A stretch of 64,000 nt of DNA from positions 1,088,001-1,152,000 of the forward strand of contig CM000434.1 of assembly GCA_000165345.1 (NCBI GenBank), read 5' to 3'. The notes under the pieces were generated by a model, which saw nothing but the letters and a program-made list of their open reading frames with translations, was not told where the DNA came from and did no database searches. Shown in pieces: positions 1 to 64,000 of this stretch. How positions within the stretch are numbered: position 1 is the stretch's first letter; each line of letters opens with the position of its first letter. A program made the translations under genes and the position numbers.

Positions 1-3000
1 GAAACAATATTTCTGGAATCGATTCCAACAATCCTAACTTTGAAAAAGGATATGAAGATAACCTCAAAAGTCTTTTTATTATTTCTTGTTGTTTTGAAAT
101 CTCTAATCCGTTCGCAACCTCCTTCTCTTCTCTTTGACTCTGGATTTGAGATGATACCCCCAATATCGAATTACTGCTATCAATATTTTGTGAAACCTGA
201 TTCTTATTCTGATTTTGGTCCTGATTATGATCATGATCAATACTATCAGAAATAGTACCCAAATCAGAAACTGTTCTCTCTTCAGTCTTACGAGCCAAAA
301 GCTCCTGATTTAGCTGTTCTCTCTCATCCTTTAGAGAATTACGTTCTGATAAAGCCTTATAAAGTTGGTCCTCCAAACGTGAACAATTGCCCTTTAATTT
401 CTGAATCTCTATCAATGCCTCCTGGTATTTTGCAAATAATTCACTAAACTCATTCTTCTCCTCCTTTAACTTCTGGAACTGTCTTCTTGCAAGTTTTCCC
501 CTCCATAATATTTGAGCCTTCAAAACACTTCCTGACAGTCGAATAAAGTATCTCCTCTGCAAATACATCCTAAATGTTGACTGAATTAAACAAACCCTTC
601 GGATATACAATTTCTCTTCAGCTTCCTTTCTTCTCAAATATACCCTCCATCTTGATTGAATCATTTTGACACATAACTGCATGCATTTCAACTTTTGGCG
701 CGCAACGTGTCCTCGGAAAATTGTCTGAATTTTCAAAGCAGCCTTTTCTTTAAGTAATAACTTAAATCTTCGTCTGGAAAGAACTCCTTTCCAGATACTC
801 TGGATGGTAATAATGGCTTTAATAGCCTTCGAGTATTGATTGCGACACAAAATCATCCTCCACAGACTCTGAATCTTTGTAGAAGCTGTATCTCTGACAC
901 GTACTCTAAGTTGTTCAAGATCTCGAAAAGCTTCAATCTTCAGAAACACTCTAGTAAGTCCAACTGCCCACTGAGTGGTTTGTTCATGTTTTGAAATCAA
1001 CCCAGAAGAATTTAAATTCTCCATTAACTCAATGATCTGACTCTTTCTTGTATTATTTGATTCAGACAAAGAAGTTACATTCTTTGTTTCTTGAACTTGA
1101 CCTGAATTTAATATACTTCTACACCATCTACCATATTCATCTCTAGACTTACTAATAGAAAGTTGTCCACATGGTGAAAAAAGTATCATATAATCAAGTA
1201 GAAATTCAAAATGTGGAAATCTTACAGGATATCCAGCACGACTAACTTGGATAGCTTGTAGTACTCCACCATACTTGAGTTGTTCTGAGACAGAAATTCT
1301 ATCAAATTCGTCTGGGGAGTTGTTACTATTTGGTTTGATGCATCTGATAAAATGAGGATTTGTTTGCTTAATAGTTGAAATTAGTTTGTTTAACTGATTT
1401 CTAAAAGATGATCCAAGAGTTTGTTGACGTTTTAACTTGGTGTTTGATTCAGAATCTAAGATATGATCTGAGAATTTAGCTTTTATCAAATCTGAAACCC
1501 AAGGATTCTCTGAGCTTGATAAAACTTCAGTGGAATAATGAGAAAGTTGGTCTTTATTTTTCTCTATAAAGTTATCAACACAGTATGAAACAGGGCCTGC
1601 ATAGTGGACTACCACAAAGTTGTTTGGCTTCTTTTTAACAATATCAAACCTGGTATTCTTTCCGCTATATTCCTTGACTAATTTATTCAATAATCCAATA
1701 TTTGATCCCTGTGGAACAAAACACTCTTCATCTATTGCTGGAAGAATTCCCAAAACTGGCTTTTGTTGTTGTAATAATTGAACACAATCTCCATTATCTG
1801 GAAAATCAATTGGATCCCAACTAATATCCTCTTGTATATACAAGTCCTGCTCAATGTTGAAAATATAATCATTAAATATTTGTTGTAATCTTTCATTTGC
1901 AAAGTTAATACAAAGCTGCTCAAAACTGTTATTTGGAAAGCATTCAAAACCAAAAATATCCAGAATCCCACAATACAAATCCTTTTTATCCTTTTCTTGG
2001 TGAGCATCATTAGTTTCATTTTCTCTTGCTCTAGATATCTGAGTGTTTACTAAATGCAAGATATAGTCAAATACTAGAGAATATAATGCTTTTGAAACTG
2101 CATCTTTTGTTGTTTCAGCTTCTTGTACGCTTAAATGTTTCATTATTTCTCCTTCTCTTAACTGAATCTTTCGGCAAGTTAATAGACGAACAATATCATC
2201 CTTAGGTATAGAAAGTAATGAAGAAACAATTTCCAAGTCTTGGAAACATGATTCATGAGGAATTGATGACTCTCCTTCATTTTCTATAAATGTAATATTA
2301 CCCAAGAACATGACTGCTTTAATTATTTTGATGATATTATAAAGTTGGTCATTCGTAATTCCCATAGTTCTTACAGCATATAATGTCCTTTCAAATTGGT
2401 GGAAGTCAGTTTCCTGGCATTCTGAACCCTCCAAGTACTTAAAATTCTTCTCTGAAACTATGTGAGAGAGATCTATTTCCATAGGATTCGAGAATAATTG
2501 CTCCCTTAATTGTGCCATATGAGGATTCAAGACAACATTCTCTGAATTTTTACGCGAAAATAATATGGACTCTGTATTATGTGAAGGGAATCTGTATATC
2601 AGATTCTCTTCATGAGAAGATCCTTGAGAAATAATATGCTTAGCAGCAGAGCAAAGCTGATAAAATATGTGAAAATTCCTCTCTCCTTTTTGTTGATGGC
2701 ATACTCTGACTTTTTCAAGCAAATAAGTATTTATACAGGCACTGCTAATGCACATTGAACTTGAATCAGACTCCAAAGTTGAATTAGAAGTCAACTCAGA
2801 GAACTGAATTTCGATAAACTTTCCAAACCTTGAGGAATTGTTATTTCTCAAAGTTTGAGAATTTCCAAAAGCTTCTAAAAGAGGATTGCTCTGAATAATC
2901 TGATCCTCAACAAATGAATATCTTTTCTCATTTCCAGTACCTGAATCACCAATACCAGAGCTAACACTATTGTTAGATGATCCAACAACTGTCAAAAATT

Positions 3001-3382
3001 GAAGAACAAACTTGGTTGTTTCAGTCTTTCCAGCTCCAGATTCCCCACTTATTAATATTGTTTGAGACTTCTTTTGAGTACAAACTCCAGTATATGCCTT
3101 ATTAGTAACACTAAACACATGTGGAATATCGGAATTACTCTTCAGCCTAAACTTCTGAATCATTTCCATAGAATAGAAACCTTCCAAAGTTCTATATGGA
3201 TTTACTGCAATTAAAATTGGGCCGGTAAATGTGTAAATCTTATCAAGATCAAACCTAGAATTAATTGCATGCAAAATTGAAGGCTGATGGAGATGAGTAA
3301 GTTCGCAAAGATCGTCCGGAGTAACCACACCACAATCTGAAAGTTGCTCAGCTGCTCTAATATGAAGCTGCCCCCCCGCCAT
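1..3382 (-). CDS. myosin heavy chain: motor domain, IQ motifs and start of coiled-coil tail; the C-terminal part lies beyond the window start
   Basis: Minus-strand ATG at 3382..3380. Translation MAGGQLHIRAAEQLSDCGVVTPDDL...SQTILISGESGAGKTETTKFVLQFL carries the myosin P-loop GESGAGKT. Further 3' (plus coordinates about 600-950) there are repeated IQ-type motifs (IQSIWKGVLSRRRFK, IQTIFRGHVARQKLK), then coiled-coil-like text running to position 1. It is absent from the ORF track, probably because it is open at the window edge. Frame continuity was read by eye only. Confidence 0.7.
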   Translation of the reverse strand, partial: MAGGQLHIRAAEQLSDCGVVTPDDLCELTHLHQPSILHAINSRFDLDKIYTFTGPILIAVNPYRTLEGFYSMEMIQKFRLKSNSDIPHVFSVTNKAYTGVCTQKKSQTILISGESGAGKTETTKFVLQFLTVVGSSNNSVSSGIGDSGTGNEKRYSFVEDQIIQSNPLLEAFGNSQTLRNNNSSRFGKFIEIQFSELTSNSTLESDSSSMCISSACINTYLLEKVRVCHQQKGERNFHIFYQLCSAAKHIISQGSSHEENLIYRFPSHNTESILFSRKNSENVVLNPHMAQLREQLFSNPMEIDLSHIVSEKNFKYLEGSECQETDFHQFERTLYAVRTMGITNDQLYNIIKIIKAVMFLGNITFIENEGESSIPHESCFQDLEIVSSLLSIPKDDIVRLLTCRKIQLREGEIMKHLSVQEAETTKDAVSKALYSLVFDYILHLVNTQISRARENETNDAHQEKDKKDLYCGILDIFGFECFPNNSFEQLCINFANERLQQIFNDYIFNIEQDLYIQEDISWDPIDFPDNGDCVQLLQQQKPVLGILPAIDEECFVPQGSNIGLLNKLVKEYSGKNTRFDIVKKKPNNFVVVHYAGPVSYCVDNFIEKNKDQLSHYSTEVLSSSENPWVSDLIKAKFSDHILDSESNTKLKRQQTLGSSFRNQLNKLISTIKQTNPHFIRCIKPNSNNSPDEFDRISVSEQLKYGGVLQAIQVSRAGYPVRFPHFEFLLDYMILFSPCGQLSISKSRDEYGRWCRSILNSGQVQETKNVTSLSESNNTRKSQIIELMENLNSSGLISKHEQTTQWAVGLTRVFLKIEAFRDLEQLRVRVRDTASTKIQSLWRMILCRNQYSKAIKAIITIQSIWKGVLSRRRFKLLLKEKAALKIQTIFRGHVARQKLKCMQLCVKMIQSRWRVYLRRKEAEEKLYIRRVCLIQSTFRMYLQRRYFIRLSGSVLKAQILWRGKLARRQFQKLKEEKNEFSELFAKYQEALIEIQKLKGNCSRLEDQLYKALSERNSLKDEREQLNQELLARKTEERTVSDLGTISDSIDHDHNQDQNQNKNQVSQNIDSSNSILGVSSQIQSQREEKEVANGLEISKQQEIIKRLLRLSSYPFSKLGLLESIPEILF

Positions 3383-3740
3383 GTTAGATCCAACCTCCAA
3401 AGGAAGTTTAAAAACAACTTCCTCTGAAACCTCCTCAAGTGTTAACTCATCAACCACATTTGAAACTTTGACTGAAATCTGTGAATCATCCACTCTAGAG
3501 ACAACGCCAGGCCTCCAAACCTCTTTGGGACATGGAATCCATACAAGTGACCCTGGCCCAAAAAGGCCAGTCCCTGAGTCCAGATCTCTGGAGTTCTTCA
3601 TAAGTACTTCCAGAGAATTGTGGCAATAATCCTTCAAAAAGAGCCTTGAATTTTTTACTTTCTCTATTTGAAGCTTTAAACTTTAATAAAAAAACATTAA
3701 ATTTTTCAATGCATTTAGACCGGGGTTAATTGATCTCCAA

Positions 3741-3750
3741 TTTTGGCGCC
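3741..3750. promoter_or_regulatory. E2F-like TTTTGGCGCC motif in the divergent promoter between the myosin and glutamine synthetase genes
   Basis: ttttggcgcc lies in the 575-bp region between the divergent start codons at 3382 (minus) and 3957 (plus). It is a member of the GGCGGG/GGCGCC family seen upstream of most genes in this window. Confidence 0.4.
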
Positions 3751-3956
3751 TTTACGATTTTCAGCATCCTTTAACCGGGAAAAGGTCTCCATACATGTTT
3801 TTTGCTATAAAATGCAAATTCAAGATATCCGGGATAGAATGAGGAGCATGGGGTTCGTTCGACTGAAATGCATAATTTTTTCTTATTTAGGGAACTGTTA
3901 ATTTGTCATCCCATATTCTGGGACTTTTATTTTATTCAATTTTAATAGTACAAGGA

Positions 3957-5402
3957 ATGAATAACTTCAAAGTTTCCAGTTTCGTATGCAGAAGTTTTGA
4001 TGAGCTTTACTCCGCTATTCAGACGGAAAATATTGAATACTTGAACTACTCATTTTGTGATACTTTTGGATCCCTTCATCATATTACAATTAGTTCAAAT
4101 TCGTTTAAATCTGGTAAAGATATACAAAAAGGAATTGCATTCGATTCTAGCTCAGTAAGAGGGATGCAGTTTGGAGACTTCTCGGATATGATCGTCGTTC
4201 CAGACTTTGAGAAGGTTTGGATTGACCCATTTTTTGACAGGAAAACCCTCCATGTTGCTTGTTTTGTATTATTCCATACTGGAGAACCTTCCCCTGGTTG
4301 TGTTAGATCAATCTCAAAAAGAGCTCAAGAAGCTCTTTCATTATCCGGGATTGCTGATAAATGTTTTATTGGACCAGAAATTGAATTCTTTGTATTTGAG
4401 TCTGTCAGCTATAATAACTCACCAAACCACAGCTATTTTTGTTTAGACGGCGATGAGGCTTATTGGAATTCTGGTAACAACGCAACTTTCTACCCCCATA
4501 ATAGACCAAATCTTGCAAGTAGAAGACCTCTAAAACAGGCATATTGCGCTCCTTATCCCGTAGATAGAGATTTATCATTGAGAAGTGAAATTCTTGAAGA
4601 GCTTGAGAATATTGGAGTAACAGTAGAAAAGCATCACCATGAGGTTGCAACCTGCCAACATGAAATTGGTGTTCATTGCTCAACCCTTGTTCAGTCAGCT
4701 GATATTGTTGAATCCATCAGATATCTTATAAAAGGAATTGCACATAGAAATAACAAAACTGCCACATTTATGCCAAAACCACTTGGAAATGATAATGGGA
4801 GTGGAATGCATATCAATATTTCTCTTTGGAAAAACGAAAAGAACATATTCTTTGACCCTGAATCAAGTTATTATAATTTATCCAACCAGGCTCTTTACTT
4901 CATTGGTGGAATACTCTCCCATGCAAAGGCTATTATGGCCTTTACAAATCCCACAACCAATAGTTATAAAAGACTTGCTACTGGCTATGAAACTCCAACT
5001 AAGCTTTCATATGGAGCTGGTGACAGAAGCTCTTCTATTAGAATACCTTTGTCAGGGTTTTCATGTACAAAAACCCAAAGAATCGAATTTAGAATCCCTG
5101 ACTCATCTGCATGCCCTCATTTGGCTTTTTCCGCCATTTTGTGTGCTGGAATTGATGGTATTTTGCATAAAATACACCCAGCTGCTTACTTGAATACCAT
5201 TAAGTCTCAAAGTAACGAATATAATTTGCCAAAATCACTTACTGAGGCTCTTCAAAACCTTGAAGAAGATTACGAATTCCTTATCAAAGATGGAGTTTTT
5301 TCGCATGAGTTTATTCTCAACTACATTAAGCTTAAACGCGACGAGGTTGTTCTAGTTGAGTCTTTTCCAACCCCCAAAGAGTTTGAACTGTATTATGACT
5401 GA
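3957..5402 (+). CDS. glutamine synthetase (GlnA-type catalytic domain)
   Basis: ORF 3903..5402 starts on a TTG; the first ATG is at 3957 (MNNFKVSS...). Motifs GPEIEFFVF, NGSGMHINISLW, NPTTNSYKRL, DRSSSIRIP and RIEFRIPDS match the conserved signature regions of glutamine synthetase. Confidence 0.8.
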   Translation: MNNFKVSSFVCRSFDELYSAIQTENIEYLNYSFCDTFGSLHHITISSNSFKSGKDIQKGIAFDSSSVRGMQFGDFSDMIVVPDFEKVWIDPFFDRKTLHVACFVLFHTGEPSPGCVRSISKRAQEALSLSGIADKCFIGPEIEFFVFESVSYNNSPNHSYFCLDGDEAYWNSGNNATFYPHNRPNLASRRPLKQAYCAPYPVDRDLSLRSEILEELENIGVTVEKHHHEVATCQHEIGVHCSTLVQSADIVESIRYLIKGIAHRNNKTATFMPKPLGNDNGSGMHINISLWKNEKNIFFDPESSYYNLSNQALYFIGGILSHAKAIMAFTNPTTNSYKRLATGYETPTKLSYGAGDRSSSIRIPLSGFSCTKTQRIEFRIPDSSACPHLAFSAILCAGIDGILHKIHPAAYLNTIKSQSNEYNLPKSLTEALQNLEEDYEFLIKDGVFSHEFILNYIKLKRDEVVLVESFPTPKEFELYYD

Positions 5403-5565
5403 ATTATAAACATTAAATGATATTTTGAAAACTCAAGCCCACTTATATACAAATATTCAGTTTTAAACACTAACTTTTTTTATTTTCTCTTTACTAAATT
5501 TCTCTCTCTTGCTCCAGTTCTGTTATGCATGCAAGAATACAAATTACCGTTGCATGTTTTGTAAG

Positions 5566-5594
5566 TTGGCGCTACACGTAGTGGGCGCCAAGTG
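5566..5594. promoter_or_regulatory. paired GGCGC motifs (ttggcgctacacgtagtgggcgccaagtg) with flanking GCATGC, upstream of the RPC34 gene
   Basis: Two inverted GGCGC(C) cores sit 125-150 bp upstream of the ATG at 5718. tgcatgcaag is at 5526-5535. Confidence 0.4.
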
Positions 5595-5717
5595 TCAATA
5601 AATCAATTTAAATACTCGTAAATGAAGATTTAGGTAATAAGAAAAATAAGAGAATACAAAGTACTTGAGAAATTTGCCAAGCTTTTCAAGGGTTACTAAG
5701 TTATTTTCTATTTATGA

Positions 5718-6677
5718 ATGAGTCAACCTGGAGGTGCTGGGGGCAGTAAGACGCAAATTACAGCTGCTATATTGCAGGAGGCGTATATTCATGGTTGTCA
5801 GAACAATAACGAGCTCAGTCCTGACTCTTTGAAATCATTAGGCTGGGACAATTCTGTAATTGTACGAGTACTGAATATTTTTACCGAGAAAAGGCTTTGC
5901 TCTGTAAAAAAAAATAGGCCATCTGGATTATTAAGCTCTGTAAATAATAAAGTAGTTTTTCAATTAAGAACTGAAGAAGTCGCATGTAAACTTAATAAAC
6001 TCTCCAATGAGGAGTATCTCGTTTTTTGCTCAATAGAAGATGCAGGTAACCAAGGAATTTGGACCGCTGATATTAGAAAAAATACAGGTTTACAAACACA
6101 TGTTGTACAACGAGCAGTAAAGGTATTATGCAATGATTGGAATCTTATCCGGCCAGTTAAAAGTATCCATGTTAAGAATAGAAAAGTTTACATTTTAGCT
6201 TCCTTAGAACCTTCTAAAGAGCTTTCTGGAGGTACTTTCTACGAAAACGGAGAGTTTGATATGGCTTTTGTAGATAGTATTAAGGAAAAGATTATATCCT
6301 TTATAGACAGCAAAAGAAAGTGTACCCTCCAAGAAATACTTGAATTCATCAATTATGATATGAATATGGATTCTTCTTCCGCAAGAAAGAATATATCACT
6401 CTCGGATCTACAATCCGTAATAAATATGCTTATTGTTGAACTTAAAATTATATGTGTCAAAGGAGGAAATTCTAATTCAAATGAAAATTTTTTCATGTGC
6501 TTAAAATGGCCAGAATCCCTCTCTGTTACTCCAGAGGCAGAAGATGTTCCTTGTTTGGCTTGCCCTGTTTTTGAAACATGCTCTTGGTCATTTGAATCTC
6601 AAATACTTCCCTGCCCTCAATTATGTAAATATATTGATTACTCGCTAAAAAATTGCAAACCTTTACTGCCAGAATAA
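5718..6677 (+). CDS. RNA polymerase III subunit RPC34/RPC6 (POLR3F-like)
   Basis: ATG at 5718 (MSQPGGAGG...). The segment KVYILASLEPSKELSGGTFYENGEFDMAFVDSI resembles the POLR3F region ...GGAWYSDQDFESEFVEVL. The C-terminal Cys cluster (CLACPVFETC...CPQLC) resembles the Fe-S/Cys-rich tail of RPC34. The match is from memory, not a search. Confidence 0.55.
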   Translation: MSQPGGAGGSKTQITAAILQEAYIHGCQNNNELSPDSLKSLGWDNSVIVRVLNIFTEKRLCSVKKNRPSGLLSSVNNKVVFQLRTEEVACKLNKLSNEEYLVFCSIEDAGNQGIWTADIRKNTGLQTHVVQRAVKVLCNDWNLIRPVKSIHVKNRKVYILASLEPSKELSGGTFYENGEFDMAFVDSIKEKIISFIDSKRKCTLQEILEFINYDMNMDSSSARKNISLSDLQSVINMLIVELKIICVKGGNSNSNENFFMCLKWPESLSVTPEAEDVPCLACPVFETCSWSFESQILPCPQLCKYIDYSLKNCKPLLPE

Positions 6678-7157
6678 AATAACTTCAGCCCATCTATATT
6701 GCATCCTCTCTATCCTAGGATAATCTATTATTATAATTTATACTCCTATTATTCACTAAGTACTTGATGAAAATAAACAAATGATTTTTAAATATTATTA
6801 AACTTAGAGACTTAAATCCTAAACAGTTTTCTGAATCTCGTCTATATATCCTATCTTCCTATCCCTAAAAACTACCATCTCCTCTAAGCTTATTACCTAT
6901 ACATGGAAATTTGCATTATCATTGCTCAGCATCATTACTAACTCTCCTTTCCCTTACAAACTTTCTAATAATTAATATTCCATACGAATTCCTGAATCCT
7001 AACAACAACATTGTTAGGAATGTCCAGAAGAAAAAGATCGCCAACAATCAATTCAATTTTCCAAACTCTTATGTTAATAGGCCTCAAAATATACAATTCT
7101 CAATATACGAATGCATGCATTCATGTGGACAACCTATAATTTTGTCCAAATTGAAAA

Positions 7158-8132
7158 TTATTGCATGCACGCGCCTTCCAGGATTTTTACGATTTCTGAG
7201 TGACCTTGTGATTCAGCTGCGTCCTTAGGAGTTAAGCCTTGCTTATTTTTGTATCTTGGGTCTGCACCATTCTTAAGTAATGTTTTTACAGTATTTTCAT
7301 GACCCATAAAAGCGGCAGAAAATATAGGTGTATCTCCAAGAGCGCTCACAGCATTTGGATTTGCTCCTGCATTTAATAGTTTGTTTACTATCTCATCAAA
7401 TCCATTGCTTGCTGAAAAGTGCAAAGGAGTACAGAGCATAACATTCTTAGTATTGGGTTCAGCATTGGCATTTAACAATTCTTCAACTACTTGGCTATGC
7501 CCTTTAAGAGAAGCCCAGTGAAGCGAAGAAAACCCCTTTTCATTTGTAGCATTTGCATTGAATTTGGGAGATGCAATTAGTTGACGAACTAATTGAAGAT
7601 TCCCAATCTTAGAAGCTTTAAGTATTAATGAATTTTGTCTTTCAGCAGGAAGTGAAAATACATCAGTATCGCTTAATATACTAAATTCTGAGATATTATC
7701 TTCAGAATTTGACAATACTGACAAGCTTGAGTTTGTATCTAGCTCGCAAACTTGGCAAGTATCCTTTTCATTCTCAGTCTTATCTAACCGATAAATACTA
7801 CCAGAAGTCCTTCCCTTTCCTTTAATATTATCCTGAAATCTGTTCTCAAACCCAAATGAAGGCAGTTTTTGGCTTCGAATATTATCTTGTTTGTAAACTT
7901 GGTTGCTATTTCCTAATGTCTTTAATCCATTGCTCCTGTTCGAGTTTGAAAATCTTCCACTTGGAGCTATCAGATTTGTATTCACCGCCTCCTCATTTTC
8001 AAGTTGGAAATCCTCATCTGCACTATAATAACAGTCCTCTGGTAAGCTTCCTTTGAGGCTAGCTAAAGCTTTTGTATTGGATGAGCTTTCACTGTATTTA
8101 GTGCTTTCTAGCTCCGACTGTTGATTATCCAT
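7158..8132 (-). CDS. ankyrin-repeat protein
   Basis: ATG at 8132..8130 (MDNQQSELES...). The C-terminal half has about 4 consecutive ankyrin repeats (GFSSLHWASLKGHSQVVEELLNANAEPN..., CTPLHFSASNGFDEIVNKLLNAGANPN..., DTPIFSAAFMGHENTVKTLLKNGADPR..., LTPKDAAESQGHSEIVKIL). Confidence 0.75.
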   Translation of the reverse strand: MDNQQSELESTKYSESSSNTKALASLKGSLPEDCYYSADEDFQLENEEAVNTNLIAPSGRFSNSNRSNGLKTLGNSNQVYKQDNIRSQKLPSFGFENRFQDNIKGKGRTSGSIYRLDKTENEKDTCQVCELDTNSSLSVLSNSEDNISEFSILSDTDVFSLPAERQNSLILKASKIGNLQLVRQLIASPKFNANATNEKGFSSLHWASLKGHSQVVEELLNANAEPNTKNVMLCTPLHFSASNGFDEIVNKLLNAGANPNAVSALGDTPIFSAAFMGHENTVKTLLKNGADPRYKNKQGLTPKDAAESQGHSEIVKILEGACMQ

Positions 8133-8772
8133 AGAAAAATAAAGGACACAGTTTATACTTCCTCTCTAATTCAATAATTTTAAAAACAATTATTAGTCAA
8201 ATTGTTATTTAAAAAAAATTCTTTATAATTTATTCCTGTTTCTCAATTGATTTAATTTCACCAAAAATAAGCACAGATTGTGAGTATTACAAAGATGTCA
8301 AAAAAATATATGTTTACTCTATTAATTCTCAAGGTAGACTCTATTTGCCACCTCTTGTGTTGAATCTTTACAAATCCTTCAGCTACCACAATCAAAATCC
8401 CTTGGGCATTCTGACGCCTGAAAAACCTAAGGATAATTCTATATTGAGGCTACTGCCAATTAACTATTTGTCCTAAACCAGCAGTCTGCCACTTTACCCA
8501 CAACAAATAATGCCCTTAATTTTTTGTTTGTACAATTCCTTTCCAATTATCCTATGATTTATAATTATAATTGTGAGGAACTTCTCATCCTCGAGCAATG
8601 CAATTTGGGTCTGCATTTTGCGGGACAATAACGCGAATTCGAGCATGTTGGCGCCAACCTGTTTTTATGAACAAAGATCAATACGAAAATATAAAAGTAA
8701 TATATTGAGAAATCTATAAATTTATCTAAATTAAATAGTTTGAATATGTGTAATGATCACCTATTTTGTTAA

Positions 8773-9321
8773 TTAAATCATCTTTAATGCATTGTAGATA
8801 ATTATGTTCTTTTTTGTGGGAATTTTGAAATCAGAAAACGGAACTACTAGGGATTTTTCGTCTTTAATTATGAGTCCAATACATGGTGAAAGTTCCATAT
8901 AAGTCATTTTGTCGTAGATAATAGCAGAGATTATCTTTGTCGTTTCAATAAAAGAACAGGATCTTCCAAAAAGATATTCCGTCTCTAGTTGGACTCCAAT
9001 TCCATAGAAAATCAAGATTGACTGACGTCTAACTCTAACTTTTCTATAATATATCAAGAAAATCATTAAAATTGGGATGACTCTCAGCCAAGTCGAAAGG
9101 CTAAAAACCCCTTTATTAAGGATTTGAGTAGCAATATAGGCTATTCCTGAAACCAAAACTATAGGAAAATATGTTCTTTTCTTTGAAGCATTAAATTTAG
9201 CCACAGAATTACCATAGTAGGTTGTTTGGAACTGGTAATCTTTGAAGTCGTTTGTCTCAATCTTGGTCGTCTCTGCGTTTTCCTCGAAATTACAGATATT
9301 GCTACCATTAGGATTTTTCAT
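8773..9321 (-). CDS. GPI-GlcNAc transferase subunit PIG-H / Gpi15-like small membrane protein
   Basis: ATG at 9321..9319 (MKNPNGS...). Two hydrophobic segments (PIVLVSGIAYIATQIL, LRVIPILMIFLIYY) are followed by ...ILIFYGIGVQLETEYLFGRSCSFIETTKIISAIIYDKM...VVPFS. This parallels human PIG-H ...LLIIDSLGIQMTSSY...TFIEMGKVKDIVINEAIYMQKV...VVPVF (recalled from memory). Confidence 0.5.
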   Translation of the reverse strand: MKNPNGSNICNFEENAETTKIETNDFKDYQFQTTYYGNSVAKFNASKKRTYFPIVLVSGIAYIATQILNKGVFSLSTWLRVIPILMIFLIYYRKVRVRRQSILIFYGIGVQLETEYLFGRSCSFIETTKIISAIIYDKMTYMELSPCIGLIIKDEKSLVVPFSDFKIPTKKNIIIYNALKMI

Positions 9322-9587
9322 TGTTCATATTTTTTAAACACACTTAACCTTTTATCAAGCAATTCTCATCGTTTAGCTATCATAGAAGGAATCCTACCTT
9401 ATTCAACTTTAAATGAACAAATAATTTTTGCTCAAATAACCAAAAAATTTCACTATGCCGGTATTCACGAATTTTTACACGTAATTTATTCAAGGGCGCG
9501 ATAAATTCCCACAAATTAATTAGTGGAAAAAATATATAAGTTAGAAATTTACAGGTCCAAGAAGATTGCTCTTCAGAGACAAGAAAA

Positions 9588-10803
9588 ATGTTTTCTACTT
9601 CTTCTTTTGGGTCCCAGAATAAGTACAATGTGAATAATAGTATTGAACTTTCCAACTGCCCAAATGACTCTATCAGTAAGGTAAGTTACTCAAATTCAAT
9701 AGAATCTTGGATAAGCCATACAATGAAAGACTTCTCCAGATTTGAAACATCCACTTTAGAGCATTTACTCATGTTATTGTCTTGTTTAGGTATGCTGGTC
9801 AATGAATTCTTCTCTATTAGCTGCATCTTCCTGGGATAAATCCGTCACGGTTTGGGAAGTACAACATATGGGCGGAAATTCTGTCAACACTCGGTTTGGT
9901 AAGTTTCTGATTTCCCCTAAAGTCTTTAATGACTTACTAATTGTCTTTATAGGAGCTTCTTTTCAGCATTCTGCACCAGTTTTGGACTGTGCCATAAGTT
10001 CAGATAGTAGGTATCTCTTTTCTGGAGGATGCGATAATGAGCTTAAGATGCATGATATGTCATCAAGACAAAGTCAAACAATAGGAAGACATGATGCTCC
10101 TATTTCTAATATATTCTGGTGTGATGAACAAAAGTTTGTGGTAACAGGAAGCTGGGACAAAACTATCAAATTCTGGAATGGACAATCTCAGAATCCAATT
10201 TATTCTCTAAGTATACCAGAGAGAGTATATGCAATGGACCTCAAGTATCCTGCCTTAGTGGTTGCAGCAGCAGATAATGCAGTATATGTCTGGAATCTCC
10301 AGAATATTACTCCAACTCCTTATAAGAGAATTCAAACCCAGCTTAAGCTTCAACCAAGATCAATATCTCTTTTCCCAGATAGAACAGGTTTTGCTATTGG
10401 CTCGATTGAAGGTAGATGTGCTATTGCCCACATAGAGGAGTCTCATAGAGATAAGAACTTCCCTTTTAGATGTCATAGAGTCACAAGTAGCAGCCCTGAT
10501 ATTGCTTATTCCATAAACAGCATTGATTTTCATCTACAGTATGGAACGTTTGCTACCGGTGGGAGTGACGGTGCTATAGCCTTTTGGGATAAAGATAACA
10601 AATCCAGATTAACAATCATGAAGACAATGCCAGCTCCCGTAACTGATATTAAATTTAGTCCGTCTGGGAAACTCCTTGCATATTCTCTAAGCTATGATTG
10701 GAGCAAAGGATACGATAATACTGCGATTAACAACAGCTGCAACAAAGTCTTATTACACGTAATGAATGATGAACATGTATGTCCCAAGGGAAAACGTAGC
10801 TAG
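9588..10803 (+). CDS. RAE1: mRNA export factor RAE1/GLE2 (WD40); 3 exons
   Basis: Model join(9588..9680, 9790..9898, 9953..10803). Intron 1 is GTAAGT at 9681 and AG at 9788-9789. Intron 2 is GTAAGT at 9899 and AG at 9951-9952 (codon GGT split in phase 1). The spliced product MFSTSSFGSQNKYN...CPNDSISK/VCWSMNSSLLAASSWDKSVTVWEVQ.../GASFQHSAPVLDCAISSD...GSWDKTIKFWNGQSQNPIYSLSIPERVYAMD...DKNFPFRCHR...GTFATGGSDGAIAFWDKD...AYSLSYDWSKG has an FG-rich N-terminus and WD-repeat order matching RAE1; BUB3 lacks the YDWSKG tail. Confidence 0.75.
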
Positions 10804-10990
10804 AACCTAGATATCAGCCTAAATTAACACTATATAGATGTCTTTTATAGTAAAGGGAAACAAAATCCCAAAATATTGACACTCCATTCTAGAAATATAG
10901 CTCCCTGCTAATTAATTATATATTTATAATTAAATTTTCCCCTCCATCTTTTGCATGCAATTGGAAATTAATACAATAAATTAAAAATTT

Positions 10991-11037
10991 AGGCGGGAAA
11001 TTGGCTGAAATTATTGAAATAGAGAGACGCCGCCGCG
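10991..11037. promoter_or_regulatory. GGCGGGAAA (E2F-like) plus GC-rich gacgccgccgcgg element upstream of RPL26
   Basis: aggcgggaaattgg is at 10991-11004 and gacgccgccgcgg at 11025-11037, 75-120 bp upstream of the RPL26 ATG at 11112. ttgcatgcaattgg is at about 10950. Confidence 0.45.
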
Positions 11038-11111
11038 GTTTTGAAATTAGTCTCTGCTTTGTTAGGGAAATTTCATTGTTTGAGAAATTTTAGTTTAAGG
11101 TAAAAACGAAG

Positions 11112-11657
11112 ATGAAGTTTAGCAAGGGTAAGTTTTGTGTATGATTAAATGGTGATTAGGAGGTGTTTAACTAAATTCCTTTCATAAACAGACGTAAGTT
11201 CATCTGCTTCTAAATGCAGAAAGAGCCACTTCGCTACCACATCAACTCAAAGAAGAGAGTTGATGGCTTCTCCTTTATCAAAGGAGCTCAGACAAAAGTA
11301 TAATGTAAGTTTTTTATATGGATTGTATTACTTTTTGAGTTTTGACTAACCAATTTCATTAATTAGGTCCGATCATTACCAATCAGAAAAGGTGACGAGG
11401 TTATGGTCATTAGAGGTTCCAACCATGACTACGAGGGAGTTGTTACTCGTGTCCACAGAAAGAAGTTTGTCATCAACGTTGAGAGAATCACCAGAAAGAA
11501 GACAAACGGAGAGTCTGTTCCAATTGGAATTCACCCATCAAATGTTGTCATCACTAAGCTAAAATTAAACAGAGACAGAAGGGAACTTCTTGCTCGCAAA
11601 AATCGCTCAACTAAGAAAGGAAAGTACACAAATGCTGATGCAGCAGATCTAGACTAG
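11112..11657 (+). CDS. RPL26: 60S ribosomal protein L26 (uL24); 3 exons
   Basis: Model join(11112..11127, 11192..11304, 11367..11657). Exon 1 is ATGAAGTTTAGCAAGG followed by GTAAGT at 11128. Exon 2 ([36 protein letters not shown]) aligns with the eukaryotic L26 N-terminus (...[29 protein letters not shown]). Intron 2 is GTAAGT at 11305, branch-like ACTAAC at 11345-11350, AG at 11365-11366. Exon 3 is [17 protein letters not shown]...[13 protein letters not shown]. Confidence 0.8.
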
Positions 11658-11870
11658 GTAAACAATATAGTTTCTTTTAGTGATAGTAAATTTTGAGTCG
11701 GTTTATGGGATTTATTGTCGTTTTTGTTTTCATTGTGAGTGTATTTTTGTCTTGTATCTTTCTTTCCGCACTCTGTCAAATTATTTGTTTGTTTTCTCTA
11801 TCTATTAACCATTGATATTAGTACTATTACTTGCTTGTTGTTTTTTACATTAATAAATGTCTGAATGGAC

Positions 11871-11892
11871 AGACCCGCCCAAATGTGGGCGC
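11871..11892. promoter_or_regulatory. inverted E2F-like pair cccgcccaaatgtgggcgcc upstream of RPS8
   Basis: The pair sits in the RPL26-RPS8 intergenic region, 230 bp upstream of the RPS8 ATG at 12123. Confidence 0.4.
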
Positions 11893-12122
11893 CTAATTAG
11901 AGACGGAATTTAATAGGTACCTATATATAAATTAATAAATAATAATAATCAAACTAGTAATAAATTGCATTTTTTTAAGAAAAAATTAAAGTAAAAAAAC
12001 TCTGTCTCTAAAAAAAATAAAAAAAATATTGCGCTAAGAAAACCAAGACTCGGCATAATAGAAATACTAAAGACAGATTTATCTCCATCTGTTGTAGGAA
12101 TAATATTTAGAAGAAATCCAGA

Positions 12123-12749
12123 ATGGGTATTAGCAGAGATAGCCGTCACAAGCATCGTGCCACTGGTGGCCGTATGCCAATAGTTGTTAAGAAGAGAAAG
12201 TATGAAATGGGTCGTCCAGCCTCAAATACTAAGCTCGGAGCCTCTCCAAGAGTTAGAGTTGTTCGTTGCAGAGGTGGCAACAAGAAGTTTAGAGCTCTTA
12301 GACTTGATAGTGGAAACTATTCATGGGGATCACAAGGTATTTCCAGAAAGGCACGTATTATGGAAGTTGTATACAATGCATCTAACAACGAGTTAGTTCG
12401 TACAAAGACTTTAGTTAAGAATGCAATTGTTGTTATTGATGCTACTCCATTTAGACAATTCTATTTACAAAGATATGGTGTTGAGTTAGGTAGACGTAAG
12501 AATGCTGACGAAAAGAGTGATGAAAAGGATGCTCAAAAGGCCAGTGGTCACTTGCTTGCAACTAGAAAGGCCAGATTGATGAACAATGTTATCGACCCAT
12601 TAGTTGAGGAGCAGTTCGGAATTGGTCGTCTTCTCGCTTGTGTTTCTTCTCGTCCAGGTCAATGTGGTAGATGCGATGGCTACATTCTTGAAGGTAAAGA
12701 ATTAGAGTTCTACAAGAAGAAGCTTGAAAAGAAGAAGGCAGCTAAGTAA
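12123..12749 (+). CDS. RPS8: 40S ribosomal protein S8 (eS8)
   Basis: Single exon with ATG at 12123. [39 protein letters not shown]... is the canonical RPS8 N-terminus; full length is about 208 aa. Confidence 0.85.
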
Positions 12750-12962
12750 ATTTTGCAATAATGCCATTAGTTATTTAGTAGTTGATCAGATTTTCATAGT
12801 AAATTAAGTATTAATTCTTTTTTACAATTTGTAATTATGGTTTATTTCTTCGTTTTATTGATCGTTGTTTAAACTGTTATTTATGGTTTGTTGGATCTGA
12901 TTGTTGATTAATGTTATGTTTTTTCTCTATATATTCCATACTAATATTTCTCTTCTTCTAAT

Positions 12963-13841
12963 TTATTGATTTGAGTCTTGCTTACTAGTGGTTATTTCAG
13001 CATCGTTAGAGAGTTGTTCAAAACTGAAGTCTTGATTTTCAACAAGAGTTTTTTCTACTGGGTTATTTGGTTGGTCTTGCTTATTAGTTGGACTGGTTTC
13101 AAGCTCTTGTTCGGAAACTTGCTCTAACATTGTATCTGAGATTGAAGCATTATCTAAATTAGAATCAGAAGAATTAATCAATTTTGAAATAGCCTGTACG
13201 CTAATAGAGATTGATTCTTTTTCTGTTTCTGGAATGGCCTCTCTTTCCAAAGGTGATTCTTGGCCTTTATTCTGAATAAGCGTTTGAATTATTTCTTCTT
13301 GTGAAGATATTTCAGAGTTTCTTTCAACTTCAGAATTCAAGTTTAAAGTGAAATCCGTATTGCCAAGTTCTGACCCAGAAAAATTTTTAATAGAATCCTC
13401 TTTTTTAGAATCTTGGCTTAAAGAAGTATTAATTACTTCAACTTTTAATATATTTAATTCATTATCTTTTGAATCAAATTTTCCAAACTTTATATTATTA
13501 TTTTCATTTAATCCAGAATTTAAATTATCATTATTTGATTCATTTAAGTTGGGTTTTTTATTTGGCTTAGATTTCTTTTTGTTCTTTTTACCAGTTTTAT
13601 TAGTTTTCTTTGCATTACTAGGATTCAAAAGTTTGAGTTCTTTTTTATATCTAATTAGTGAAAGTTTGTTTTCTACATCCACCAATTCTGTATTATCGAT
13701 AATAATCTAATTATTCAAAGTTATTGATTAATATAATAAGAATTAGTTTATATATAATAAACTTACATTAAATGGGCAAACTTCATCTGGGGATGAATCA
13801 CAAACTTGTTTAATAAACTTTTTCCTTAATGAAGATGCCAT
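12963..13841 (-). CDS. hypothetical low-complexity K/N/S/E-rich protein; 2 exons
   Basis: Model join(complement(13767..13841), complement(12963..13706)). Exon 1 is ATG GCA TCT TCA...TTT AAT (MASSLRKKFIKQVCDSSPDEVCPFN), then GTAAGT (plus-strand acttac at 13761-13766). The acceptor is aattag at plus 13707-13712. Exon 2 is IIIDNTELVDVENKLSLIRYKKELKLLNPSNAKKTNKTGKKNKKKSKPNKKPN... followed by an N/S/E-rich tail. No recognisable domain. Confidence 0.45.
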
Positions 13842-13861
13842 TGGTGTAAGGCCTATATTAA

Positions 13862-15243
13862 TCAAAAGATTGATCGCTTATTAATATGTTTTCTTTTTTT
13901 TAGAATTATAAACCGACCTGATAAATGTGCAATCCAGTCTCCACTTCTCCAATGCCAAAGTAAGTTATCTTTTCTAAAATGTGTAGAACTTCTCCTCACC
14001 GAATTCATGACTCTTGGTGAAACTACTGTAATGTTATCGCTTGAGTAAATAATTCCATTTAGATCTAAATTATTTTGCATTACAAATGTGCAATACTTGA
14101 GTATCTTTTCAGCTTCGATTTCATTTTTATCTTTTACAAGTATATTGGTTAATAATGGTTGATCTTTCAAACCTTGAAAAAAAAATAGAGAAAGAAAATA
14201 TTAAATGGAGTGAATGTAGATACTGATTATTATTATTTCAAATGATTCTTATTACATACCTTTAGCATTCCAGTGATTCTCTCCATTATATAACAAACTA
14301 TTTCTATAAGCCTTTGAATATAAATGAGTATAATGTCAAAAATAACCAAACTATTACTTTTCTCATTCCATTAAACTATTACTGGTCATTCAAAACTTAC
14401 CTGTTTAATTAATACTTGGAAAACTAATTGAAGAGAAAATAAGGAATTTTTGAATAGCATTATTCCATTATTTATTGGATATCTCTCATCAAAACACTTA
14501 GTATCAGCTGAAATAATTAAAGCAGTGCTAGCTAAAGTATACTTTTCAATAATATCTTCAACTTTGACTTGATAATTTGTAAACATTGCATCCAAATCCA
14601 TATACAATACCCAATCAATACTTTTTAGATTTACGATTTTTTTATTATATGTTACTAATTCTTGATTTGTGAATAACTTCCAAATTGCTAAATATCTCCA
14701 ATAATGAGGAAAAGCACACTCTTGTTCTAATTGAAGTTAATGTAAGCTTAGATACTGCATTTAAACATACCTTGAGTTTTATTTGAACTATTATCTTTAG
14801 ATTCATCTTGTCTAATTTTTTGAGAAAAAAAAATTCAAATTTGTCATTAAAAAGAGTATTAAAACTTACTTTTTAGTCTTTTTGCAAAAGAAGTGTAGAT
14901 AACAATATTTTTGTTTTCTTGAATACTCGATTCTGTTTCTTTCTAGCTCTACTAATGTGTTAAAATCCTCATCTCCTGCAGTCAAAATGACTATTCTACA
15001 TTGAATTTGCTTTGTTTCAGTAGTTCCCAATTCAAACTCATCATCCTCATTGTTCTCTTGATCATAATACAATGTGTTAAATAAGTATCTATCATTATTC
15101 CTTGTCCATTCTGGCATCCAATCTTGCAAATATGAAAATTTGAAATAGTTTTCATCGCCATTAATTTTTGAAACTGTTGCTTGATTGAATGAAATACCTA
15201 CAAAACTCAAAATATAAAATACTTTTAAAATTGTTTGAACCAT
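13862..15243 (-). CDS. secreted glycosyltransferase, GT34-like (GMA12/MNN10 alpha-galactosyl/mannosyltransferase family); about 5 exons
   Basis: Model on minus strand: 15243..14870, 14801..14761, 14726..14401, 14311..14260, 14172..13862. All donors are GTAAGT or GTATGT (plus-strand acttac/acatac) and all acceptors are AG; phases were checked (exon 1 ends phase 2, exon 2 phase 1, exon 3 phase 0, exon 4 phase 1). Exon 1 has a signal peptide (MVQTILKVFYILSFVGISF). Exon 3 has KSIDWVLYMDLDAMF (the DxD of the GT34 motif WxDxDA) and NNGIMLFKNS. Exon 5 has WRSGDWIAHLSG (a GD..VHF.G-like motif). Confidence 0.5.
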
Positions 15244-15510
15244 CTGACCAATTTCTCAGTTCAATTGGGCTTTTAAAAATGAATATAACTGTCATATGGT
15301 ACTTCTACTTCCAAGCAAGTTTTAATTTCGCTCTTAATTATATTACTTATTAATCATTCTCATCAAAAACTAAATTTTTTCTTATTGATGTAAATGTATA
15401 ATTTTTTTATTGTTATCTAAAAATATAAAGTCAGTATTTATTTTTTTTAGACTGGCACATGCAATTCCACGTAATATGCTTACGTCATTGCTATTTTTGT
15501 ATGAGGATGT

Positions 15511-15526
15511 GCATGCGCGCATGCAT
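15511..15526. promoter_or_regulatory. GCATGC-GCGC-GCATGC palindromic element upstream of the GT34 gene
   Basis: gcatgcgcgcatgcat lies about 270 bp upstream of the minus-strand ATG at 15243. The GCATGC motif recurs in many upstream regions of this window. Confidence 0.35.
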
Positions 15527-15701
15527 TTGCAAGTAATACCGGTATATGCATAAGTGCTTGTCCACATTAAGACTTTTTTTTTAATTTAAATTAAATTATT
15601 ACATTAAAATAGAATAAAAACTCAGTTAAATTAAAAATAATTTTTCTTAAATTAATAAAAAGTAATCTATCAACTAAAACTACTAAGAATTTTGGTGAAT
15701 A

Positions 15702-18700
15702 TTATTCTGGAGGAGTGTGATATTTGAATACAAATTGGCCAGAAACTTTTGTAGTGGACTGTCTATTACTATCTAAAATGAGGAAATCATCTCCTTCAAC
15801 AGAATCTATTATTCCAGTAAAAACTCCAGTTTGAGGGGAAACAGAAATAGAATTTTCACCAGGAACAGGCTTATTTGGAGTAATGCTTTGAGGAGCAATT
15901 GCAATCATTTCATCAGGACATATTTGACCGTTAATTATCAAAATAATATAGCAAGTTACTTGAGGAACTTCAGGTGGGAATAAAATATCTGATATAATTC
16001 CTTTTTGATTAAAGAATTCGCCTTGGGAAATTACTGTTACCTCCACCCCTCTCCTACAAAATAGAGGATGATTGTTAGAGTTCTCGTCAGTATGGCCCGA
16101 ATTTTGCTGAGAAAGCTCCTTTCCACCTGTCCAATTTGGTTGCTTTACTTGAGACGCAGGTTGGGTGTTCATTTGCCTGGCCTGACCACCAAAGCTGGAA
16201 GCTTGACCACTTCCAATTGTAGCGCCAACAAGAACTATATCTTCTCTGCGAAGAAGAACTGTGTGTGGTCCAATGTCAAGAAGGACTTCAACATTATTAC
16301 CTTTAAATCCACGTATGGAGCCAAGGAGAGCCTTATGTTTGCCTCTAAGTATTCTAACCTTTTGATTAATAAAGGCATCATCTGGTCCGCCTCTTCTGTT
16401 GGAATGCAAGCCCATACCATAAACTCTTCCGTAACCTCCACCTGAATTCCCACCTCCAGAGTTGCCCTTCTTTGGCCCATTTGTGGGTTTTGTAGCAGCA
16501 TCCATTCGGCTGCTCTCAGCTGTCTTTAATGTCAAAAGTTGCCGTCCTTCGCAAGTAAAGTATCCACCATCATCAAGCTTAGATGGTAATTTGATAAAGC
16601 AAGTGGATTTCCAGATATGCTCAACTTTGCCAGATTTTCCAGAGTTTGCGCCTTCTAAGATTTGAACTGTCGATTTTACTCCAAAAATATTACCGTTATG
16701 ATCAGGAATACGATGCATGAGAGAAGTATTTCTTTTTGATGAAATTTCGGATGACTTAATTGTGATGCTTTCTCCTGTGCTAGTTAACAATCTCAGATTC
16801 TTATTCCTTCCTACAAATACTATAACTCCAACTTTACCATTATAAAGTTGTACCAAGTCATCAAGAGAAAAACCATCCACTGTTGAAAGTCCACTAGTAA
16901 CTACAACATCTTGAGAAACTTTTTTAAGAAAATTGGTTGGGCATCTTATTGGTTGGGCTCCATTTAATGGATAAATTATAGCAACTGTATAATTTTGGTC
17001 AAAGCTTGTAACTAACCCAGATTCGCCCTCATTTACGCCTTCAACAATTTGAACAGAGTCTCCGATATCGAATGATTTACAAACAAGATCAACCTGAGTG
17101 AGAATTGGTTCAGTGATTCCCAATGATTTGTCTATTGGCAAAACTTCCAAAGATTTATTAATTCCAGAGTTTACTGCTACTACCTTGGCCTTAATTCCTA
17201 TCAGCTCACCTCTTGTTATCGTAACAGTATCTCCAACAAAGAAAGAGGTGGATTTCTGTGTTTTAAGAAGAGTTTTTGAATCAATATTCACCTCTGATAA
17301 ATCAGATACGCCAAAGAACCTCTTGATCTCCTCAATTGTTGGTTGAACTGCATCCCCAACAACTAAACGGTTTGCCTTCATTTTCTTCAGAAGATATCCT
17401 TTTTCCTGTTCAAAAAGCTGGTTTGCAAATTTCACTGTTCCACGTAAGTGAGTGAGTTCAACTACTCCACCAAGTGATTCAACTTTATCTCTATCAAATA
17501 GTTTTGCTGGTGGTCTGATTCTGGATTTGGAAAAGCTAACGTCTTGAGAATTCTGGGATTTTCTTATAAGTGCAGGAACATCCAATCTAGGTACAAGCCG
17601 CAAAATCACATTAGCTTCATGTTCATCAACCTCGTAAATTTGAGCTAAATCGCCTCCATAAATCCCACTTCTAACTCTAACCCAACTCTCACGCATCAAC
17701 TGCTCCTTTTCCTGCATATCCACAGAAAATACTCGAGTCATTTCTTTAACTGGAATAATTTTTATAGAAGAAAGGCGAACTCCCGTAAAACCCTGAAGTG
17801 CTTCATTAACAAAATTTGGTGCTTCTGCCTCCACGTATATATAACCTCTATAACTTGAAGCAACATATGCGGATAAAATTGGCAATTCTTTGCCTTGTTT
17901 TTGGCATTCTGCTGCTTTTTGAACTAAAGCAATACAAATATCCTTTTCAAGCCCAGCGCGGTCAACTTTAACAAGCCATAATTTTGGGTCTCTTGAAGTT
18001 GGAAGTACATCGCAAGCCTGTACAGAACTTGTTACCTCAGAACTACCAAATTCTGTCTCCCGCTCAGCTTCACTTACTTCTCCACCTTCTTTTTGCTCAT
18101 ATCTACGCTCAAGTTGTGCAATTGCTTCTTCTAAATGGCCAGCACCCCCTAAGTGCCTTCTACCCATGTTCTCATCACGTTCAAGATCAGCTCTTCGTCT
18201 GGCTCCAATTTCAGCTGCATTTGAAGCATATTCCGACTCTTCATGATAAATATCCTCATAATATTCACCCTCATCTTCTTCATCATCCTCACCAACCAGA
18301 GCCTCAACATCTAAAAATGCATTCACATTATTATACGAACGTTTCTTGGAGCTTTTCTTCTTTCCACTATTACTACTACGTTTTGAATGCTTTAATGAGG
18401 AAACACTCCTATCCCTCCCTTCTGAACTTTTTTTCCTCTTCTTTGGTGGAGAGTCGTTATCAGAGTCTTCTGAATCTATTTCATCGTCCTGTGATTCTTC
18501 TTCTTCTTCTTCTTCTTCTTCTTCCTCTTCCTCCTCATCCTCCGATCTTTGTGGTAATTCTTCTTCCGATGATATTATCTATTTGGTAAAGGATTCAAGT
18601 TAAACAAGTTATTTAAAGATCAATTTAAAACAAACTATACATATTAGTAATATGGTATTACAGAACTATTATCAAAGTAAGGGGCTGTTGATCATTTTCC

Positions 18701-18789
18701 TAGATCTCCAGCACAGTCTATAAAACCATATTTATGTATAAGATTTAATTAAAACTTACTGGTTGTTCATCCTCCTCAAACTTTGACAT
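15702..18789 (-). CDS. SPT5: transcription elongation factor SPT5 (NGN domain plus multiple KOW motifs); 2 exons
   Basis: Model join(complement(18760..18789), complement(15702..18578)). Exon 1 is ATGTCAAAGTTTGAGGAGGATGAACAACCA, then GTAAGT (plus acttac at 18754-18759). The acceptor is ccaaatAG at plus 18579-18580. Exon 2 opens IISSEEELPQRSEDEEEEEEE... (poly-Glu from the (TTC)n tract on plus), then ...PKLWLVKVDRAGLEKDICIALVQKA (NGN). KOW-like segments include FSVGDTVTITRGELIGIKAKVVAV and VRILRGKHKALLGSIRGFKGNNVEVLLD, followed by a Gly-rich C-terminal region. The ORF-track start at 18326 is an internal GTG. Confidence 0.65.
18496..18540. repeat. (TTC)n/(CTC)n trinucleotide microsatellite inside the SPT5 coding region (encodes poly-Glu on the minus strand)
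   Basis: ttcttcttcttcttcttcttcttcttcctcttcctcctcatcc is in frame with the SPT5 N-terminal acidic region. Confidence 0.8.
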
Positions 18790-19042
18790 CACAGAAAATG
18801 TGTTAAAGCCACAAAAAATTTAAAACTCTAATATAATAATAGATTGGCCTTTCCCGTAATAAATTTTTAGACTGAAGTTATGCTGGATATCGAAAACTCT
18901 ATTACTCAGCTATTATCCAAGGCCTTCAAATTTGCCGATATATTATAATCCGCAAATTCTTTATAATATATTTTTTTTTATATAAATATATTTAATAAAT
19001 AAAATGCGCTAAAATTTTCTGAAGCTACTCAATTAATGGGAC

Positions 19043-19080
<38 letters not shown>

Positions 19081-20800
19081 ATATGCAAGTACCTTTACCG
19101 TTTATTTTAATTCTATTACAACCACTACTGCTGCCATTAATATTAATACTATTAGCCTCAACAATCCATTGAATGGTACTACAACTCCTCATAAAAAAAG
19201 TCGCTAATAAAGAAGCAAAAAACTACTACTACGTACAAATTTTTGTAAAGTTATCTACTCATTAGCTACTTCCCCACTCCAATGAACATGTAAACGGTAT
19301 ATTTGAATGTAAATCTAACAGAAATTGTCATTCAAATTATCGTTGCCCGATTGTTAATTTGTATTTCAACTAAATTGTGAACGCCATTTTGGCCTCGAAA
19401 TATATAAAAAAAAAAGGTACCTAATATTCTGTTTAAATAAATGAAAGAAACAGGTACCAACTACCACCATCTCTAGTGGAATTCGTCTTCCCACACGTCA
19501 TTTAGCCTGCCCCAAATCATTGTATATTCTAGGAAAGTCTGAGATATGGCTATTTTTTCTCTTCCTCCTCTTCTCTCCCCCTTCCCCTGTAAATATTGAC
19601 GCTACTATAACTACTTTACTACTATTATTACTATCTTCTCTCTCCTAATCTACCTAAAATTATGCCTATTATCAAATTCTAACTAGCTTTAAAATTATAA
19701 ATTGTATGGTTGCTTCCACTACTCGGCGCCACTAATCACGAAATACATTAATGATTCAGTTCATATGGATCTTCTTACTCCCTCCTCGTTTTTGTATTGT
19801 TTTTATGAAGAATCCTTAATAACTTTTTGTCAATAACCATTATGAATTGATTTGATTTATTATTATTATGAATACCAAGCTTAAGCTCGGCATTTGAAAG
19901 AAAAAATACTTGTATACTGAAAAATCTATTTCCATAGAGAATAGTTCAATTATAATAAAAAAGAGAAATCCCAATATAAATATCTCTTGTTAAAATCTCC
20001 TTTCCATTAAAGAAAAACTTTAGGGTTGAAGAAATATTTAACCAATTTTGAAGTAAATGATTATTAGATCTAACTTATTCCATAAATATTGCAAACAATG
20101 ATGGCCACTAATTCTTATATTCTTTTCCATCAATATATTGATTCTCATACTTTAAGAATTTAAATAAATAATTATAGGGGAAAAAAATAATGGCCAAAAT
20201 TCCATAAATTCTGTCAAACTGAAAGTTATTAATTAAACATTATCCAAAAGTCTCTCACTACTCTGTTATTATAATGGTCCATTAACCAAAATGCTGATTA
20301 TTTCTTGTTATAATCCTTAAATTTCTCAAAATATGTAATTTATAGATTTCCATTTACATTACCCATATACCTGTAAAATAATATTATTCACCCAAAACTA
20401 ATAAATATAATCTTATAATTATCTGAAATATTATCTACCAAAGTTTCATGTTGATATTATTACGATTATTTCGCCTATCCATTATTTATTTAATTACAAT
20501 TTTAGCATTTATGATTATTAAAATGAGACATTTGACATGCATAGGAAGGCGCCATCTTTTTGCTGCATGATTGAAGGTTGATTTTTAATATAACCCAGTA
20601 TCGAAATAAATTGGAGTAGCCAAGATAGGAAATCTTGAGGCTTTAACATAATTACTATAAATAGCAATTATTAATTTTATAAATTTTGTTTTTTAATCTC
20701 AAGGAATTGATTTTTATTCTTTGATTTTGAGCTGCGACATTAAAATATTTTGTTTTGTGGTAAATTTGGAAATCTAACAATTGGATTTCCAGAAAATTCT

Positions 20801-22381
20801 ATGCGTGCATCATCTGAAACTAATAAAGGTGAAGGTTCAAAGGATGAAAGTAGTGGAATTCAAAATAATTGGGGAAGAACAATTCTTTCGGAAGCAACTT
20901 CAAAAGGTCCAGTATTATTTTCTGGTACAGATTGGGTAGTAGTGCCCATGGAATCGCTTTCTCCAGAAAGAAGAGCAATAATTCACCCAATAAGTCAAAG
21001 GCTTGCTGGAGTAGAGAATACAGCTCTTGTTGATGGATTATTTGGAAGAATTTGGGAATTCCCTAAGTGCGAGAATGTTAGAGAACGAAAAGTAACTAGA
21101 GGTGACCAGTTTGTTGGAGATTCAAGAATTGATTTTCAGTGGAATAAAACTGAGAGAACTTTGTGTAGAGTGTGTGGCAAACACATATTAAAACAGAAAT
21201 TTGCAACAGAGCACTACCAAAGATCTCCAACGTGTTGGAGGCTTGTAATGAGGCATATTGGAATCCTGGATTTTGACTCAAATCAAAATACAAATATGCA
21301 TTTGTCATACAAAACTGAAGATGGAGGATTTAATTCTCCCCAGAAATCGATGTTAGAGAAGAGGATAGGTCCTGTCTTCTCTAGAAATATTAATGGAGAG
21401 AAAAGTGATGGTACCTATCTTTCAAGCTCAAATCATGAAACAGAAGGTAAAAATTCTGTATTCATTGAAAGTCTTGCTCAAGATGGCTTTAACACAAGCA
21501 ATATGATTCCAACTTCAAATGTCGAATATATTCTCCAGAATAAAATAATGAACTTATTCAGAGCTGCAACCAAACATGTTTACGAAGAACTCATTCAGTT
21601 TAAGGGCTCCAATACGCAAATCAATATTCACCCATCATTTAACACTCCTAACCCTGGAAATGGATCTAAATTTGACTCTTCCATTGTAGAAAATGTGATG
21701 AGTGAACCAAAAGGAGACGACTCCACAAATAATATAAGTAATCCAGAAGAACCCTTTTTACTTATATCTTCTGTGCTCCCAAATATATTCCCATCAATTA
21801 GCCACAGACCACTTCCAGTGAATGTTTGTTATATCAAACTCACCTTTAATTGGCCAGGAGCTAGACTTGTAAGGGATTTATGGGCACTTGATTGTGAATT
21901 ACTTGTTGATTGGGGAGATGGTGTGCTCACCCAAGCAAGAAGATTCACTCTTAAAGAATTAGGAGAGCCTCCTGAATCTGATAATGAAATGAGAAATATT
22001 TACTCTCAAGGATTTGCATATCTCAAATGCTTTGTTCCTCATAAACCACCTGGCAGAGCTGATTTGAAAATTCGTATTCCTAAATCACTCTGGGAATATT
22101 GGGAAGCATTTGCCAATGACAAAAACAATACCGTAACTTTCCATACTCCAGAAATGTTTGCTTCTGAGATTCCTCAGAACTTCCCCATAGAAACTAATCC
22201 TGAAGCGACTTTGCCCAATATTAATATAAATTGGGATATTAAATCTCGTAGGGATGAGACCGCAAACCAAAGGTCACACCCTTATTCTCCTACTGTATCT
22301 CATATACATTCTCCGACTTCATCTTCAAGGTCTATTGGAAATAACGCGAATATGAACCCACCTAAATCACCTTCCACGTGA
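20801..22381 (+). CDS. hypothetical protein
   Basis: ORF 20750..22381 starts on TTG; the first ATG is at 20801 (MRASSETNKGEG...). It is 526 aa with no recognisable conserved motifs apart from a Cys/His patch (CRVCGKHILKQKFATEHYQRSPTC). Confidence 0.45.
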   Translation: MRASSETNKGEGSKDESSGIQNNWGRTILSEATSKGPVLFSGTDWVVVPMESLSPERRAIIHPISQRLAGVENTALVDGLFGRIWEFPKCENVRERKVTRGDQFVGDSRIDFQWNKTERTLCRVCGKHILKQKFATEHYQRSPTCWRLVMRHIGILDFDSNQNTNMHLSYKTEDGGFNSPQKSMLEKRIGPVFSRNINGEKSDGTYLSSSNHETEGKNSVFIESLAQDGFNTSNMIPTSNVEYILQNKIMNLFRAATKHVYEELIQFKGSNTQINIHPSFNTPNPGNGSKFDSSIVENVMSEPKGDDSTNNISNPEEPFLLISSVLPNIFPSISHRPLPVNVCYIKLTFNWPGARLVRDLWALDCELLVDWGDGVLTQARRFTLKELGEPPESDNEMRNIYSQGFAYLKCFVPHKPPGRADLKIRIPKSLWEYWEAFANDKNNTVTFHTPEMFASEIPQNFPIETNPEATLPNININWDIKSRRDETANQRSHPYSPTVSHIHSPTSSSRSIGNNANMNPPKSPST

Positions 22382-22681
22382 TTAGCCATAGATTTAATTT
22401 TTAATTTTGAATTTGATTAAAACTCCTAATTATCTATTTCCATCCTAAAACTACTAATTTTAATATTTTTATTTTCGTAATTTTAACTATTATCACTATC
22501 CACATGTAATTATATGCACACGTAAATATACCGGTATTTATTTGTTTGCAAGAATTTGCAAATTTGCATGTGGATAAAATTAACTCGCAACCTTGCATGT
22601 AACGCCGGTATAATATATAAAGGGAAAATAAAATAAATTACAGAAAACAAAAATCTTAATTTCTAACATTAATTGATTCTA

Positions 22682-24490
22682 CTATATAAGTCCTTGTCTG
22701 TACAAATCCTGGAAAGATTTGAGAGGCAAGATATTTCCTTGGGAATCTTCCATTTCAACGTAGTTTTGATCGTCAAATGAAAGGTCTTTTGCCTGCTTAC
22801 AAAGAGCCGAGTAAAGTTCTTGAGCATCCGAAATCTTTGTGATCTCTTTAAAGTGGCAAGTATTTGGAATTCCTAAAGCACTTAGCCCATTAGCGTGTCT
22901 AGTTTCTGAAAAATGTCGCTCAAACGCTCTCCTTCCCCAGTAGCTACAATTTCCGCATATTTCACATTTGAATTCAATTCCCAAACCATTCAGCTTGTAA
23001 AGCCAATATGGCATTGGCCTTCCATCTGGTCCAAGAGGAAGTTTTAAAGGATTATATACTTTCTCTTGAAGCTCATCAAAGTCATCGTCTGAATCTGTAT
23101 CAAACTCCATCTTGTTTGAATCTCGGTCACCTTTTGACTTATTTTTGTTCAAGCAATCATTTAATTCTGTTATTAAAGTCTCCAAGCCACTATTTTCCAT
23201 CTCTAGCTGTTTATCTATCTCCAACTCCTCTCTAGTGCTGCTCTGTAGTTTATTTACATGATCAATTGCTTCTCTTCTTTGTACTGAGAGAAGTTGAGAA
23301 AACTTGCTGACAAAAAATTCTTTTCTAGCTATACTCTTGTCTCTTTCCAAGCTTTCCCCTCTTAATCTATCCTTTTCCTCATTAGGAAGTTCCGTATATT
23401 TGGAGTTTTCTCTACTAAAATGCTTACTTTTAACATGAGAATTGTAAGTCCCTTCCGAAAAAAATAGCTTATCGAAAGGCTTAGAATAGTAAAGCATCTC
23501 ACATGTGGGAACTCTCCAGTCTGATAGCATCCCATTTCTCCACTCCTCCTCAAAATCTTTATTTAGCTCGGTCTGAATTGTTCCTTCATCCAACAAAGGA
23601 TGAATTCTAAGAAAAAAATCCCGCAAATATTCCAATAAATTTGTAATATACTCATCGTAATCATTATCCTTATACTTAAAGTACCTTGGAATACTTGAAA
23701 ACTTATCAAAAACTTTCAAATATGTGTCAAAGTCAATCTCCTCAAAAACTATCCCAGCTTGAGTGCTATTATCCACTGCCTTGCCTTTTCTTCTCAATCT
23801 CTCCAATTCGCCATTAATATAAGTTGCTTCCCTATAGTTCTTTAACTTCTTAAGATTAATATACCTGCTATAATGTTGCTCCAAACATAATCTCCTTCCT
23901 AGGTCCTCTTCTGGAATGAATATATCATCAAGTTTTACTCCTCTAATTGTCTCTATAACTAGTTCCTCCAGAGCCTTTAATCTAATATTGTATTCAGATT
24001 GCCTTATTAGATCATTGGGAACACCTTCTAAAGAATTTGCTGACTTTATTGAACTATAAAAGTTCGTCCATAAAGAATCCTTTGATCCTGACGACTTTGT
24101 GTCTAAAATAATGTAAATTTGATTATTTAGAAATATATTGAAATAATCAAAGTAACTTACCATTTACACTTAAACCTCCAATATAGGAAATCTCACGCTT
24201 CCTCTCCCCAGACTTATCTAAATAAAGAGAAAGTATCTCTTTTGAATTACTTTGAATTCTCAACCCTTTAAACAAAAAACAGTTAATTCAAGTTATACAC
24301 CAATCTAAGGCTCCTGAGAAAACCCAGCAACCCAAATATCTAACTTACCAAGCTGTTTTATTGCAGTTTCAATTACTAATGACGTCACTGAGTCCCTCGG
24401 AAGCTTACCAAAAAGCATCACCACCATCTTCTCTAGAACCTCAGTCTCTTCGCACAAAGACCGACACCTCTCAATAATAAACGAACTCAT
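22682..24490 (-). CDS. SF3A3: splicing factor 3A subunit 3 (SF3a60/PRP9-like) with C-terminal U1-type C2H2 zinc finger; 3 exons
   Basis: Model join(complement(24349..24490), complement(24161..24265), complement(22682..24102)). Exon 1 is MSSFIIERCRSLCEETEVLEKMVVMLFGKLPRDSVTSLVIETAIKQL (compare human METILEQQRRYHEEKERLMDVMAKEM...). Exon 2 is G LRIQSNSKEILSLYLDKSGERKREISYIGGLSVN (compare ...NLRDLYDDKDGLRKEELNAISG). Exon 3 begins DTKSSGSKDSLWTNFYSSIKS and ends ...YWLYKLNGLGIEFKCEICGNCSYWGRRAFERHFSETRHANGLSALGIPNTCHF...LKSFQDLYRQGLI, matching the SF3A3 C-terminus. Introns are GTAAGT...AG, 83 and 58 nt. The ORF-track start MVSYFDY... is intron read-through. Confidence 0.7.
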
Positions 24491-24623
24491 CCCTCCCAAT
24501 TCCCACACAACTCTCCTTGAATGATCTTTAAAAGTTTCCTACTCCCCCTTTAGCTCTAAATAGATACCACTTATTGACTATTTATTTTAAAAACAATTTT
24601 TCCCCTATCAATTTACCTGCAAT

Positions 24624-24636
24624 TTTGGCGGGAAAT
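24624..24636. promoter_or_regulatory. TTTTGGCGGGAAA E2F-like motif in the SF3A3/RFT1 divergent promoter
   Basis: The motif is 40 bp upstream of the RFT1 ATG (24675) and 135 bp upstream of the SF3A3 ATG (24490, minus). Confidence 0.45.
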
Positions 24637-24674
24637 ACTCAAGGCTAGCATGAAGAGGAATAAAAAGAATAAGA

Positions 24675-26348
24675 ATGAAATTAGGAGGAATTCCACTTAA
24701 AGAAGTATTATTTCAGAGATGTGACTCTGCTTTATTAGGAGCGTTTCTTTTTGTGGCTGGAAGTGTGGTCTCAAAACTTTCAAGCTTTGTTCTTAATATC
24801 TACCTTGCAAAGAAGATAGATCCTGAGTTATTTGGAATTGGATTTGTAAGTATCGCGCTCATTACAAACTTATCTCAATCCCTGAACAAGAAATGCTTCC
24901 GAAGAGTGGCTCTTTCTGAACCTATTGGTTCTGTTACAGAAGAAAGCCTTCGTCGTGCAAATATCCAAAGTAGCATCAACATTTGTTGGCTTTCCATTAT
25001 ATCAACATGTATTCTTTCCCTAATATTGAGTCTAATTTGGATAGCTCATCCTCCTTCAAGCATAATTTTAGACCGTGAACTTGTCAGACAGTTCAATATT
25101 TCTGTAATTCTGACAGGATTCTCATCTATTGTGGAATCAATCTCCGAGCCTTTGATCTTTAATCTAATTAGAAAAGAGCAGGTATTCCTCAGAAGTGTCA
25201 TTGAAATACTATCTGGAACTTCTAAGAGCATATTACTTATGTCTATAGTAATGTTCAAAAGCTCCAATTTAGATATCCTTTACTATTCTATTGGGCAGTT
25301 TATATATTCTTTAATATTTCTTTCTTCAACTTTATTTGCTTGTTTCAAGACTTTTGGCCAGACTAAGGAAATAATCCTGCTTCCAAGGTCCCTAGGGTCC
25401 TCTTCTAAGTCTCAGTTTTTCCTAGAAAACCATAAAAGCATCCTTAAACAGCAAATTCTTGTTAGTATACAATCTACTGTTTTACAAGAAACCGACAAAA
25501 TCCTTGTACTACACCTTTTCTCAGCCAAAGAATGGAGTGACTACGGGGTTATTTCTAACCTCGCAAACATTGTTACAAGAGTCTTGCTTGCTCCAATTGA
25601 AGAAATTTCTGCAGAACGCTTCAAAGAAGTCAAACTTGAGACTAATCATAACAAGTCACTAAGCCACCTACAAACAAATCTCGCCCCACTTAGAGAACTC
25701 TTATTCTTCTCTACATCCATTGGATTCATTGCAATATGTTTTGGTCCACCAATCTCTAAAAGTCTTATCAGCATTCTATTTGGTCCAAAATGGGTAAGAC
25801 CTGAAAATATTCAACTTTTTTCTGCAAATATTTACACCCTTGGAATACTCTCCATACATGGAATTCTTGAAACTTTTATGCTTTCTTTAGGCGGCAATCA
25901 TCAAATTTCTGCATACCGGCGTTTTTCTATTACCATGTATTGCATGCATGTGGCATTCATGCTGGTTTTACGCAGTGGCGGTTGCATGGCACTCCTGATT
26001 AGTAATGGACTTGTTATGCTTTTGCAAGTTTTCTATTACCTCTCATTTATATTTAGCCTAATAAATCCAGCACTTCCTAGTCAAGAGCCCAGAAAGATCT
26101 TCCATTCCTTCTTGAACCTCCTTGTTGAAAAAGGCTCCAGACGTATTTACCTTGCCTTCCTATTTGGGGGACTGATACAAAGATGCCTAATTCACCAAAT
26201 TAGAGCGTATTCAGAGCTCAAGAAACTTATCCAAAATGACTTTTGCGAACTGTTGGTTAGCTCTCTGATTGCATTATGTTCTCTAATTATCTCCATTCCT
26301 TCAATCCTCCAAATTCTTAAAAAATCACACACTGATAAACATAAATGA
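24675..26348 (+). CDS. RFT1: RFT1-like multi-pass membrane protein (oligosaccharide-lipid flippase family, MOP superfamily)
   Basis: ATG at 24675. It is 557 aa with more than 10 hydrophobic spans. The N-terminal LLGAFLFVAGSVVSKLSSFVLNIYLAKKIDPELFGIGFVSIAL resembles the Rft1 N-terminus (...LTFLLNTLLVRFLSPRIFGI...). Confidence 0.5.
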   Translation: MKLGGIPLKEVLFQRCDSALLGAFLFVAGSVVSKLSSFVLNIYLAKKIDPELFGIGFVSIALITNLSQSLNKKCFRRVALSEPIGSVTEESLRRANIQSSINICWLSIISTCILSLILSLIWIAHPPSSIILDRELVRQFNISVILTGFSSIVESISEPLIFNLIRKEQVFLRSVIEILSGTSKSILLMSIVMFKSSNLDILYYSIGQFIYSLIFLSSTLFACFKTFGQTKEIILLPRSLGSSSKSQFFLENHKSILKQQILVSIQSTVLQETDKILVLHLFSAKEWSDYGVISNLANIVTRVLLAPIEEISAERFKEVKLETNHNKSLSHLQTNLAPLRELLFFSTSIGFIAICFGPPISKSLISILFGPKWVRPENIQLFSANIYTLGILSIHGILETFMLSLGGNHQISAYRRFSITMYCMHVAFMLVLRSGGCMALLISNGLVMLLQVFYYLSFIFSLINPALPSQEPRKIFHSFLNLLVEKGSRRIYLAFLFGGLIQRCLIHQIRAYSELKKLIQNDFCELLVSSLIALCSLIISIPSILQILKKSHTDKHK

Positions 26349-26350
26349 GC

Positions 26351-26370
26351 TTTGGCGGAATTAGGCGCCA
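26351..26370. promoter_or_regulatory. tandem E2F-like motifs tttggcggaattaggcgcca in the 50-bp RFT1-SAC3 intergenic spacer
   Basis: The motifs lie between the RFT1 stop (26346-26348) and the SAC3-like ATG (26399). Confidence 0.4.
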
Positions 26371-26398
26371 ATGACTTTTAAATATCGGGGCCAAAGCA

Positions 26399-28474
26399 AT
26401 GGGAAAATTGATTCCAAAAGAATATATGAATCAACAAATTCCGGGCGACCAGTCATCTCTAATTACTGGGTTTCGTGTCGGTAGTAGAGCTATTAGAGGT
26501 TGGAATCAGCCCAACACTGGTTCCCAAGCCTCTTCTATGCAAACAGTGTCTCAGGGAGCCCAAGACATACGGAATACTGATGCCTCTAACCAAGGAATCC
26601 CGGCATCAACCCAGAAATCTTTAGAAGACTGGTACAAAGCTCACTATTACGATTATTACTTTAAGGCATACAAGACAAATGGTCTGGATGATGCTACATC
26701 TTCCCAGTACGCTCAAAGTTGCGTGAATGAGTTAGAAAGGACCGGTTACATTAAAAATGCTATTCAAGCACAAAGTGAAATGGGGCAACAGCCCACCTCA
26801 AACCCTAGGGAGTTTAGGGAGCAGAAACAAAGACACCAAAGGAACTCTGTACATGCTGAAGAGATGAAACAATTTCACAATTCGTCAAGTCCAGTAAATA
26901 AGTCCAAAGGTTTACAAAATTGGATATACAGATTATTCAGTACTTATAGATCGAATGGAACATCAAAAGAAGATATTGAGTGGAATCAAAAGCTTTCTGC
27001 ATATTCTCAGCATATTTCTGAACGTTATAGGAACTCCAATAAGGTCATTGATTGGGAACTTCAAAACCTTCCCAAGAGAGAAGTTATTCAGAACTTTAAA
27101 CTCAAAGCTTCTGATCAAAGTGAGGATTCTAACTCCACCAACGAAGCTATATCTAATTTTTCGAATCTACCAAAACTAACCCCGTCTTCTTCAAAAAGAA
27201 GGTTTAGCCCTCAACTTGAGACTGAGCTTAAAAAAGATGAAGCGAACTCTTCCACCTATATAAACGAAAAAAACTTTCCTCCTCTCAAGAGTAAAAGAGT
27301 GAAAGAAACCCATGTTACTGATCAAGAGAAAGATACAAAGCATAATAAACACTTAAAACAAAAAAAACATGGCAAAAATGCTGGTAACTTAATTGGTAAT
27401 GAGTCGGCATCCCCTCCAAATAAAATAGAGTCTGCCTCAAAAGGCTTTAGTTTCTCTTCACAATCATCAAACCAACATAATTCCCTTTCAACATTTGGTT
27501 TTCAAATTTCTCCAAATATTCAATCTGGTTGCTCTGAGGGAGATGGTTATATTTTAGATGCAAATGGTAATAAGAGACTTTCTTGGCAACAAATTTTGGC
27601 TCTTGGTAAAAGTACTGAGAAGATTGTTGGACTCTCAAATGCTTTAGAGAAGCAATATCTTAGACTTACATCTTCTCCAGACCCCAATTTAGTCAGACCA
27701 GAACATATTTTAAAGAAATCTCTCGACTTTGTTTACAATAATTATATAAAATATTCCAGTTCCAAAACTTCTTTAAATAACCAAAAGCAGAAAAAGTACG
27801 ATTGGAAATACTTAGAAGAGCAATTTAGATCTATTCGCCAGGATTTAACTGTTCAAGGAATTAAAAATCTATTCACCATCCATGTTTACGAACTTAATGC
27901 AAGAGTTGCCTTGGAAAATCATGATCTTGGCCAGTTCAATCAATGCCAAGCACGTCTGAAAGAACTTTATTCACTTGGAATTGTGGAATTTGAAGGTTCA
28001 AACAGAGAGGAATTCTTGTGTTATTATATTATTTACGTTACTCTTCAAAATATGAAAGCTGATCTGATTCGTGTTTTAGATGAAGCACAACCATTCAAGA
28101 ACTGCAAAGGGATTTTATTTGCAATTCAGGTCTGTAAAGCAATTATGGAAGGTAACTATTGCAGATACTTTAAGCTATGTAAAAAAGCTCCTTGGAAATC
28201 CAGATACTTATTTGAGATCTTCCGTAATAGACAGCTTATTATAGCTCTCACTACTATGACTAAAGCTTTCCGCTTTATTGAGATCTCTGTACTTACTTCC
28301 TCTCTTGGGTTTGAGTCCAATTTTGATTGTCATAAATTCTTGACTTCTCAAAAGGCAGTTTTTGTCCACCCAAATTCTTCAATTAATGAACTAAAGCTCG
28401 ACTGTAAAGCAAGTTTTACCGTATTTTCATCTTCACCTCTTTTATTAAATAGAAAGGTCCAGGCGCTTGGATAA
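26399..28474 (+). CDS. SAC3/GANP-domain protein (LENG8/Thp3-like)
   Basis: ATG at 26399. The C-terminal third, ...KYDWKYLEEQFRSIRQDLTVQGIKNLFTIHVYELNARVALENHDLGQFNQCQARLKELY...ILFAIQVCKAIMEGNYCRYFKLC..., fits the SAC3/GANP family pattern (RQDL...V.E.HARIALE.GD..EFNQCQ). Confidence 0.5.
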   Translation: MGKLIPKEYMNQQIPGDQSSLITGFRVGSRAIRGWNQPNTGSQASSMQTVSQGAQDIRNTDASNQGIPASTQKSLEDWYKAHYYDYYFKAYKTNGLDDATSSQYAQSCVNELERTGYIKNAIQAQSEMGQQPTSNPREFREQKQRHQRNSVHAEEMKQFHNSSSPVNKSKGLQNWIYRLFSTYRSNGTSKEDIEWNQKLSAYSQHISERYRNSNKVIDWELQNLPKREVIQNFKLKASDQSEDSNSTNEAISNFSNLPKLTPSSSKRRFSPQLETELKKDEANSSTYINEKNFPPLKSKRVKETHVTDQEKDTKHNKHLKQKKHGKNAGNLIGNESASPPNKIESASKGFSFSSQSSNQHNSLSTFGFQISPNIQSGCSEGDGYILDANGNKRLSWQQILALGKSTEKIVGLSNALEKQYLRLTSSPDPNLVRPEHILKKSLDFVYNNYIKYSSSKTSLNNQKQKKYDWKYLEEQFRSIRQDLTVQGIKNLFTIHVYELNARVALENHDLGQFNQCQARLKELYSLGIVEFEGSNREEFLCYYIIYVTLQNMKADLIRVLDEAQPFKNCKGILFAIQVCKAIMEGNYCRYFKLCKKAPWKSRYLFEIFRNRQLIIALTTMTKAFRFIEISVLTSSLGFESNFDCHKFLTSQKAVFVHPNSSINELKLDCKASFTVFSSSPLLLNRKVQALG

Positions 28475-28577
28475 AGAAAATTCGTTCTTTCCTTGCTTAG
28501 ACTTTCGAATTGGCTAGAAACATATGCTTGTATGCTCCATTTAGCTCCATTAACTAAGTAATTTTAAGTTATTGAGA

Positions 28578-31500
28578 TTACTCTTGTAATATTTTCTCAG
28601 GCACTGAGTCCTTGTAACTTACCTCCAAATGTGTCCCTTGTTCAGATATTGTACTTCCTCCATTTTCTGGATCTTCACCTAACAGAAATATTCGATCACA
28701 ATTTTGAATAGTCCCTAGTCTATGGGTTATTAAAAGAATGGTTGAATTCTTCTTTTTAGAATAAGAATATATTGATTTCATAATAAAAGCTTCATTTTCG
28801 ATATCTAAAGATGCTGTTGGTTCATCTAAAATGAGAACTGGAGAATTCTTAATAAAAGCTCTTGCTAAATTAATCCTTTGTTTCTGTCCCACAGAAAGTT
28901 CGGTACCTCCTTCCCCAACCTAAAATATTGTTATTGATTATTATTTAATTTAACTTCCTCTCAACTTTAACTTACCTTTGTCTCAAAGCCTTCCGGAAGA
29001 TCCATAATGAAATCATAAGCTTGAGCCATTTTTGTTGCCTCTTCCACCTCTTCCATAGATGCATCCATCCTCCCTAATAGTATGTTTTCTTGAATAGTAC
29101 CGGAAAATAATATGGGGTTCTGTTGTACATAAGATATTGAAGATCTGAGTTTTCCCACATCTAGATCATTCAAATCAATTGAATCAATGAGAATTGAGGA
29201 TCTTTCACCAAAATATTGATCAATCTTTTCATTCCTAGTTTCTTCTGAAAATTGAGAACTAATTGGATAAAATCTCTCCAAAAGTTCAAAAATAGTACTT
29301 TTCCCTGATCCACTTTTACCAACAACTGCAACAAATTCTCCACTATTAATTGCAAAACTAACTCTGGAAAGGACCAAGTTATCAATATTGTCTGAATAAC
29401 TAAAGAAGACATTCTTAAAGACTATCTCGCCTTTTCTAAGCTCAATTTCTTCCGAGTCATAAGTATTAAAATCTCCTCTGGCTAAGAGATTATCCAGTTT
29501 ATTGGGAGTTATTGTAGCAAATTCTCTGGCTTTAATAAACTTTCCCAGTCTTTGTAATTTAGTCTTCATTTTCCCATCAAGAATGGATTTTCCTGATCTT
29601 TTATCTCTTGCTAAAGAGAAGTCTTTAAGACATCTCTCATTTATACTAACAAAGCACTTATTTCTTACAATAGGATCTCTATCTATGTAAGAAAAGATTT
29701 TGTTAGCTGATACTTTAGCCTTCTTCTTATCAGTAGCGTATATCTGAGACCTACAAACTGAAGCTGCTGTTAATATTAGAACCAAAATAGTTTGAACAAG
29801 TTCTCCTAATCCAATCTTTTTTTCAACTGTCATCTTGCTACCATACCATAAACCGAAGCTTTGAGCAGTATTTTGAATTGCTTGACCAAAACCCCAGCAA
29901 AGTCCAAGAATATGAGAATCCATTGTTCCTTTAAAATACTCATAACGAGTACTTCTTCTATATTTCTTGATGAAATCTTGTTGTAGATTGAAAAGCTTAA
30001 TAATAGTATGCATCTGTAGAACTTCTTGTAAATAATGAATAGACTGTTTTCGAGAACCCTCAGAATTGGTATTTTCAAAATCCCTGTTTGTACTTCCTTT
30101 AATAACCTTAGATTGAGCATATCCTGTTGGAATTAAAAATATAAAAAATCCAAGAATGACAGTTGTAAGTTCTAGTGAACTTGTAAAAGATATCGTAAGA
30201 CCAAGAAGAACTGTGACAATATTTTGGGTATAGAGTCCAATATTCTCTCCAACTAAACTTTTTGTTAATCTGGTATCTTCTGCTAAAACCTCACAGAGCT
30301 TAATTGCACTTTGATTTGGTTGCTCATGGAATTTAATATCTTGGTACAGCATTGAATAGAAGCATTCTGCTCTCAGTCTCTTAATTAGACGTTCTCCTGA
30401 AATTTGGAGGAATGAATTTTGTGCAAAAGTTGTCAAAAAGATTAGGATTGCTAAAAAAAGAAAGTAAAGGCTGTATTTACCTGTTTCAGTTCTAACCAAT
30501 TCTGAAGTTGGAAGGACCCCTGAAGTCACGAATTTCCCGATCAAATATCCCATAAGAGGAAAAGTAGCACCTTGTACTGAAGCAGAAATAATCCCCAAAA
30601 TGAGAAAATGAATATCTTTTTTGAGTAATAATAATAGCTTGAAGGATGAAACCTTTGGAAGTTTCATGGACAAAGCCTTCAAGTTATCATTGAAAAGGTC
30701 TTTTACCATTAAACTGTAGTCTCTTGTATCTTTATGTGCAATACATAGTCCTTGATTGAGACTCTCAAGGCTGCTAACTGATTGACGCCTGAAAATGCTT
30801 TTGCTGGAATTATTAGAGTAGAAAGTTGCTAATTTCTGGAATGTTTTATCGCTCGATGAGGTTAATAATTGAGGTTTGTTTTGGGTCCAACCATCCAAAC
30901 TCCCTTCATTTAATTTAAGAATAAGATTAGAATAAATTCCATTGCTTAGAGTTGCTAGCTCAGATCTGGAGCCTTGTTCAACAACCCTAATACCATTATT
31001 TGGAGTAGTATCCAGTACAACTAACTGGTCTGCAAAACCAATTGTTTGTAGTCTATGAGCTATCATGATTACAGTTATTCCTCTATCCGATATGTGTTTT
31101 TGGAATTCTTGTGTAAACAATGACTCAGTTTTGACATCTAATCCAGATGTAGCTTCATCTAAGATGATGACTGAAGAATTCCTTATAATAGCTCTTGCAA
31201 TTGCAATTCTTTGTCTCTGTCCACCACTTAGAAGGCCTCCTTCATTTCCTACAAGAGTTTCCAGTCCATCCCGGAAAGAATTGACAAAATCCCAAGCCTG
31301 AGACAATCTAAGAGCATTTTCAATCTCTTTTTCAGTTGCATTTTCATTTCCATACAAAATATTTTGACGAATAGTATCATTGAATAACTTACTTTCTTGA
31401 TCCACAATTGTGATTTGTTCCCTTAGAAAAGCCAAATCATACTTTTTAATATTTAATCCATCTAGAAGTATCTTTCCTTTATCTGGATCATATAGTCTAA

Positions 31501-32818
31501 GTATTAGCTTTAAAATACTTGATTTCCCACATCCACTTCCACCAATTAATGCTGTAGTCTTCCCAGATTGAAGTTCTAAGTTGAAGTCTTTGAGTATAAT
31601 CTTATTAGTTCCAGGATAACTAAATGATACATCTTTAAACTTAAACTCTCCATTTATCTTTTTAAATTTCACAGATTCTTTTTGATTTCTAACTTTGGGT
31701 TTTTTGAATAACTTTCCAAGTTCTTTAAAAGCAACTGAACCCTTTACTAAACTCCCTAAAGAAGGAGTAGATTGTCCAAGAGCAATGGAAGCGTTAGTAA
31801 TGACAAAAAAGATGCTAAATACATTTGCAACAGTAAAGCATTTTAAATCATCGAAAAAAGTACATCCTGAATCCATAGAATCTGCAACTAACACTCCTCC
31901 ATACCAAAATCCAAGAGAGTAAGATGAGAATATGACCAAAGAAACAATACCAATTCCAAAAGAAACAAATACGGACGCTTTTTGACCCACATTTTCAACT
32001 TCTGTAATTACTTTATAGTATTTATTAAACATAATAGACTCCAGACAATAAGATTTAACCAGTTTAATATTATTAAAAGTTTCAAATGCCAAAGCTCCAG
32101 ACTTGGAATAGACTCTCTGAGTAGTGGTTCCCCAAGATCTGTGTATCTTAGTTATTAAGAATCCAGCTGCTGCTACTATTGGAAGAGAAGCAGACATTAC
32201 AAGTGCCATCTTCCATCCTCTGTAGAAACCCACAATAAAGCCAAATAAAAATTGTGAGACATTTGATATAAGCTGGGAAAACTTTATTCCATATCCCTCT
32301 CTAATTAAAGCACAATTTGCTATAATCTTAGAAGATACAGAACCACAGTCATTATCTCTATGCCAGTCCTCATCCATTTGTAAAATATACTGAAAGCTTT
32401 CCCTTTTAATATCCTTAACAAATTTTTCAGCAAGACTCTCAAAAATGGCAATTGAAAGCCATCCTGAAAAGAATGAATTGAGAGTTACTCCGATTAAATA
32501 GTATATATACCGCATAAAATCATTATATTGGTCTTCAGTATAGTTTGGGGTTAGAGGTATTTTTTGTAATGCTAACCCAAAATAAAGCAAAAATAGAGGA
32601 ATAGAGATTCCACTCAATACACTCATAATAAAGCCTATTACAACTTTCCAAAAGTTATGTAAGCTAAAAAACTTAGCCTCAAACTTAATTTCGTTCTCAA
32701 TATTATCATTCTCTCCTAAATCATTACTTTTCTCAAAGGTTTTATTGCCTTCAACATCTTCATTATTATCCTTAACATGAACGTGGGACTCCGCTCCTTC
32801 AACTTCTAATGGCTTCAT
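28578..32818 (-). CDS. full-length ABC transporter, ABCB (MDR/P-glycoprotein-like): TMD-NBD-TMD-NBD; 2 exons
   Basis: Model join(complement(28976..32818), complement(28578..28919)). NBD1 has Walker A GGSGCGKSS and LSGGQRQRIAIARA. NBD2 has Walker A GKSGSGKST. A 56-nt intron (GTAAGT at plus 28970-28975, acceptor AG at plus 28920-28921) lies immediately upstream of the NBD2 ABC signature. Exon 2 begins VGEGGTELSVGQKQRINLARAFIKNSPVLILDEPTASLD...ITHRL. Confidence 0.75.
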
Positions 32819-32895
32819 ATGTGTATAAGTGGGGAGTAATGCTCACAAACTGTTCTACATGCGTAAAAATTAACTGCATGCAAACATTATCGTAT

Positions 32896-32907
32896 TTAGG
32901 CGCCAAC
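32896..32907. promoter_or_regulatory. ttaggcgccaac E2F-like motif upstream of the ABC transporter gene
   Basis: The motif is 80 bp upstream of the minus-strand ATG at 32818, adjacent to ctgcatgcaaac (about 32873). Confidence 0.4.
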
Positions 32908-33056
32908 ATGCGAATGGAAAGAGCAGAAAACAATTAGAAAGTGGACAAAAGAGAAAAATGGGAAATCTTTTAACTATATTATAGAATTAAAATGAGAGGA
33001 AAACATATATAAATTTTGTCTACGTAATAGATATATACCCGAATTGTTTAATATTC

Positions 33057-35477
33057 TTAACTACTTTTTGCTTTCTTTTTTCCTGGAGAAGAATCGTCAT
33101 CATTTTCTGCTACTTCAATAATTAGATGCCTCCCGTATAAGTGAGTATGTTGGAACTGTTCCAATGCTGAAATAGCCTCTAATTTTCCAAGAAATTCGAT
33201 AAAGCAGTAGCCCTTATTAGTTCCATCTGATTTCTTTGGAATTCTAATGGAAGTTACCGTTCCGACAGAGTTGAAAAGTGACATAATGTCAGATTTAGTT
33301 GCTTGGAATGGAAGATTCTTAATAAGAAGTTTGTTAGATACATTCTTTACTCCAATATCAGTAAGTTGGCTTCCATATGGAAGTGATGTTTTCTCATCTA
33401 CTTGAGAAGTTTTAGATTTTTTTGAGATTTTAAGTTCCAGTGTGTGTCCATCTAAAGTGACTGATTGCATCCTTTTAATACATTCTTTAGCATTTTCGCT
33501 TGTTTTGAACTCAAGGAAGCCATAACCCATTGATTTTTTAATAATATTCCCATCAGAGTCTGAATGGGTTTTCATTGTTATTGTAGCCTTTCTAAACCCT
33601 TCAACTTTGCTAAATAGATTCTCAAGAGCTTTGTTTGTAGTATCAAAGCTTAAATTCTTAACAAATACATGAACGGCATTTGTATTATCTAAATCTTCAT
33701 TAATATCCAAAATTTCTTTCTTGTTAACAACTTTAGATTCTGTCTCTTTTTCTTTCTGTGTTTCTGTTTCTGAGACAAACAAATTAACTGGTGCCCATTC
33801 TATATAAAGTGGAACACTTTTGAATCTTTTGAATGCTAATCTTTTGAAGGCAGATTCTGCCGAGGATTCCTCCAAAAATTGTACAATTGCAATGGTCTTG
33901 CTTGGAGATAAGCATAATCGATTAATTCTACCAAAAGGAGAACAAATTTTCTGAAGGTCGGATAATGTTACTTGATCTGAAGGTAAATGTTTAATGATAA
34001 TGGTATCTTTGCTTCTTTCAACATTTTTGACTCCTTCAAATTTTAGTTTTGCTGTAAATATGTCGCTTCCCTCTACTTCAAAAGCCTTAACTGAAATTCC
34101 TTCCTTCTTTAACCATTCTTTAGTAGCTGAAATAACATGAGTTTCCATTAAGGATACTCTGGAGGCCAAATCTGGTGCTTGTATATCAACAATATCATGC
34201 TTTTTAACATCCTCATTATCTATGAAAGCATTAACTGCAGAATTCCCACTGATATAAAGAAGATTCCAAGTTTTTTTGTCTATTGAAGATTCTTTCCTTT
34301 TGTTTAAAGCTTTCAATTTATAATCCGAGTGTACAATTACATTGGATTCATTGAAAGAATCCGTGATAGTTTTTGTTGGTTTATTAAAAGCTGGAGATAC
34401 TCTTAGTACTCTCCCATGTAGAAGAGATAAATGAGCTTGGGATAAAGCAGAAACTGCATGCTCAACAAATTCGTATTGGACAAATCCATATCCTTTTGAA
34501 ACTCCAGATTCTGGCGAGCGAATAATATTTACTGATTTGACTTCTCCCCATTTGGAAAAAAACTTATTCAAATCCTCTTCTGTTGTGGAATATGAAATAT
34601 TTACCACCATTAACCTGGAAGTTTCCATTGGAGATGTAACAATCTGTTCTCCAATATCAACAACTTCCTCAAGTTCCTGATTATCATCTGAATCCGTATT
34701 CGATTCAGATGACAAATCAGACTCAGATACATTTGTGCTAGAATTATCATCGTTTTCATTAAATGTCTCATGTTTTAACTCTGAATCTTGATCAGAATTC
34801 TGATCAGGATCAGGATCAGAATCAGATTCAGGCTCAGATTCAGACTCTGAAAACTGTATATGTTTTCTTACATTCGAGACACCTGCTTTAGTTGGTTTTA
34901 CAATTTCACTTGAAATCTTGACAGATGAATCATTCTTAACAGAGTTAATCTCGTTATTATCTATAAGATCTGCAGAATCTAGCCAACTTTTGTTTGAATT
35001 CTTTTGGGAAATCCATTTCTTAAAGTTTTCCTTCTTTGAATCATCTTCTTTACTTAAAGTGATTGGTTCTTTTTCATCAACCTCTGTATTTTCTTTAATA
35101 TTATTTCTCCTGTTATACTGAGAACTACCAATTGAATATTTACTCCAAGGTCTAGGAAGTAAATCTGATCCAGGAGGAAAAGCATACTGAACATTAATTC
35201 TACAAGTATCTATAAATGTTCCATTAAAGTATTCCAAAACTTTTTTTGCATCTTCTTCAGAGTAAAAACCAACAAATCCAAACTTCCTACTTGATTCTAC
35301 TTCTGGGTTCTTCTCAGATCTCTTTTTAACTATTTTTACATCAGTTATGTTGCAACCAATAGAAGATATATGATCTTTTAGTCTCTTTTCTGAGAGATAA
35401 CTCGGAAGATTTTTGATAATTATTCTGGATGAAGTAGCCTCACCCTTTGTACCACCTCCAGAAACATCAGATGTCAT
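33057..35477 (-). CDS. MRD1: multiple-RRM pre-rRNA processing protein MRD1/RBM19-like
   Basis: First ATG at 35477 (MTSDVSGGGTKGEATSSRIIIKNLPSYLSEKRLKDH...). At least 5 RRM-like segments include VNISYSTTEEDLNKFFSKWGEVKSVNI...KGYGFVQYEF and the C-terminal LLIKNLPFQATKSDIMSLFNSVGTVTSIRIPKK...KGYCFIEFL. The acidic linker and order match Mrd1/RBM19. Confidence 0.65.
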   Translation of the reverse strand: MTSDVSGGGTKGEATSSRIIIKNLPSYLSEKRLKDHISSIGCNITDVKIVKKRSEKNPEVESSRKFGFVGFYSEEDAKKVLEYFNGTFIDTCRINVQYAFPPGSDLLPRPWSKYSIGSSQYNRRNNIKENTEVDEKEPITLSKEDDSKKENFKKWISQKNSNKSWLDSADLIDNNEINSVKNDSSVKISSEIVKPTKAGVSNVRKHIQFSESESEPESDSDPDPDQNSDQDSELKHETFNENDDNSSTNVSESDLSSESNTDSDDNQELEEVVDIGEQIVTSPMETSRLMVVNISYSTTEEDLNKFFSKWGEVKSVNIIRSPESGVSKGYGFVQYEFVEHAVSALSQAHLSLLHGRVLRVSPAFNKPTKTITDSFNESNVIVHSDYKLKALNKRKESSIDKKTWNLLYISGNSAVNAFIDNEDVKKHDIVDIQAPDLASRVSLMETHVISATKEWLKKEGISVKAFEVEGSDIFTAKLKFEGVKNVERSKDTIIIKHLPSDQVTLSDLQKICSPFGRINRLCLSPSKTIAIVQFLEESSAESAFKRLAFKRFKSVPLYIEWAPVNLFVSETETQKEKETESKVVNKKEILDINEDLDNTNAVHVFVKNLSFDTTNKALENLFSKVEGFRKATITMKTHSDSDGNIIKKSMGYGFLEFKTSENAKECIKRMQSVTLDGHTLELKISKKSKTSQVDEKTSLPYGSQLTDIGVKNVSNKLLIKNLPFQATKSDIMSLFNSVGTVTSIRIPKKSDGTNKGYCFIEFLGKLEAISALEQFQHTHLYGRHLIIEVAENDDDSSPGKKKAKSS

Positions 35478-35710
35478 TCTTCCAAGACAATTCAATTAAG
35501 GATTCAACCAAACTTTCCTTTTTATTTTTTCTCTATATCACTCCCATTTAAGTTCATTCCAATAGCAAAAAGCACTCCCGCCTAGTCGATTATGACATGA
35601 GCGCCAAATAATAAAAAAGCATGCCAGGAAAATTAATGGGTTGAAGGAAAAGAAGGGGATTTAAAAAAAAACAATTTAAAAAAGGAAAATATCTATAAAC
35701 AAAGAGAAAA

Positions 35711-36580
35711 CTAAGTATTAGGGGCAAATAGTTCATCAGAATTGTTAAAAATATGTGAGTTTCTTATCTTGATTCTTCTTCGTTTCAGTTCCATGTTGTT
35801 AGAGGATGAAGTTTTGTTTTGACGTCTCTTGGAAGTAGATTCGGAAGAGTTGGAAGTTTTATCAAGACCAAGAAGTTTTCTAACCGCCATTTCACCTTTT
35901 GTAGTACGAATAATATCTTCCAAATTCATTCCTTTTTTGCTTATCAAAGATTTCCACATTTCCTTAATATCATCATCCATCTTAATTTCTTCTATTCCTA
36001 CATTCTCAGTTAAGGGATAAAGAACTACTCCTTTTAAAGAAGAACAAGCTTCACAGGGTCTTTGAGATGATAACGGACAACCAGTTCCTGTTGAAGAACC
36101 TGTACTCGCAAGTCCTCCATTTTTGCATCTTATTCTACCTGCTGTTTGCTGTTGTCTTAGGCACCTAACTGCTTTTTTGCACATCAAGTTCCGAATCCAT
36201 CTCTCCATACTGGAATTTGTCTAGGAATTAAGTTAAGTTCAAACTCGATCAATATTGTTAGTTTTAATATAACTTACCTTCAATAGTTCTTCATCAATTA
36301 AAAGACCATCTTGATGTTGCCTCACGAATGCTAATAGAGAAATCTCACTATTCAGCTTATCATATGGAGATTTATAACTATATTTACCTGTCGCCTGGTC
36401 CAAAAATATTCTGTCATGTAGATGAATTTTTGTCCAAAAATCGCTTTCTAGAGATATTTGTACTCCATCCTTGCAAAGTATGTTGTGAATCTCCTTCCTT
36501 CTTAATGGAACTGTGTTTGACTGCAGAATATTCAGTACCTTATGTATTAAATATGAAAATGGTTTCTCTTCATTTGACAT
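35711..36580 (-). CDS. TFIIE beta subunit (TFA2/GTF2E2-like winged-helix); 2 exons
   Basis: Model join(complement(36278..36580), complement(35711..36220)). Exon 1 (ORF 36239..36580) is ...RIFLDQATGKYSYKSPYDKLNSEISLLAFVRQHQDGLLIDEELLK (compare GTF2E2 ...[45 protein letters not shown]). Donor GTAAGT at plus 36272-36277, branch-like ACTAAC in the intron, acceptor cctAG at plus 36221-36222. Exon 2 is ...KGVVLYPLTENVGIEEIKMDDDIKEMWKSLISKKGMNLEDIIRTTKGEM...KRRQNK...KRRRIK (compare ...GKKILFFND...DEEFQKLW...RRKKP...KKRRFK). The acceptor choice is uncertain. Confidence 0.55.
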
Positions 36581-36640
36581 TTAATTTCTTATTTTACTCA
36601 ACAAATCTCTTTTTCCTTTAGATAAATTGTTTTAAGTAGA

Positions 36641-36650
36641 TTTTGGCGGG
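36641..36650. promoter_or_regulatory. ttttggcggg E2F-like motif upstream of TFIIE-beta
   Basis: The motif is 60 bp upstream of the minus-strand ATG at 36580. Confidence 0.4.
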
Positions 36651-36905
36651 TTTTTTTAAATAATTTTGGCATAACCCAATATTTTTATTCGAAATAACAA
36701 TCCTGGAATAAACAATTGACAACAGAATATGCAAATATTAATGCATTTTGATCGATCTTAGTTAGCAATTGATACTATAATTAAATGTTTATTGTTTTTT
36801 CAAGTTTGTGAATAAATTCTTTAGGTTATTTTAAATCTCTAATTATTATAATGTTAACATAATCATCAACATTTTTTGGACCCAATCAAAAGTTTGCCTT
36901 TGGGA

Positions 36906-36923
36906 TGCATGCATGCATGCATT
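36906..36923. promoter_or_regulatory. (GCAT)n/GCATGC palindromic run atgcatgcatgcatgcat in the large intergenic region upstream of the TVP38 paralogs
   Basis: This is a perfect tandem tgcatgca palindrome. Similar runs occur at 61051-61066 (tgcatgcatgcatgca) and 61965-61990. Confidence 0.3.
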
Positions 36924-38982
36924 TATCCCATACTCTAACTAAAATACCTATAGAATTTCAGTTATCCTTTTTTTTGTTTATATTTAGCCCATTTGCCAAT
37001 GTTATTGCATAATAACAATAAACTATTTGTTATTTTCTAACCACACAGTATGAATTATCAGGGATTATATTAAAGCAAATTAAAATGTAATTAAATACCT
37101 TATTTTGTTTATTACTAGTATTTTTCAAATTACAGCATTCAAAATTTGGAAGAACTTAAGATTAATTTTTAAATTAAGTAGAATACAACATATCAATATT
37201 ATGAATTTTTTTATATTCAATTTTCATCTAATTAAGGAATTATCTTAAAAGCTTAAATATTGATCAATCCTAACCTGTCCTATAATATAAGATGAATCAA
37301 AATCAATTTTTTTTCTACTAAAGTACAAAAATCTTATAGTTTTTTCTTTTTATTATTCAATCTAATAAAATTACAAATAGTCCTTTCAAAATTCAAATTT
37401 GAACCTTCTTTCCAATTCATGAGCATTTTATCACAATTAACTTGTTTAAACAAAGTTGCCGCCATTTATATACCGGCATGTCAAATTTGTGAGTTACAAT
37501 TTATATTTTTTGCATTTAAAAAACTATATTTATGGTTTAGATGATTATTTGTTTAATCTTAGACGCTTCCAATATTTAATAAATTTTTAGTTTTAATTAT
37601 AGTATCAATGATAGAAGACAAATAATAAACTTATTGAACGTGAGAATGAGTGGAATAACTTGTAAATTTGCAGTTAATTTAAACATAGTCTTATTGTACA
37701 TAGTTATCTGATGGAAATATGGAGTTTCCTCAATGAACTTCTTATAAGAAATATTTTAGAATTTGTAATATACGTACTTTAATTTTACTCACTATTTAGC
37801 TTATACAAACTGTTTTTTATTGTAAATCTCGTATCCACTATAATTGATTATAAAGGCAACCTATAGGATATTTTGCAGATTAATTCTTCAAATTTGGTTC
37901 TTAATTCTCATACTCTTTGTTTTACATACATTTTTTATCCAAGTCAACACAATTATGACCTTTTTCATCATTTGTAAACTTATTATAACAAGTTTAAGGA
38001 AACAAAATTTTCAAAATATAGATTATTTCAAAAAATCCTTTCAATATTATTAATAATATTTTCAGAAATGTCTGATTCTACATTATCCTTACAATACTGT
38101 GTAAAAGTGGAATGTTTAATAAACTTTCCGATATTCTTCATTTTTAGTTTGATTTTGGTGATCATCATCATTTAAATATATCTTGTTACTAAATAAAATA
38201 TAAAAACTTGTTTGAGAAATGATATTAATAATCCAACATCTCGTCTGATTGATATAAATAATTATAGAAGAAGTATTCTTCTCTAAATCTATTATTCATG
38301 TATTTAATTGGATTAAGCTGATTTCAAAAGTTTAATCATTGTTAACGACTATTTGATGTCTTTTCAAAATGTTTATTTCATTATCACAACCCCATTTTCT
38401 TCAAGTTTTTTGAAATTTCCGTATTTCACTATTGTTGATAATTTTAATATAGAATATTTAATTAATTCTTTAGAGTTTAGGCGGGCTTTAAATGAATGCA
38501 TAAATGCATGTTATAGAAAGTTTTGGTTAAGAAAAGTTTTAATTGGTACATCTTTAAATAAGAATTTTGGTTTATATTAATTGTTTATTTAAATTAATTT
38601 TTTTGCAAAGTTTTACTAGAAAAGATTCTAAGTTGATTAAAATATAAATTTAACCTAAATTCATGTTATTAACAGAAAATCTGAAATAATTAATACCTAA
38701 ATTACAAATTAGTCTAATAACTAATTGTTTCTATATATCTGTTTGTTTTTTTTTTAATAAAATTCTTGGTTACTAATATTTCCAAATAATCTTTTATGAC
38801 TTTTCCCCACATTTTGGGCGGGCAAATGGCAATATTGTAAGATATTACCTGCAAATCAGGGCTTGAATTTGGAGAGTAGAAAAAAAAATTTGAAGATCTA
38901 AAATAAGAATCAAAATAGTTTGAAGGATTCATAAGATTGTAGCTGGGTATTTCTACCAGTTAAATTCCAACAATAATTCAAG

Positions 38983-39819
38983 ATGAGCAAAAATTTGGAA
39001 AGATTTTCTGCTTTAAGAAAAATAGATGTGAAAATATACTCATATATGGCATTAAAGCTAGCATTTACAACAATATTAACAGTGTCAATAGTACTTATTT
39101 TATACCATTTTCGAGATACAACTCATTGGATAGAAAAGTTTTCTGTGGAAGTTAAAGAAAATGTTATAATAACAACAACCATCTCAACAATAATTATTTC
39201 ACTATTAATGACCATTTCAGTACCTATTGAACCAATCTTAGTATCTATGGCATTTTTTACCTCAAGTATTAATGGACCCACTATTGATGTACTTTTGTGT
39301 TTATTTATATGTTTTAACGCCACACAAATCAGTACATTCTTGACGGTTATTGTTACCAGATTTTGTTTTCCAAAATATTTGGGGGAAAAGGCTCGTCAGT
39401 ACAAATTTTTTTCTGCATTCAACGAAATAGCAAAAGAAAGAGGGTTTCTACTACTTGCATTGATTAGACTCTCTCTTTTTTTACCTTTTGTTCCAAGTAA
39501 TTGTTTACTGGGTTTAACAGATATTTCATTTTTTAACTTATTTCTAGGTAACTTTGCAGTTATCCCGGCTCAAATTTCATTAATATTATTCGGAGCCTCA
39601 ATCTATGACAATAATCATCTCAAGAATGAACTTAATACCAACTATATTCATCCTAAATATGCACTATTATTTTTCTCATTTTCCATTATTTCTATGTCTT
39701 TACTTTTTTATATTATATTTCAGAAATTTCGGGAAATCAATCAGAAAACTGAATCATTGTTAGAGCATGTCAACACTCCCCTCTCTTCTGCTCCTTTCCA
39801 TCGTATTGATAATTTATAA
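38983..39819 (+). CDS. TVP38/TMEM64 (DedA, SNARE-associated Golgi protein) family membrane protein; paralog 1
   Basis: ATG at 38983. It is 278 aa and multi-pass. The core motif LALIRLSLFLPFVPSNCLLGLTDISFFNLFLGNFAVIPAQ fits the DedA/TVP38 signature (RL.P.hP......G...I....F...t.hG..P). Confidence 0.55.
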   Translation: MSKNLERFSALRKIDVKIYSYMALKLAFTTILTVSIVLILYHFRDTTHWIEKFSVEVKENVIITTTISTIIISLLMTISVPIEPILVSMAFFTSSINGPTIDVLLCLFICFNATQISTFLTVIVTRFCFPKYLGEKARQYKFFSAFNEIAKERGFLLLALIRLSLFLPFVPSNCLLGLTDISFFNLFLGNFAVIPAQISLILFGASIYDNNHLKNELNTNYIHPKYALLFFSFSIISMSLLFYIIFQKFREINQKTESLLEHVNTPLSSAPFHRIDNL

Positions 39820-40476
39820 TTCATTCCTATTATTGCTCAAGATCACATGAAATGCATATATATATTGGTGTCAGCTATACCTATCCTAATTTTGTTTATA
39901 AAAACCAATCACTATTCTGAGTTAATATTACTCTTTCGATTATTGTAATTTTCAGAAAACTAAATTTATCTCTACTTTGCTTTATAACTACAAAAAAAAT
40001 CAGTAAATAGATCCTTGTTTTACAATATTCAATTAATCTAATATATTTTTTATTTAATTTCTAAAAATCAATTTTTTAATAAAATTACTTCTCCCGCCTA
40101 AACATGTAAAAAAGCCTAATAGTAGAGAAATAAGATTTTTTTTTAGAGAATTTCATAAATATTCGTTGTATCTGAAATAGCTGTATAATTTGTCTAAATA
40201 TGTGGGAAACAAATGTTTTCTTGCAAAAATATTAAATTTTCTAGAGAAGTGTCATTTTCCCTTGTAATATTTTACTTAAGATCATCACTAACCATTTTCT
40301 TGTATAAAATATTCTTTAAAGAACTTATCATTTCTTCAAGAACATTCTTATATTTTGTTTTTATTATAATCTATATATATATTTGCTCAACTACCAGACG
40401 AAGAGCTAACCCTAAATCCAAAATACTTTATAATATCTAAACCCTAATTTATTCAAAAGCTCGAGGGAACAACATG

Positions 40477-40488
40477 TTCCCGCCAAAA
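40477..40488. promoter_or_regulatory. ttcccgccaaaa (reverse complement of TTTTGGCGGGAA) plus further GGCG motifs upstream of TVP38 paralog 2
   Basis: Additional motifs: ccgcctaaac at about 40086, ggcgtccgcc at about 40645, tttgccgccaaat at about 40689. For paralog 1, tttgggcgggcaaatgg sits at 38811-38827, about 160 bp upstream of its ATG at 38983. Confidence 0.4.
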
Positions 40489-40783
40489 ATAAAAATATTT
40501 GTTTTGAAAACTAACAAAGTTAAATAATTAAAAAAACTATTTTAACTACTTAGTTATGGAGTTTTAATTCATTTACTCTCTCTTAAATTTGTTCAAAACT
40601 TCAACCCCGATTTATAATTTTTATTATTTATTAAATTTCTCTCCGGCGTCCGCCTAATTTTTTGGTTGGAAATATATAAAGGATATAATTTGCCGCCAAA
40701 TATTTTCTAAGTAATTCTGTCACCCCTTGTACTCTAAAAAATATTATTACGATTCTTTTCTTTTTAATTTAATAAAAGATCAA

Positions 40784-41617
40784 ATGACTACTCAAACTGA
40801 TTCAAGATCAAGTTCTTCCAAAATATTGAGGAATGCAACAATAGCATTCTTTCTCATTCTGGCAATAGTTTTATTTGTCGTTATTTCCAGGACTACTATT
40901 TATTTGATAGACAATTTATACTTCTTTAAAAAAATTGAACAAATTTCAGGTGGAAATCTTTTTATTTTATACAGTTTAATACTTTTAAATTCTATTTTCT
41001 ATGCTTTACTTCCATTCAGCTTTGAACCATTAATCTTTTTGTCCGCAGTTTACTATTACAAGAATTTCCCATTCTATCAAGGATTAGCTTTATCCATGCT
41101 CTCTATAATTATTGCAGTTAATGTTGGCTCAATTATAATTATGTTAATATCTCGTAAAATAATTTATCCATATATTAAGAGAAAACAAGAAAACTGGGAT
41201 TACTTAAATGCTTTAAATGATGCTTCAGATAATCTTGGACTTGTGTTCGTAATATTGGCGAGACTCATTATTACTCCTCATTTCTTCTATGACATCATCT
41301 TTGGTCTTACTAACATCTCAATTCCACAACTAATCATTGGTAACTTTACCTTTTTCCCTCGATACCTTTCCATTTCAATCTTTTCCGTAGTTATTAATAA
41401 TATCGATATTTTCAAGGATAGATTAATTAACTTAAACTCAGATCCATCTAGTGCAATGTTCTTCGCATCCATTTCTTGGATATCGTTCTTAATCCTAGTT
41501 GGTCTACTCCACAGAAGCTATCTAAAAGTCAAGGGAAGAATTCCTCTCCCTACTGAAGAGAATCATTCAAGTCTTAAAAATTCCACTAATGCGTTAAATG
41601 TTGAAGCCCGTGTATAG
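40784..41617 (+). CDS. TVP38/TMEM64 (DedA) family membrane protein; paralog 2, tandem to 38983..39819
   Basis: ORF 40727..41617 starts on TTG; the first ATG is at 40784 (MTTQTDSRSSSS...). The core VILARLIITPHFFYDIIFGLTNISIPQLIIGNFTFFPRY has the same architecture as the upstream paralog but has diverged heavily. Confidence 0.55.
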   Translation: MTTQTDSRSSSSKILRNATIAFFLILAIVLFVVISRTTIYLIDNLYFFKKIEQISGGNLFILYSLILLNSIFYALLPFSFEPLIFLSAVYYYKNFPFYQGLALSMLSIIIAVNVGSIIIMLISRKIIYPYIKRKQENWDYLNALNDASDNLGLVFVILARLIITPHFFYDIIFGLTNISIPQLIIGNFTFFPRYLSISIFSVVINNIDIFKDRLINLNSDPSSAMFFASISWISFLILVGLLHRSYLKVKGRIPLPTEENHSSLKNSTNALNVEARV

Positions 41618-41836
41618 TTTGGTTAAATGTTTTACATGCGCGCCTAAAATGCATACAATCTACATGTACTTGTGTCCGAAAAATTGTTGAAATACGAAGG
41701 AGACTATTTTTAGGGATAATTTAATTTAGTTTGATGTTAATGTTCTTAAAAAAGTTATTGGGGTGATTTTTATTAGTTATGTAGTACTAATTGATAATTA
41801 CTTATTTGTTACTTTTTTTCTAGTTTTAATAAAATG

Positions 41837-44800
41837 TTAAATAAAGTAATAAAATTCATTGATATCAAAATTCCTATTTCCAATTTGTGGAATTGGTGGA
41901 AAGAATGGAACCAAAGAGTCTTGGCTTCCAATATATAAGTTATTATAAATTCTCCAATAGACACTTCTAACTTTCTTTGCTGGGTGGAAGAGCCCCTGCA
42001 AAAGGTAGTTTAAGATAACTCCAGGACCTAGGGCGACTCTAAATGCATCTAGGGCTTCGTATACAGCTTGAACTAAATGAGGAGAGTTCTCAAAGACGTT
42101 TGGCCAAAGAAAGTTAAGTAGATGGATTAGAGCATCATTGCATCCTGTCCCTGCTACTCCTAAAGCCAAATGCTTACAAGCCCATGCTGCTGTTTGCCTA
42201 TGAACCTGATCTCTATCTGTAAGAGCTACCTCCAATAAAGGAGTTAAAGCATAAATATAATCCTTTGACATTGTTCCAATGTATTCAAACATAAATGAAA
42301 GAGTCTTTAAAACTCCATTTTGGACATTAAGGTCTGGAATCCTATATTCATTCATTATAGCTGGAAGTACTGTGTAAGGCATACAAATTTCTGAAATTAT
42401 AGCAATAGCAATAGTAGTACAAACTCTAAGTTGTCTCTCTTGTACTCTTAAGTTGTTTAACAAAGTTACTAATACATCTTGTGGTCCTATAGTCTTTGCA
42501 ATATGACCAAAAGTTTTGACTGATGCTCTCCTAATAGACTTCTTATTAGCTTTAAGACTATCTAAAAGATCAAAACAAATTCTGTCCCATTCTTTAGGAG
42601 ATACAAAATCACCTCCTTTCTTTGCACAGCATCCTAAAAGCTGTATGATATTTTCTTGTACTTTTTCATGTCTATTTTTCAGAATTGGGGTTAATCTTGG
42701 AACTAATTCTTTGATTGGAGGGCTTAATTTCTCTACTCTTACTTGAGTTACTATTGCATGTAATGCTCCAATAATACTCCCAAGAACTTCTGGATATTCT
42801 TCGCCTAAATATTCGTATAGAAATAATCCAATATGAGCAATCATTTGTTCTTCTTCACATTGTTTCATAACTCCAATAATACCAGCTACTAAATCTGCAG
42901 CTGTTTGTCTTGCTCTTGGAGAAGGAGTATTAAGACGCCATCTAATAATTGAGGATATTTGGGGTAAGTATTGTTTAGATCTTGTTCCAAGTAAAGTTAA
43001 TATTCTACCTACATTTTCAACAACAGACGAATCCTCGTCAGTAGAACTTTCCTGAAAGATGTATAATATTCCATCAACTAAGAGTTTTTCCAGTCTCTGT
43101 TCCAAATGAATTACTGGAACAATCTCCATTACATTTCTGACAGTTTCTAAGGCTTGAATTCTAAATGTCTCACTACCATCTCTGAGAAATATTAGTAATC
43201 CATCCAAAATAGGCTCCAATCCAACTTGTTTAGAAAGTGAAACTGTTGTATTTATGACCAATTTTGAGGTTCTTTTATCCAAAGAATTACGACTAGTCCA
43301 AAATTGTCCAAAGAAAGGTCCAAGAAGCTTTTGCTTAACAAACTCTGACCCAATTTCTTCAACAGAAACACATTGTTCCAGAACTCTCAGGACGATTCTT
43401 TTCATTTCATCATCCTGTGAACCAAATTCCCTTACTAGTACAGGAGAGATTTCCTTAATATAATAACAAGCTTGATTTGTTTCCATAAGAGAAATCATTT
43501 GTCCCATGGCTTTAAGGTAACTTGCCAAATTTCGACTTCTATATTCAGAAATCCCTTTCCAAATTTGTCCCAGAATTGGTTCAAAAGCCTCAATGCCATA
43601 AGGTGACGAAGCTTCAGCTAATGATGCAAGTGAGAGAGCTGTAATTACTCTAACTTTTTGATTTTCATCACTTAAACCATGAGAAATAATTTGGACTAAA
43701 CTCTTCAAGTGAGGGAGAACTGAGCTCCCATGCAAAATAGCTATTTGTTGGACAATCCTAATTCCAGTATGCCTTGCTTGCCAACTCTTCTTACTCTGAC
43801 AAACCGCTTGTAGAAAGATAACCAATGAGGGAATTCCCATAGCTGAGGCCAGAATAGCAAAAGCCTTAGCAGTAGTATTCCTCACATACTCATCAGGATG
43901 ATCTATATCTGGTCTCATAGTTGCAATCATAGTAGCCAGTCCAACAGCCTTTGCAAGATTTGAAATGATTTCTCTTCCTTCTTGGCGAGCATAATAATCT
44001 TGATCTATCAACATTGGTTCTATTACAACCAAAATCTTATGAACATATGGTTTAACTTTCTCTCCTAGACGTTGGAGGATTCTGTCTAAAGCTTTAACAA
44101 GCATATGCCTTTCCTGCTCTTCCAAAGTAGATTGCATTAGCAATGGAAGAAGATGATTTAGAATAATTCCAGGTCCATGATCACGAGCAGTTTCTACAAT
44201 CTGTTTCATTGCCTTTCTTCTAAGTATTGGAGCTCCATTTTTTATTTTCAATAAAAGTGTTAATACAAGTCGCTCGTTAACTTCCTCAGGAGAAAGGTCA
44301 TCATCAGAAATATTAGAAAAGAGTTTCCCAAAGAAATGGAAGTCTTCTATTCTTAGAGATAACTCTCCAAGTTCAGAATGAAATACCTGTCTCATAAAAC
44401 CTTGCTGGGGAACATCCTTACTTTCTCCCAATTCTTCTTGAAAAGATTTGGTTGGTTCAGGAATATCATATAAAGTAATTTTAGGTTCTAAAAGCTTTCT
44501 TTTGTTCTCCAAATTAGCTCTTCTAAGCTTCTCATATCCTTCAGGAGGTTTCACAATCTCGTACCCTTCTGAAGGGAGGATCTTGTCCAATTCCTCGTCA
44601 GTAAACTCTTTTTGAAAAGGTGGATGAAACCTTCCTTCTTCAGAAGTAGTTCTCTGGGCAGAACAAACCTCTGATGATTGTTCTGAACTATTAGTTTCAA
44701 CCGTTTCCTTAGCCTCTCTAAGGGTTTCCACTTCCCCATTGTCCCATCTTGACTTCTTTTGGTCCAGCTTCCCGCAACTACTAACTTCCTGATCCTCATC

Positions 44801-44932
44801 AGGTACAATATCCCATCTTTTCTTACGTCTTTGAGGTCTTGTTGGAGCCTTTTCCTGTTCTAAAATGACGAGCCCCTCTCCTCGTCCATCCTCCATTGCT
44901 GTCCAATCCAATTTACCTACCTCATCTGACAT
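41837..44932 (-). CDS. SF3B1: splicing factor 3B subunit 1 (SF3B1/SF3b155) with a short N-terminal region
   Basis: First ATG at 44932 ([16 protein letters not shown]...); the ORF-track start at 44959 is a non-ATG codon. The HEAT region ...[63 protein letters not shown]... is near-identical in pattern to human SF3B1 (...[51 protein letters not shown]...). N-terminal RWD-containing motifs (KKRWDIV, KSRWDNG) resemble ULMs. Confidence 0.8.
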   Translation of the reverse strand: [1031 protein letters not shown]

Positions 44933-45090
44933 TCTCAAAAATCCTAATAACCCCACCAAAAAAGCTCAACAAGAGCAAAAAATAAGTGTGTTAAGAACTT
45001 TCTTATTTCTTAATCCACTTCTCTTTAATTTTGGGAAAATAACCTACAGGGATTTTCTTACTATATTAATATTAATCAATTCTGTTTGTT

Positions 45091-45304
45091 TTTGGCGGGC
45101 TATACTCCAAGTCAAAGAGCCTGAATTAATAAGGGCAAAGGTTGAGGGGAGAGAAAGAGTTAAAGAAAGTCCAAAGAGAGAAGTTATGACTTCATTTCTC
45201 ATTACCAGTTAGAATTTTTCAGTGTAATCCAAACTAATTTCATGCAATATGATAGTTCTATACTTAAAGAAGTAAGGAAGGAAGAGAAAACTTTTGGCGG
45301 GAAA
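45091..45304. promoter_or_regulatory. two E2F-like motifs (tttggcgggc at 45091-45100; cttttggcgggaaaag at 45291-45306) upstream of SF3B1
   Basis: They lie within 160-370 bp upstream of the minus-strand ATG at 44932. Confidence 0.4.
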
Positions 45305-45844
45305 AGTATAAAGGACAGAATTTATGAATTCAAGTATATATAGTTTTATTTAGCTTTCATCAAATTCGCACTAGTAACATAATAAATTGAGGAAAAACTG
45401 TTAGTTTAGAATATGAACATGAATAAGTTTGTTTTAGCTTAGAATTAGTATGAATACCCAATCTTGTGACTTTGTTAGAGAAGTCTGATAATAGACCGAT
45501 TTCAATGAGCAAGAACCAGAATTCAAGTTGGTCTCAAAGTAGTGATATTCCACAAGGAATACAAGTGAAAATAAATTTTTCCCTTCAAATATAAGGAGTT
45601 TGGTTACTAATATGCCCAATAATTCAGCAGAACCATTGCAGAGGAAGTATCCATCCAAGATGGAAAAATTGTTTGACTAAACGATTTAGAAATGCGAATG
45701 ACTAGCTTATAAATATATTAGTAATTAGGAAAGGTCACAAAAAAGAAAATTAGTTAAATTTTGTAACAAAAAAATGTTCATTTTTTTCAGAAGTTAATAA
45801 TTTAAACTTAAACACCTACATGCTATTTTAACAAATTCCCCACA

Positions 45845-45870
45845 CGGCGCCACCCCTCCGGCGCCACCCC
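45845..45870. repeat. short GC-rich direct repeat cggcgccaccc(c) x2 in the SF3B1/beta-tubulin divergent intergenic region
   Basis: cggcgccacccctccggcgccacccc. It contains two GGCGCC cores. Confidence 0.6.
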
Positions 45871-46598
45871 ACGCATATTCAAGTAACTTCGGGAAGCACC
45901 TCAAGAAATGAAACGGTGGGAGAAACGAATGTAGGAAAACAAGAGGGAGATCTATGAGTTGATAAGTAAATGCTTCAAAAGAATGTACGTGAAGTAGTAA
46001 TATTCATATTTGAACATTTATGCTTTTTTTTTTTTTAGATGAACTAGTAATTTAGGAGTTTAGCGCGAATAAATAGGAACATCATATATTGAGAATAGTA
46101 GAATCCAGGTAGAATGGGAGAAAAAAGAGAAAGAAGTGCAAAGAAAATGTATTTTAATAGCTGTTTTAGTTTAGAGGAAAAAAAAAAAGAAAATTAATGG
46201 AAAAAACATTAATAATAAGCTTGGATAAAATCTACATAGTCCCAATCCCCCCTGACCCGCTTCTATAGTAATCCATATGGAAGCCTGATTTCTGCTTGAT
46301 TTCATACGTAATTTTTACTTAAAAAGTGGGGTCCGTCATTGAATAGTATAATTTCAAGTGTTTTTCTTTGTGTGGAATAATTGGAGGTATAATTCTATTA
46401 ATTATAAGGAATATCTCAAAATAGAATTCGTTAAGATCTCGCAACTTGTGGTAAGTAAATGATCAAAATCCCCAAGAAAAGGTTGGGTAATCTTCTGGCT
46501 ATTGGGGAACTTGAATTATAGATTATAATAAGTTGTTGATTACTATAATTTGTAGGATATTCATATTAATTGATTCCTAATTACCATTAATAAGATAA

Positions 46599-48024
<1,426 letters not shown>

Positions 48025-48512
48025 ACTTCTTGGACATAAATCAAACCATTGGGAAGCTATCCTCATGGGGTGGCTATAGTCGATTTCATCATTTTTCCCA
48101 TAGATCTGCTATCGGGAGAATATTTCAGATTCTGCTACCCTATTATAATACGCGTTTAGCTTGCAGGGCATCATAATTTAGAACTTTTGTAGAATTCCGG
48201 AATTTCTCACAATCCAGGCATCATTTAGCACAAACATTTCAAACCTTCCAACAATAAGCTCATTCTTTAATTTATTTTTTCCCCCTAAACAATTCTTTAA
48301 TCATTTTACACGTATGTGCGCTATCCACATTATGCATGCAATTCTGCAATACTGCCAGCATACCGGTATTCATGCAGTACTTGCGTGTGTGTGGGGAGGT
48401 TTTATCAAGAAATTTCTTGTGGACAAATTATGATAAGTGAAAAGGAGATTAAAAGTTAATAATTAATAAAAGTTCAATTAAATAAAACAAAAACTAGTTG
48501 ATTAATGTTAAG

Positions 48513-49541
48513 CTATAGAATAACATCGTAGATAGAGTTTTCTTGTTTTTCTGATTCATCATCCTCGGAATTGCCTTTTTCAATGTTTGTAGATTTGCAC
48601 AAATTTTTTGTTTGGCAGCTTTTAATTGACTCTAGAATTTTCTCAACTCTATAATAATCTTTTTGAATCTTCAATACTTCTTCTGATGGAACATTGTGAC
48701 TTGTGCTATCAATATGGCTAAAAAAACCTTCAGTTTCATTATTTACCTGTAAATCTGATCTGGATTTCTTTTCTATGTCCAAGTTCGACACGAATTCCTC
48801 CACTTCCTCTGCATTTCTCTTCTTACTATTCTCCATACTTGTTGGATTTGGGTCATCATATGCCCATCTCACGGTAATTGGATCTGTCTGCCCTTTGAAA
48901 ATTATCTGATTTTCCATGGCTGCTTTGGCAAACTCCGCTGATGATCTTAAGAAGTATCGAACAAATGCAATATTCTTACTTGGAATCACTCTTATGTAGT
49001 CCACTGGGCCCCAAACTGAAAACTCCTTTTTAATGACCTTGTTTACTCCCTCCAAGTAATTACTTTTTGACCTATTAATATAAAGGTCTCCAACAAATAT
49101 TGTTCTACATTCCTTGTTAAAAGAACCTGTCCCAGTCATATCATCTTTGTGTTGAGCATGCCTTTCTCTCCCAAATACATCATACATTGGAGAAACTAAT
49201 CTATCATCCTCCTCTGTTGGAATTCTATGAAAGTATTTGCATTTTGAACCATTCACACAAGCTCCTTTTGCGAAATAAAGACAAAAATAACTCTTAGTGT
49301 TTGGATCCTGGTCTGCTTTTGTCCATCCAGAGTCTTTATCAGGGATACATTTTGTCTTTGAAGCCACTTTCCCCCTCTTATCATAGTCAAATTGGTACTT
49401 TCCATACCATATATTATATAGTTCTCCTCCTTCCTTATATGCCAAGTTGCTCTGGAGAGAACCATCACTCTGAGCTCTAGCTGGCCTCTTCAGTTCTTCA
49501 ACTGTTGGCTTCCTTTTAAATTCGACTGGAACTTTGTCCAT
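48513..49541 (-). CDS. CWC2: pre-mRNA splicing factor CWC2-like (CCCH zinc finger plus RRM)
   Basis: ATG at 49541. GGELYNIWYGKYQFDYDKRGK...YFCLYFAKGACVNGSKCKYFHRIPTEEDD...CRTIFVGDL...NIAFVRYFLRSSAEFAKAAMENQ parallels yeast Cwc2 (FNIWYNKW...[29 protein letters not shown]...TLYVGGI...CGFVKFKYQANAEFAKEAMSNQ). Confidence 0.65.
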   Translation of the reverse strand: MDKVPVEFKRKPTVEELKRPARAQSDGSLQSNLAYKEGGELYNIWYGKYQFDYDKRGKVASKTKCIPDKDSGWTKADQDPNTKSYFCLYFAKGACVNGSKCKYFHRIPTEEDDRLVSPMYDVFGRERHAQHKDDMTGTGSFNKECRTIFVGDLYINRSKSNYLEGVNKVIKKEFSVWGPVDYIRVIPSKNIAFVRYFLRSSAEFAKAAMENQIIFKGQTDPITVRWAYDDPNPTSMENSKKRNAEEVEEFVSNLDIEKKSRSDLQVNNETEGFFSHIDSTSHNVPSEEVLKIQKDYYRVEKILESIKSCQTKNLCKSTNIEKGNSEDDESEKQENSIYDVIL

Positions 49542-49736
49542 TCTCTCAGAACCTCATATTTATGTGACTTTCTCTATTTCTTTCTTCTTAATTATTAATA
49601 TTATCATCCTTATTTTGGCGCCATATTCTAAATAATTATTAATATAAAGTTAAGCACAAATAAGAAAGAAAAAAAAGTTGAAAAAATTTTCCTGAAATTG
49701 AATATTCAGGAAATTCAAGATCACTTGGTTAATAAC

Positions 49737-50957
49737 ATGGAAATGGATATTTCGTCTTCCAACTTTGAGAATGATAATCAAACAAATACTGAGCTTTTTG
49801 AAAGTAAAGGCTTAATGCCTTCACAATATTATGTGGATTTATTCTATAGTCAGTTAGCTTATTCATATTATGGATCTCTTCACTTTCATTGGAGGGAAAA
49901 CTTTTGTAGAATTATAAAAGAGAAAGGTCTTTCAGGTTTGGGTGAAAAATCACTCAATATAGATTTTATTGATCCACTTTCTCACTTGGCAGATAAGGGA
50001 ATTACTAATTTGTTGAATAATCACTCAGATTTTAGTCAGGATTTAGGTCCTCAGATGCAATTGACTGGCTCTGTATACTACAGAGGTGATTCAGATCAGG
50101 TTCTATTGGCTCAGGCTTATGATAGTTCCATCAGGAATCCTAATGAGTGCGAAGTAACTACAGAGTTTGCCCTAATTGCTGAATATGAAAGCCAAAATAA
50201 GGCATTCTCTTATCCAGGAGAGAAGAAATACTCTATTAATCCTTGGGAAAGGTATCATATTTCAATTTTGATGAAAGCAATATTTGTATTCATGTTCTTT
50301 GATGTTTCTAGGGAATTCTACATTGTTTTGATTTCTCTCTACTTCTTGTACATAAGAGGTTTATTTGATGGACTTCAAGATCTATTTGAAAGGATTTCTT
50401 CCAGTCAACCAATGGATACTACTCTTGCTGAACTAAGAAGGAGAAGGGCTGAGATTGAACTTGAAGCTCAGTTAATTCAAGAAAGAGAACAAGAGTTACT
50501 TATCAATTCTGAACTTGAACAAGTTAAGGAACAAACAGAGGACAGAGCTGTGGATCAAGAAAACTCAGATTTGCCCAAGTCTCAAATAAATTCTTCAAAT
50601 GGGGTATCTGAGGACGAGCCCTCACAAGAGGTTCCACAAAATGAAGATTTTGATGATGGTTCTTCCGTGATATCTACCCATGAAGAAGCTCACTTTTTGG
50701 ACCCATTGGGCGTATTAGGGCCTAATGAAATTCTTGGTGCTTCACAGACTGAAGAACTACAACATTCTAGTGATAATTTGAGGAGAGAGAATACCACAGC
50801 AGCCCAAGAAAACACTCAAGAACATTCAGAAGATTCACAAAGTAACAACCGAGCTAAGACCGTTAACTACTTGACATGCGCCATTTACCAAACAATAGGA
50901 ATGTACATTTTCACACTCATGCCCTGGTGGAATCCAGATCCCACATATCTAGTCTAA
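49737..50957 (+). CDS. hypothetical membrane protein with a coiled-coil/acidic C-terminal half
   Basis: ORF 49698..50957 starts on TTG; the first ATG is at 49737 (MEMDISSSNFEN...). One strongly hydrophobic hairpin (ISILMKAIFVFMFFDVSREFYIVLISLYFLYIRGLF) and a second hydrophobic C-terminus (YIFTLMPWW). No domain recognised. Confidence 0.45.
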   Translation: MEMDISSSNFENDNQTNTELFESKGLMPSQYYVDLFYSQLAYSYYGSLHFHWRENFCRIIKEKGLSGLGEKSLNIDFIDPLSHLADKGITNLLNNHSDFSQDLGPQMQLTGSVYYRGDSDQVLLAQAYDSSIRNPNECEVTTEFALIAEYESQNKAFSYPGEKKYSINPWERYHISILMKAIFVFMFFDVSREFYIVLISLYFLYIRGLFDGLQDLFERISSSQPMDTTLAELRRRRAEIELEAQLIQEREQELLINSELEQVKEQTEDRAVDQENSDLPKSQINSSNGVSEDEPSQEVPQNEDFDDGSSVISTHEEAHFLDPLGVLGPNEILGASQTEELQHSSDNLRRENTTAAQENTQEHSEDSQSNNRAKTVNYLTCAIYQTIGMYIFTLMPWWNPDPTYLV

Positions 50958-51745
50958 GGGACACCTCTTAATATTGCTACACTATTAGATATGAATAAAG
51001 TTATACTAATTGTTTTCTATGAATATATGCATATATGCAATTGTTAGACTAAGTAAAATGACTACTTTTTATTATTTCCTACTTTGCAGTTACCACCTTT
51101 TCAGTAATTTCTAATTTGTATTCATTTCCTCTTTTGGCCTTTCTGCATTTCTTATCCTCTTAAAGAACTCAGTCTAAATGAGTTGGTTAAAATTTCAATT
51201 TTGGCGCCATATGGGAGTATCAAAAAAGCTTACCTCTAGTTCCTTGCTTGTAATACCTGAACAGACCACAGTTCCTTCATCAATCTGGTACTGTATGAAT
51301 GGCTTTGACATATTCATCTGTTTTATAACTTCAAGAGATACTGGGTCACTTTGAAAGTTAGATTAGAAATCAAAAAGTTGAGTAAGTTCTCGGATCCTGT
51401 GGCTTGCAACGAAGAGGCTTTCCTAGAAGTTACACTAAATCCCCCCGCCATATTTTAGCCACTAAATCCATCCCCTTAGAAACTCTTTTTTACTCAATAT
51501 GAAAACATACCTCTGAACAAATAATCCTCTTTGACAATTTACCATTAAATCAAACAAAAATTCAAAACTAATATTATTATCTTTGAAGAAACGAAAAAAA
51601 AAAGTTAGACTTAATATATTATTAATATGAAAATAATTACGGGTTTGGCGCCAATATAACCTGAAAATACATGCATTAAATGACGTGGCAATGGAAGAAT
51701 AAAATTCAAACTTGCGTATATTAGCAGGCTATTGACAAGGACATT

Positions 51746-54700
51746 TCAAGAGAATGAGCCCTCTTTAAAAATATGTTGAAAATCATTAGAAGCATGGGAA
51801 CTTTTGGTAGAAGGAATGCGATGGCTTTTTTCAACATTATGATGATTATCCAAGTTGAATCTAACCAGACTTTGGTTATTTTTGAGATGATTTGAGCTTT
51901 CAGAATTGTGTTTAGAGAGATTAACTTCACGAGTGGATTTTTTTTCTTGATCAGACATGCTAGTATGTTCTTGAATATCAGAATGGGTTGCATGTGTACC
52001 ATTCGTTTTTTTTACTTTAGAATTTTCAAGATGGCTATCTTTGTAATTATGATTTTTAGTTTCAGATTCTAGTTTTTGGTTTTGAATAGATGTATCAGTG
52101 AACCTATCACTATCTTCAAATTTTATTGAGGATCTATGTCTGGATCCAGGGAGAATACTCGAAGGTTTTGATGATCTGGAACCTTTCGAGGATTTTGGAG
52201 AACGTGTTATCCTTCTATGCCTAACAATGATACCATCTAGGATTTGCCTCCAATACTTGAGTGGTTTCTTTTTTGTATGGTTATGAATAGAGTCCAGCCA
52301 AATGAGTTCACTATCTTTTGTTGGACAAATAAATGTAATTGTAGCTGCATTAGAATAACTTGAATTGTTATTTTTGTCATTAGTGGCGGTGTTAGAGGGA
52401 AGAGAACGACCGTGATCCCTGTATTCAAAACCAAAGTTGTTTGAATTTGATGAGTTATCGTTACTTGTTGGGGATTCTTTTAAGTTGGATGAAATAATGG
52501 AGAATCTAGAGGATACATCGTTAGGATGAGTAGAATCACTCAATTGAATATTATCTGTAAAGCATTTTTCATGTATAGAATATTCATCCAAAAGTAAATC
52601 ATGTGAAAGGTTTTTTTCAAAGATTTCAGCAGAAGTGATATATAGATTGCTCTTGGTTAAAACAACGACTTGTAAGGGATTTGCATTTAATGATGATCCA
52701 ATAACATATAATTTTTCAATTTGAATAACTGGTTCCTTTCCTACTTTAAGGATTGATGGTATCATAAGCTTTTCGAGAGATTTAGTTTTCTTTGCAGAGA
52801 GTTTTCTATCCAGCCTGATTGACATAACATCTGGTAAATCAATTTCTTGTTCTTCATAATACTCTCCTTCATCATCCTCATAAACAATTGTTTGAGTGAG
52901 TTCATGATGATCAGGTTGAGTAGAAATAAGGAGTTTCTCTCTAGTATTATTTGGTACATTTGGCACAACATCAATAAATGCTCGTTCATCATTACTTCCT
53001 GTTGGATTCTTGGTCAATTTAGAGTTGGACATTTTAAAACTATTTCTCTTATTAAGTGATTTGACGCATAATCTAGCGGTTCCAATCTTTTGTATGCAAG
53101 ATTTGACATCTGAATCCTCACCTTTAAGCATTGAAATCCATTTTTCAGCATTGTTAAAATCTATACATGAAAATACCCAAGAATCAATAGTATTTCCTTT
53201 AATTACATTACTAATTTCAAATCCATCTTCAATAGGTTTCCAAGAGTTAGCTGCTGCACCCAGGAATTTGGAAGTCTCAGGTGTAATAGAATTGGAGTGT
53301 ATTGATTGGATTCTGATATTTGATTGACGTATATCTGCAACAAATAACGAATTCCTGGGTTTTTCTATTTTCCCAAGGATAATTGGGATATCAATTCTCT
53401 CTAATCCTGGGGATATAGTAGGTAATGTATATCCAATTTCTCCTTTAACAGAATGAGCTTTATCAATAATATTAGAATTTTCTCTTATAGAAGAATCTTT
53501 GGAATTTTGATCTCCAGTATTACTTGCATCATAAATTACAATAAATGGAAAGCAGTACTTGATGTTAATTTGAGTTAGTTCATAGTCCATCTTAAACACT
53601 TCACTTCCATCCTCTTTTTTAGTATATATACATGCACCCATAAGTGTACCAGTAAAATGTACTTGAGATTCATAGAATTCTTCTGTCTTTAACTTTTCTT
53701 CTTTTGTTCTTCCTATAGCTTCAAGTTTCTTATCTCTACCAATTGTCATAATTTCGATATCTTTTTCAACAATTTCATCAACTTTGATATCTCCATCAGA
53801 AAGTGCTCTCATCAAACCAAAATCATCAAAAATGGACTTTTTGGCTTTATTGGCAGAATTATTAATTTCATTCATCATTTTAAAAGCTGGTAGATTTTTA
53901 TTTATTGTAACATTTTGTTTCTTTGATTGATTATTCTTCCAATCACGTAGTCCCAGCCATTCTTGCAATTTGGGGCCAGTTTGAGCTGCTTTTGATTTTG
54001 CCTTGCTTTTTGTTGGATCAAGCTTGAGTGAACTTTTTGGAGCAATTAAAGGATTTTGAATATTCTTCAGCTTCTCATGCTGAATCATTTTTAGTTTGCT
54101 TGTAAATATTTTATGAACTTTGGCTCTAGCAGCTCGATCACCTTGTTTGCCTTGTGAATAAACTTGAACATTAATTGGTCCAATGTCCTCAACAACAGAA
54201 ATATCTCCTGAGGCAATTTTTGTAATTGCATCAGATAATTTCATTGCATGATCTATATGCTCCTGAGTATATTTATTTGTATCATTTAACACATCATCAA
54301 TGACATCCGGAAATAAATTCCAATATGGAACACTCAAATGTTGAAGTTCCGGAACCAATACTCTATATGAAGAATCTAAAGTTCCCTTAACAACATTACT
54401 AATCTTTACATATCTATTAAGGGAATGGCTTGGAGAGTCTTTGGCTAGCTGAAGTATAATACTAACCTCACCACAAACACTTACGAGTAATTCTTTAAGA
54501 TCAACACAACTATTGCATATATCTTTCCCTCCACGATCAAGTTTGCTCGCTAATAGGTTAAGTTCTGTGAATAGAAGCTGTTCTTCTGATGTTATTGCCC
54601 TTGTTAAGGATTTTTGGGTATCTTCAACATTTAATAGGTTATTTTCAAAGATAGTTTTGCGCTGCTCTGCTAAGGCCGAAATCTCCGAAATCTTTTGCGA

Positions 54701-55222
54701 CATATAAAACGAAGCTGCATTAAGAGATGAGAGAGATTGCAGAAGAATTTGTCTTCCCCTTGGAATAGCTTCAGCCAATGTTAATAACAGATGAGACCCA
54801 TGCCCGTCTATAATTATACATGTTTCACAAATTAACATATAATTACAGCTTGTACAGCAATAAGTCAATTCTTTATTTTTATGTCTTTTACATTGATTCT
54901 TTTGCTTTTCCTGAAGGCTCTTTGCTGTATCTGTTCTAGATATTGACAAATGTTGTACTGATATAATGTCATGGTAACTACCCGCAGAAACATGATTCAT
55001 ATGAGCACATGATGCACAGTAGAAGCACATACATGTGCTACAGTAGAGAGTGCTTTTAGAAATCCAACAGTGCATACATATTCTATCATCCATATTGATC
55101 TTGGATTCTTCACTAGAACTGAACTGTTCAAATAGCTTCCCTATGCTATTATTTATATTCATTGCTCTCGGATCCCGCGTGCTTGCGTTATCCTTATTTG
55201 CTGAATTTTTGTTTTCGAGCAT
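51746..55222 (-). CDS. large hypothetical protein with two N-terminal B-box-type zinc fingers plus coiled-coil, and an S/N-rich C-terminal low-complexity tail
   Basis: ATG at 55222 (MLENKNSANKDNA...). B-box-like Cys/His arrays: CMHCWISKSTLYCSTCMCFYCASCAHMNHVSAGSYH and CKRHKNKELTYCCTSCNYMLICETCIIIDGHGSH. A long helical/coiled region follows (LTRAITSEEQLLFTELNLLASKLDRGG...). The last roughly 300 aa are S/N/K-rich. Confidence 0.55.
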   Translation of the reverse strand: MLENKNSANKDNASTRDPRAMNINNSIGKLFEQFSSSEESKINMDDRICMHCWISKSTLYCSTCMCFYCASCAHMNHVSAGSYHDIISVQHLSISRTDTAKSLQEKQKNQCKRHKNKELTYCCTSCNYMLICETCIIIDGHGSHLLLTLAEAIPRGRQILLQSLSSLNAASFYMSQKISEISALAEQRKTIFENNLLNVEDTQKSLTRAITSEEQLLFTELNLLASKLDRGGKDICNSCVDLKELLVSVCGEVSIILQLAKDSPSHSLNRYVKISNVVKGTLDSSYRVLVPELQHLSVPYWNLFPDVIDDVLNDTNKYTQEHIDHAMKLSDAITKIASGDISVVEDIGPINVQVYSQGKQGDRAARAKVHKIFTSKLKMIQHEKLKNIQNPLIAPKSSLKLDPTKSKAKSKAAQTGPKLQEWLGLRDWKNNQSKKQNVTINKNLPAFKMMNEINNSANKAKKSIFDDFGLMRALSDGDIKVDEIVEKDIEIMTIGRDKKLEAIGRTKEEKLKTEEFYESQVHFTGTLMGACIYTKKEDGSEVFKMDYELTQINIKYCFPFIVIYDASNTGDQNSKDSSIRENSNIIDKAHSVKGEIGYTLPTISPGLERIDIPIILGKIEKPRNSLFVADIRQSNIRIQSIHSNSITPETSKFLGAAANSWKPIEDGFEISNVIKGNTIDSWVFSCIDFNNAEKWISMLKGEDSDVKSCIQKIGTARLCVKSLNKRNSFKMSNSKLTKNPTGSNDERAFIDVVPNVPNNTREKLLISTQPDHHELTQTIVYEDDEGEYYEEQEIDLPDVMSIRLDRKLSAKKTKSLEKLMIPSILKVGKEPVIQIEKLYVIGSSLNANPLQVVVLTKSNLYITSAEIFEKNLSHDLLLDEYSIHEKCFTDNIQLSDSTHPNDVSSRFSIISSNLKESPTSNDNSSNSNNFGFEYRDHGRSLPSNTATNDKNNNSSYSNAATITFICPTKDSELIWLDSIHNHTKKKPLKYWRQILDGIIVRHRRITRSPKSSKGSRSSKPSSILPGSRHRSSIKFEDSDRFTDTSIQNQKLESETKNHNYKDSHLENSKVKKTNGTHATHSDIQEHTSMSDQEKKSTREVNLSKHNSESSNHLKNNQSLVRFNLDNHHNVEKSHRIPSTKSSHASNDFQHIFKEGSFS

Positions 55223-55593
55223 TTTTACTCCCTTCTTGACTTTTCTAGTTGAATTTATTACCTGATTACCGTGGGATTAAGCTTGATCTTTACTTTTAAT
55301 ATTTAAAAGTTGTTTTTTTCTCGTTTCAAACTTATTAATTGTTAATCACCAACTGAGTTTCTGGTAAATTAGTATTTAAGTCAAATTGTAGTTTTTTAAA
55401 AAAATTCTCATCCAACTTTTAATTCACAAGTTTATTACCTTTTATGTATGACTATTAACATTTAAAATTCTTTCGTCCCAGTTTCTTTGACTAGTTATTA
55501 CTTGGCTCTTACATTACATGCGTTATGTCTACCAAGACTTGACATTTAGTCTTTTGACCAGAAATGTTATGAAAATATAAATAGTAAAAATGT

Positions 55594-56913
55594 TCAGAAA
55601 AATTGGCATTCTGACTCAACCAAACCAATTTTATCAAAAATTGCACATACATATTTTCCTATTGGAAGTCTATTGGATTTGAAAATTGTCCATCTCAAAA
55701 TTCTCAAATTGTGGGGAGCTAGATTATTACATGCATTCGGGTTTCCCGCGTATTCTTCGTGCACTTTTCCAATATTTTCAATAAGTATTCGATTATGAGG
55801 TGAGAGAAACCAATTATAGTCAATTTCTGTTGAAAATGCTCTTGTTGGTGGAGGCATGTAGAATGTTCCAAATCCTTCACAATGAACGCTTTTTGGGTAA
55901 TTGACATCGCATAAAAGCTGATTTGAGCAGTAGCCAAGGACGGTGTTAGTTTGTTTAATAGATTGTTTAGCGAGTGAAGTTACAACTGAAGATATATTTA
56001 GAGCCTTAGATACATACCTAATTAATCTCCCAACTATAAAGACCTTTTCTTTGACTTCTTTATAGTAATTATTAGAAAGTTCTTGAGCTTCAATAAAGTT
56101 ATGGGATCCCAGCAATGATGTAATTGGGTCAATAACAACTAGTTTGAGTCTTTTTAGTTCTTTTTGTTTGATTCTTGGTAGGTCATATAGTAGTTTTTGT
56201 AGTTGAGCACAATCATCTACAGTCACTACACAAATGTTCGAGAGGAGGAGTTCCAAATTATGACTAATTTCTGTTGAATATTGTGAGTTTTGAGTCATTT
56301 CAAGTTCTCCACACAATCTTTGAAAACATTTCTTCATGAAAATTGGATCAAAACTATTGTCGGTTGTTTGAATGTAAATAACTTGATATGGAGAAATTCC
56401 TTCTAACTCTGTTTCAACATTTAAGCTTTCTAATGTTGAGTTAAACATAGTATTTGATATAATCCAGTGAACAACCCTTCTGATAACTGGTAGATCATGC
56501 CCAAAAAGTTCAGTGGTTTCACCTGCAAGAAATCCTCCATCAAAAAAATCCATTAGTATATCGGATCCTAGGTTTATATGCGATCTTAAGTCTCCATTCT
56601 GGGACCAGTTTTCTCTAGCTTCCTCTAATAATTTTTTACCTGTTACAAATCCAGTTTCAATACCAATACCACAAAGGTTAATTTTTTGGTCTTCTGTGAC
56701 GTTATTAGGGAAGCATGTAATTTTTTCTCTACATTTTGAGTAAATCCTTGCTTCTTGAAAGCTTTTTAGCCCTTTTTTTCTTAGGTTATCTAATAAAAGC
56801 TGTGGAATTGTTTTTATATCATTTTTAACGAGCTCATTTTTTGTTTCCTCATCAAGTTCAAGAATGTCAAAGAGATCGTTGTTCTCTTTACTTTTACTGA
56901 AATCGTCAGGCAT
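55594..56913 (-). CDS. RecA/RAD51-family protein with degenerate Walker A (candidate RAD51 paralog)
   Basis: ATG at 56913. HINLGSDILMDFFDGGFLAGETTELFGHDLPVIRR matches the RAD51-family pattern TG...LD.LLGGGI..G.ITE.FGE.G.GKT, but the GKT/S is replaced by DLPVIR. The Walker B-like LKLVVIDPITSLLG and RLIRYVSKALNISSVVTSLAKQ correspond to L..LA.EF.VAVVITNQV. Confidence 0.4.
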   Translation of the reverse strand: MPDDFSKSKENNDLFDILELDEETKNELVKNDIKTIPQLLLDNLRKKGLKSFQEARIYSKCREKITCFPNNVTEDQKINLCGIGIETGFVTGKKLLEEARENWSQNGDLRSHINLGSDILMDFFDGGFLAGETTELFGHDLPVIRRVVHWIISNTMFNSTLESLNVETELEGISPYQVIYIQTTDNSFDPIFMKKCFQRLCGELEMTQNSQYSTEISHNLELLLSNICVVTVDDCAQLQKLLYDLPRIKQKELKRLKLVVIDPITSLLGSHNFIEAQELSNNYYKEVKEKVFIVGRLIRYVSKALNISSVVTSLAKQSIKQTNTVLGYCSNQLLCDVNYPKSVHCEGFGTFYMPPPTRAFSTEIDYNWFLSPHNRILIENIGKVHEEYAGNPNACNNLAPHNLRILRWTIFKSNRLPIGKYVCAIFDKIGLVESECQFF

Positions 56914-57518
56914 TGTAAAAATATCAAGTAATTATTTTGACCAGTTTTAGATACTTTTAATCTACTAGATAAGTCCATACATATATATACATATACATAA
57001 GTTTATTTATTATTTTGATTATTCCAACTTAACTCCTACTTATCCATTAAGTATAGTGGGGGAACGGTATAATTAACCAAAAGTTTATGAAAAAATTACC
57101 CATAAAAAAAAAAAATCAACAATTAACTGGAAGACTCAATTATAGTTTATTTTGATCTTAGAAAGATGCCACCAGATTCATTAATAAATATTTTCTATCC
57201 ACATGAAGTGTCAAATTTGCATGGTATATTTTATGCATGCAAACACCGGTATAGGAATGTGTGCAATAATGTGGACAAATAAATAATAATAGATTAAAGA
57301 ATATAATTAAATATTTAAAGAAAATTTTTCGTTAATAATGACTAATCATGAAAGTTATAATATGAATCTTTAATTGATTTTAAAAAATGCATATTTTCAC
57401 ATAAATTAAAAAGAGGTAATTATTTTTCAATTAGAAAATTCAATAAGCAAGCTCGCAAAAATGTTTAAATAAATCAGTCAAATTTAGCAATTAGTATGAA
57501 AAGTTGGAATTACTAGTA

Positions 57519-59096
57519 ATGATGAGCAAAAAGGAGTTTGAGCGTTTACAAGCAGTTATTTTAGTATGTTTATTATATTTATGTATCCATGTTGAAGGAA
57601 ATGGCAGAAATGTAACAGGATTTGTACCAGAATTTAGGAATTCAAGAAGAGAGCCAATTCTTACAAGAGCACCTCCGGTTACAATACTTGGAGATCCAAG
57701 CATATCACTAACTATTCCAGCAAGAAAAGTTTGTTATAAGGGCTCATTTGATTCGAAGTATAATTCGTGTACTTATATAGATAAGAATGATGAGGCAGTT
57801 CCAATTTATAAGGTAAGTAATATGAAGGATTTCCAACTAATATAAATTTAATAACAAAATGGAAATTAATATTTCTTTGTAAAGCCTTGTATAGGTAATT
57901 CAACATTGGTAGATGGATATTGCATTGGAACAATGATTTCAGATTACGAAAAGTATTGTCATGGATAGTAAGTGCAATTGAAATGAATTATGAGATTTGG
58001 TTAATTCAGGTAAATTAAAGCTTTAGATTGAATAATGAGGATTTATGCATAAATTACTCAACCTATACTCCGCCTAGAAGGATTTGCCCTGAAGGATTTG
58101 AGTTGAAATCGGTAGGTCAACAACAATTGCAAGTTAAAAGGTGTGTGAGGAAATTGTATTCGAGACCAATAAAAATTCCTGTAACGGATTCTTTGGGAAG
58201 AGAAAAGTATAAAACAGAATGTAGTCACAAAGATAATAAGTATTGCCCAATAGTTAGGGCACCACAACCTGCTAAATATGTAATGCAATGCCCTAAAGGC
58301 GCAAAGTTAGTTAGTTCTTTTGATAACTCAAAAGCAACATGCGAAACCAAAGTAACAGTTGTTCCAGACTTTGATAGAAGATGTGGGGGAGAGCAGTCTG
58401 GGTGGTTTTGGGATGGGGAATTAAATGTATGTTTAAAACTAAGAACACATGAGCCAAAGTTACGCTGCCCACATCCAAGACCAAAATTAGGGATGGAAAT
58501 AGGAAATTGGGATACACCAGAATATGAACCTCATCCAATATATACATGTTTGGCAAATAGAGCTAGAGCAATAGTAAAGGGTAAGTGTGTAAATATATTC
58601 AGTTAATTAATTTATACAAATATTTCAAAAAACAAATTTCAGGTTGCCCACCTGGTTACACGTTAAAAAAAAGAAAGTGTTTCAGACTTATTAGGCTTCC
58701 TTATGAATTGGATTGTGAGCATGCTGAAGGGTAAGTTTTAATTAATATGTTCTTAAACAATAGTTAAAATCACATCAAACTATTTACTCTTCTTATTTCT
58801 TCCCCACTATTTATATTTCTAGGTTCAAGTTTGAATATGACGCCTCTACAAAAAAAGCAGTTTGTAGATTCAAATTTAATCAGCAGGACTACATTGGTCT
58901 TCCAAGTTATCCTTCTTCAAGAGAAGCATTGACTTCCCATAAAATATTTAAGCATGCTAATATTGAGGATATAATTCGGGCATATCAGCAAGGTACTTTA
59001 AATATCAGGACAATAGAGGAGGAACTAGTAAAAGAATACGACCTATTGGCAAAAATGGAACAAGGAAAGGAGCAAGTTGAACGCCCAGAAGAGTAA
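57519..59096 (+). CDS. secreted cysteine-rich protein with CPxG[F/Y]-type repeats (possibly oocyst-wall-protein/COWP-like); 5 exons
   Basis: Model join(57519..57812, 57885..57967, 58021..58580, 58643..58730, 58823..59096), about 432 aa. Exon 1 is MMSKKEFERLQAVILVCLLYLCIHVEG (signal peptide)...VPIYK, then GTAAGT at 57813. Exon 2 is PCIGNSTLVDGYCIGTMISDYEKYCHG, then GTAAGT at 57968. Exon 3 begins after aaAG at 58019-58020 and contains ICPEGFELKSVGQQQLQVKRC, QCPKGAKLVSSFDNSKATC and CPHPRPK. Exon 4 is GCPPGYTLKKRKCFRLIRLPYELDCEHAEG. Exon 5 is a 90-codon open frame ending EQVERPEE. Phases were checked (0, 2, 1, 2). The ORF track lists only fragments 57504..57845 and 58028..58606. Confidence 0.45.
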
Positions 59097-59173
59097 TACT
59101 CATATTAATCGTTATTTAAATAATTCATTATACTAGTATTTATACATTTAGAATAATATAAAGATAAACTGTC

Positions 59174-59188
59174 TGGCGCCGGCGGGAA
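59174..59188. promoter_or_regulatory. ctggcgccggcgggaatg E2F-like GC cluster upstream of the DEAD-box helicase gene
   Basis: The cluster is 70-85 bp upstream of the ATG at 59258. Confidence 0.4.
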
Positions 59189-59257
59189 TGCATAACTGTA
59201 AAAGCTGACATTAATTATTTATTCGAAGGCGAAATAAAGAGGAGAGAGAAAATAAAG

Positions 59258-60889
59258 ATGTGGAGTTCTTTAGAGTTAAGTAGGCCTTTATTAAAGGCAT
59301 TAAGCGATTTGAACTTTGTAGAAGCAACGTTAATTCAGAAGGAGGTAATTCCATTGGCATTATCGGGAAGAGATATTATGGCTGAGGCAGAAACAGGAAG
59401 CGGAAAGACAGCAGCATTTTTATTACCTGCATTGGAAAGATTATTGAGGTCACCATATGTTCGAAATTCCAGGGTATCATCATTGGGAAGAGTTGGTGGA
59501 GCAGTTGGTACAAAGGTGTTGGTATTATTGCCAAGTCGTGAACTAGCAATGCAATGCTTTGGAGTATTAGAATCTTTGACAAAATATTGCCCAGTGATAA
59601 CCAGGGCAGTAGTAACAGGTGGGATGAATATTCAACAGCAAGAAAGAATACTTAAATGCCAACCACATATTGTTATAGCAACACCAGGAAGAATTTTGGA
59701 TATGCTATTAAATACATTAAGCATACAGTTAGAATTATTGGAAATAATTATATTGGATGAAGCTGACAGATTATTGGATATGGGGTTTCGTCAAGAATGT
59801 TTGGAAATTCTTAAATATTCATCTAGAACTCGCCAGACAATGTTATTTTCAGCAACATTAAGTAGAAGTGTAACAGATTTAGCTTTATTGGCTCTAAATA
59901 ATCCATGCAAAGTATCTACAGTTGGTCTCAAATCAGGGATCAAATCTGTAGGAAGTTCAGGAGAATCAGAATTATTATCTATTACAGGTTTATCATCAAC
60001 ATTAGAACAAGAATTTCTTGAGATTACTAAAGAAGAAGAAAGAGAAGGCGCTTTGTTTTATATTTTAAATAAGATATTTACAAAAAGGGTTATAGTCTTT
60101 TTCCAAACTAAAAAAGAAGCTCATAGATGTGCAATTTTAGGAAATATTTTTGGATTATCATCAACAGAGTTACATGGATTCTTACCACAAGAAAAACGTT
60201 TAGAAAATTTTTCAAAGTTTAAATCTGGACAAGTTGATATTTTATTTGCTAGCGAACTAGCAGCAAGAGGATTGGATGTACAAGATGTTTCTGCAGTTAT
60301 CAATTTCACTATTCCATTAGAAGCTTCTAGATATATTCATAGAGTTGGAAGAACTGCAAGAATTGGATCTAAAGGCAATTGCATTACAATTTACACTCGA
60401 AGCGAAAGAAGCCAGTTAAAAGCTTTAATGAAACAGGTACTAAGAGCAGGTAATAAGTCTTCTGTTGCAGGAAGAGACACAAAAGAAAATGTATCTTCAA
60501 TTATGAAGAAGAGAACTCTTGCTACTAATAACATTAATCAATGGGTTGAGAAAATATCTAATTCTGAAAAACAAGTCAAAGATGCAATAAAAGCAGATAT
60601 TACAGAAAAAGAACTTAGAATTGCTGAGATGCAAGTAAATAAAGCGCAAAATATTCTTTTACACAAAAAAGATATTGAATCCAGGCCAAGAAAAAAGTGG
60701 ATAAAAAGCAAAAAAGAAAAGGATTTAACTAGAGAATCTGCAAAAAAGGATTTATTAAAATCTTGTTCTTCACTAATTGGCCAACATTCGGCATTTAATC
60801 AAGTTAAGAATACTCTTCAAAATGATTTAAAATCCAGTAACAAAACGGTTACTAATAAAAACAAAAAAAGAAAATTATCACAAAAATGA
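59258..60889 (+). CDS. DEAD-box ATP-dependent RNA helicase, DRS1/DDX27-like (ribosome biogenesis)
   Basis: ATG at 59258. The Q-motif region ([16 protein letters not shown]), motif I [17 protein letters not shown]-like [31 protein letters not shown] (compare Drs1/DDX27 [25 protein letters not shown]), motif [15 protein letters not shown], SAT (LFSATLS) and [13 protein letters not shown] are all present, with a K-rich C-terminal tail. Confidence 0.75.
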   Translation: [543 protein letters not shown]

Positions 60890-61151
60890 ATATAATTTTA
60901 TCATTCTAGTTTTAATTAATTTATATTAATTCTTAAAGTTTATTTTTTCTTCTCATTATTATGATTATTCTTTAAACCCTGATTTGTCACTTTTACCGTT
61001 TTATTACGTGGCATTTTTTCTGATATATTATTATCCACATTAATTCCAAATGCATGCATGCATGCAAAAAACACGTAATTATAGGTTAACAATTATTCAG
61101 TTTCTTTATTATTATATTTTGAAAAATTTTTAGATAACTTAATTAATTTCA

Positions 61152-61454
61152 TTATCCAGATAAAGCGTTATTAATGTTGTTAAACTTAATATGTACTTTT
61201 CCAATAGAAGCATTATATTCAAACCATACAATTAAGAATAGATTTTTAAAGTGCGTGTGACCAATGATAAATTTCCCATTAGAACTTTCTAAATAAAAGT
61301 CTTTAATAGTGTGATTATTAGAATTATATTCGTTAAAAGAGCTAACTAATACTGAAGAAATATGTTTAATTTGTGAATTTGTTTCTGAATTTTCTTTTTT
61401 CATTCCCAAAGAAAAAATACCTCCTTCTTTATTTACTAAGCTAAAGTAAAACAA
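61152..61454 (-). CDS. small hypothetical protein with a sybindin/longin-like N-terminus; probably an incomplete model
   Basis: The ORF begins on TTG (FYFSLVNKEGGIFSLGMKKENSE...). The only in-frame ATG gives an 84-aa product. The N-terminus resembles the start of TRAPP sybindin/Bet5-type longin folds (MAIFSVYVVNKAGGLIY). An upstream micro-exon carrying the ATG could not be found. Confidence 0.25.
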   Translation of the reverse strand: MFYFSLVNKEGGIFSLGMKKENSETNSQIKHISSVLVSSFNEYNSNNHTIKDFYLESSNGKFIIGHTHFKNLFLIVWFEYNASIGKVHIKFNNINNALSG

Positions 61455-62270
61455 TTTAGTTATTTGCTTGTTTCCTTAAAGAAATATGATTAGCCTCCTT
61501 GAATATATTTTAAATATGTCAAATAATAGTGTTGAAGTCCTGTGAAATATAACTAAAAATAATCCCAAAATTTCATTTGGAATTTTGTTATTTTTAACTG
61601 AAATATATCCCACCCAAAAAAATTATTTATTGTAAGGATAATATTTCCAACACATACACACACAACCTCTCAAAGCTTTTGATTTGTAGGATTCAAAGAA
61701 TTATTGAAATAAATATTTATATTTATTTAATATTTATAAATACTTATACAATATATATTATTCTGTTGATAGAGAAATGGAGACAACCTAGCTCAAACTT
61801 ACATTATTGCTTTTATTTCATCACTTTCACAAATTTCTCGATTTAAAAGTTCATTCAAGTTTTTTGAATTGATCATTTTTTATTTATTATATTACCATTT
61901 TTTCTTCAATATTGAAAAATGGCCCAAAATTCCCGCCAAAATTTTTATATTTTCAAGTTAAATCAAATATGCATGCATACATGCATATTACATGTATATT
62001 AACAAAAAATTAATTTTTCAAAATAAAAAGAAAACAATAATAAACAATAATAACTAAACAATTGATTATATTTATTCCAATACAAATGTTTATATTGAAT
62101 TTGTTCTTCTTCTATTACAATAATAAATTTCTTTTATTATTGTAGATTCAACAAATTATTTTAATATTAAATTTCATCATGAATCTTTTGGCGGGAACGT
62201 CCAACATAGAAATCAGAATAACAGAAAAAATAAATTTAAAACTTTACAGAATATTAAATCAAATGGTATC

Positions 62271-62285
62271 GAGACGAGACGAGAC
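62271..62285. repeat. (GAGAC)3 pentanucleotide repeat
   Basis: gagacgagacgagac sits in an AT-rich intergenic region. Confidence 0.7.
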
Positions 62286-62603
62286 AAATAACAATACAAG
62301 ATTTTTCTTCTTCATATTGGCAGAATTAATTTTTTTTACTTGATAGTGATTTTTTTAAATTATAACTAACGAATCTAATATATAGGTATAAATTTTGAGC
62401 ATATTTTTGGTGGATTTACTATAGGAAATTTGACTTCATAAAAATCTCTTTGAGACTGCGATAAGCTTGATAAATGACTTCCTCAGCTAAATAAGTATTT
62501 CAAATATGTTTTTTCTTTCCTTTCTTACTTTTCTCCTCTTTCTCTCACTTTCCTTCTTCCCTTCTTTCTCTCCCCATTCTATTTAGCTAATCCTTCCAAT
62601 CAT

Positions 62604-64000
62604 TCATGAATCTAACCTACCAAATTCATTTTCTTCAACATCTCTTGCTTCTCTTGAAACCCCAATTTCCTTTTCTTCATCATCATCCTTTTCTTCCTCT
62701 AAATCTTTAGAAGATGATTGAGCCTGGTTTACCTTTTCTTTAATTGCAGTGATAGAAACTGGGATTATTGAGGCTGCTCCATCTGATGAAGATACTTGAA
62801 TCTGGCCTTTGAAGGTTTGATCTTCAAAAGTTGAGGGAATTACAGCTTTCCAACCAACTTTGTAAATCATTTGAGCTCTTTGTAAAGGAGGAACAATTGT
62901 CTCACTAAGTTGAAACCAAGGAACCTTTGGATTCTCTGGATACAATTCTATTGAAAATTCTGATGTAGGAAACTTTTCAGTACATGGTATTCCAACTCCT
63001 AAAGATATTAATATAGAAATTAGTTAGTTAATTCTGTTTCTCTATTATTTAAAAAAAAACTTAATATAACTTACCTCTTATCCCATCAATACTTTCCCAT
63101 CCAAGCATTGTTGAAGATGAAATTCTACTAATTGCCAAACTTCCTTTCTCTGAGGATGAAATTCCTCTAGAATCTTCTAAATCCTCCCAGGGAATACTCA
63201 AATAATTGAATTTCACTGATCCATTACTGTTCAACACACATTGAAATGTTGCTGATTTTGAATTGTATTGTTCAGATTTTAGAAATACATTTCTCCATTC
63301 TATTACAAACTCCCACCTCCTTTTCTTCCCCTCTTCCTTTTCTTCTCCATCATCCTCTTCTTCATACTCTAGTCTTTCCTCTCTTCTATATCTACTACCA
63401 ACTCCACTACCAAATCCTCCTCCAAAATCTTCCTCATCTTCTTCAGTCTTTAAGAATGTCACAATTTTCGTATTCTCTCTTCTTCCTCTTGTTGTGAAAT
63501 CTGTCCATAAAGGGGCTAAAATACCATGAGGAGGAGCATATGAGGGTAATGCTGGTACAAATGCTTCACTATATATTGGACTGAAAGAAATAAATCCATT
63601 TACTGAGACATAAATCTCGTCAATCTTCTCCCCAAGAAAGTACCAACTTCTTGGAAGATTTACTTTTTGCACTCCATCATCTGAGTTAGATAAGTCTGTG
63701 AGAATTGTTTCTTGATTAATTCCAATATTTACCCAATCAAACTTTACATTAGCCTTGGGTAAAATCACATCATCTAAAGATACATATAACTTATTTTTAC
63801 CTTCTTCAGAATCCATTCCTTCTAATCTATGAATAATCCTCTTCTTAGAAGGAAGATTCTCTCCAGAAAGAACCATCTTAAAGTAAGATTTTGATGGAGA
63901 TAGATCTTTAATAGAAGTATTACTTCTTGAATAGTCTTTTCTTTTACTTTCTCTTTCAAATCCTGTTGAACTTGGATCTCTTAAAGACTTAAATCTTAAG
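62604..64000 (-). CDS. hypothetical protein with acidic C-terminus; 2 or more exons; 5' end probably beyond the window end
   Basis: Model join(complement(63075..64000), complement(62604..62998)). The minus-strand frame is open from the window end (...FERESKRKDYSRSNTSIKDLSPSKSYFK MVLSGENLPSKK...). A possible internal ATG is at 63876. Donor GTAAGT is at plus 63069-63074 and acceptor tctttAG at plus 62999-63000. Exon 2 is GVGIPCTEKFPTSEFSIELYPENPKVPWFQ...DLEEEKDDDEEKE. No domain recognised. Confidence 0.45.

What the first reader, a model, noticed from the sequence alone, without database searches (positions are those of the whole stretch)
55594..56913. RAD51-family fold with an ablated Walker A P-loop
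The protein keeps the TG..LD.LLGGG...G.ITE.FG lead-in and the Walker B / L2-region motifs of RAD51 and RadA paralogs. At the P-loop position GxxGxGK[TS] is replaced by FGHDLPVIRR. This implies a non-catalytic structural paralog, as in Csm2/Psy3/XRCC2-like or Elongator Elp4/6 RecA folds. Apicomplexan RAD51 paralogs are poorly catalogued.
Basis: partly seen in the sequence, partly recalled or inferred. Interest (0 to 1): 0.5.

Follow-up and report, generated by a model that had tools for sequence, protein, structure and literature searches.

The report
Cryptosporidium RAD51D-like paralogue without P-loop
This Cryptosporidium parvum gene (cgd6_4800) encodes a full-length relative of the human DNA-repair protein RAD51D that has lost its ATP-binding loop across the whole genus, so it most likely serves as a nucleotide-free scaffold helping RAD51 assemble; the gene was already listed as a RAD51 paralogue in 2011, which makes this a modest refinement.

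Summary
ORF 55594-56913 (-) encodes the 439-aa C. parvum protein cgd6_4800. It has a RAD51-type lead-in (INLGSDILMDFFDGGFLAGETTELFG) and Walker B (LKLVVID). GHDLPVIRR sits where GxxxxGK[ST] should be. That replacement is present in all 12 Cryptosporidium orthologues, including syntenic C. muris, and is under strong purifying selection, so it is not a sequencing error or pseudogene.

The protein keeps the N-terminal domain, an FxxG linker motif and the RAD51D "lysine finger" (K412). It lacks the catalytic Glu, as human RAD51D does.

Best reading: a nucleotide-free RAD51D-like scaffold in a RAD51-paralogue complex.

Dobson et al. 2011 already listed cgd6_4800 as a RAD51 paralogue that was "not easily assigned". 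Novelty and interest are therefore modest.

The parts
55594..56913 (-). Complete single-exon gene cgd6_4800 (439 aa plus stop), a RAD51D-like RAD51 paralogue.
   Evidence: ORF list. Exact match to XP_627807.1. Syntenic orthologues in C. muris, C. ubiquitum and C. meleagridis. dN/dS about 0.14.
56716..56874 (-). N-terminal helical domain, residues 14-66 (LFDILELDEETKNELVKNDIKTIPQLLLDNLRKKGLKSFQEARIYSKCREKIT), equivalent to the RAD51D/RAD51 NTD.
   Evidence: hhalign aligns residues 19-69 with RAD51D 11-64, sharing L.EE, IKT and FP. The AF2 model has helices 22-30, 36-46 and 51-66. Residues 35-49 are the best-conserved stretch between C. parvum and C. muris.
56638..56652 (-). Linker motif GFVTG (residues 88-92), an FxxG at the position of the RAD51 FxxA (GFTTA) polymerisation motif.
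   Evidence: MAFFT alignments A5 and A7 place it under RAD51 'GFTTA'. G88, F89 and G92 are invariant in the genus. Its function is inferred.
56500..56577 (-). RAD51-type lead-in and strand beta1, residues 113-138 (INLGSDILMDFFDGGFLAGETTELFG).
   Evidence: Aligned to RAD51, RAD51D and Rad57 in HMMER and hhalign outputs. G116, G126, G127, G131 and G138 are invariant. Strand 133-138 in the model.
56476..56502 (-). Degenerate Walker A position, residues 138-146 (GHDLPVIRR). V143, I144 and R145 replace the G, K and T of GxxxxGK[ST].
   Evidence: Conserved across the genus: identity 0.89 against a protein mean of 0.73. For residues 113-159, dN is 0.028 and dS 0.657. The model starts the helix at residue 141, with pLDDT 88-93.
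56347..56385 (-). Strand beta2 and the following loop, residues 177-189 (QVIYIQTTDNSFD), corresponding to RAD51 'AMYIDTEGTFRP'. The catalytic Glu position is T184.
   Evidence: Alignments. Y180, Q182, T183 and T184 are invariant. Human RAD51D and XRCC2 also lack the catalytic Glu (PMC7614784).
56128..56148 (-). Walker B, residues 256-262 (LKLVVID), with D262 invariant.
   Evidence: Aligned to RAD51D VKVVVVD206 and Rad57 IKLVIID. Invariant in every alignment.
55828..55962 (-). Enlarged L2-like insertion, residues 318-362, with low model confidence. It contains a conserved PPP (354-356).
   Evidence: No counterpart in RAD51D in hhalign. pLDDT below 50 for 318-333. Conservation 0.68.
55777..55812 (-). 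Post-L2 strand WFLSPHNRILIE (residues 368-379), matching RAD51D SWSFVPSTRILLD. The Trp is typical of the RAD51 paralogues.
   Evidence: HMMER and hhalign alignments. MAFFT A5. W368, P372, H373 and N374 are invariant.
55651..55683 (-). FKSNRLPIGKY (residues 411-421). K412 aligns with the human RAD51D lysine finger K297 (LAKSSRQPTGF).
   Evidence: hhalign and MAFFT A5. K412, S413, R415, G419, K420 and Y421 are invariant. The role of K297 is taken from PMC7614784. The function here is inferred.

Best explanation
The gene encodes the Cryptosporidium RAD51 paralogue cgd6_4800. It is a full-length RAD51D-like protein with an N-terminal helical domain, a linker and a RecA-type core. Its own nucleotide site has been abolished. 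The Walker A Gly, Lys and Thr are Val, Ile and Arg, and there is no catalytic Glu. The model suggests the P-loop is replaced by an N-terminally extended helix. The fold and that replaced segment are both under strong purifying selection.

Human RAD51D is already a non-hydrolysing subunit that holds a permanently bound 'structural' ATP. The Cryptosporidium protein appears to have gone one step further and dispensed with the nucleotide.

It keeps the features that a RAD51-family protomer donates to its neighbour. These are an FxxG linker motif at the position of the RAD51 FxxA, and the lysine finger (K412 = RAD51D K297) that reaches into the next subunit's ATP site.

The most likely function is a nucleotide-free scaffold in a small RAD51-paralogue complex. 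The probable partner is the RAD51C/XRCC3-like cgd2_4070. Such a complex would nucleate, stabilise or cap RAD51 (cgd5_410) and DMC1 (cgd7_1690) filaments in repair and meiosis.

Shown here: family, fold, closest relative, motif losses and retentions, and selection. Inferred: lack of nucleotide binding, partners, and role in filament assembly.
For: Family:
- The profile of the orthologues, run against 1.84e9 proteins, finds only Cryptosporidium proteins plus one Pfam-Rad51 protein. hhalign to that protein gives 94.7% probability.
- The PDB profile search returns Rad57 (E 0.0045), RAD51D (0.012), RAD51C (0.044) and RadA as the first nine hits.

RAD51D-likeness:
- hhalign of the orthologue alignment against six human family members gives RAD51D 96.1% (E 3.5e-9, score 70, residues 19-426 against 11-311). 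The others are RAD51 44%, RAD51C 30%, RAD51B 3%, XRCC3 1% and XRCC2 0.2%.
- The typed human RAD51D, RAD51C, RAD51B and XRCC3 sequences were verified against PDB chains.
- HMMER ranks RAD51D first as well.
- An NJ bootstrap puts RAD51D as sole sister in 123 of 200 replicates.

Fold:
- AF2 model with pLDDT 67.8, pTM 0.67 and core 80-93. No RAD51D sequence was in its MSA.
- Foldseek top hit is 8faz_D, human RAD51D, at E 3.8e-15.

Motifs.

Conservation and selection:
- Genus-wide invariance of I144, R145, R146, H149, W150, D262 and K412.
- Identity in the ex-P-loop segment is 0.89 against a mean of 0.73.
- dN/dS is about 0.14 overall, and about 0.04 for residues 113-159.
- There is a syntenic orthologue in C. 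muris.

Precedent:
- Human RAD51D and XRCC2 bind non-exchangeable ATP and lack the catalytic Glu. RAD51D K297 is a lysine finger into the XRCC2 site (PMC7614784).
- RAD51D-related Psy3 and Rdl1 have only Walker B (PMC3084681).
- cgd6_4800 is listed as a RAD51 paralogue (PMC3170485).
Against: - A single-sequence Pfam scan gives no Rad51 hit.
- All sequence-level hits are weak: HMMER E-values of 1e-2 to 1e-4.
- The best PDB HMMER hit was Rad57, not RAD51D.
- The one outside relative, P0021, scores better to RAD51B than to RAD51D.
- In human RAD51D, Walker A K113 coordinates the bound ATP (PMC7614784), so an orthologue without it is unexpected.
- No XRCC2-like partner is known in Cryptosporidium (Dobson 2011 found only two paralogues). 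The recipient of K412 is therefore unidentified.
- No experimental data on nucleotide binding, interactions or phenotype exist.
- The model's mean confidence is moderate, and its MSA was hand-selected so that MAFFT aligned the post-L2 strand correctly.
Confidence: 0.62

Rival explanations
1. It is a RAD51 paralogue but not a RAD51D orthologue. On this view it is a fast-evolving, lineage-specific derivative of another paralogue (RAD51B-, RAD51C- or XRCC3/Rad57-like), and its resemblance to RAD51D is partial or due to long-branch effects. The function would still be a non-catalytic accessory subunit.
Confidence: 0.27
2. It still binds or hydrolyses nucleotide through a non-canonical site, for example with R145/R146 substituting for the Walker Lys. 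On this view it is a catalytic or ATP-regulated subunit.
For: Walker B D262 and Q317 are retained and invariant, and two invariant arginines sit in the former P-loop. The segment is highly constrained.
Against: All three defining Walker A residues (G, K, T/S) are replaced by V, I and R, and the Gly-rich loop is gone. The model extends the helix into the loop. There is no catalytic Glu. Even intact human RAD51D does not turn over ATP.
Confidence: 0.06
3. It is a RecA-fold scaffold of a different system unrelated to recombination, such as Elongator Elp4/5/6 or a KaiC/DnaB-like assembly.
Confidence: 0.03
4. It is a decaying pseudogene or an annotation or sequencing artefact.
For: Loss of the key catalytic motif. 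No Pfam hit.
Against: There are intact syntenic ORFs of 429-464 aa in 12 species. dN/dS is about 0.14, and the ex-P-loop region is even more constrained.
Confidence: 0.01

Closest known systems
Human RAD51D (RAD51L3; PDB 8faz_D, 9q25_D), a subunit of BCDX2 and of XRCC3-RAD51C-RAD51D-XRCC2
   Same: - The architecture is shared: helical NTD, linker and RecA core.
- Shared motifs include IKT and FP in the NTD, SW..P..RIL(L/I)(D/E), and the KS.R.P.G lysine-finger motif (K297 = K412).
- Walker B Asp is shared.
- Both lack the catalytic Glu. Human RAD51D is itself non-hydrolysing.
   Different: - Human RAD51D has an intact Walker A (GPGSGKT) and holds non-exchangeable ATP through K113 and T114. The Cryptosporidium protein has V143, I144 and R145 there.
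- The Cryptosporidium protein is 111 aa longer. Its insertions lie in the linker (70-87), after helix 1 (160-176), at 203-216, in L2 (318-362) and at 381-403.
- Sequence identity is only about 16-24%.
Shu-complex RAD51 paralogues Psy3/Csm2 (S. cerevisiae) and Rdl1 (S. pombe)
   Same: They are RAD51-paralogue RecA folds without a functional Walker A that act as structural, non-ATPase promoters of Rad51 filaments. Psy3 and Rdl1 are described as RAD51D-related with Walker B only (PMC3084681; PMC6180034).
Human XRCC2 and yeast Rad55/Rad57, C. elegans RFS-1/RIP-1
   Same: They are accessory RAD51 paralogues that cap or stabilise filaments.
   Different: XRCC2 lacks the NTD and has an intact, ATP-occupied Walker A. 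hhalign to XRCC2 and XRCC3 gives 1% or less.
Elongator Elp4/Elp5/Elp6
   Same: RecA-like folds lacking P-loops that form a structural ring.

Membership tests
RAD51/RadA recombinase-paralogue family (Pfam PF08423 Rad51; RecA fold) | RecA-type alpha/beta ATPase-core fold | tested here: met
RAD51/RadA recombinase-paralogue family (Pfam PF08423 Rad51; RecA fold) | Significant sequence or profile match to family members | tested here: met
   The single sequence against Pfam gives no hit. The orthologue profile does better. Its only outside hit in 1.84e9 proteins is a Rad51-family protein at E 5.4e-4. PDB profile hits are Rad57 at 0.0045, RAD51D at 0.012 and RAD51C at 0.044. hhalign gives 96% to RAD51D. 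The feature is met at profile level only.
RAD51/RadA recombinase-paralogue family (Pfam PF08423 Rad51; RecA fold) | Walker A P-loop GxxxxGK[ST] | tested here: not met
   Residues 138-146 are GHDLPVIRR, with V143, I144 and R145 at the G, K and T positions. The same type of replacement is present in all 12 orthologues.
RAD51/RadA recombinase-paralogue family (Pfam PF08423 Rad51; RecA fold) | Walker B (hydrophobic strand ending in Asp) | tested here: met
   LKLVVID262. The Asp is invariant in every alignment, including those with RAD51s.
RAD51D orthologous group | Closest to RAD51D among RAD51-family subgroups | tested here: met
RAD51D orthologous group | N-terminal helical domain plus linker preceding the core | tested here: met
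   hhalign aligns residues 19-69 to RAD51D 11-64. The model has helices 22-30, 36-46 and 51-66.
RAD51D orthologous group | ATP bound via Walker A K113/T114 (structural, non-exchangeable ATP) | tested here: not met
   K113->I144 and T114->R145. The role of these residues is taken from PMC7614784. Actual nucleotide binding cannot be tested with these tools.
RAD51D orthologous group | No catalytic Glu after strand beta2, and a lysine finger (K297) in the C-terminal KS.R.P.G motif | tested here: met
   T184 sits at the Glu position. K412 aligns with K297 and is invariant. The human features are from PMC7614784.
RAD51D orthologous group | Complex with RAD51C and XRCC2 | not testable with these tools
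   The partner genes are outside the window (cgd2_4070 per PMC3170485). No XRCC2-like gene is known in Cryptosporidium.
Shu-complex type paralogues (Psy3/Csm2/Shu1/Rdl1) | Truncated RecA core without an NTD, lacking Walker A, partnered with a SWIM protein | tested here: not met
Elongator Elp4/5/6 | Closest structural and sequence similarity to Elp4/5/6 RecA-like subunits | tested here: not met

The most novel reading that the evidence does not exclude
Cryptosporidium runs homologous recombination with a minimal two-paralogue mediator. In it, a RAD51D orthologue has replaced its 'structural ATP' with protein side chains: the invariant V-I-R-R..H-W segment and an extended helix. It still donates its linker and lysine finger to a partner's ATP site. 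This would be a natural experiment showing that nucleotide occupancy of RAD51D is dispensable for paralogue-complex assembly. The re-purposed, strongly constrained ex-P-loop could form a new interface, for example accepting the partner's lysine finger through D140.
Probability: 0.3. Interest if true: 0.5.

Novelty: new member of a known kind. Interest (0 to 1): 0.3.

Why it matters
RAD51 paralogue complexes are central to repair and meiosis, and their structures have only recently been solved. In the human complexes RAD51D holds a permanently bound, non-hydrolysed ATP whose role is assumed to be structural.

A full-length RAD51D-like protein that has lost the P-loop under strong purifying selection, while keeping the trans-acting lysine finger and linker motif, would be a natural test of that idea. 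It would also define a minimal paralogue set (cgd2_4070 plus cgd6_4800) in a parasite whose sexual cycle and meiotic recombination are obligatory for transmission.

Practically, the analysis assigns a subfamily to a gene that databases call 'hypothetical' or 'P-loop NTPase' and that a 2011 survey could not place. It is an incremental annotation and evolution result, not a new kind of system.

Tried and rejected
- Single-sequence searches against Pfam and PDB gave nothing relevant.
- The first AlphaFold run, on 10 close orthologues, was unusable at pLDDT 42.
- A word-indexed homologue search with an alignment that included the distant hit P0021 found nothing new.
- A search with P0021 alone returned mostly RAD51 proper, so it gave no paralogue-specific set.
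- MSAs with many RAD51 sequences made MAFFT misalign the post-L2 strand. A 27-sequence subset that preserved the correct register was chosen greedily.
- The afdb50 fold library was not available. Structural orthologues in other apicomplexans could therefore not be sought.
- I considered that H373 might be the equivalent of the trans-acting RAD51 His294. I rejected this after counting the register: L370 aligns there, and P372 matches the RAD51D Pro.
- An E2F-like TTTGGCGC motif was looked for upstream of the gene and is absent there.
- The Elongator, Shu-type, pseudogene and sequencing-error readings were all rejected.

Full report
**What is there.** The finding's coordinates are exact. A 439-codon ORF runs from 56913 down to 55594 on the minus strand. 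Its product is identical to C. parvum Iowa II XP_627807.1/EAK90063.1, i.e. gene cgd6_4800 on chromosome 6. [quoted passage not shown] The C. canis orthologue carries an automatic UniRef name, 'Rad51-like C-terminal domain-containing protein'.

The sequence reads INLGSDILMDFFDGGFLAGETTELFG-HDLPVIRR. This is a RAD51-type lead-in and strand beta1, followed by GHDLPVIRR where GxxxxGK[ST] should be. Walker B is present as LKLVVID262.

**Not an error, not a relic.** Orthologues were found only in Cryptosporidium. Nine came from the 5.8-billion-protein collection. Two more divergent ones came from the exhaustive HMMER scan of 1.84 billion representatives. These include the C. muris RN66 protein, which is 36% identical. 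All have intact ORFs of 429-464 aa.

All orthologues carry the same type of replacement, FG[HQP][DN][LI]x[VAI]IRR. I144, R145, R146, H149 and W150 are invariant.

The C. muris, C. ubiquitum and C. meleagridis genes are syntenic. On one side they have the same B-box zinc-finger neighbour. In C. muris and C. ubiquitum, where wider flanks were fetched, they have a DEAD-box helicase and a subtilase on the other.

Nei-Gojobori dN/dS is about 0.14 for C. parvum against C. meleagridis and against C. ubiquitum. For residues 113-159, around the former P-loop, dN is 0.028 and dS is 0.657. Column identity in the ex-P-loop is 0.89 against a protein mean of 0.73. The replaced segment is therefore itself under constraint.

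**Which family.** The single sequence hits nothing relevant in Pfam or PDB. A profile of the orthologues gives a consistent answer:
- Across 1.84 billion proteins, the only non-Cryptosporidium hit is P0021 (E 5.4e-4). P0021 is an environmental eukaryotic protein that matches Pfam Rad51 at 53 bits and has an intact GKT. hhalign to it gives 94.7% probability.
- Against all PDB sequences the first nine hits are Rad57 (E 0.0045), RAD51D (0.012), RAD51C (0.044) and RadA, and human RAD51 follows at E above 1. The RAD51D match is collinear over the NTD, lead-in, Walker B and post-L2 strand.
- No Elongator, Shu-complex or KaiC chain appeared at E <= 10.

**Which subfamily.** I verified RAD51D as 328/328 identical to 8faz_D. 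RAD51C, RAD51B and XRCC3 gave full-length matches at 2.2 bits per residue. XRCC2 and RAD51 were not verified.

| Human protein | hhalign probability | Other hhalign values |
|---|---|---|
| RAD51D | 96.1% | E 3.5e-9, score 70, residues 19-426 against 11-311 |
| RAD51 | 44% | score 37.7 |
| RAD51C | 30% | score 35.5 |
| RAD51B | 3% | score 25.9 |
| XRCC3 | 1% | score 21.4 |
| XRCC2 | 0.2% | score 15.3 |

HMMER ranks RAD51D first as well, at 17.3 bits against 10.5 or less. Shared RAD51D-type motifs are visible by eye:
- L.EE....L....IKT...L in the NTD.
- (C/A)FP.N at the end of the NTD.
- (N/S)W...P..RIL(I/L)(E/D) after L2.
- KS.R.P.G near the C terminus.

A crude NJ bootstrap on 287 columns makes human RAD51D the sole sister of the Cryptosporidium clade in 123 of 200 replicates. 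This is only moderate support, because the distances are saturated and there is one RAD51D representative.

**Structure.** The first AlphaFold run, on ten close orthologues, failed at pLDDT 42. I therefore chose a 27-sequence set that kept the post-L2 strand in register. It contained no RAD51D.

The second model has pLDDT 67.8 and pTM 0.67, with the core at 80-93. The fold-search results are:

| Search | Target | Score |
|---|---|---|
| Foldseek, PDB | 8faz_D, human RAD51D (top hit) | E 3.8e-15 |

After the top Foldseek hit come other RAD51D, RAD51C, XRCC3, RadA, RAD51 and DMC1 chains.

In the model, strand 133-138 is followed by a helix that starts at residue 141 (pLDDT 88-93). The Gly-rich phosphate-binding loop is effectively replaced by an N-terminally extended helix.

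**Anatomy in functional terms.** Greenhough et al. 2023 (PMC7614784) showed several things about the human complex:
- RAD51D and XRCC2 hold non-exchangeable ATP.
- Only RAD51, RAD51B and RAD51C keep the catalytic Glu.
- RAD51D binds ATP through K113, T114 and D206.
- Lysine fingers act in trans: RAD51C K308 reaches into the RAD51D site, and RAD51D K297 reaches into the XRCC2 site.

Mapping these residues through the alignments gives:
- G112, K113 and T114 become V143, I144 and R145, so the site is lost.
- D206 becomes D262, which is kept and invariant.
- The catalytic-Glu position is T184. It is absent here, as in human RAD51D.
- K297 becomes K412, which is kept and invariant.

The linker also carries an invariant GFVTG under RAD51's GFTTA (FxxA) polymerisation motif. 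The order of subunit contacts in the capped filament structures (PMC7618403) suggests that each protomer donates its linker and lysine finger to the next subunit.

So the Cryptosporidium protein has lost what it would use to hold its own nucleotide. It has kept what it would give to a neighbour.

**Mechanism proposed.** It is a nucleotide-free RAD51D-like scaffold subunit of a small RAD51-paralogue complex. The complex most likely includes the RAD51C/XRCC3-like cgd2_4070 and supports RAD51 and DMC1 filament assembly or capping. The family, fold, motif pattern and selection are shown here. The absence of nucleotide binding, the partners and the cellular role are inferred.

**Rivals:**
- A RAD51 paralogue not orthologous to RAD51D (about 0.27).
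- Non-canonical nucleotide binding (about 0.06).
- A non-recombination RecA scaffold (about 0.03).
- A pseudogene or artefact (about 0.01).

**What is already known.** Dobson et al. 2011 (PMC3170485) list cgd6_4800 as C. parvum 'RAD51-4' in their supplement, with names explicitly not implying orthology. It appears beside cgd2_4070, RAD51 (cgd5_410) and DMC1 (cgd7_1690). [quoted passage not shown]

They do not mention the missing Walker A. No other paper in the library mentions the gene beyond an SNV table.

Walker-A-less RAD51 paralogues are well known (Psy3, Csm2, Shu1, Rdl1, RIP-1). Psy3 and Rdl1 are considered RAD51D-related (PMC3084681 and PMC6180034).

The increment here is threefold:
- The RAD51D assignment.
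- The documented, conserved P-loop ablation in a full-length protein that retains its NTD.
- The retained trans-acting features.

**Verdict.** It is a new member of a known kind (non-ATP-binding RAD51 paralogues). Interest is about 0.3.

Noticed in passing
window 694, 3742, 35601(-), 49614, 51200, 51644: The E2F-like octamer TTTGGCGC occurs 6 times against 0.76 expected from shuffles. None lies in the 5' intergenic region of cgd6_4800. Three sit in intergenic stretches around 49.6-51.7 kb.
   Followed up: partly
window 57234-57241, within the AT-rich (GC 0.23) stretch 57000-57500: A TGCATGCA palindrome lies about 320 bp upstream of the cgd6_4800 start codon. To my recollection (not checked here), GCATGC-type elements are common apicomplexan promoter motifs. 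Significance not tested.
   Followed up: no
window 51746-55222 (-): The 1158-aa neighbour (cgd6_4790) has only a weak B-box zinc-finger match and is otherwise uncharacterised. It is the conserved downstream neighbour of the RAD51D-like gene in C. muris, C. ubiquitum and C. meleagridis.
   Followed up: partly
window 63061-63876 (-): This ORF has a Nidogen-like (NIDO) domain. In C. ubiquitum the adjacent subtilase product carries Peptidase_S8 plus NIDO. The ORF is therefore probably part of the subtilase gene cgd6_4840 rather than a separate gene.
   Followed up: partly
window 46819-48024 (+): A tubulin ORF begins at position 30 of the Pfam Tubulin profile. This suggests a short separate 5' exon (an intron), which is unusual in the intron-poor Cryptosporidium genome.
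   Followed up: no
window about 41.8-64 kb (cgd6_4740 to cgd6_4850): A published comparison of C. parvum IId isolates lists 9 genes between cgd6_4740 and cgd6_4850, including cgd6_4800 with 5 SNVs, among its 13 SNV-rich genes (PMC9436107). This is possibly an introgressed or recombinant segment.
   Followed up: no
P0021 (JGI metagenome contig, 4.6 kb): This is the only non-Cryptosporidium relative found. It is an orphan eukaryotic RAD51B/D-like protein with an intact GKT and long N/S/G-rich low-complexity inserts. It has no close relatives of its own in the 5.8-billion-protein collection. Its source organism is unknown.
   Followed up: partly
window 55828-55962 (-), residues 318-362: The enlarged L2-like insertion contains an invariant PPP (354-356) and conserved flanks in the intestinal-clade species. 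It has no counterpart in RAD51D and its function is unknown.
   Followed up: no

Follow-up and report, generated by a model that had tools for sequence, protein, structure and literature searches.

Chromosome 6 of Cryptosporidium parvum carries, between the P-loop gene cgd6_4800 and the DEAD-box helicase gene cgd6_4830, a single spliced gene of five exons encoding a cysteine-rich protein with a signal-type N-terminus. The gene is not among the nine named wall proteins (COWP1-9), and C. parvum records list it as "uncharacterized". It represents a separate, conserved and ancient orthogroup with a fixed layout of 20 cysteines, distinct from COWP1-9. [quoted passage not shown] It is to the oocyst wall that Cryptosporidium owes its spread by water and its resistance to chlorine.

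Five exons that join in frame

All five segments lie on the forward strand and join in frame to 1299 nt, coding for 432 amino acids plus a stop. Exon 1 (57519-57812, 294 nt, residues 1-98) contains the start codon and encodes both the signal-type segment and the first two-cysteine unit, along with a poorly conserved linker. Exon 2 (57885-57967, 83 nt, residues 99-126) is essentially one canonical unit, CIGNSTLVDGYCIGTMISDYEKY, with the spacing C-x10-C-x11. Units 3 to 8, including the CPEG and CPKG motifs, are encoded by exon 3 (58021-58580, 560 nt, residues 126-313), and exon 4 (58643-58730, 88 nt, residues 313-342) is again essentially one canonical unit, CPPGYTLKKRKCFRLIRLPYELD (C-x10-C-x11). 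The last cysteine and a conserved C-terminal tail fall in exon 5 (58823-59096, 274 nt, residues 342-432), which ends in a TAA stop at 59094-59096. The original prediction, made from the DNA letters, had these exon coordinates and the 432-residue product exactly right: the splice is in frame, and an identical protein is annotated. Its description of four short cysteine-bearing exons is loose, as exon 3 measures 560 nt and carries 13 of the 20 mature cysteines.

The four introns measure 72, 53, 62 and 92 nt. Each starts with GTAAGT and ends in AG, as had been proposed, and the frame remains open across all four borders. Intron 1 (57813-57884) is in phase 0 and ends in AAAG, intron 2 (57968-58020) in phase 2 with the same ending, intron 3 (58581-58642) in phase 1 with TCAG, and intron 4 (58731-58822) in phase 2 with CTAG. 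G+C content is 18-26% in the introns versus 33-40% in the exons. Between 57000 and 59500 there are four GTAAGT sites, all of which are donors of this gene. Note, however, that over the window, by which we mean the whole 64,000-nt stretch of DNA that was analysed, GTAAGT occurs 22 times on the forward strand against about 19 expected. Because the motif is not enriched, support for the splice model comes from position and frame rather than from motif counts. Four introns had been considered unusually many; the number is indeed high for this genome, but there is a precedent in cowp7, with eight predicted introns (PMC12548878).

Might the model nonetheless be wrong, and the locus consist of separate small genes, a pseudogene or unspliced reading frames? 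Several public annotations do split the gene: assembly GCA_001865345.1 has a 125-aa two-exon model, and the C. felis and C. tyzzeri models are fragments of 147 and 219 aa, respectively. In chipmunk genotype I, a 986-aa model fuses the gene with the neighbouring helicase. As had been noted, a bacterial-style list of open reading frames longer than 60 aa contains only two pieces of the gene: 57504-57845, with 113 aa from exon 1 and the read-through that follows it, and 58028-58606, with 192 aa from exon 3. However, read-through of unspliced sequence runs into stop codons, after 15 codons in intron 1 and at an immediate TAG in intron 2, whereas the spliced frame is open and the cysteines and junction residues are conserved. 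In the annotated C. muris model, all four introns interrupt the same codon positions in the same phases. In comparisons with C. canis and a second Cryptosporidium species, exon identity is 71-92% and internal indels are absent (the only run of exon gaps is where exon 5 varies at its 3' end), whereas intron identity is 44-66% and every intron contains indels. Exon 2 and intron 1 illustrate the difference: interspecies identity is 89-92% without indels in the former and 57-61% with large indels in the latter. Taken with this evidence, a wrong gene model is extremely improbable.

Two further observations concern the locus. The open reading frame of exon 3 is an exact match to the protein P0006, which is present in 38 blocks of public read assemblies. 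Gene order adds to the support for the model: in C. canis, C. muris and one further species, too, the genes for a B-box protein and a P-loop protein precede this gene and that for the DEAD helicase follows it.

The divergent public models are, in our view, best explained as annotation errors. The C. canis model, for example, drops one invariant cysteine, which the conserved splice restores. P0041, considered as a spliced transcript product, was rejected as such, being a truncated genome annotation. Truncated, helicase-fused or mis-spliced in at least five species, the public models exemplify how intron-containing genes are mangled, and because they are broken in several species the family is hidden from routine searches. 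The 986-aa fusion, for its part, merges the gene's family and the helicase family into one 90% cluster, the representative of which is a helicase. The gene is not unannotated. The 432-aa product is letter-for-letter identical to QOY41370.1 / WRK33090.1 (CPATCC_0016450 / cpbgf_6004820, "Uncharacterized protein"), so that the exact model is already present in current C. parvum assemblies, and UniProt labels orthologues 'Oocyst wall protein'. As both a correct C. parvum model and this family hint already exist, the advance is modest.

Protein architecture and a fixed set of cysteines

The signal peptide that had been predicted corresponds to a signal-type N-terminus, judged by hydropathy and the -3/-1 rule. 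Residues 1-27 (57519-57599) read MMSKKEFERLQAVILVCLLYLCIHVEG and are followed by NGRN. The hydrophobic core spans residues 12-23, with a maximum 12-residue hydropathy of 3.18, and V and G occupy positions -3 and -1 before residue 28, the probable start of the mature protein by that rule. The AF2 model places a helix at residues 4-26 of this segment, and the orthologues have equivalent hydrophobic N-termini. No transmembrane segment was found in the mature protein, windows of 19 residues with high hydropathy occurring only within residues 7-29.

The cysteine-rich core covers residues 72-362 (57732-58883, with the introns inside this span) and consists of ten two-cysteine units, which we regard as degenerate type I repeats. 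Of 22 cysteines in the whole protein, 20 belong to the 405-residue mature part (4.9%) and all of these lie in the core. Successive cysteines are 8 to 27 residues apart (median 13), eight of the 19 spacings being 11 or 12, and units 2 and 9 show the exact canonical spacing C-x10-C-x11. The three motifs quoted in the original prediction are all in frame: CPEG at 58085, CPKG at 58289 and CPPG at 58645. Translated in all six frames, the window yields about 128,000 residues, among which the pattern CP.G matches only six times, and three of these matches are the motifs of this gene.

With an alignment of 19 sequences, AF2 gives a mean pLDDT of 76.2 (a run on seven Cryptosporidium sequences alone reached 34.6 and was discarded). 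The core is predicted to be all-beta, with paired strands in almost every unit, and most of it exceeds 83, except for loops at about residues 181-210 and 281-290. This agrees with a published account (bioRxiv 10.64898/2026.05.05.722909) in which the models of COWP4 and COWP6 are elongated structures, rich in beta strands and linked by disulfides. Behind the core follows a C-terminal tail (residues 357-432, 58866-59093) with a conserved DYIGLPSYPSSREALTSH...RAYQQG motif and then a long predicted helix at residues 389-427. Such a tail does not belong to the features of OWPs and counts against the reading given above.

The histidine-rich type II repeats that characterize the COWP1-3 subgroup are absent from the protein: histidine makes up 2.0% of the mature part, and there is no second type of repeat. 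Such repeats are not required of members of the COWP4-9 type.

The cysteine layout is strongly conserved. All 20 mature cysteines are invariant in Cryptosporidium, bar the one mis-modelled residue in C. canis, and they are nearly invariant among 19 distant relatives. Members of the orthogroup come from Cryptosporidium, from the tissue-cyst coccidian Besnoitia and from gregarines. The named relatives are found only in lineages that make resistant oocysts or gametocysts.

A distant relationship to oocyst wall proteins

The original prediction had guessed, with a question mark, that the protein is COWP-like. The guess holds up in a formal profile comparison with OWP6 proteins, whose type I repeats are canonical, including controls by reversal and by shuffling with cysteines fixed. 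Note that homology was assessed on published coccidian OWP6 and OWP2 sequences (PMC4514997 supplement), not on C. parvum COWP1-9 themselves. When the family profile is aligned by hhalign to EnOWP6, EtOWP6, TgOWP6 and a Gregarina relative, the result is a probability of 98.0% (E 1.6e-13, 231 columns) with a score of 108.3; the score falls to 14.8 and 18.5 for reversed profiles and does not exceed 18.0 for column shuffles or 23.4 for shuffles in which the cysteine columns are held fixed. BLASTP against EnOWP6 gives E 7e-6, a score reached by none of 200 shuffles, even with cysteine positions fixed. The hhalign match to OWP2 is only marginal, at 82.5% (E 9.8e-6). OWP6 and OWP2 match each other far more strongly (164.8, E 1.4e-21) than either matches this protein.

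Several features are shared with OWP6 (EnOWP6, EtOWP6 = ETH_00012470, TgOWP6 = TGVEG_286250), which is reported to have the same architecture as C. parvum COWP6, cgd4_3090. Each starts with a signal peptide, neither has a transmembrane segment, and hairpin units with two cysteines, of the form C-P-x-G-[FY]-x-L-x4-C-x11, follow one another in tandem in both. However, OWP6 has about 20 regular units of 23 aa and 8% cysteine, whereas this protein has ten units, mostly with stretched loops (C-x7 to C-x26), and 4.9%. Unlike OWP6, it also has a linker of about 45 aa without cysteines after the signal peptide, as well as the conserved helical tail of 75 aa, where OWP6 and OWP2 end in cysteine repeats with no such tail. 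The two are not orthologous: where they align, about 21-23% of the residues are identical.

For OWP2 (TgOWP2 = TGVEG_209610, EnOWP2), 'degenerated type I repeats' and, in Eimeria nieschulzi, an association with the sporocyst wall have been described (PMC4514997). It resembles the present protein in size (462-467 versus 432 aa), in the irregular cysteine spacing of its type I-like repeats, and in having small introns and a single architecture conserved across species. It differs in its intron-exon structure and in its 47-48 cysteines (about 10%), some in CC and CxC pairs. The similar lengths of the Besnoitia relative (460 aa) and TgOWP2 (462 aa) prompted us to consider orthology to OWP2. We rejected it: BLASTP scores against TgOWP2 and EnOWP2 fall mostly within the range of shuffles, and the hhalign value (against 98% for OWP6) and the cysteine count (47-48 against 22) also disfavour it. 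Identity with HOWP1 seems unlikely, too; the Besnoitia relative has nothing that corresponds to the end residues encoded by the EtHOWP1 / TgHOWP1 primers (APTSG... and ...EPYKSTE).

With regard to the COWPs, the published description of the family, which covers a signal peptide, no transmembrane domain and cysteines recurring about every 10th to 12th residue, fits the protein, and cowp7 likewise has multiple introns (PMC12548878). The traits shared with the family thus comprise a signal-type N-terminus, the lack of a transmembrane domain, periodic cysteines (in a more degenerate pattern than that of OWP6) and type I repeat homology. The cysteine content of COWP4 is 4.96% (bioRxiv 10.64898/2026.05.05.722909), compared to 4.9% in this mature protein. 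By its location between cgd6_4800 and cgd6_4830, the gene is none of the nine COWPs, which in order from COWP1 to COWP9 are cgd6_2090, cgd7_1800, cgd4_670, cgd8_3350, cgd7_5150, cgd4_3090, cgd4_500, cgd6_200 and cgd6_210. A profile built from Cryptosporidium sequences alone found no COWP1-9-like protein at E 1e-3 among 1.84 billion representatives, and word-indexed searches returned four matches for the family profile and one for EnOWP6, with no COWP among them. On these comparisons, we regard the protein as distantly related to oocyst wall proteins, and as neither one of COWP1-9 nor an orthologue of OWP2 or OWP6.

One might object that the resemblance reflects nothing but shared cysteine periodicity, and that the protein is really of EGF-like or CPW-WPC type. 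EGF-like, growth-factor-receptor cysteine-rich and CPW-WPC modules share with its units the form of a small disulfide-clamped beta-hairpin with a C-x-x-G-aromatic signature, and the CxxG[FY]xL...C hairpin looks like the one at the C-terminal end of EGF modules. There are weak Pfam matches as well: of the 19 relatives, three match cEGF, at best with E 0.029, and four match CPW_WPC (PF09717), at best with E 0.0025 in the family scan, the best among relatives scanned individually being the Besnoitia protein with 17 bits against a cut-off of 23. However, all of these matches fall below the curated cut-offs. In C. parvum itself there is no Pfam match to CPW_WPC, and EGF membership, which the original prediction had also raised, is not borne out, the best match being cEGF at E 2.7 and 8.4 bits against a cut-off of 26.6 bits. 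The units have two cysteines per approximately 23 aa rather than six per approximately 40 aa. The OWP6 match survives profile and sequence shuffles in which the cysteines stay in place, so that the similarity exceeds cysteine spacing. We therefore consider this explanation very unlikely. COWP4 and COWP6 are themselves annotated with growth-factor-receptor cysteine-rich domains (bioRxiv 10.64898/2026.05.05.722909).

Possible roles in and outside the wall

How might such a protein work? We envisage that the 432-aa product enters the ER via its N-terminal signal peptide. Once folded, the mature protein (about 405 aa) would be an elongated, all-beta rod in which ten short hairpins with two cysteines each, of the 'CPxG[FY]xL...C' type, are strung together. 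These hairpins would be a degenerate form of the type I repeat known from the oocyst wall proteins of apicomplexans (COWP / TgOWP / EnOWP). Its 20 cysteines would pair as disulfides and stabilize the rod, with the conserved helical tail following the last cysteine. Most likely, the protein would be a disulfide-rich structural part of the oocyst wall, or of a wall sub-structure, deposited during female or zygote development. What argues against this picture is that similarity to the canonical OWPs is much weaker than the similarity among those OWPs.

The same gene and fold might also do another job, as a secreted protein outside the wall: in sporozoites, at the zygote surface or in a secretory organelle, with a part in adhesion or sporozoite tethering. 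COWP6 is reported to be present in sporozoites, to be secreted during motility and to bind host cells (bioRxiv 10.64898/2026.05.05.722909); since this places COWP6 outside the wall, an OWP fold does not confine a protein to it. The extra conserved tail, missing from OWP6 and OWP2, points in the same direction, as does the gene's absence from an oocyst proteome: the TMT table for excysted C. parvum oocyst material passes from cgd6_4790 to cgd6_4830 with no entry in between, meaning that the protein was not quantified there or was missing from that search database. On the other hand, the named relatives come only from makers of resistant oocysts or gametocysts, and the sole family with demonstrable homology is a family of wall proteins.

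The upstream region bears on both readings. A palindromic AP2_1-type site, TGCATGCA, lies at 57234-57241, 285 nt upstream of the ATG. The AP2_1 motif is linked to sporozoite genes in Plasmodium, which favours a role outside the wall, but late (Class II) COWP genes are likewise reported to have AP2_1-like motifs upstream of them (PMC3734150). The site is a weak lead in any case, because the motif is common in the window (17 sites versus 0.63 expected) and because it sits in a divergent intergenic region of 605 nt common to the cgd6_4800 gene, so that either flanking gene could use it. On balance, a function outside the wall seems to us improbable, if considerably less so than an EGF-type protein, and a structural part in the wall remains the reading that we prefer.

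A bolder version of the wall reading would treat the gene as 'COWP10', an unrecognised, ancient and essentially single-copy OWP branch whose product is a core wall element. In this version the 20-cysteine layout and the helical tail have been retained in gregarines, Cryptosporidium and tissue-cyst coccidia alike, so that the branch would be older than the lineage-specific COWP and TgOWP expansions. We hold this version only tentatively, at rather less than even odds. If it were true, apicomplexan oocyst or sporocyst walls would universally contain the protein as a conserved component, serving for instance in nucleation, in linking or in the suture, and it would not merely be another redundant wall protein. 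Papers up to 2026 still use the list of nine COWPs, and a tenth is named in no paper of the literature searched; the gene's identifiers were found neither in the article texts searched nor in the supplements of PMC12548878 and PMC6877471. COWP8 is dispensable whereas COWP4 is reported to be essential, and it is for this reason that a tenth relative, with every cysteine fixed from gregarines to coccidia, makes a reasonable candidate for tagging and knockout.

A spliced gene and its public models

The original prediction placed a five-exon gene at 57519-59096 (+), of which the ORF track shows only two disconnected fragments. Joining the five segments (57519-57812, 57885-57967, 58021-58580, 58643-58730 and 58823-59096) yields a 1299-nt open reading frame that encodes 432 aa and closes with TAA at 59094-59096. 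As predicted, each of the four introns (72, 53, 62 and 92 nt, + strand) has a GTAAGT donor and an AG acceptor; intron G+C content is 18-26%, against 33-40% in the exons. GTAAGT is not enriched on the + strand of the window (22 occurrences versus about 19 expected), but the four intron donors are its only copies between 57000 and 59500. The bacterial-style ORF list indeed contains, above 60 aa, just exon 1 extended by 15 read-through codons and exon 3. The gene's three CPxG motifs, also noted at the outset, are all in frame and account for half of the six such matches in a six-frame translation of the whole 64 kb.

An exact-sequence look-up identifies the product as QOY41370.1 / WRK33090.1, an 'Uncharacterized protein' of C. 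parvum (CPATCC_0016450 / cpbgf_6004820); the gene is thus already public and not new. C. hominis has a 431-aa twin, and in the annotated C. muris gene all four introns recur with unchanged codon position and phase, alongside a fifth. Compared with two other intestinal species, exons are 71-92% identical, with indels only where exon 5 varies at its 3' end, whereas introns are 44-66% identical, with indels in every one, often not multiples of three. The open frame, the public match, the C. muris introns and this exon-intron contrast bear out the five-exon model, and we strongly infer that all four introns are spliced.

Both flanking genes are single-exon and exactly match C. parvum chromosome 6 proteins: a 439-aa P-loop protein (55594-56913, -; XP_627807 / CPHLJ_6g4800) and a 543-aa Drs1p-type DEAD/DEAH helicase (59258-60889, +), which appears as cgd6_4830 in a published proteome table; the B-box zinc-finger protein cgd6_4790 is in the same table. 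The order B-box protein, P-loop protein, gene under study, helicase is kept in C. muris, C. canis and another species. G+C content in the window is 26-39%.

Several public models of the gene look faulty. XP_067200040 (Cryptosporidium sp. chipmunk genotype I) is a 986-aa 'Drs1p' model that joins the gene to the downstream DEAD-box helicase (equivalent to window 57519-60889), so that two unrelated families are merged into one 90% cluster with the helicase as representative; this is why the exact C. parvum match was missing from the initial homology search. In the C. canis models KAJ1605954 and KAJ1609135 the frame runs past the true intron-1 donor (GAG|GTAAGA) and the invariant Cys100 is lost; both are probably mis-spliced, judging from a 109-nt intron (L009, the C. 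canis locus, 2795-2903; JAPCXB010000087.1; homologous to window 57813-57884) that restores 'PIYE|PCLGNSTLVDGYC'. The model on LRBP01000016.1 (GCA_001865345.1; locus L011, 3001-3466) ends after exon 2, at 125 aa, where reading on into intron 2 meets TAG. C. felis KAF7456857 and C. tyzzeri TRY50830 are fragments of 147 aa and 219 aa, and the 409-aa C. meleagridis POM83048 deviates at its C-terminus after '...REALTS' and looks frameshifted.

Kinship with oocyst wall proteins

The product's sole hydrophobic segment, by hydropathy, is a signal-type N-terminus at residues 1-27 (V at -3, G at -1), common to the orthologues and followed by a poorly conserved linker of low model confidence (aa 28-58). 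The core (aa 72-362) holds 20 cysteines, invariant in seven Cryptosporidium sequences except for one mis-modelled C. canis residue and nearly invariant in 19 distant relatives. These parse as ten two-Cys units: unit 2 (exon 2, 57885-57967, +; CIGNSTLVDGYC-x11) and unit 9 (exon 4, 58643-58730, +; CPPGYTLKKRKC-x11) have the spacing C-x10-C-x11, and the other eight have stretched loops. Each of these mini-exons (83 and 88 nt) codes almost exactly one such unit; since neither length is divisible by three and the phases on either side differ, this modular look is no sign of exon shuffling. Past the last cysteine, a conserved, Cys-free tail (58866-59093, aa 357-432) runs DYIGLPSYPSSREALTSH...RAYQQG and then into a long predicted helix; its 'S-x-R-E' motif is kept from gregarines to Cryptosporidium. 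AlphaFold2, run on a 19-sequence alignment, predicts paired strands in almost every unit (mean pLDDT 76, most of the core >83), with a pTM (0.42) that is low, as expected of an elongated rod.

Cryptosporidium oocyst wall proteins (COWPs) are defined as having a signal peptide, lacking a transmembrane domain and carrying periodic cysteines in type I (in some members type II) repeats, and none of the nine named COWP genes lies at this locus (PMC12548878; bioRxiv 10.64898/2026.05.05.722909). The gene had been likened both to this family and to EGF modules. The second likeness did not survive as more than generic resemblance: a Pfam scan of the C. parvum protein returns nothing but cEGF at E 2.7, far under cut-off. 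For the first, published coccidian relatives from the supplement of Jonscher et al. 2015 (PMC4514997) stood in for the COWP1-9 sequences: EnOWP6, EtOWP6 and TgOWP6, with canonical 23-aa type I units, and EnOWP2, EpOWP2, EmiOWP2 and TgOWP2, with 'degenerated type I repeats'.

BLASTP aligns residues 68-399 of the product with 157-511 of EnOWP6 at E 7e-6, a score reached by none of 200 shuffles, even with cysteine positions fixed. Using hhalign, the 19-member family matches the OWP6 set over 231 columns (98.0%, E 1.6e-13, score 108.3), compared with scores of 14.8 and 18.5 for reversed profiles, at most 18.0 for column shuffles and at most 23.4 for shuffles that leave the cysteine columns in place; the match to OWP2 is lower (82.5%, E 9.8e-6). 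The OWP6 match thus exceeds all controls, yet is weaker than the OWP6-OWP2 benchmark (99.4%, E 1.4e-21, score 164.8), which bears out the first likeness: the protein is homologous to the type I arrays of oocyst wall proteins, as a divergent branch. Unlike the product, OWP6 and OWP2 have no counterpart of the conserved tail. The advance here is recognition of a tenth, divergent and deeply conserved member of the oocyst-wall-protein superfamily, set apart by locus from the nine named COWPs.

Spread and age of the orthogroup

Searched against 1.84 billion representative proteins, a HMMER profile built from the Cryptosporidium orthologues recovers only 28 relatives at E 1e-3 or better. The full-length ones align over their whole length without a break; those of recorded source are Besnoitia besnoiti XP_029219390, proteins of the gregarines Ancora sagittata and Lankesteria abbotti, two transcriptome-assembly proteins (GHVT and GHVS) and a 'bee' protein that probably reflects parasite contamination. 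The named hits are limited to lineages making resistant oocysts, and in UniProt the name 'Oocyst wall protein' is attached to the members from C. muris, C. andersoni, C. canis, C. meleagridis, Besnoitia and Lankesteria. No tandem-array COWP-like paralogue was significant in this search, as fits the measured distance to OWP6 and OWP2. The family forms a distinct, old orthogroup. Two 'Hylaeus volcanicus' proteins (XP_053992957 / XP_053992956, handles P0053 / P0065) also belong to this apicomplexan family (E 1.6e-15); their most likely source is a gregarine-like parasite present as a contaminant in the bee assembly.

The fifth C. muris intron (locus L007, 3335-3400; after 'CGGADS', phase 1) has no counterpart in C. 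parvum, where it would fall near window 58396. The single intron of the Besnoitia orthologue (locus L010, 2353-2475, 123 nt; after 'CAK', phase 0) lies within 1 nt of that position in the alignment, suggesting an ancient intron that was lost in the intestinal Cryptosporidium lineage.

A possible role in the wall

How might such a protein act? The cysteines of its core are even in number, conserved and set in hairpin-sized units. The product would enter the ER co-translationally and form about one disulfide per unit to give a stiff, beta-rich rod. It would then be packaged into wall-forming bodies of the female or zygote and incorporated into the wall; the conserved tail helix may serve in oligomerisation or docking. 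A wall location is plausible but unproven. A protein with this fold and a role outside the wall is a real rival, since COWP6, which shares the fold, also acts in sporozoites (bioRxiv 10.64898/2026.05.05.722909).

The searchable literature mentions neither the gene's identifiers nor 'COWP10', and the gene does not appear in those differential-expression tables of Tandel et al. 2019 that were searched. Nor is it in the TMT proteome of excysted oocyst material (Bacchetti et al. 2025), where the row after cgd6_4790 is cgd6_4830; the protein could be scarce, could resist extraction, or could have had no model in the Iowa II database used. COWP5, COWP7 and COWP9 were likewise missed by earlier wall mass spectrometry (PMC3734150).

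A palindromic AP2_1-type site, TGCATGCA, lies 285 nt upstream of the gene. AP2_1-like motifs are reported upstream of the late COWP gene class, yet are widespread (PMC3734150), and we take the site as a weak regulatory hint. The window has 17 copies of the palindrome versus 0.63 expected, including three overlapping copies each at 36906-36921 and 61051-61066, (TGCA)n-type palindrome arrays. GGCGSSAA is found 20 times versus 0.83 expected, and a back-to-back pair of E2F-like sites, TGGCGCCGGCGGGAA (59174-59188), sits in the 162-nt spacer between the gene's stop and the helicase ATG.
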